In this document: positions 1-7,253 of the stretch, piece after piece | Layout: the number at the start of each line of letters is the position of its first letter | Position numbering within the stretch: position 1 is the stretch's first letter | DNA from: a virus | Reading direction: 5' to 3' (one strand) | DNA: 7,253 nucleotides | IMG/VR virus record: IMGVR_UViG_2885989707_000002 | Span: 1 to 7,253 of that record | Program-made: the position numbers and the translations under genes | Notes under the pieces: generated by a model | Told to the model about the DNA's origin: nothing | Seen by the model: the letters and a program-made list of their open reading frames with translations, nothing else | Databases searched by the model: none

Positions 1-80
1 CGTCCGGAAGATCGCGCCGATCCGGGCGGCATTGATCCATAATCCCCGTTATGCGAACGCCCCTCGACATCCCCACGCAC
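1..80. repeat. Terminal direct repeat, copy 1 (identical to 7174..7253)
   Basis: Base-by-base comparison shows 1-80 equals 7174-7253. This fits a circular-genome overlap or the start of a tandem second copy. Confidence 0.97.
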
Positions 81-281
81 CTGGTTAAAGACGCCACCCT
101 CTACGCGCCTTCCCGCGATCCTCTCGACGCGGTTTGCCACGTTCTGCAGGACTACCCTAGGCTTGTGTCCGAAGTGCGTGAACTGCGCCGCCGCGTGGCC
201 GATATCGACAACGAAAGCGCAGAGCTCGACCAGCTGGTTGCCAAGCTGCAGAATGTCGCTCGGCAGATCCTCGATATCTGA
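51..281 (+). CDS. Hypothetical 76-aa protein with a C-terminal coiled-coil-like helix
   Basis: Open frame with strong G/C third-position bias. The C-terminal half (VSEVRELRRRVADIDNESAELDQLVAKLQNVARQILDI) is heptad-like. There is no obvious Shine-Dalgarno, and the start codon lies inside a dif-like half site. Confidence 0.5.
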   Translation: MRTPLDIPTHLVKDATLYAPSRDPLDAVCHVLQDYPRLVSEVRELRRRVADIDNESAELDQLVAKLQNVARQILDI

Positions 282-299
282 TCTCTTCCAGGAACAACC

Positions 300-425
300 A
301 TGGCCAACCGAACAGTCAGTCGCTTCGTCAATACACCCGGCACGCCTGCGCCTGTTGTCATCGCTCTGAATGTCATTACCGGCCTGGCCATCCTCGGCAT
401 CATCGTCGCCGCCGTCTTCGGATAG
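300..425 (+). CDS. Hypothetical 41-aa single-pass membrane peptide (MANRTVSRFVNTPGTPAPVVIALNVITGLAILGIIVAAVFG)
   Basis: Absent from the ORF track because it is under 60 aa. AGGA at 290-293 lies 6 nt upstream of ATG 300. It has high GC3, one clear hydrophobic helix and a TAG stop at 423-425. Confidence 0.5.
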   Translation: MANRTVSRFVNTPGTPAPVVIALNVITGLAILGIIVAAVFG

Positions 426-497
426 CGCCTGGCCCTCAGCCTGACCACTCCACACTGATCACTCGCTTCTTCTTGAGTTGGCACGCTGTTTCAGGCC

Positions 498-561
498 GCG
501 AGTAGATCCACTCGCACATTTGCGATCGGCCCGAAGGGGCGAGGGGCGAAGCCCTGCTTTT
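498..561 (+). other. Cluster of short GC-rich hairpins; could be a weak + strand terminator, a minus-strand origin or a packaging element
   Basis: GCGAGT-agatcc-ACTCGC at 498-515. GCCC-gaag-GGGC at about 528-539. GGGC-gaa-GCCC at 544-554, followed by TGCTTTT (555-561). Confidence 0.3.
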
Positions 562-772
562 AGTCTGCGGCGGGCGATTCTTTGCAGCTGATTCCTGGCC
601 CCGACCATCCGCCCTGGTGGTTGGGTATCGACGTCTTCGACGCTTCCATTGCAGCCGTCAGCATCAGCTTCCCGGCTTCCAGGCACTGCACCCGCGTTTC
701 GTATTGAGCGACCTCTATCTCTTGTCCTGGGGCCAGGACCGAGGTCATTGCTAGAATCCACATCTTCGGCAT
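560..772 (-). CDS. Hypothetical 70-aa protein (uncertain)
   Basis: Minus-strand ORF downstream of the repressor gene. Third-position GC is high and the sequence is not low-complexity. No convincing SD precedes it, and the region might instead be structured non-coding DNA equivalent to the Ff intergenic region. Confidence 0.3.
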   Translation of the reverse strand: MPKMWILAMTSVLAPGQEIEVAQYETRVQCLEAGKLMLTAAMEASKTSIPNHQGGWSGPGISCKESPAAD

Positions 773-796
773 CCGTGCTGCGGCGGCGGGGAGGGT

Positions 797-845
797 GAGT
801 CCACCTACTCTAATGGTGGACTCTTGTGCAATGACTGCACTTTTG
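797..845 (+). other. Ff-type plus-strand replication origin core: gpII nick-site hairpin plus an adjacent second hairpin
   Basis: GAGTCCAC-ctactctaat-GGTGGACTC (9-bp stem, 797-823) is followed by CTTGT and GTGCA-atgac-TGCAC (826-840), then TTTT. Against the recalled f1 origin (GAGTCCACGTTCTTTAATAGTGGACTCTTGT) I count 27 of 31 identical positions without gaps. The predicted nick lies between T811 and A812. Confidence 0.8.
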
Positions 846-846
846 A

Positions 847-1074
847 CTACTTCTTGACCGCCCTCGGAATCTCTAGTGAGAGCATGCCGTTTTCGCCTAA
901 TTCGACGTAACTGATTGATTCGCTTAACAAAAAATGTGCTAACTCGCTATCCCTGATCGGCTGGCGACCCTGCCTAACAAGCAACTTGTTGATTTCTATA
1001 CATTTTTTGCGCAAAAGCTCTTGCTCGTCATTGGTCAATCGCAGAGTTGCTGGCATCGAGCCACTACCTATCAT
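847..1074 (-). CDS. Small ribbon-helix-helix-like transcriptional regulator (putative phage repressor / immunity protein), 75 aa
   Basis: GGAGG (complement of 1082-1086) lies 7 nt upstream of the ATG at 1074. The N-terminal ATLRLTNDEQELLRKKCIEINKLL fits an RHH beta-strand plus helix pattern. It is transcribed divergently from gII, as repressors are in temperate inoviruses. Local GC is low, about 42%. Confidence 0.65.
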   Translation of the reverse strand: MIGSGSMPATLRLTNDEQELLRKKCIEINKLLVRQGRQPIRDSELAHFLLSESISYVELGENGMLSLEIPRAVKK

Positions 1075-1090
1075 CGGGAAACCTCCAAAA

Positions 1091-1109
1091 GTGTACGTGC
1101 ATGCATGTG
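1091..1109. promoter_or_regulatory. Operator-like tract 1: 19-nt perfect alternating purine-pyrimidine run containing TGCATGCATG (1098-1107)
   Basis: The sequence gtgtacgtgcatgcatgtg lies in the divergent intergenic region between the repressor and gII. It contains overlapping GCATGC/TGCATGCA palindromes. Confidence 0.5.
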
Positions 1110-1116
1110 ACTTGTG

Positions 1117-1144
1117 TTGACGTATGCTTGTTCACGCGTATACA
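1117..1144 (+). promoter_or_regulatory. Candidate sigma70-type promoter for gII (TTGACG, 16 nt, TATACA)
   Basis: The -35-like TTGACG is at 1117-1122 and the -10-like TATACA at 1139-1144, about 55 nt upstream of the gII ATG. Operator-like palindromes lie on both sides. Confidence 0.4.
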
Positions 1145-1162
1145 TTCCGCTCCATTGTGATT

Positions 1163-1178
1163 TGCATGCATGCATGCA
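1163..1178. promoter_or_regulatory. Operator-like tract 2: perfect 16-bp palindrome TGCATGCATGCATGCA, i.e. (TGCA)4
   Basis: Sits between the candidate gII promoter and the gII start. It is bracketed by the 7-bp inverted repeat ATTCCGC (1144-1150) / GCGGAAT (1185-1191). Confidence 0.55.
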
Positions 1179-1197
1179 ACAGAAGCGGAATCTGTGA

Positions 1198-2493
1198 ATG
1201 CTCGACAAAATCCACATGTTCATCCCGTTCAGGGTCGAAGCGATCACCGTCCACGGTGACGACGCAGGGCACCACTCCCTGTCGGTCGATCTCGAAAGCC
1301 TGGGCATTCCGCTTCGCGCTACCAGCGTGCTTGCAGACGGGAAGGGTGGATACATCGTCGAAGACCTTTCTCACGCCTGGGAGTCGCTGCCCACGTCGTT
1401 TACGCCTATGGCGGTCAAGGTGTTTCACCAGTCGCTAGGGAAGCGGATGAATCCCGGCGTTGAGCTGAAAGCCAGCCCGGCGAAGCTGCTCCAGGGGCAC
1501 AACGTGTTCGGCCCGACCTCGATCCGCATGGGCGGCGAGGTGATGCTCAAGTGGCTGGCCGGCTCGTACCCCGAACTGTTCGCTCAACTCGATTGGCAGA
1601 GCGCCCAGGTCTACAACATCGACTGCACTTTCTCGGCCCGCCTGCCTGACGAGCGCACCGCGCTCCAACTGATCCAAGCGCTGCGCGGTGTCAGCAACGG
1701 CCAAACCCGCAACCGTGGCGACGACTACCAAACAACAGCGTATTGGGGCAGCAAGGAAACCCGGCTCCGCAAGCTGAAGGCCTATCTCAAAGGCCCCGAA
1801 TTTCGCGGCGAAATCGACAAGGCCGTCAAGGCGGCGAGGGGAGGCAACCTTTCAGCCCGTCGCACCCTGGCGGTGCTGCAAAACCCCGACTTGCTCGCCT
1901 GGGCGGACAACCTGATCCGCCTCGAAGCGACCGTCATGCACCGCTGGCTAGACCGGCGAAACATCCCCTCCAAGTTGTGGGCGCTCTGCGACTACCAGGA
2001 ACACCTAGCCACCCAGGGAATTTGTTTTATCCAGTGGTGCTGGGAGCAAGTAACGAAAGAACTGTTTGCGGCCTTTGAAGGTATCTCCATGCGAGTAATT
2101 AATGATGAAAAAGTGCTGGCCGCACTTAAAGAGAAGTTCGCCAAGCCCGGTGGCCGGTGGACTAAGGCCAAAACTTGCAAGTCCACTGGTGTGCAAATAC
2201 CGCCCGTATTTGTTGCCGGTCCCGTCAATGAAAGTGTCGCCCTTAACCTGTTTCGTACCTATCGCAGCATCAAGGATTACGGATGGCAGGAAACAATGGA
2301 CTCAATGTCCCGTCGCACTTTCTACGATCACGTAGGCAAGATTTGCGAATGCGGTCTAAGTAAAGCGGCCCTCCAGAAGTTGAAGCAGGACGACCATAAA
2401 AACAACGTGGTGCCTATCCTGCGCTTCCTGCAAGTCGATTTCAGCGCCCAGCGTCCGAGCTGGTACCAAGAACCAAGCGTGGAGGCTGCCTGA
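1198..2493 (+). CDS. gII: Replication initiation protein, Ff gene II family (rolling-circle nickase, Phage_CRI type), 431 aa
   Basis: By eye it aligns end to end with recalled M13/f1 gpII. Matching blocks are HAWESLPTSF / HPFESLPTHY; ELKASPAKLLQGHNVFGP / EIKASPAKVLQGHNVYGT; IDCTFSARLP..GVSNGQTRN / IDATFSARAP..NVSNGQTKS; and NNVVPILRFLQVDFSAQRPSWYQEP / NNVVPLVRFINVDFSSQRPDWYNEP. Confidence 0.93.
   Translation: MLDKIHMFIPFRVEAITVHGDDAGHHSLSVDLESLGIPLRATSVLADGKGGYIVEDLSHAWESLPTSFTPMAVKVFHQSLGKRMNPGVELKASPAKLLQGHNVFGPTSIRMGGEVMLKWLAGSYPELFAQLDWQSAQVYNIDCTFSARLPDERTALQLIQALRGVSNGQTRNRGDDYQTTAYWGSKETRLRKLKAYLKGPEFRGEIDKAVKAARGGNLSARRTLAVLQNPDLLAWADNLIRLEATVMHRWLDRRNIPSKLWALCDYQEHLATQGICFIQWCWEQVTKELFAAFEGISMRVINDEKVLAALKEKFAKPGGRWTKAKTCKSTGVQIPPVFVAGPVNESVALNLFRTYRSIKDYGWQETMDSMSRRTFYDHVGKICECGLSKAALQKLKQDDHKNNVVPILRFLQVDFSAQRPSWYQEPSVEAA
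2089..2493 (+). CDS. gX: gX-like protein from in-frame internal initiation within gII (C-terminal 134 aa)
   Basis: The in-frame ATG at 2089 (..FEGISMRVINDEKVLAAL..) aligns with the gpX start of M13 (..FEGDSMNIYDDSAVLDAI..). GAAGG at 2077-2081 lies 7 nt upstream. Confidence 0.6.
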   Translation: MRVINDEKVLAALKEKFAKPGGRWTKAKTCKSTGVQIPPVFVAGPVNESVALNLFRTYRSIKDYGWQETMDSMSRRTFYDHVGKICECGLSKAALQKLKQDDHKNNVVPILRFLQVDFSAQRPSWYQEPSVEAA

Positions 2494-2738
2494 TGAAAGC
2501 GCCGCTCCGTTTCATGTTCGGTTGGGTGCTCTACGTCGCGCTGTTCGCCATGCTAAACCCGGTCATCAATGCCATTTGGCAGGCCGTGTTGTTCCAAGAC
2601 CCCATCGTCCCGATCGTTACGGCCTTCGTCGGCGTGATGATCCTCATAGCGCTCTATCTGTGGCCTCTGAGCCGCTTTATCAGCTGGTGCGATCAACCCA
2701 GGGCAGCCGCCCCAAATACTCCCCATGAGGTGAAATAA
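2493..2738 (+). CDS. Hypothetical 81-aa inner-membrane protein (two predicted TM helices)
   Basis: ATGA overlap with the gII stop. GGAGG at 2481-2485 lies 7 nt upstream. Hydrophobic segments are FMFGWVLYVALFAMLNPVI and IVPIVTAFVGVMILIALYLWPL. Confidence 0.7.
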   Translation: MKAPLRFMFGWVLYVALFAMLNPVINAIWQAVLFQDPIVPIVTAFVGVMILIALYLWPLSRFISWCDQPRAAAPNTPHEVK

Positions 2739-2739
2739 C

Positions 2740-3078
2740 ATGCTTCTTCTGACCGGTCTCTGCCATGGCTACAAAGTTAACAAGCGCATTGTTGGCCAAA
2801 ACGAGTTCGTCGATCACCTGATTCTGCTGGAAGTCCAGGACCTGAATCAGTACGGCATCGCCGAAACCAAAACCGCAAGTATCAAGCTGGCCAAGGCTGA
2901 TATCGAAAACGGTGTCCAGCATCAATACGACGCTCTGAAAGGCAAGTCTGTAAGTGTGCCCGTCCGCGTCGGCCCCTGGGCATCCAAGGCCGGTAATGCC
3001 GGTTTCGACTACTGGATTTCCGGCGACCGTAAGCCAGTCAACATGCAAATCCGTCAGCAAGTAGCGGCGGCTAGCTAA
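2740..3078 (+). CDS. Putative ssDNA-binding protein (gene V positional analogue), 112 aa
   Basis: GAGGTGA at 2727-2733 precedes ATG 2740. It lies downstream of the replication gene and upstream of the coat genes, and is soluble and beta-rich-looking. The call rests on synteny only; I see no recognisable similarity to Ff gpV. Confidence 0.5.
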   Translation: MLLLTGLCHGYKVNKRIVGQNEFVDHLILLEVQDLNQYGIAETKTASIKLAKADIENGVQHQYDALKGKSVSVPVRVGPWASKAGNAGFDYWISGDRKPVNMQIRQQVAAAS

Positions 3079-3080
3079 CC

Positions 3081-3200
3081 ATGTCCTCCGTCGAGTGCGA
3101 GGAATGCGGCGAAGTTATCGACCGTGAAGACGACGAATACGAGTTGTTTGATCATGACCTCGGACTTTGCGCGTTCTGCAACTCCGAGGCGGAGGATTAA
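3081..3200 (+). CDS. 39-aa highly acidic zinc-ribbon-like mini-protein (MSSVECEECGEVIDREDDEYELFDHDLGLCAFCNSEAED)
   Basis: Not in the ORF track. The ATG lies 2 nt after the upstream TAA, which suggests translational coupling. It has CxxC-x20-CxxC spacing, 16 of 39 residues are D/E, and GC3 is high. Confidence 0.5.
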   Translation: MSSVECEECGEVIDREDDEYELFDHDLGLCAFCNSEAED

Positions 3201-3203
3201 CAA

Positions 3204-3338
3204 ATGCCCGAATCATTAATGGTCGTGACTCTTGGCGAATTAGTCAAAGTTGGGACTTCTGGTTTTCTGTGCACCCTCGTAGCTTGGTTCGCAGGAATTA
3301 AACTGTCGATTGCTCTTTCGGCAATTCGGCGTTTCTAG
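3204..3338 (+). CDS. 44-aa small hydrophobic protein, candidate minor coat protein (gVII/gIX-like)
   Basis: GGAGG at 3191-3195 lies 8 nt upstream of ATG 3204. The product is MPESLMVVTLGELVKVGTSGFLCTLVAWFAGIKLSIALSAIRRF, with one TM helix and a basic C-terminus. It sits immediately upstream of the major coat gene. Confidence 0.55.
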   Translation: MPESLMVVTLGELVKVGTSGFLCTLVAWFAGIKLSIALSAIRRF

Positions 3339-3374
3339 CTGCATAAGCAGCAAACAACTGTAGGAGTTACAAAG

Positions 3375-3509
3375 ATGGAAGAAGTTCTCGCCTCGATCAC
3401 TGGCGGTCAAATCGCTGCTGCTGTAACCGCGCTGATGATCGTTGTTGTCGGTATCGCCATGGCCTTCCAGGGTGGCACCGTCGGCAAGCGCGTCGTCAAG
3501 AAGATCTAA
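3375..3509 (+). CDS. gVIII: Major coat protein, 44 aa, no signal peptide (Pf3-like class)
   Basis: AGGAG at 3362-3366 lies 8 nt upstream of the ATG. The product is MEEVLASITGGQIAAAVTALMIVVVGIAMAFQGGTVGKRVVKKI. It has an acidic N-terminus, a hydrophobic core and a C-terminus with four basic residues. A strong terminator follows, as with Ff gVIII. Confidence 0.8.
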   Translation: MEEVLASITGGQIAAAVTALMIVVVGIAMAFQGGTVGKRVVKKI

Positions 3510-3532
3510 CGCCACTTGTGGCCAAGTAAGGG

Positions 3533-3562
3533 TAGGGGTCAGAAATGGCCCCTAAACTTTTT
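3533..3562 (+). terminator. Rho-independent terminator/attenuator after the major coat gene
   Basis: TAGGGGTCA-gaaa-TGGCCCCTA forms a 9-bp stem with one G-U pair and a GAAA tetraloop. It is followed by AAC and TTTTT (3558-3562). Confidence 0.75.
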
Positions 3563-3682
3563 ATGGAAACGTCAATTGCAATAACATCCTCCGATATCGC
3601 CTTCTTCGTATATTCGGTGGTGTTTCTCGCCGGAGTAATAATCGGATGGGCATTCGTAATCGGTACACAACAGCGGTTCTAA
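3563..3682 (+). CDS. 39-aa hydrophobic peptide, possible minor coat protein (METSIAITSSDIAFFVYSVVFLAGVIIGWAFVIGTQQRF)
   Basis: Not in the ORF track. It has a single TM helix and lies between gVIII and gIII, where some inoviruses carry a tiny ORF. It has no SD, starts at the edge of the terminator T-run and overlaps the gIII start by 37 nt in another frame. Confidence 0.35.
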   Translation: METSIAITSSDIAFFVYSVVFLAGVIIGWAFVIGTQQRF

Positions 3683-5076
3683 TCGCCTGCCTCTTTAGCG
3701 CCTCATTCGCAGGCGCTGCCACCCGCAAAAACGTAGATAATATGCCTCGCCGATCCGATGTCATTAATGGCGGCGGTTCCGGCTTCCAGACGCCAAATGG
3801 CGAGCATGCTTTTTACGGTCGCGACCACGTTGATACGCACACTGCGGGCAATAGATTCAATGCTGGTGACAATCCCGGCGGCTCTGATCGCCGTCAAAAG
3901 ATAACTGTTAAGCCCAGGGTTAACTTGAATCCAAAGACTGTTGCCGGTGCTGCTGGCAACTTCTTTAAGAGCTTGCCTAAAGGCGGTGCTGCCGGTCTTG
4001 CTGCTGGTGGTGCAATGCAGGCAATGCTAGACGCCATTGATGCCGTTATGGACCCTGCTAACAATACAATTCAGGTTCCATCTTTTTCAGAACCGTCCAC
4101 AAAGCCAGGCGATTATTACTGGCATGTCGATAACTTCCAATCTCCAAGCCCTAAGAAGGCTTGCGAGAATTACTATGCAGACAAGTCATCTACCTGGACT
4201 TATCCGATTCACTCTGTCGAGGTGGTGTTTGCCAGTGAGTCACAGGGATTCTGTCAGGGTATTTCCTACGGAACCCAGTACTCTGACGCTGTTTGGCGTC
4301 AAGGTACTGGCTGTTCCGGGACATATAACTCTTCCACTGGTGAATGCCTTGTTTCCTCCGGTTATCGTGATGTAACCCAGTCTGATTTCGATTCTATGGA
4401 AAAATGGGCTGCTGATCAGAATTCAGATTTCATACGCGACCTTTTGAAAGAGAACTGCGCAGGCTCTCCAAGCCCTTTGGCATGTATCGACGAACTTAGC
4501 GAGTGGGGCGACATGCTCGGCCCATCTTCTGCTGTTGGGCCTAAGGAAACTACTACGACCACTACAAAGAACCCTGACGGCACTGTCTCCACCACGTCAA
4601 CCAGCACGCAGAACACATATAACTACAGCTTCGGGCCGACCTATTACAATTACAGCACGACCACCAAAAAGACAGTAACCAACGCTGATGGCAGTGTTTC
4701 AGAGTCTGAGGCCAGTGACGGTGGTCTATCTCCAGGCAATGAAAAGCCAGAGAATGAAGAGCCGAGTTATTCGTTCGAGGATTCGGAGTTCCCTAAGGTC
4801 GATCCGTTCTATGAGCAGAAATACCCAGATGGCTTAGAAGGCGTTTGGAACGACATAAAGGCAAAGATTGACAGCTCTGCATTCATTCAGTTTCTTCAAG
4901 GGTTCATTCCAAACTTCTCTGGAAGTTGCCCTAGCTTCAGCCTCAACCTGAATATTGGGCCGTTTGATCTCGGCGTTCAGAATCTTCCTAGTGTGTGTTA
5001 TGCCTTGGACTTCGTTAAGGTCATCTTGCTATTCACCGCCGTTATGACATTCCGCGCACTGGTATTCGGGGGTTAA
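3646..5076 (+). CDS. gIII: Minor coat / host adsorption protein (gIII-like), 476 aa
   Basis: GGAG at 3632-3635. The signal peptide MGIRNRYTTAVLIACLFSASFAGA has a likely cleavage site after AGA. Cys-containing N-terminal domains are followed by an Ala/Gly-rich stretch and a Thr/Ser-rich linker (ETTTTTTKNPDGTVSTTSTST..), then a C-terminal hydrophobic anchor (FVKVILLFTAVMTFRALVFGG). It is the largest structural ORF and precedes gVI/gI. Confidence 0.8.
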   Translation: MGIRNRYTTAVLIACLFSASFAGAATRKNVDNMPRRSDVINGGGSGFQTPNGEHAFYGRDHVDTHTAGNRFNAGDNPGGSDRRQKITVKPRVNLNPKTVAGAAGNFFKSLPKGGAAGLAAGGAMQAMLDAIDAVMDPANNTIQVPSFSEPSTKPGDYYWHVDNFQSPSPKKACENYYADKSSTWTYPIHSVEVVFASESQGFCQGISYGTQYSDAVWRQGTGCSGTYNSSTGECLVSSGYRDVTQSDFDSMEKWAADQNSDFIRDLLKENCAGSPSPLACIDELSEWGDMLGPSSAVGPKETTTTTTKNPDGTVSTTSTSTQNTYNYSFGPTYYNYSTTTKKTVTNADGSVSESEASDGGLSPGNEKPENEEPSYSFEDSEFPKVDPFYEQKYPDGLEGVWNDIKAKIDSSAFIQFLQGFIPNFSGSCPSFSLNLNIGPFDLGVQNLPSVCYALDFVKVILLFTAVMTFRALVFGG

Positions 5077-5077
5077 C

Positions 5078-5416
5078 ATGGCCGGCATATTCCAGTTCTT
5101 CACCACCATACTTGCCAAGATCGTCAACTTCGCCAAGTGGCTTCTCGCTGTATTCAAGCAAGTCTTTGTTGATTGCTGGAATATATTTACCGACTTGTTT
5201 TGCTGGGGATTTGAATCCGTTCTTGGCATTGCGGTCGGCGCTCTAAACATGATTGCCATCCCATTCAACCCGCAAACCTACTTTGCACTGATACCGCCAG
5301 ATGTAGCGAACGTTATGGGCTACATTGGTGTTCCCCAGGGCGCTGCGATAGTTGTTTCGGGCTTAATTATCCGCTTCACGCTTCAAACCATTCCGTTCGT
5401 TCGCTGGGGTTCCTGA
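5078..5416 (+). CDS. gVI: Minor coat protein gVI-like (DUF2523-like membrane protein), 112 aa
   Basis: Starts 1 nt after the gIII stop. It is a multi-TM hydrophobic protein the same length as Ff gpVI, and sits immediately upstream of, and overlapping (ATGA), the Zot-like gene. Confidence 0.7.
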   Translation: MAGIFQFFTTILAKIVNFAKWLLAVFKQVFVDCWNIFTDLFCWGFESVLGIAVGALNMIAIPFNPQTYFALIPPDVANVMGYIGVPQGAAIVVSGLIIRFTLQTIPFVRWGS

Positions 5417-6570
5417 TGATTAACTTGATGCTGGGCGCCCCTGGTGGCGGTAAGTCGTATGAGTCTGTTGTTTATCATGTGCTGCCAGCGCTCAATCGCG
5501 GGCGCAAGATTATTACCAACTTGCCCCTCAATCTCGATGCCCTGGAAGCGTTCTGCCCTGGCACACGCCACTTGGTTGAGATCAGAACCGAGAAGTTCGA
5601 CGGCGGGCTTATTCGCCCCTTTTCGCGTGTCGAGCACTTCGGCGACGACTGGCGGCATGAGACTGAGGGCAATGTTGGCCCTCTCTATCTGATCGACGAA
5701 TGTCATTTGGCATTGCCACTTCGCGGAACTGATATAGCCATTGAAGAATGGTTTTCCCTTCACCGGCACGAAGGGGCCGATGTTCTGTTGATCACGCAAA
5801 GTTACGGCAAAATCAATAAGGCCATCCGCGACCTGGTGCAGATGGTTTACCTCTGCCGCAAAGCAACCATGCTCGGCTCGAACAGTCACTACATTCGCAA
5901 GGTTAAAGATGGTTTGCGTGGTGCTGAGGTCAACTCGGCTATTCGCAAGTACGAGAAGCGCTATTTTCCGTTGTATCGGAGCCACACGAAGTCCAGCTCG
6001 GCAGTTGAGGAATTCGAGGCTAGTGACGTGCGTTCCATCTGGTCAGGCTGGCACTTTCGTGGTGCCGTCCTTTGCCTTCTCGTTGGCCCGCTTTGGCTGT
6101 TCTGGCTCTATTCCGGCGACAGCGAAGCCAAGGTCGCAAAGCAGCCTGAGAACGTCAGCACAACGGTCACCGTCGAGCACGTTGACGGCACGGTCGAGAC
6201 GACCACTACGGGGCCAGATCTGCACGCTGATGTTCCGGCAGAGGAATCCCATGAGCAAGGGCAGGGGAGTGAGCCCCCGCCGCCCCCAAGCCATCCATTC
6301 TCTGGCTATACGTTCTTCCTGAGCGCCCAGATGTACACCAAGCGAGAATCTGGCGAGTATCACAAGGGTTACGTCGCTCTCGCGCAAAACGGCGTTGTAG
6401 TCCGTCAGATCCCTTTCGACGACTTGCGAGAAGCCGGCTACGTGATCACCTATCGGTCGCCGTCCGTTATCAGCGTGACATTCGACGGCAAAGACCTGGG
6501 CTATGTCGTATCCGCGCTACCTCAGATCTCGATGACGCCAGCCAACCAGATAGGGAAAACCGGCGGTTAA
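5416..6570 (+). CDS. gI: Assembly ATPase gI / zonula occludens toxin (Zot) family protein, 384 aa
   Basis: N-terminal Walker A GAPGGGKS (residues 7-14) and Walker B-like PLYLIDECH (89-97). A single TM helix AVLCLLVGPLWLFWLY spans about residues 217-232. The C-terminal periplasmic domain has a PPPPP tract. Its position after gVI is canonical. Confidence 0.92.
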   Translation: MINLMLGAPGGGKSYESVVYHVLPALNRGRKIITNLPLNLDALEAFCPGTRHLVEIRTEKFDGGLIRPFSRVEHFGDDWRHETEGNVGPLYLIDECHLALPLRGTDIAIEEWFSLHRHEGADVLLITQSYGKINKAIRDLVQMVYLCRKATMLGSNSHYIRKVKDGLRGAEVNSAIRKYEKRYFPLYRSHTKSSSAVEEFEASDVRSIWSGWHFRGAVLCLLVGPLWLFWLYSGDSEAKVAKQPENVSTTVTVEHVDGTVETTTTGPDLHADVPAEESHEQGQGSEPPPPPSHPFSGYTFFLSAQMYTKRESGEYHKGYVALAQNGVVVRQIPFDDLREAGYVITYRSPSVISVTFDGKDLGYVVSALPQISMTPANQIGKTGG

Positions 6571-6607
6571 ACGGGAGGGCTCCCGCTTGCGGGAGGGACC
6601 CGTTTAA
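6567..6607 (+). other. Strong compound hairpin at the gI stop codon; candidate terminator, packaging signal or minus-strand origin element
   Basis: The outer stem TTAAACGGG / CCCGTTTAA is 9 bp. It encloses the inner stem CTCCCG-cttg-CGGGAG (6 bp). GGGAGGG occurs on both flanks. No T-run follows. Confidence 0.5.
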
Positions 6608-6739
6608 ACGTCCGCGTTTGACCCGCTCGGCAGTGTCTGTCACCTCCGGGCTCCACAGTGCACGCAACCACGACACCACGGCTCTAGGCCCCGCGTATCA
6701 AGCACCCTGATAACATCGCCGAAACGATAAGGGGGCTTA

Positions 6740-6753
6740 TGCATGGGCATGCA
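6740..6753. promoter_or_regulatory. Operator-like inverted repeat TGCATG-gg-CATGCA overlapping the start codon of the 62-aa ORF
   Basis: It has the same TGCATG/CATGCA half-sites as the tracts at 1098-1107 and 1163-1178, and lies at the head of the accessory cassette. Confidence 0.4.
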
Positions 6754-6931
6754 AGATAGGGATTGGTATCGGAACGAACGGCGTAAGCAACGACAGCAAC
6801 ACCAGGCTACTCAACATCAACCCGAACCCTCGACTTCATCAGCAAGCCCGCCAGGATTCACCAGCGCAGCAGCTATAGGCTCGCTACTCGCCGCGCTTAT
6901 CGTCGTCCTGATCGGCTTTGCATTCATCTGA
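6743..6931 (+). CDS. Hypothetical 62-aa C-tail-anchored membrane protein
   Basis: AGGGGG at 6729-6734 lies 8 nt upstream of the ATG. The N-terminus is basic and Gln-rich (MGMQDRDWYRNERRKQRQQHQ). A Pro/Ser linker leads to a C-terminal TM helix (AAIGSLLAALIVVLIGFAFI). Confidence 0.5.
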   Translation: MGMQDRDWYRNERRKQRQQHQATQHQPEPSTSSASPPGFTSAAAIGSLLAALIVVLIGFAFI

Positions 6932-6940
6932 GAACTGACC

Positions 6941-7138
6941 ATGCCTGACTTCATCAAGCTGACAGCGCCTGACGGCGTCGTGATCGAAGCGCCGGTCGAT
7001 GGTTGGCGTACCTGCGACTGCGGTGTGCTGGGCTTGGCTGACGGCTCGAACTGGTGCGATGACTGCAAGGAACGCTTTGAGCGCTCATGGGATGAATGCT
7101 TTGATTCTGCGGGTCGTCCGCCTCAGGCTGATTCCTAG
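6941..7138 (+). CDS. Hypothetical 65-aa Cys-rich (CxC..CxxC..C) acidic protein
   Basis: Open frame with moderately high GC3. Five Cys residues sit in TCDCGVLGLADGSNWCDDCKERFERSWDEC. The SD is weak, and the stop codon abuts the dif-like site. Confidence 0.45.
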   Translation: MPDFIKLTAPDGVVIEAPVDGWRTCDCGVLGLADGSNWCDDCKERFERSWDECFDSAGRPPQADS

Positions 7139-7232
7139 GCTTCGCATAATGAACAGGGATTCATGGTTAATGCCGTCCGGAAGATCGCGCCGATCCGGGC
7201 GGCATTGATCCATAATCCCCGTTATGCGAACG
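7139..7232 (+). other. Candidate XerC/XerD-dependent attP: two inverted dif-like sites able to fold into an imperfect hairpin of about 90 nt
   Basis: Site 1 (+, 7139-7171) reads GCTTCGCATAA-tgaacagggat-TCATGGTTAAT. Site 2 (read on the minus strand of 7205-7232, equal to 32-59) reads CGTTCGCATAA-cgggga-TTATGGATCAA. Compare E. coli dif GGTGCGCATAA-TGTATA-TTATGTTAAAT. The XerC-type arm TTCGCATAA is exact in both copies. Confidence 0.55.
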
Positions 7233-7253
7233 CCCCTCGACATCCCCACGCAC
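7174..7253. repeat. Terminal direct repeat, copy 2 (identical to 1..80)
   Basis: Same 80 nt as the window start. It includes the first 30 nt of the ORF that starts at 51. Confidence 0.97.

Follow-up and report, generated by a model that had tools for sequence, protein, structure and literature searches.

The plus-strand origin of the Ff phages (f1/M13/fd) lies upstream of gII on the + strand, and the 239 nt that separate the two are free of genes and hold an AT-rich enhancer, domain B. A 40-nt f1 site (GTTCTTTAATAGTGGACTCTTGTTCCAAACTGGAACAACA), which begins shortly 5′ of the nick and extends across the dyad, suffices for nicking by gpII in a heterologous system (bioRxiv 10.1101/2023.12.22.573028).

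In CTXphi, the corresponding region has the order Ig-1, rstR, ig-2 and rstA: RstA nicks Ig-1 beside rstR, RstR acts on the rstA promoter in ig-2 as a repressor, and the specificity of immunity is set by divergent rstR alleles (PMC8265649; PMC11509585). The CTXphi ori(+) comprises 167 bp with several hairpins, depends on HU and is nicked between a G and a T in the loop of the second hairpin (PMC4439123). Excision of CTXphi has been modelled as a product of replication, a model that requires tandem arrays with one origin per unit (PMC8265649).

For the inoviruses of Pseudomonas, we found no description of such an origin in the searchable literature, which omits most subscription journals. Literature searches with the origin sequence strings led to vector or primer papers only, and those by accession to the blackswan metagenome paper only. 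As far as the searchable literature shows, the origin has not been explicitly described before for this Pseudomonas clade.

Here we analysed a stretch of viral DNA of 7,253 nt (IMG/VR record IMGVR_UViG_2885989707_000002, positions 1 to 7,253), hereafter the window. We found that bases 797 to about 852 very probably form the core of a plus-strand origin and are homologous to Ff domain A, a reading that rests on sequence homology, synteny, covariation and the homology of the initiator.

Gene content and host

The first 80 nt of the window are identical to the last 80 nt, so that the window represents a circular genome, complete at 7,173 nt, very probably that of a temperate filamentous phage of Pseudomonas. 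Pfam and PHROG searches recovered a gene set typical of inoviruses across the window. It includes gII (1198-2493, + strand), encoding a rolling-circle initiator of the II/X family, which is followed by genes for a G5P-like ssDNA-binding protein (2740-3078; PF17426, Putative_G5P) and a major coat protein of 44 aa (3375-3509; PHROG coat families). Downstream lie a large ORF without family match (3646-5076), to which a g3-like role may be assigned by position only, a gene for a DUF2523 protein (5078-5416; Pfam) and Zot/gI (5416-6570; Pfam).

The nearest relatives of the window's gpII are encoded by prophages of Pseudomonas mangiferae DMKU BBB3-04 (94% identity) and Pseudomonas sp. LRF_L74 (92%), and all source-named homologues of the 75-aa protein encoded between the origin and gII come from Pseudomonas as well; the host genus is thus very probably Pseudomonas. 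A megablast search of the whole window against GenBank phages returned no close sequenced relative in that collection, the sole match being a partial one to blackswan219-1 (gII, 1199-2131, 77.5%).

The base composition is uneven. GC content is 46% over about 800-1200 versus about 61% in both flanks. A preliminary description of the window had put the GC content of the rep gene at about 65%, which is correct for the stretch from about 1200 to 2000 only (60-65%); the last 500 nt or so of gII, like the rest of the genome, have about 50%.

A predicted Ff-like nick hairpin upstream of gII

The sequence at 797-827 (GAGTCCACCTACTCTAATGGTGGACTCTTGT) is aligned by blastn without gaps to f1/M13 5766-5796 and fd 5767-5797, with 27 of 31 positions identical (87.1%). 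No other site in the window matches as well and no second Ff-like site occurs; 300 first-order Markov shuffles reached at most 21 of the 31 positions.

Within this match, the f1 alignment and the predicted fold delimit a first hairpin, the nick hairpin of the ori(+), at 797-823 on the + strand, with its stem at 797-805/815-823 and its loop at 806-814 (TACTCTAAT). The two arms are complementary at 9/9 positions. Furthermore, the ssDNA fold of 790-850 consists of exactly two hairpins, the nick hairpin and the second hairpin described below (dG -13.6 kcal/mol, z -5.7). The locus thus has a homologue of the f1 5766-5796 inverted repeat, and its loop contains the predicted cleavage site T^AAT. In the fd record J02451, the 'origin of viral strand synthesis' (rep_origin) is placed at base 5782, which aligns with A812 of the window; by this homology, gpII is predicted to cleave between T811 and A812, in the loop.

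The 40-nt f1 nicking site corresponds to 805-844 of the window. We draw the core origin, the counterpart of f1 domain A, at 797-852 on the + strand, with a putative 3′ limit taken from f1 (+29 to +40 from the nick); so drawn, the core touches the stop codon (847-849) of the minus-strand gene that lies between the origin and gII.

The product of the ORF at 1198-2493 (431 aa) matches PF05144 (2.2e-48) and PF05155 (1.5e-13) in Pfam and TIGR01629, 'replication protein, II/X family', in NCBIfam (7.2e-83). Its alignment with fd gpII is colinear over the full length of both proteins, with 36% identity (E 1e-81). Tyr196 aligns with Tyr197 of fd gpII and is invariant in 8 gpII sequences with 34-65% identity. 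The fd residue is reportedly the one that links gpII to DNA (Asano et al., 1999, cited in bioRxiv 10.1101/2023.12.22.573028), and Tyr196 probably attaches the window's gpII to the 5′ end in the same manner.

A second hairpin with compensatory changes

The second hairpin, a dyad with the sequence GTGCA-ATGAC-TGCAC (826-840, + strand), is in register with the gpII-binding repeat of f1, GTTCCA-AAC-TGGAAC. It lies at the same distance from the nick hairpin as in the Ff phages, and the spacer between the two, TCTTGT, is identical; the arms differ, being GTGCA/TGCAC in the window and GTTCCA/TGGAAC in Ff.

To follow this dyad across relatives, we used an alignment of 38 distinct origin cores (alignment A3), taken from loci collected with a search pattern entirely outside of which the second hairpin lies. 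Four of its six pairs show compensatory changes, with 93% of the cells paired, and the arms occur as GTGCA/TGCAC, GTCTCA/TGAGAC, GTCTAA/TTAGAC, GTGCGA/TCGCAC and GTTCCA/TGGAAC. The covariation score was 0.304, compared to 0.147 for shuffles and at most 0.079 for slid partners. For the nick hairpin, six stem pairs and the loop bases CT.TAAT were fixed by the pattern, and its invariance in the same alignment is uninformative. The covariation of the dyad is equally compatible with an extruded hairpin and with a symmetric duplex site that binds two initiator molecules.

The prophage with the 94%-identical gpII carries another dyad, GTCTCA/TGAGAC, and since the dyads differ despite such similar initiators, the central bases are perhaps not read by gpII. 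That these bases vary by compensatory substitution even at this level of gpII identity hints that the initiators of this phage group may respond to dyad shape or symmetry instead of base sequence, a reading that we rate as unlikely.

The preliminary description had anticipated much of this by comparison with the f1 origin sequence. The f1 sequence given there proved right, and its ungapped match of 27/31 was reproduced by blastn against f1, M13 and fd. The claim that the match covers the whole stem agrees with our coordinates, and the nick that had been predicted at T811/A812 coincides with the one suggested by the fd rep_origin base. Likewise, the second hairpin was correctly placed at the position of the Ff gpII-binding hairpin, and the 431-aa ORF had been recognised as a gpII homologue, as the full-length alignment to fd and the TIGR01629 match now confirm.

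Distribution of the probable origin among relatives

We scanned IMG/VR with a degenerate pattern of the nick hairpin, and found it in at least 119 contigs. Among the matches listed, 108 loci have a complete gII downstream, and in all of them the hairpin lies upstream of this gene and on its strand. A second sample, which avoids the circularity of such a search, was anchored on gpII instead; it consists of the best 80 relatives, all at least 59% identical, so that distant gpII clades fall outside of it. In this sample, the hairpin was found 369-750 nt upstream of gII in 68 of the 70 loci for which at least 800 nt of upstream sequence are available. The distance in the window is 400 nt.

Conservation of the nick site had been described as striking for this particular genome. 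It is not, since the hairpin persists where gpII has only 32-38% identity to that of the window, in the pattern-anchored set, which is biased toward motif-bearing sequences.

Three inoviruses of P. aeruginosa outside the Pf group, 97-1 (OR621023), 42-1 (OR621020) and 5a-DAzarov (PQ758391), match the window better than f1 does. They carry the same pair of hairpins (87-97% over 29-45 nt), and when they are aligned with fd, both hairpins and the intervening spacer T(C/T)TTGT are in register. Their gpII is 60-61% identical to that of the window, and together with the IMG/VR relatives they share the layout of hairpin, minus-strand gene and gII. They differ from the window in having little nucleotide similarity over the remaining genome, and their GenBank records contain no annotated origin; 97-1 and 42-1 moreover carry other families of protein in the place of the window's minus-strand gene, annotated in GenBank as 'repressor'.

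In the P. mangiferae and LRF_L74 prophages, the hairpin lies about 370-400 nt upstream of gII. The LRF_L74 prophage also shares the candidate repressor of the window (93%; P0001). These prophages differ from the window in their dyad, GTCTCA/TGAGAC, and in their structural modules, which are unrelated at the nucleotide level. Both prophages are integrated tandem arrays in which each unit has one hairpin.

Given that f1 origins are common in vectors and that a match of 31 nt is short, the resemblance to f1 might be due to chance or to contamination of the assembly with a cloning vector. The shuffles fall short of the real match, the flanks are unrelated to f1, the four differences from f1 form a variant that is shared with Pseudomonas phages, and the distance to the cognate gII is typical of the clade in more than 100 loci. 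We consider the probability of this explanation to be close to negligible; the shuffles, the shared variant and the conserved gII distance effectively refute it. Very unlikely in our view, too, is that the two hairpins act mainly as a + strand terminator or insulator that shields the regulator gene from read-through, with the working origin located elsewhere. The second hairpin followed by a T-run (TTTT) does score as an intrinsic terminator on the + strand, and in the IKe record both stem-loops of the origin are also marked 'pot. transcription termination'. However, a terminator would have no reason to preserve CTNTAAT in the loop and TCTTGT in the spacer, both of which are shared with f1 at a gpII identity of only 36%, and no other site in the window resembles the Ff origin. 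Both roles could coexist, and termination would then at most be a function added to that of the origin.

The interval between the origin and gII

The interval between the origin core and gII holds a gene on the minus strand (847-1074), encoding a conserved protein of 75 aa that we consider a candidate immunity repressor (phrog_5642, 8.6e-24). We found 43 homologues with 16 invariant positions, all of them annotated as 'hypothetical'. Among the matches listed, 32 IMG/VR loci have a member of this family in the corresponding place. The gene as such, postulated in the preliminary description, is thus real and conserved.

A minus-strand ORF between the hairpin and gII is found in 103 of 108 IMG/VR loci, among the matches listed. 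The five others are two Ff-type genomes, with an interval of 239 nt, and three contigs with a gap of 49 nt. The interval ORFs encode 59-169 aa, with 312 aa in one outlier locus, and fall into at least three unrelated families, three of which are large (32, 26 and 25 loci), plus minor ones. The first of the large families is that of the window's 75-aa protein, the second is another family of small proteins that includes the 'repressor' of phage 97-1, and the third is made up of XRE-type HTH proteins about 120 aa long, to which the 'repressor' of phage 42-1 belongs. The separation of the origin from gII by a regulator gene had been viewed as a peculiarity of this genome. With the same layout in 103/108 loci, in phages 97-1 and 42-1 and in CTXphi, it is instead the standard layout in this phage group.

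Between the start of the minus-strand gene and gII lies a divergent control region of 123 nt (1075-1197), which we characterised by a promoter scan and a repeat search. It contains a sigma-70-like promoter for gII, with TTGACG at 1117-1122, a spacer of 18 nt and TACATT at 1141-1146, and TGCATGCA-type palindromes lie on either side of this promoter (1095-1108 and 1162-1179). Across the loci that carry the window's repressor family, the order is kept: an alternating purine-pyrimidine palindrome (ACGTGCATGCATGT), TTGACG, the 18-nt spacer, TACATT and the palindrome TTGCATGCATGCATGCAA. In these same loci, the palindromes drift with the divergence of the repressor. The palindromes are candidate operators flanking PgII, and the repressor role of the 75-aa protein is suggested by its position and by these conserved operator-like sequences. 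We propose that the 75-aa regulator gene (847-1074) and the control region (1075-1197) together constitute an exchangeable immunity cassette.

The order of elements is that of CTXphi: a nick site (797-852), an inverted candidate repressor gene (847-1074, minus strand), a putative operator/promoter region (1075-1197) and a Phage_CRI-type initiator gene (1198-2493), an order also seen in the 103 loci mentioned above. Other points in common with CTXphi are the exchangeable repressors, the presence of relatives in tandem prophage arrays and two inverted dif-like sites. The window differs from CTXphi in that its core is Ff-like in sequence, and its candidate repressor has no relation to the XRE-type proteins found in this slot at some loci. 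Compared to the Ff phages, to which it is homologous in its nick hairpin and, over the full length, in its initiator, with the origin likewise upstream of gII on the + strand, the window has a 400-nt interval with a minus-strand gene and a divergent promoter region instead of the gene-free 239 nt, and its phage is temperate, with dif-like sites and prophage relatives.

The minus-strand gene had further been said to encode a ribbon-helix-helix (RHH) repressor. The 75-aa protein has no Pfam or NCBIfam match and no recognisable DNA-binding domain. In a profile search against the PDB, it matched only the RHH protein NikA, over residues 3-25 and with a weak E value of 0.62. The AF2 model has a pLDDT of 58, with helices at 15-34 and 42-52, a disordered N-terminus and an extra C-terminal beta-hairpin; a Foldseek search with this low-confidence model returned nothing at E <= 0.001, the best weak matches being winged-helix domains. 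The RHH fold is accordingly unproven, being neither confirmed nor excluded.

These results leave some room for the view that the 75-aa protein is no immunity repressor, and instead a modulator of replication or excision or an antitoxin-like protein, in which case the origin stands and the immunity reading falls. The protein lacks a match to a DNA-binding family, its structure model is of low confidence and its homologues are all 'hypothetical', which would fit such a role. At other loci, however, the same slot is occupied by XRE-type HTH proteins, the gene in this slot carries the GenBank label 'repressor', and the window's gene adjoins a conserved promoter whose palindromes drift alongside the protein. 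The precedent of rstR in CTXphi (PMC11509585) and the weak likeness of the N-terminus to the strand and helix of the NikA RHH domain point in the same direction, and we judge a role other than repression to be unlikely. A further proposal, which appears quite improbable to us, is that the regulator gene doubles as a replication enhancer, with embedded IHF sites in replacement of Ff domain B. The window has only two exact matches to the IHF consensus, 908-920 and 982-994, both inside the 847-1074 gene (0.23 expected), and the interval from the origin to gII is AT-rich relative to its flanks. Over 91 unique intervals, 40 IHF-consensus sites were observed versus 1.3 expected, about 30-fold over shuffles. 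This excess is, however, essentially confined to the window's protein family, with single matches in a few other cassettes, and the sites overlap the codons of the conserved peptides EINKL and SISY, of which EINKL never varies among the family members. No such site occurs in the second small-protein family and at most one in the XRE cassettes, yet all share the same origin. As a general feature, then, the IHF enrichment collapsed to one protein family and its conserved codons. Were the embedded enhancer true, cassette swaps would alter replication efficiency besides immunity. The preliminary description had placed the gene where domain B would be: this holds for the position and for the AT-rich interval, whereas the IHF sites track conserved codons and are largely absent from other cassette families.

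Proposed mechanism and significance

We consider it highly likely that this phage initiates Ff-type rolling-circle replication through gpII at T811/A812, with gII under the control of a divergent regulator in the manner of a CTX-style temperate phage. In the mechanism that we propose, gpII (1198-2493) would bind duplex DNA around the dyad (826-840), flanks included, open the adjoining inverted repeat (797-823) and cleave the + strand between T811 and A812 of the loop, probably remaining joined to the 5′ end via Tyr196. The 3′-OH would then be extended around the circle by the host polymerase and helicase and, at the regenerated origin, gpII would cut again, reseal the ends and free a single-stranded circle. 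Following the logic of CTXphi, the 75-aa regulator would silence gII via the palindromes at PgII and thereby stop replication. The nick position, the binding of the dyad, the repression and the identity of the operators are what we infer in this scheme.

Each element has a precedent, namely the Ff core origin, the II/X initiator, the inverted repressor cassette and the XerCD attP. Current models are not overturned; rather, the Ff and CTXphi paradigms are extended to another host genus. The core origin of the Ff phages is kept at the sequence level far beyond the enterobacteria, with an immunity cassette routinely located between the core and gII. The locus provides a testable origin and nick site for a large and barely described group of temperate Pseudomonas inoviruses, which may be of use for the annotation of prophages, the design of Pseudomonas phagemids and the understanding of replicative excision of tandem prophages.

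Prophage relatives and dif-like sites

The temperate lifestyle is supported by the relatives found as tandem prophages with one origin per unit, by two inverted dif-like sites in the window, at 7141 (+) and 7230 (-), and by the presence in two related loci, several kb beyond the gII gene on its downstream side, of a canonical dif site (TTCGCATAATGTATATTATGTTAAAT), which we take as flanking a prophage. The paired inverted dif-like sites are a putative attP(+) and suggest that integration may proceed via XerCD. The region that holds this pair, 7138-7234, folds as a long forked hairpin (dG -32.9 kcal/mol, z -5.4).

Genome ends and dif-like sites

The two termini of the window carry an exact 80-nt direct repeat (1-80 is identical to 7174-7253), and the contig represents a 7,173-nt circular genome. 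Within 7138-7234, the 3′ portion of which is also present at 1-61, we found two dif-like sites, one on the plus strand at 7141 (beginning TTCGCATAATG) and the other on the minus strand at 7230 (beginning TTCGCATAACG), that is, inverted relative to the first. Folded as ssDNA, this pair forms a hairpin that is long and imperfectly paired (dG -32.9 kcal/mol, z -5.4). The region resembles an attP(+) of the CTXphi type for XerCD. Two related loci have a canonical dif site several kb 3′ of gII, at 15381 in L130 and at 13244 in L132, and this site is possibly located at the prophage edge.

The nearest prophage relatives, found in P. mangiferae (L127) and Pseudomonas sp. LRF_L74 (L128), are arranged as head-to-tail tandem copies with a period of 6,933 and 7,592 nt, respectively. 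Each copy contains its own nick hairpin (7634 and 14567 in L127; 7602 and 15194 in L128), as the CTXphi model requires for replication from the integrated state.

Mosaic composition

Three GC classes make the genome a mosaic, with 61% in 1-800, 46% in 800-1200 and about 50% in the structural genes. Inside gII, the gene of the rolling-circle initiator gpII, GC falls from about 62% to about 50% at approximately 2000-2130, and the nucleotide similarity to phage blackswan219-1 and many IMG/VR relatives stops at 2131, often restarting near 2223. Taken together, the GC drop and the similarity break suggest that recombination joined the N-terminal nuclease part to the C-terminal (gpX-like) part here.

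Two small Cys-rich ORFs, of 39 aa (3081-3200, CxxC...CxxC) and 65 aa (6941-7138, CxC...CxxC), have no family matches; both look like zinc-ribbon mini-proteins.

Origin and flanking regions

The sequence of the dyad 3′ of the nick hairpin (826-840 in the window), compared with L127, L001 and L002, tracks neither the cassette family nor gpII identity. The gpII of L127 is 94% identical to that of the window, yet its dyad is GTCTCA/TGAGAC, and L001 and L002 have a single dyad in common but different repressor families. For two IMG/VR loci of the gpII-anchored set (L205 and L209, gpII about 60% identical to the window's), no recognisable nick hairpin was found within 1 kb upstream of gII, allowing up to 5 mismatches.

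The stretch 5′ of the origin (430-796) is GC-rich and non-coding, and lacks nucleotide similarity to relatives except for short patches at 476-572. ssDNA structure is above chance over 430-860 (z -3.1), with hairpins at 498-515, 543-555 and 563-575, and 430-796 may act as a minus-strand origin or as a packaging signal.

The only two exact matches to the IHF consensus (WATCAANNNNTTR) in the whole window, at 908-920 and 982-994 (minus strand), are 74 nt apart and both lie within the regulator gene. Their position is kept in part of the regulator's protein family, where they overlap conserved codons, and they are absent from the other cassette families. Further downstream, alternating purine-pyrimidine palindromes of the TGCATGCA type (1095-1108 and 1162-1179), which are candidate operators, flank the gII promoter. 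The second palindrome is enclosed by an 8-bp inverted repeat, ATTCCGCT/AGCGGAAT (1144-1151/1184-1191), just 5′ of the gII start codon.

What the first reader, a model, noticed from the sequence alone, without database searches (positions are those of the whole stretch)
1075..1197. Switch region with TGCATGCA palindromes that are also tetranucleotide repeats and alternating Pu-Py (Z-prone) tracts
The 123-bp divergent intergenic region between the RHH repressor and gII carries two related elements. One is a 19-nt perfect alternating purine-pyrimidine run (1091-1109) containing TGCATGCATG. The other is a perfect 16-bp palindrome, TGCATGCATGCATGCA (1163-1178). They flank a plausible gII promoter (TTGACG-16-TATACA). 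The second element is nested in a 7-bp inverted repeat (ATTCCGC / GCGGAAT). RHH dimers typically bind short tandem or inverted repeats, so these are natural operator candidates. The (TGCA)4 tract could also change length by slippage or form a cruciform or Z-DNA in supercoiled RF, which would couple the lysogeny/replication switch to DNA topology.
Basis: partly seen in the sequence, partly recalled or inferred. Interest (0 to 1): 0.62.

Follow-up and report, generated by a model that had tools for sequence, protein, structure and literature searches.

The report
Operator sites of a filamentous-phage repressor
The TGCATGCA tracts between the small divergent regulator gene and the replication gene of this Pseudomonas filamentous phage are most likely that regulator's binding sites for shutting off replication, an ordinary phage immunity switch run by a repressor family nobody has annotated, and not a slippage or DNA-shape switch.

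Summary
All named elements are at the stated coordinates. The palindrome is in fact 18 bp (1162-1179) and the outer inverted repeat 8 bp.

Comparison with over 100 related inovirus loci shows a conserved three-site layout around a conserved promoter (TTGACG-16-TATACA):
- O1 lies upstream of the -35.
- O2 lies in the promoter spacer.
- O3, (TGCA)4, lies downstream of the -10.

These sites stay with the small divergent gene, not with gII. Sister phages with 74-81% identical gII carry cI-type HTH repressors and unrelated operators in the same slot. The same module also precedes a highly divergent gII-family gene. The box sequence changes with the repressor's N-terminal strand: PATLRL gives TGCATGCA, PTNLRL gives GTGTGCA, and AITVRL gives TGTATACA.

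Copy number is fixed: four units in 30 of 32 distinct sequences and five in 2. Slippage is therefore not supported. Z-DNA or cruciform formation is not needed and looks energetically unfavourable. The Ff-type plus-strand origin is elsewhere (797-827).

The RHH fold is plausible from sequence pattern and weak NikA/TraM hits, but no significant match was found.

First readers of this scan have noted the same switch type in other genomes.

Verdict: a new member of a known kind, of moderate interest.

The parts
847..1074 (-). Gene for the 75-aa small regulator, the putative immunity repressor. An alternative start at 1056 gives 69 aa.
   Evidence: ORF. Its SD (GGAGG, 1082-1086 on the minus strand) lies 7 nt before the ATG. 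It has 43 close homologs, all 'hypothetical', in Pseudomonas and 161 representatives at 50% clustering. It matches PHROG 5642, unknown function. The AF2 model has pLDDT 89, with an extended segment at 8-14, helices 15-34 and 42-56, and a small hairpin at 57-67. In sister phages the same slot holds cI/Cro-type HTH repressors.
1091..1109 (.). O1, the distal operator: a 19-nt alternating R-Y tract. The conserved core TACGTGCATGCATGTGA (1094-1110) contains one perfect TGCATGCA box at 1098-1105. It lies upstream of the gII -35 and 5-25 nt upstream of the repressor's SD.
   Evidence: Positions 1094-1113 are invariant or at least 90% conserved in 35 distinct relatives.
1105..1114 (+). Copy 1 of a conserved direct 10-mer (ATGTGACTTG) abutting O1. 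Function unknown.
   Evidence: Both copies change together in relatives: ATGTTACTTG twice in L089, and ATGTAATTTG or ATGTTATTTG twice in Acinetobacter phages.
1117..1122 (+). -35 hexamer TTGACG of the gII promoter.
   Evidence: At least 90% conserved.
1120..1127 (.). O2, the central operator-like element in the promoter spacer. It is ACGTATGC here, a degenerate form. Most PAT-type relatives have ACGCATGCA, and PTN-type relatives have ACGTGTGCR.
   Evidence: (an R-Y run at the same offset in all relatives, changing with repressor type).
1139..1146 (+). -10 region of the gII promoter: TATACA at 1139-1144, or TACATT at 1141-1146.
   Evidence: Positions 1138-1146 are conserved. The transcription start was not mapped.
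1144..1151 (.). Left arm (ATTCCGCT) of the outer inverted repeat.
   Evidence: I16. Only partly conserved.
1156..1165 (+). Copy 2 of the direct 10-mer (TTGTGATTTG) abutting O3.
1162..1179 (.). O3, the proximal operator: an 18-bp perfect palindrome containing (TGCA)4 at 1163-1178, which equals two abutting TGCATGCA boxes. It lies downstream of the -10, in the presumed leader of gII, and ends 19 nt before the ATG.
   Evidence: I9. At least 90% conserved at all 16 positions. Unit number is fixed at four in 30 of 32 distinct sequences.
1184..1191 (.). Right arm (AGCGGAAT) of the outer inverted repeat. It overlaps the SD-like GGAA of gII.
   Evidence: I16. Not conserved in sequence. Flank complementarity is significant in only 5 of 13 lineages.
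1198..2493 (+). gII replication initiator, the gene controlled by the switch.
   Evidence: Pfam Phage_CRI at 2e-48 and G2P_X_C at 1.5e-13. The start ATGCTCGACAAA is conserved in 73 loci.
6740..6753 (.). Possible extra operator, TGCATG-gg-CATGCA, overlapping the start codon of a 62-aa accessory ORF.
   Evidence: About 0.002 such sites are expected by chance in 7.2 kb (my arithmetic). The cassette is absent from fetched relatives, so conservation could not be tested.

Best explanation
Region 1075-1197 is the control region of an inovirus immunity module. The small protein encoded divergently at 847-1074 binds, probably as dimers that assemble side by side, to three related alternating pyrimidine-purine sites built on the 8-bp palindrome TGCATGCA.

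The three sites:
- O1 (1094-1110) lies just upstream of the -35.
- O2 (1120-1127) lies in the spacer of the gII promoter.
- O3 (1162-1179, two abutting boxes) lies just downstream of the -10.

Occupancy of O2 and O3 would block RNA polymerase at the gII promoter (TTGACG-16-TATACA). This would keep the replication initiator off in the integrated or carried state and give immunity against phages with the same module. O1 lies next to the repressor's own ribosome-binding site and most likely autoregulates the repressor gene.

Shown here: the elements, their conservation, their fixed positions relative to a conserved promoter, their linkage to the repressor gene and not to gII, and the co-variation of box sequence with the repressor's N-terminal strand.

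Inferred: actual binding, stoichiometry, the transcription starts, and which site controls which promoter.
For: 1. Genome context. The window is a circular 7.18-kb inovirus with gII, G5P, coat genes and Zot. Its Ff-type plus-strand origin is at 797-827.

2. Footprint. In 35 distinct relatives (mean pairwise identity 0.72, minimum 0.42), the invariant blocks are exactly O1, the -35 with O2, the -10, and the 10-mer with O3. Positions 1075-1090, 1128-1137 and 1179-1197 drift.

3. Module behaviour. Phages with 74-81% identical gII carry, in the same slot, HTH_3 cI/Cro-type repressors or other small proteins with entirely different repeats. Conversely, the same O1-promoter-O3 module sits in front of a gII-family gene with no BLASTP-detectable similarity to this one (E = 0.18).

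4. Co-variation of motif with repressor strand:
- 34 intergenic regions next to PA[TS][LI]RL repressors carry 3.4-4.0 TGCATGCA and no GTGTGCA.
- PTNIRL repressors carry 3.0 GTGTGCA.
- AITVR[LM]N repressors carry TGTATACA.
- KALRIK repressors carry GTTAAC.
- The three-site layout is kept in every class.

5. Protein pattern. Across 82 diverse members, positions 11 and 13 are 100% hydrophobic. Position 12 is Arg in 71 of 82. Positions 10 and 14 are polar and variable. Position 43 is Ser or Thr in 77 of 82 and sits before helix 2. This is the pattern of a DNA-reading ribbon strand.

6. Uniqueness. The 12-mer is unique in the 5.5-Mb host genome and the repressor is single-copy.

7. Lysogeny is plausible. 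The closest relative sits as two copies 7.6 kb apart on a 497-kb Pseudomonas chromosome contig.
Against:
- No sigma-70-like promoter for the repressor gene was found on the minus strand (and inspection), so the autoregulation step is a guess.
- The protein has no significant match to any known DNA-binding family or fold.
- O2 is degenerate in this particular phage.
- The O1-O3 centre-to-centre distance (69 bp, about 6.6 helical turns) is not in helical phase, so simple looping is not obvious.
- The conserved direct 10-mer next to O1 and O3 is unexplained. It could mean a second factor binds here.
Confidence: 0.8

Rival explanations
1. The (TGCA)4 tract is a contingency repeat. Slipped-strand mispairing changes the unit number and so switches gII expression or immunity on and off.
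For: It is a perfect tetranucleotide repeat. Two of 32 distinct relatives carry a fifth unit: L090 has TGCATGCATGCACGCATGCA and L317 has (TGCA)4TGCG.
Against: Thirty of 32 distinct sequences have exactly four units, 28 of them perfect. All other variation is by single substitutions that keep the 16-bp length. Four units is far below the tract lengths of known phase-variable tetranucleotide loci (established knowledge). The tract is not in a coding frame or in a promoter spacer, where length would matter directly.
Confidence: 0.03
2. The alternating purine-pyrimidine tracts and the palindrome act through DNA structure. Negative supercoiling, for example between the two divergent promoters or in the replicative form, flips them to Z-DNA or extrudes a cruciform. 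This changes promoter activity or repressor affinity, so the switch senses DNA topology.
For: The three longest R-Y runs of the genome cluster here. In the Pseudomonas and Halieaceae classes the operators stay alternating although their sequence differs, and most differences between classes are transitions that preserve alternation. Divergent transcription is known to generate local negative supercoils (established knowledge).
Against: A two-state estimate gives a critical superhelical density of about -0.056 for Z-DNA and -0.060 to -0.083 for the 18-bp cruciform in a 7.2-kb circle (parameters recalled from the literature). This is well beyond the usual unconstrained level in cells, about -0.03 (established knowledge). 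Operators of the Acinetobacter and Neisseria classes have only 8-11-nt alternating runs, and one class (GTTAACGCGTTAAC) is not alternating. Alternation is therefore not a family requirement. Protein recognition explains the co-variation with the repressor strand, and DNA structure alone does not.
Confidence: 0.06
3. The palindrome together with the outer inverted repeat (1144-1151 / 1184-1191) forms a hairpin in the viral single strand or in the gII mRNA. This hairpin has its own function, for example masking the gII ribosome-binding site or acting in complementary-strand priming.
For: The single-stranded DNA fold of 1136-1200 is -12.3 kcal/mol with z = -2.2. Flanks of O3 are more complementary than shuffled flanks in 5 of 13 lineages, with arms of different sequence. 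My Fisher combination of the per-lineage values gives about 4e-4. The right arm overlaps the SD-like GGAA.
Against: The complementarity is absent in 8 of 13 lineages, including the largest group with the alternative gII, and the right arm is not conserved. With the predicted promoter, the left arm lies at or before the transcription start, so it would not be in the mRNA (inference). The predicted leader RNA is no more structured than shuffles, z = +0.45. Part of the signal may simply be a TTCC after the -10 facing a GGAA Shine-Dalgarno.
Confidence: 0.08
4. The palindrome is the gII nicking site or plus-strand origin, as expected for a hairpin next to a rolling-circle initiator gene.
For: It is a perfect palindrome directly upstream of gII.
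Against: The Ff origin core aligns to window 797-827 (GAGTCCACCTACTCTAATGGTGGACTCTTGT). The fd record's 'origin of viral strand synthesis' (5782) corresponds to T811/A812. The palindrome changes with the repressor type while gII stays 74-81% identical.
Confidence: 0.01

Closest known systems
CTXphi rstR / ig-2 / rstA immunity module of Vibrio cholerae (from established knowledge, not tested here)
   Same: A small repressor gene is transcribed divergently from the replication-initiator gene of an integrase-less, XerCD-type inovirus. Several operator sites overlap the replication-gene promoter. The repressor and intergenic region vary as one block among otherwise similar phages, giving heteroimmune types. 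That block behaviour was seen here.
   Different: RstR is a helix-turn-helix protein, whereas this protein has a strand-helix-helix pattern and no detectable homology. CTXphi's promoter is also under LexA. This module has no CTGT-N8-ACAG box anywhere in the phage, although the HTH-type sister module does.
MetJ and its tandem 8-bp palindromic 'metboxes' (AGACGTCT); also the Arc and Mnt repressors of phage P22 and the omega repressor with heptad repeats (established knowledge)
   Same: Operators are built from short palindromic or repeated units placed head to tail. Here that is an 8-bp palindrome, TGCATGCA, present as two abutting copies at O3 and one at O1. These would suit small dimeric ribbon-helix-helix proteins that bind side by side and cooperatively.
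   Different: There is no sequence or fold match to MetJ, Arc, Mnt, CopG or omega. Helix 1 is unusually long at 20 residues, the helix-helix loop is longer than the classical G-x-S/T/N turn, and there is an extra C-terminal hairpin. No co-repressor is implied.
NikA / TraM-type relaxosome RHH proteins
   Same: These give the only recurring weak hits. NikA (2ba3) matches at E = 0.61, aligned over the strand and the start of helix 1. Pfam NikA-like matches 2 of 82 members at E = 0.011, and Tra_M matches 1 of 82 at E = 0.007.
   Different: All hits are below family thresholds, and the context is a phage immunity slot, not a conjugative relaxosome.
Integrase-less small Pseudomonas inoviruses, groups 4-7 (PMC10675462); Pseudomonas phage NEU2023 (PQ144888); phage blackswan219-1 (MZ474489)
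   Same: They share the genome type. NEU2023 carries a PTNIRL-type member of the same repressor family with GTGTGCA-type sites. The paper notes a repressor-like gene 'possibly involved in lysogeny regulation'.
   Different: No operators, promoter or specificity classes were described there. Blackswan219-1 has the HTH-type module.

Membership tests
Phage immunity (repressor-operator) module of the CTXphi rstR-rstA type | A small regulator gene is transcribed divergently from the replication-initiator gene. | tested here: met
   ORFs at 847-1074 (-) and 1198-2493 (+). gII is identified by Pfam.
Phage immunity (repressor-operator) module of the CTXphi rstR-rstA type | Repeated, related sites overlap or flank the promoter of the controlled gene. 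| tested here: met
   O1, O2 and O3 surround TTGACG-16-TATACA. They are conserved as blocks.
Phage immunity (repressor-operator) module of the CTXphi rstR-rstA type | The regulator and its sites are exchanged together among related phages, giving heteroimmune types. | tested here: met
   The same module also precedes a very divergent gII.
Phage immunity (repressor-operator) module of the CTXphi rstR-rstA type | The protein binds the sites and represses the promoter. | not testable with these tools
   This needs EMSA, footprinting or reporter assays. The RNA-seq route was closed.
Ribbon-helix-helix (RHH) superfamily | An N-terminal amphipathic beta-strand with alternating buried hydrophobic and exposed polar or basic residues. 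| tested here: met
   Positions 11 and 13 are 100% hydrophobic. Position 12 is Arg in 71 of 82. Positions 10 and 14 are polar and variable. AF2 gives an extended segment at 8-14 with high confidence.
Ribbon-helix-helix (RHH) superfamily | Two helices follow the strand, with an S/T/N cap at the start of helix 2. | tested here: met
   Helices at 15-34 and 42-56. Ser or Thr at position 43 in 77 of 82. The loop is longer than the canonical turn.
Ribbon-helix-helix (RHH) superfamily | A significant sequence or structure match to a recognised RHH family. | tested here: inconclusive
   There is no Pfam, NCBIfam or PDB hit at threshold. The best Foldseek values are E = 0.21-0.28 against PDB and 0.12 against BFVD. 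Only weak NikA/TraM hints exist.
Ribbon-helix-helix (RHH) superfamily | An intertwined dimer whose two strands form the DNA-reading sheet. | not testable with these tools
   Only monomer prediction is available.
Phase-variable simple-sequence (contingency) repeat | The unit number differs among close relatives or within populations. | tested here: not met
   Thirty of 32 distinct sequences have four units and 2 have five. Variation is by substitution.
Z-DNA- or cruciform-forming regulatory tract | An alternating purine-pyrimidine run or perfect palindrome of sufficient length. | tested here: met
   Runs of 19 and 16 nt and an 18-bp palindrome.
Z-DNA- or cruciform-forming regulatory tract | The transition is accessible at physiological superhelical density. 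| tested here: inconclusive
   A rough estimate gives a critical sigma of -0.056 to -0.083.
Ff-type plus-strand origin (gII nick site) | Similarity to the Ff origin core hairpin and nick sequence. | tested here: not met
   The origin core maps to 797-827, outside the finding.

The most novel reading that the evidence does not exclude
The operators of this repressor family are held to alternating pyrimidine-purine sequence because binding is coupled to a supercoil-driven structural change (Z-DNA or hairpin extrusion) in the short region between two divergent promoters. The switch would then read the topological state of the phage DNA, replicative form versus integrated prophage, in addition to repressor concentration.
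Probability: 0.05. Interest if true: 0.75.

Novelty: new member of a known kind. Interest (0 to 1): 0.4.

Why it matters
It gives a concrete, testable map of the immunity switch of the small integrase-less Pseudomonas inoviruses: three operators, a promoter and a repressor. This group was described only at genome level in 2023.

It also assigns a probable function to a protein family that is 'unknown function' in PHROGs and absent from Pfam. The family has 161 representatives at 50% clustering and occurs in inoviruses of Pseudomonas, Stutzerimonas, Acinetobacter, Halieaceae and Neisseria.

The natural series of repressor-strand variants with matching operator variants could explain which filamentous prophages exclude each other. 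It also offers a set of small, apparently orthogonal repressor/operator pairs. Mechanistically it is an ordinary repressor-operator system.

Tried and rejected
Fold and family assignment of the 75-aa protein. None of these reached significance:
- Pfam, NCBIfam and PHROGs (17, which has only an unknown-function family).
- PDB by sequence and by three profiles. The A2 profile hit only designed helical-repeat proteins, which I take to be a composition artefact.
- Foldseek of two AF2 models against PDB and BFVD.

Origin hypothesis: rejected, because the Ff origin core maps to 797-827 (22, 69, 70).

Leader RNA structure: the fold is not unusual, z = +0.45 (78).

Outer inverted repeat: the shuffled-flank test gave a mixed result, so I do not build on it.

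Promoter for the repressor gene: the scanner found none. My hand search of the minus strand found only weak candidates that are not conserved, so it is left open.

The 6740-6753 site: its ORF is absent from all fetched loci and from the genomes of the three closest relatives, so conservation could not be tested.

LexA box: none in the phage.

Literature: no paper in the library holds TGCATGCATGCA together with 'operator'. The Pf4r, PMBT54 and new-Pf-group papers do not describe this module.

Full report
**What the window is.** The 7253-base window is one whole contig of a 5.49-Mb assembly. Its first 73 or so bases repeat at the end, so it is a circular 7.18-kb molecule. It encodes:
- a gII-type rolling-circle initiator at 1198-2493 (Pfam Phage_CRI 2e-48, G2P_X_C 1.5e-13);
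- a G5P-like single-strand DNA-binding protein;
- small coat proteins, and a DUF2523 (gVI-like) protein;
- a Zot/gI assembly ATPase.

It is therefore an inovirus. The only substantial minus-strand gene is the 75-aa ORF at 847-1074, back to back with gII across 123 bp. Close homologs of that ORF are 'hypothetical proteins' of Pseudomonas. The closest relative lies as two copies 7.6 kb apart on a 497-kb contig of Pseudomonas sp. LRF_L74. Phages of this type can therefore sit in the chromosome.

**The observation.**
- The palindrome is 18 bp, TTGCATGCATGCATGCAA, at 1162-1179.
- The outer inverted repeat has 8-bp arms, at 1144-1151 and 1184-1191.
- The promoter scanner prefers TACATT (1141-1146, 18-bp spacer) to TATACA (1139-1144, 16-bp spacer) as the -10.

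The clustering is not chance:
- Exact TGCATGCA occurs four times in the phage, all between 1098 and 1178.
- The 12-mer TGCATGCATGCA is unique in the whole host assembly.
- The three longest alternating purine-pyrimidine runs of the phage (19, 16 and 13 nt) all fall in 1091-1178.

**It is not the origin.** Window 797-827 (GAGTCCACCTACTCTAATGGTGGACTCTTGT) aligns with the f1/M13/fd origin core. The fd record's 'origin of viral strand synthesis' at 5782 corresponds to a nick between T811 and A812. The origin therefore lies on the far side of the small gene, about 350 bp from the palindrome.

**Comparative evidence, step 1: the region is a swappable module.**
- A scan with gII returned 73 viral loci at 60-81% protein identity.
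- The first codons of gII are nearly identical in all of them, but the 140 bases upstream fall into several unrelated types, each with its own divergent gene.
- One type has a 118-aa HTH_3 cI/Cro-like repressor and a CTGT-N8-ACAG LexA-type box.
- Another has a 66-aa protein with GTAACGCGTTAC repeats.
- The window's type has the 69-75-aa protein with TGCATGCA tracts.
- Conversely, the window's type of control region is also found, almost unchanged, in front of a gII-family gene (starting MFIDWL...) with no BLASTP-detectable similarity to the window's gII (E = 0.18).

The tracts therefore belong with the small gene and not with gII.

**Step 2: a footprint.** I took 35 distinct control regions next to PA[TS][LI]RL-type proteins (mean pairwise identity 0.72, minimum 0.42). 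The invariant or at least 90% conserved blocks are:
- 1094-1113 (O1 plus a 10-mer);
- 1114-1127 (the -35 TTGACG and the start of the spacer, O2);
- 1138-1150 (the -10);
- 1154-1178 (a second 10-mer copy plus O3).

The leader of the small gene (1075-1090), the middle of the spacer (1128-1137) and the gII leader after O3 (1179-1197) are free to vary. In every relative there are three alternating R-Y runs at the same offsets: upstream of the -35, immediately after the -35, and 15-20 nt after the -10. In this phage the middle one is degenerate (ACGTATGC). In most relatives it reads ACGCATGCA.

**Step 3: box sequence follows the protein.** A family-wide scan with the protein alignment found members in inoviruses of Pseudomonas, Stutzerimonas, Acinetobacter, Halieaceae and Neisseria. 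The same three-site layout is kept but the sequence changes. Counts per control region are:

| Repressor strand | Distinct regions | Motif per region |
|---|---|---|
| PA[TS][LI]RL | 34 | 3.4-4.0 TGCATGCA, no GTGTGCA |
| PTNIRL | 3 | 3.0 GTGTGCA |
| AITVR[LM]N | 19 | TGTATACA |
| KALRIK | 4 | GTTAAC |

The strand residues that differ are those expected to face DNA. Across 82 diverse members, positions 11 and 13 are always hydrophobic. Position 12 is Arg in 71 of 82. Positions 10 and 14 are polar and variable.

**The protein.** AlphaFold gives a confident monomer (pLDDT 89 with the deep alignment). It has an extended N-terminal segment (8-14), a 20-residue helix, a loop, a second helix starting after a conserved Ser, and a small C-terminal hairpin. 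That is compatible with a ribbon-helix-helix protein, whose sheet forms only in the dimer. However, nothing significant was found in Pfam, NCBIfam, PDB sequences or profiles, or Foldseek. The only recurring hints are to RHH relaxosome proteins:
- NikA at E = 0.61, aligned on the strand and helix 1;
- Pfam NikA-like in 2 of 82 members at E = 0.011, and Tra_M in 1 of 82.

I call the fold 'RHH-like, unproven'. The family is small but real, with 161 representatives at 50% clustering, and it is unannotated (PHROG 5642, unknown function).

**Slippage.** A pattern anchored on the conserved left flank was scanned through viral and metagenome contigs. It gave 32 distinct sequences in phage context:
- 28 have perfect (TGCA)4;
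- 2 have TGCATGCATGCGTGCA and 1 has TGCATGCATGCACGCA(T), which are four units with one substitution;
- 1 has a fifth unit, (TGCA)4TGCG.

L090 likewise has five units, TGCATGCATGCACGCATGCA. None has three units. The 16-bp length is therefore under constraint and variation is by substitution. A contingency-repeat role is not supported.

**DNA structure.**
- A rough two-state estimate puts the critical superhelical density at about -0.056 for a B-to-Z flip of either tract. For extrusion of the 18-bp palindrome in a 7.2-kb circle it is -0.060 to -0.083 (energy parameters recalled from the literature, not from a tool). This is beyond the usual unconstrained level in cells.
- Alternation is strong in the Pseudomonas and Halieaceae classes. 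It is short (8-11 nt) in the Acinetobacter and Neisseria classes and absent in the GTTAAC class.
- The structural idea is not excluded, especially transiently between divergent promoters. It is not needed, and it does not explain the co-variation with the protein.

**The outer inverted repeat.**
- The flanks of O3 are more complementary than shuffled flanks in 5 of 13 lineages, with arms of different sequence. They are not in the other 8.
- The right arm is not conserved and overlaps the SD-like GGAA.
- With the predicted promoter the left arm would lie at or before the transcription start.
- The predicted leader RNA is not unusually structured.

I treat this as a lineage-specific feature of uncertain meaning.

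**Mechanism proposed.**
- Dimers of the small protein bind the TGCATGCA boxes: one box at O1, a degenerate one at O2, and two abutting boxes at O3. This is in the manner of small repressors that bind tandem short palindromes, as MetJ does on metboxes (a resemblance from established knowledge, not homology).
- O2 and O3 overlap and follow the gII promoter core and would block initiation or early elongation.
- O1 lies beside the repressor's own translation start region and probably autoregulates.

The binding, the stoichiometry, the transcription starts and the autoregulation are inferred. The closest functional analogue is the rstR / ig-2 / rstA module of CTXphi.

**Status in the literature and in this scan.** The small integrase-less Pseudomonas inoviruses were described in 2023, with a 'repressor-like' gene noted but no operators (PMC10675462). 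No paper in the library mentions the motif as an operator. First readers of this scan have noted the same switch type (GCATGC palindromes and ATGTGATTTG repeats about 50 bp apart) in other genomes. Those notes are unverified and agree with what I found independently.

**Verdict.** The operator reading is well supported by comparative evidence (confidence about 0.8). The RHH label is plausible. Slippage is not supported, and topological coupling is unlikely. This is a new member of a known kind of system, of moderate interest.

Noticed in passing
window 797-830: This is an Ff-type plus-strand origin core (GAGTCCACCTACTCTAATGGTGGACTCTTGT). Alignment to the fd record's rep_origin predicts a nick at T811/A812. 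It is also conserved in phage blackswan219-1.
   Followed up: yes
window 1105-1114 and 1156-1165: A direct 10-mer, ATGTGAyTTG, occurs twice 51 bp apart, once abutting O1 and once abutting O3. Both copies change together in relatives: ATGTTACTTG twice in L089, and ATGTAATTTG or ATGTTATTTG twice in Acinetobacter phages. It may be part of the operators or a site for a second factor. Unexplained.
   Followed up: partly
window 6740-6753: TGCATG-gg-CATGCA overlaps the start codon of a 62-aa accessory ORF and may be a fourth binding site for the same protein. The cassette is absent from all fetched relatives, so conservation could not be tested.
   Followed up: partly
window 7141-7253 and 1-60: Inverted TTCGCATAA ... 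TTATGCGAA arms surround a long imperfect palindrome. This looks like a CTXphi-style folded dif-like attachment site, and the genome has no integrase.
   Followed up: no
L003, L005, L012 and L001 (blackswan219-1), about 100-120 nt upstream of gII: The HTH-type sister module carries ACTGTGGTTCCGTACAGT, a CTGT-N8-ACAG LexA-type box. The window's module and whole genome have none. The two module types may therefore differ in SOS inducibility.
   Followed up: partly
L113, L126, L129-L133, L306, L309 and others: The same repressor-operator module precedes a 376-402-aa gII-family gene (starting MFIDWL...). Pfam recognises it as Phage_CRI/G2P_X_C, but it has no BLASTP-detectable similarity to the window's gII. 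This is mosaic exchange of the immunity module between replicon types.
   Followed up: yes
L087 / L088 (Pseudomonas sp. LRF_L74, NZ_CBFFRH010000005.1, around 156.4-167.2 kb): Two copies of the closest relative (repressor 93% identical, identical operators) lie 7.6 kb apart on a chromosomal contig. This is a tandem prophage array, as in CTXphi lysogens.
   Followed up: no
G000 contigs C32 (1-939) and C57 (about 25.6-26.7 kb): The host assembly holds further stretches 81-88% identical to window 1-561 and 6427-6482. These are probably parts of other inovirus copies. They carry neither this repressor nor the TGCATGCATGCA motif.
   Followed up: no

Follow-up and report, generated by a model that had tools for sequence, protein, structure and literature searches.

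The window, that is, the whole 7,253-nt stretch of DNA analysed here, consists of a circular inovirus genome of 7,173 nt and an 80-nt overlap; both the circularity and the unit length follow from the identity of bases 1–80 to bases 7174–7253. By its Pfam and PHROGs profile matches the gene set is that of an Ff-like inovirus, encoded on the + strand. It comprises the rolling-circle replication initiator gII (1198–2493; Pfam Phage_CRI, 2.2e-48, and G2P_X_C, 1.5e-13), gV (2740–3078), the major coat protein (3375–3509), a gIII-like protein (3646–5076), gVI (DUF2523; 5078–5416) and Zot/gI (5416–6570), preceded by a 76-aa ORF (51–281, also +) that matches phrog_13909 (PHROG E-value 2.9e-34) and is of unknown function. 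Downstream of zot lies a 97-nt forked hairpin (7138–7234), the largest inverted repeat of the genome. A second strong hairpin, at 6557–6619 just after zot, has a folding energy of −22.1 kcal/mol (z −3.3).

The initial annotation had described a genome without a recombinase, and profile scans agree: neither the ORFs of at least 98 aa on both strands nor the small ORFs gave a Pfam or PHROGs match to an integrase, recombinase or transposase, and no small ORF of the window matched DUF3653 (XafT) or any other Pfam domain. A protein of Pseudomonas sp. PA15(2017) matches the window Zot with 100% identity, from which we take the host to be a Pseudomonas. When the window was compared with phage records by megablast, the sole similarity was that of gII to blackswan219-1.

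Inverted dif-like sites in a forked hairpin

The hairpin is framed by a 9-mer, TTCGCATAA, found at 7141–7149 on the + strand, and its reverse complement, TTATGCGAA, found at 7222–7230 and again, owing to the circular overlap, at 49–57. These three matches compare with 0.07 expected, and none of 200 shuffles reached three, which confirms the inverted pair first reported for this stretch. The 9-mer is identical to the core of the XerC arm of Pseudomonas dif, a correspondence at genus level that is based on the PAO1 dif, GATTCGCATAATGTATATTATGTTAAAT, whose XerC arm contains TTCGCATAA (PMC2731167); at that level the comparison is consistent with the earlier proposal.

Site 1 (7139–7170, + strand; attP1-like) begins with the putative XerC-binding arm GCTTCGCATAA (7139–7149), which has the Pseudomonas core. 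It continues with an extended central region of 10 nt, TGAACAGGGA (7150–7159), defined from the fold and from the spacers of the family, and ends with one half of the XerD-arm duplex, TTCATGGTTAA (7160–7170), which carries a bulged C7162 and pairs with 7205–7215 in a helix that covaries in the family. XerC cleavage and crossover are predicted to fall between A7149 and T7150, the position to which the chromosome/phage breakpoint of relatives maps. A distal stem and apical loop (7171–7204, +) separate the two sites and appear to act as a structural spacer, the relatives having unrelated sequence with the pairing kept.

Site 2 (7205–7232, − strand; attP2-like; printed a second time at 32–59, since bases 1–80 repeat 7174–7253) reads TTCGCATAA-CGGGGA-TTATGGATCAA on the − strand and, of all 28-mers in the window, resembles dif most closely. 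Its putative XerC-binding arm, CGTTCGCATAA (7222–7232), was assigned by motif match, its 6-nt central region, CGGGGA (7216–7221), from the family spacers, and its putative XerD-binding arm, TTATGGATCAA (7205–7215; the reverse complement, TTGATCCATAA, starts at 7205), from the 6-nt spacing and the conserved inner TTATG. This last arm is degenerate, matching TTATGTTAAAT at 6 of 11 positions and mismatching it at 5. The window central region begins with CG; that of most relatives begins with T. As had been noted from the sequence, the start codon of the 76-aa ORF (51–53, equivalent to 7224–7226) is embedded in the XerC arm of this site, within TTATGCGAA.

The two sites are therefore asymmetric in their spacing, 10 nt in one and 6 nt in the other. 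The initial annotation had placed a XerD-type arm at dif-like distance in each; this holds for site 2 and fails for site 1, where TTCATGGTTAA starts 10 nt and TCATGGTTAAT (at 7161) 11 nt after the XerC arm. The over-long spacing of site 1 is itself a hallmark of the CTX type.

Folding of 7130–7240 as single-stranded DNA gives −32.9 kcal/mol, compared with −16.5 ± 2.6 kcal/mol for shuffled sequences (z −6.3; 0 of 200 as good), with pair probabilities of 0.75–1.0 over the hairpin, and it recovers the pairs given in the initial annotation. The XerC-arm duplex is formed by 7138–7151 with 7220–7234, including a T·G and a G-C pair beyond the arm, such that T7150 and G7151 of the site 1 central region are weakly paired. 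A bubble follows, in which AACA (7152–7155) is unpaired. GGGATT (7156–7161) then pairs with AATCCC (7214–7219), so that the GGGA of the central region lies opposite TCCC; next come the bulged C7162 and the ATGG/CCAT pairing, and beyond these an imperfect stretch leads into a G+C-rich distal stem. The apical mini-hairpin GATCG-cgc-CGATC that had also been singled out (GATCGCGCCGATC, 7183–7195) is present in the sequence but is not conserved among relatives, in which the apex is a variable loop, and we do not regard it as a functional element. Promoter and terminator scans of 6560–7253 returned nothing and so lend no support to a role of the hairpin as a terminator or as the carrier of a σ70 promoter for the 76-aa ORF.

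Conservation of the hairpin among relatives

Relatives of the window gII number in the hundreds, many of them on chromosome-sized contigs of Stutzerimonas and Pseudomonas. Fetched contigs, together with gII-alignment scans of genomes and IMG/VR, yielded 150 loci, or 151 sequences with the window. Hairpins were collected with a regular expression that requires an inverted CG[CT]ATAA...TTAT[GA]CG pair 45–140 nt apart. Such a pair is present in 102 of the 151 loci with this gII type. Among 90 unique hairpins, which range from 81 to 152 nt in length across the family, the spacer of site 2 is 6–7 nt in 87 and that of site 1 is 9–13 nt in 82, and the asymmetry seen in the window is thus a family feature. 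Members of the gII family from Aeromonas and Oceanisphaera have the CTXφ arm variants TTATGTTGAGG and TTATGTTACGG in a hairpin of ∼148 nt.

The pairing was assessed in an alignment of 34 hairpins of 81–87 nt, whose consensus has three helices and 28 pairs. In this alignment 96.3% of cells are paired, compared with 30–41% in controls in which the partners were slid by 1–3 columns, and 144 cells are compensatory, with both sides changed, compared with 10–27 in the slid controls; as the sequences are phylogenetically related, these cells do not count independent events. Double changes occur in 13 of the 28 pairs. The three helices behave differently. The XerC-arm helix shows no variation among the 34 hairpins, an invariance that is partly built in, since the collecting expression itself requires the arms. 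The XerD-arm helix keeps TTAYG yet covaries, for example from T-A to C-G in 17 of 34 sequences, and the distal helix covaries freely, with compensatory changes in 8 of its 11 pairs. Compensation is also seen within the TTATGG XerD-arm subtype to which the window belongs together with two other loci, L002 and L138, the corresponding pairs being GGGATT/AATCCC in the window, GAGATT/AATCTC in L002 and CGGATT/AATCCG in L138.

The alignment further indicates which strand folds. Among the paired cells that depart from Watson-Crick geometry, G·T accounts for 92 and A·C for 3, a bias that a palindrome acting only as duplex would not show and that supports folding of the gene-sense (+) strand. Consistent with this, in 78 of the 90 hairpins the + strand gives the more stable of the two complementary folds (mean −3.9 kcal/mol; Wilcoxon p = 2e-14). 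The packaged strand of inoviruses is the gene-sense strand. In the window alone the + and − strands fold with nearly equal stability (−32.9 and −32.1 kcal/mol), and the strand bias is accordingly evidence at the level of the family.

Prophage junctions and the recombination substrate

Both junctions could be resolved for ∼15 prophages of relatives, in Stutzerimonas, Pseudomonas, Aeromonas, Acinetobacter and uncultured hosts (examples are L006, L008, L011, L012/13, L019, L021, L022, L053, L067, L090, L093, L097, L101, L113 and L138). The left boundary consists of host flank and XerC arm joined to the site 1 spacer and the hairpin. The right boundary consists of phage flank and XerC arm joined to T(G/C)TATA TTATGTTAAAT, giving a canonical 28-bp dif. 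In arrays, one copy is joined to the next by phage flank and XerC arm followed directly by the site 1 spacer. The expectation that prophages would be flanked by dif hybrids is thus borne out in relatives, whose prophages sit at dif and are joined through the XerC arm of the + strand site. A XerC arm matching that of the window is present in all Pseudomonas and Stutzerimonas attR sites of these relatives.

The position of the crossover is narrowed by L006 and L022, in which host and phage carry different arm variants: the host arm, TTCGTATAA, is on the left and the phage arm, TTCGCATAA, on the right, which places the exchange inside ATAA/T, the XerC cleavage position. Tandem arrays of 2–3 copies are a frequent arrangement, seen in L008/9, L010/11, L012/13, L014 and L015. 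In L008 (S. stutzeri CP140298), with the array at ∼2.24 of 4.57 Mb, the left boundary reads ATATCATGTGAG TTCGCATAA / TGGCCT..., the join between copies GGGGCGC TTCGCATAA / TGGCCT... and the right boundary GGGGCGC TTCGCATAA / TCTATA TTATGTTAAAT. The integrated elements closest to the window by gII, those of P. mangiferae (94% aa) and Pseudomonas sp. LRF_L74 (92%), are likewise both tandem arrays, with the boundary seen in the other relatives. All resolved prophages are joined at site 1 and contain an intact hairpin, site 2 included. Like dif, the site 1 central region nearly always begins with T; agreement with the local dif over its first two bases is found in 7 of 20 loci for site 1 and in 9 of 20 for site 2, which suggests that a rule of pairing past the first base is probably a loose one. 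In view of these junctions, the shuffles and the covariation, we reject a chance palindrome.

The same script was applied as a control to the CTXφ/RS1 array of NC_015209, where it gave the prophage layout found in the relatives. A + strand site with a 12-nt spacer (TGCGCATTA / TGTGGCGCGGCA TTATGTTGAGG) lies at attL, an inverted site with a 7-nt spacer (TGCGTATTA TACGCCA TTATGTTACGG) accompanies it, and dif1 is at the right end; the two sites agree with the published attP1 and attP2 (PMC3089051). The attP(+) of CTXφ was described in Vibrio cholerae (Val et al. 2005, reviewed in PMC4246890 and PMC3089051), and after its integration a single dif is functional while two sites are non-functional (PMC3089051; PMC4246890).

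The sites, the fold, its conservation, the junctions of relatives and the agreement with the control are together best explained by the CTXφ mechanism, and we think it probable that region 7138–7234 is a CTXφ-type attP(+), which would exist only when the packaged (+) strand folds. The folded CTXφ-like architecture proposed in the initial annotation is in this respect upheld by the 10-nt versus 6-nt asymmetry of the sites, the fold, the covariation and the G·T bias.

A crossover at site 1, as seen in all the prophages, is compatible with a single-stranded or a double-stranded substrate. The substrate might accordingly be double-stranded site 1 alone, in the replicative form, the pairing being conserved for a packaging signal or a minus-strand origin. 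Ff phages have their packaging signal positioned after the morphogenesis genes, and the hairpin occupies the same place. Several observations make this reading unlikely. The spacer of site 1 is 9–13 nt, and the equivalent attP1 of CTXφ is reported to be incompetent as duplex (PMC4246890); the partner arm is a second dif-like site with 6–7-nt spacing in 87 of 90 hairpins; and the arms stay dif-like while the distal stem drifts freely. For a packaging or termination role, moreover, the other strong hairpin at 6557–6619 is available. A role solely as packaging signal or origin explains neither the dif-like arms nor the junctions; as a second role of an attP(+) hairpin it is possible, and not needed.

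For the window phage itself and its nearest relative, L002, both circular contigs, no integrated copy was found. An exact-pattern scan of metagenome contigs for the site 1 of the window/L002 type, CGCATAATGAACNGRGATTCATGG, gave 0 matches, exact-product look-ups of the window Zot, gII and P0121 found no contig, and single-protein Zot scans of genome and viral contigs found no relative. The circular-looking contig of the window could represent an episome or, alternatively, an array that collapsed in assembly. It might be supposed from the episome-like form of these two contigs, the only form in which they were found, and from the degenerate XerD arm, that this phage no longer integrates and lives as an episome, its hairpin being a decaying relic or a packaging signal or origin only. 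We regard this as very unlikely. The element in L138, whose XerD arm, TTATGGCTGAA, and GGATTCATGG motif are both of the window type, has an equally degenerate arm, yet it is a single prophage between cellular genes that ends in the canonical dif TTCGCATAA TGTATA TTATGTTAAAC. The window XerC arms are perfect, compensatory changes are maintained within the subtype, and short-read assembly of a tandem array would likewise collapse to a circular-looking contig.

A VGJφ-type attP, in which site 2 alone would recombine with dif as duplex DNA, is scarcely credible, even though site 2 has the best dif-like 28-mer, a perfect XerC core and a 6-nt spacer, because all resolved relatives have the junction at site 1 with the hairpin intact, because recombination at site 2 would reverse the orientation of the prophage with respect to dif and break up the hairpin, and because CGGGGA is dissimilar to TGTATA.

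Integration model and comparison with other systems

A CTXφ-type attP(+) suggests the following course of integration. Annealing of sites 1 and 2 would create a duplex XerC arm, TTCGCATAA/TTATGCGAA, the AACA bubble in the central region, an imperfect duplex XerD arm and a distal stem-loop extension. Host XerC and XerD would bind this folded pseudo-dif, and XerC would cleave site 1 at the A7149/T7150 step and exchange the cut strand with the chromosomal dif top strand (in Pseudomonas, GATTCGCATAA TGTATA TTATGTTAAAT). The resulting pseudo-Holliday junction would be converted to a double-stranded prophage by replication. At the left end this would leave a dead hybrid site, made of the host XerC arm and the 10-nt spacer, and at the right end a functional dif would be regenerated from the phage XerC arm and the host central region and XerD arm. 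Such a regenerated dif could accept more copies, giving tandem arrays, from which rolling-circle replication by gII would produce new (+) strands. For the window phage the expected attL is ...TTCGCATAA / TGAACAGGGATTCATGG and the expected attR is ...TTCCTAGGCTTCGCATAA / T(G/C)TATATTATGTTAAAT.

The regenerated dif and the tandem arrays are seen directly in relatives. Other steps are modelled on CTXφ. By this analogy, the (+) single strands supplied by gII would fold into attP(+), the single strand would be the true substrate, catalysis would involve XerC only, and the intermediate would be resolved by replication. Integration would presumably also be irreversible, the prophage being locked in since its attP site exists only in single-stranded DNA. 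Integration of this particular phage at dif is likewise proposed from its relatives and from CTXφ.

The likeness to CTXφ rests, for the window phage, on sequence and predicted fold. Both phages lack an integrase of their own. Both have inverted dif-like sites, one on the + strand whose spacer is long (12 nt in CTXφ and 10 nt in the window) and one on the − strand whose spacer is short (7 nt and 6 nt respectively). In both, the hairpin, which for the window is a predicted one, is forked and combines a duplex XerC arm with a bubble in the centre and an imperfect XerD arm. The prophages of relatives share with CTXφ the crossover after the XerC arm of the long-spacer site, the dif regenerated on the right and the tandem arrays. 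There are also clear differences. The window hairpin is ∼97 nt long, compared with ∼150 nt in CTXφ; its XerC arm is of the Pseudomonas type, TTCGCATAA, where CTXφ has TGCGTATTA; and its XerD arm is more degenerate. The window has an Ff-like gII (Phage_CRI) in place of RstA, has no toxin genes, and has the conserved 76-aa ORF that starts inside site 2.

The CTX-type design is already known outside Vibrio. CUS-1Φ of E. coli and YpfΦ of Yersinia pestis are reported to have attP features for direct single-strand integration at dif (PMC3089051), and both integrate in tandem (PMC3089051; PMC7307601). These are enterobacterial phages with enterobacterial hosts, which we liken to the window by their published description. 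Also comparable are the integrase-less groups 4–7 of P. aeruginosa filamentous prophages (42-1 and 97-1; PMC10675462) and the P. aeruginosa phage NEU2023, whose gII proteins are 60–63% identical (aa) to that of the window. The hairpin lies at the left prophage end in 42-1 and 97-1, records that begin and end at TTCGCATAATG(T), and after zot in the free phage NEU2023; it differs in its length of 112–113 nt and its TTACGT-type XerD arm. The 2023 description of these groups annotated only an 11–12-bp repeat and left their integration mechanism open (PMC10675462), and a 2020 survey of Pf prophages dealt with the integrase-carrying ones only (PMC7549136). Tandem integration of inoviruses at dif is common knowledge (PMC7307601). 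In the literature searched we found no description of a CTX-type folded attP in Pseudomonas or Stutzerimonas.

Two other classes of integrase-less element need to be distinguished. Phages of the VGJφ type of IMEX are also integrase-less inoviruses that integrate at dif with XerC-first exchange. Their attP, however, is a single duplex dif-like site with a central region of ∼6–7 bp, and both prophage ends are Xer-competent; in the window, by contrast, the predicted crossover site, with its 10-nt spacer, would depend on an inverted partner. Xanthomonas Cf1c, φLf and XacF1 belong to this class. The relatives do not, as they cross over at the site with the 9–13-nt spacer and keep the 6–7-nt site intact inside the prophage. 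Elements of the TLC type use XerD-first exchange at an attP that has no XerD arm, with the help of the Xer activation factor XafT (DUF3653). A TLC-type attP was rejected, the crossover being at the border of XerC arm and central region and no Xaf-like domain having been found in the window. A more distant likeness is to integron attC sites, which exist solely as folded single strands and are acted on by a tyrosine recombinase, with replicative resolution (PMC4792948); they differ in having a dedicated integrase, IntI, in having no dif-like arms, and in using the bottom strand of cassettes.

The 76-aa ORF is a further recurrent feature of the site, a homologue starting at the equivalent ATG in 39 of the 90 unique hairpins. 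A single-sequence AlphaFold model of the protein has one short helix and one of 52 residues and is too featureless for a fold search. By analogy with XafT and XafV, the protein could be a Xer accessory or activation factor; alternatively, formation of the hairpin, binding of XerC or the integration state could gate translation of the ORF. The attL-proximal copy of the ORF loses the upstream phage operon. A joint reading, in which the 76-aa protein is coupled to the attachment site and compact CTX-type hairpins serve as a general integration module, is in our view unlikely.

The CTX-type design itself is established and conceptually not new; the window hairpin is a well-supported further example of it, and what is added here is evidence that compact versions of the module are widespread. 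From CTXφ, CUS-1Φ and YpfΦ, single-strand Xer-dependent integration is extended to inoviruses of Pseudomonas and Stutzerimonas, and, judged by the signature, also to relatives in further genera, among them Haemophilus, Aeromonas and Acinetobacter. It offers a concrete mechanism for those filamentous P. aeruginosa prophages that have no integrase, whose route had been left open in 2023. The inverted pair of XerC arms with 9–13-nt and 6–7-nt spacers also provides a rule for delimiting prophages, from which orientation, tandem arrays and probable irreversibility can be predicted as well, and the arm sequence helps in guessing the host. Should the joint reading prove true, compact CTX-type hairpins may be the general integration module of a very large, multi-genus clade of Ff-like inoviruses and RS1-like mini-satellites, and CTXφ would exemplify a common strategy, not a peculiarity of Vibrio.

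The ORF that starts in site 2 and the contig ends

The start codon of a 76-residue ORF (51–281 in the window, its start corresponding to position 7224 onward) lies within the XerC arm of site 2, the short-spacer dif-like site of the predicted attP hairpin. The product is a member of a genuine phage family, phrog_13909 (E-value 2.9e-34), and in 39 of the 90 unique hairpins from the window and its relatives the ATG inside this arm likewise begins a homologue. A single-sequence AlphaFold model (pLDDT 85) comprises one short helix and another of 52 residues. Prediction of a σ70 promoter upstream of the ORF was negative, and it may therefore be transcribed by read-through from the zot operon; such read-through would be lost in the prophage copy proximal to attL, the left prophage end.

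Both ends of the window (1 and 7253) fall in the apical loop of the hairpin, the 3′ arm of which is covered by the 80-nt terminal overlap. The assembly probably broke at this palindrome, and the contig could be episomal or could have arisen through collapse of tandem prophage copies.

Further candidate signals and mosaicism in the window phage

Directly after the zot stop codon is a strong, G+C-rich hairpin (6557–6619; ssDNA ΔG −22.1, z −3.3). It has no T-run and may serve in packaging or as a terminator. Repeated TGCATGCATG palindromes occupy positions 1095–1178, between gII and a divergent 75-residue ORF on the minus strand (847–1074; phrog_5642). In relatives the position of this ORF is taken by an HTH_3 repressor, and the palindromes are probably operator sites for a phage repressor.

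Comparison of the window phage with the related loci L014 and L015 and the metagenomic phage L002 shows strong mosaicism. Its gII (1198–2493) has 92–95% amino acid identity to those of L002 and of prophages in P. mangiferae and Pseudomonas sp. LRF_L74; the morphogenesis genes and attP region have no DNA-level counterpart in L014 or L015, and the closest non-self match to Zot is at 68%.

Possible mini-satellites, mixed arrays and phage records re-read as dif-integrated elements

Two elements of ∼2.5 kb, in Phocoenobacter atlanticus (L041, 9045–11605) and Glaesserella australis (L035, 5247–7890), consist solely of the attP hairpin and three ORFs: gII, a repressor-like ORF in divergent orientation and a further small one. 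They lack morphogenesis genes, are terminated by a canonical dif and look like RS1-like mini-satellites. Several Pasteurellaceae contigs of 2.5–3.5 kb (L026, L027, L037 and L042) may be of the same kind.

In one S. stutzeri phage the hairpin is preceded, at a distance of 234 nt, by an additional, directly repeated XerC-arm site (15671 and 15905 in L003; 7637 and 205 in L004). This extra site reads GCGC TTCGCATAA TGGACA TCATGTCTCTG and may be the scar of hybrid formation between adjacent prophages in an array. Arrays of non-identical elements at a single dif are seen in L067 (4967 and 9457), L131 (3537 and 10661) and L142 (3304 and 10524), where successive copies differ in their hairpins or spacers. 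These mixed IMEX arrays resemble those described for V. cholerae.

The deposited records of P. aeruginosa phages 42-1 (OR621020) and 97-1 (OR621023) carry 11–12-bp ‘repeat_region’ features at their ends (1–12 and 7407–7418, and 1–11 and 6644–6654, respectively). These features consist of the dif XerC-arm core plus two or three central bases, TTCGCATAATG[T], and both records can therefore be re-read as dif-integrated CTX-type elements.
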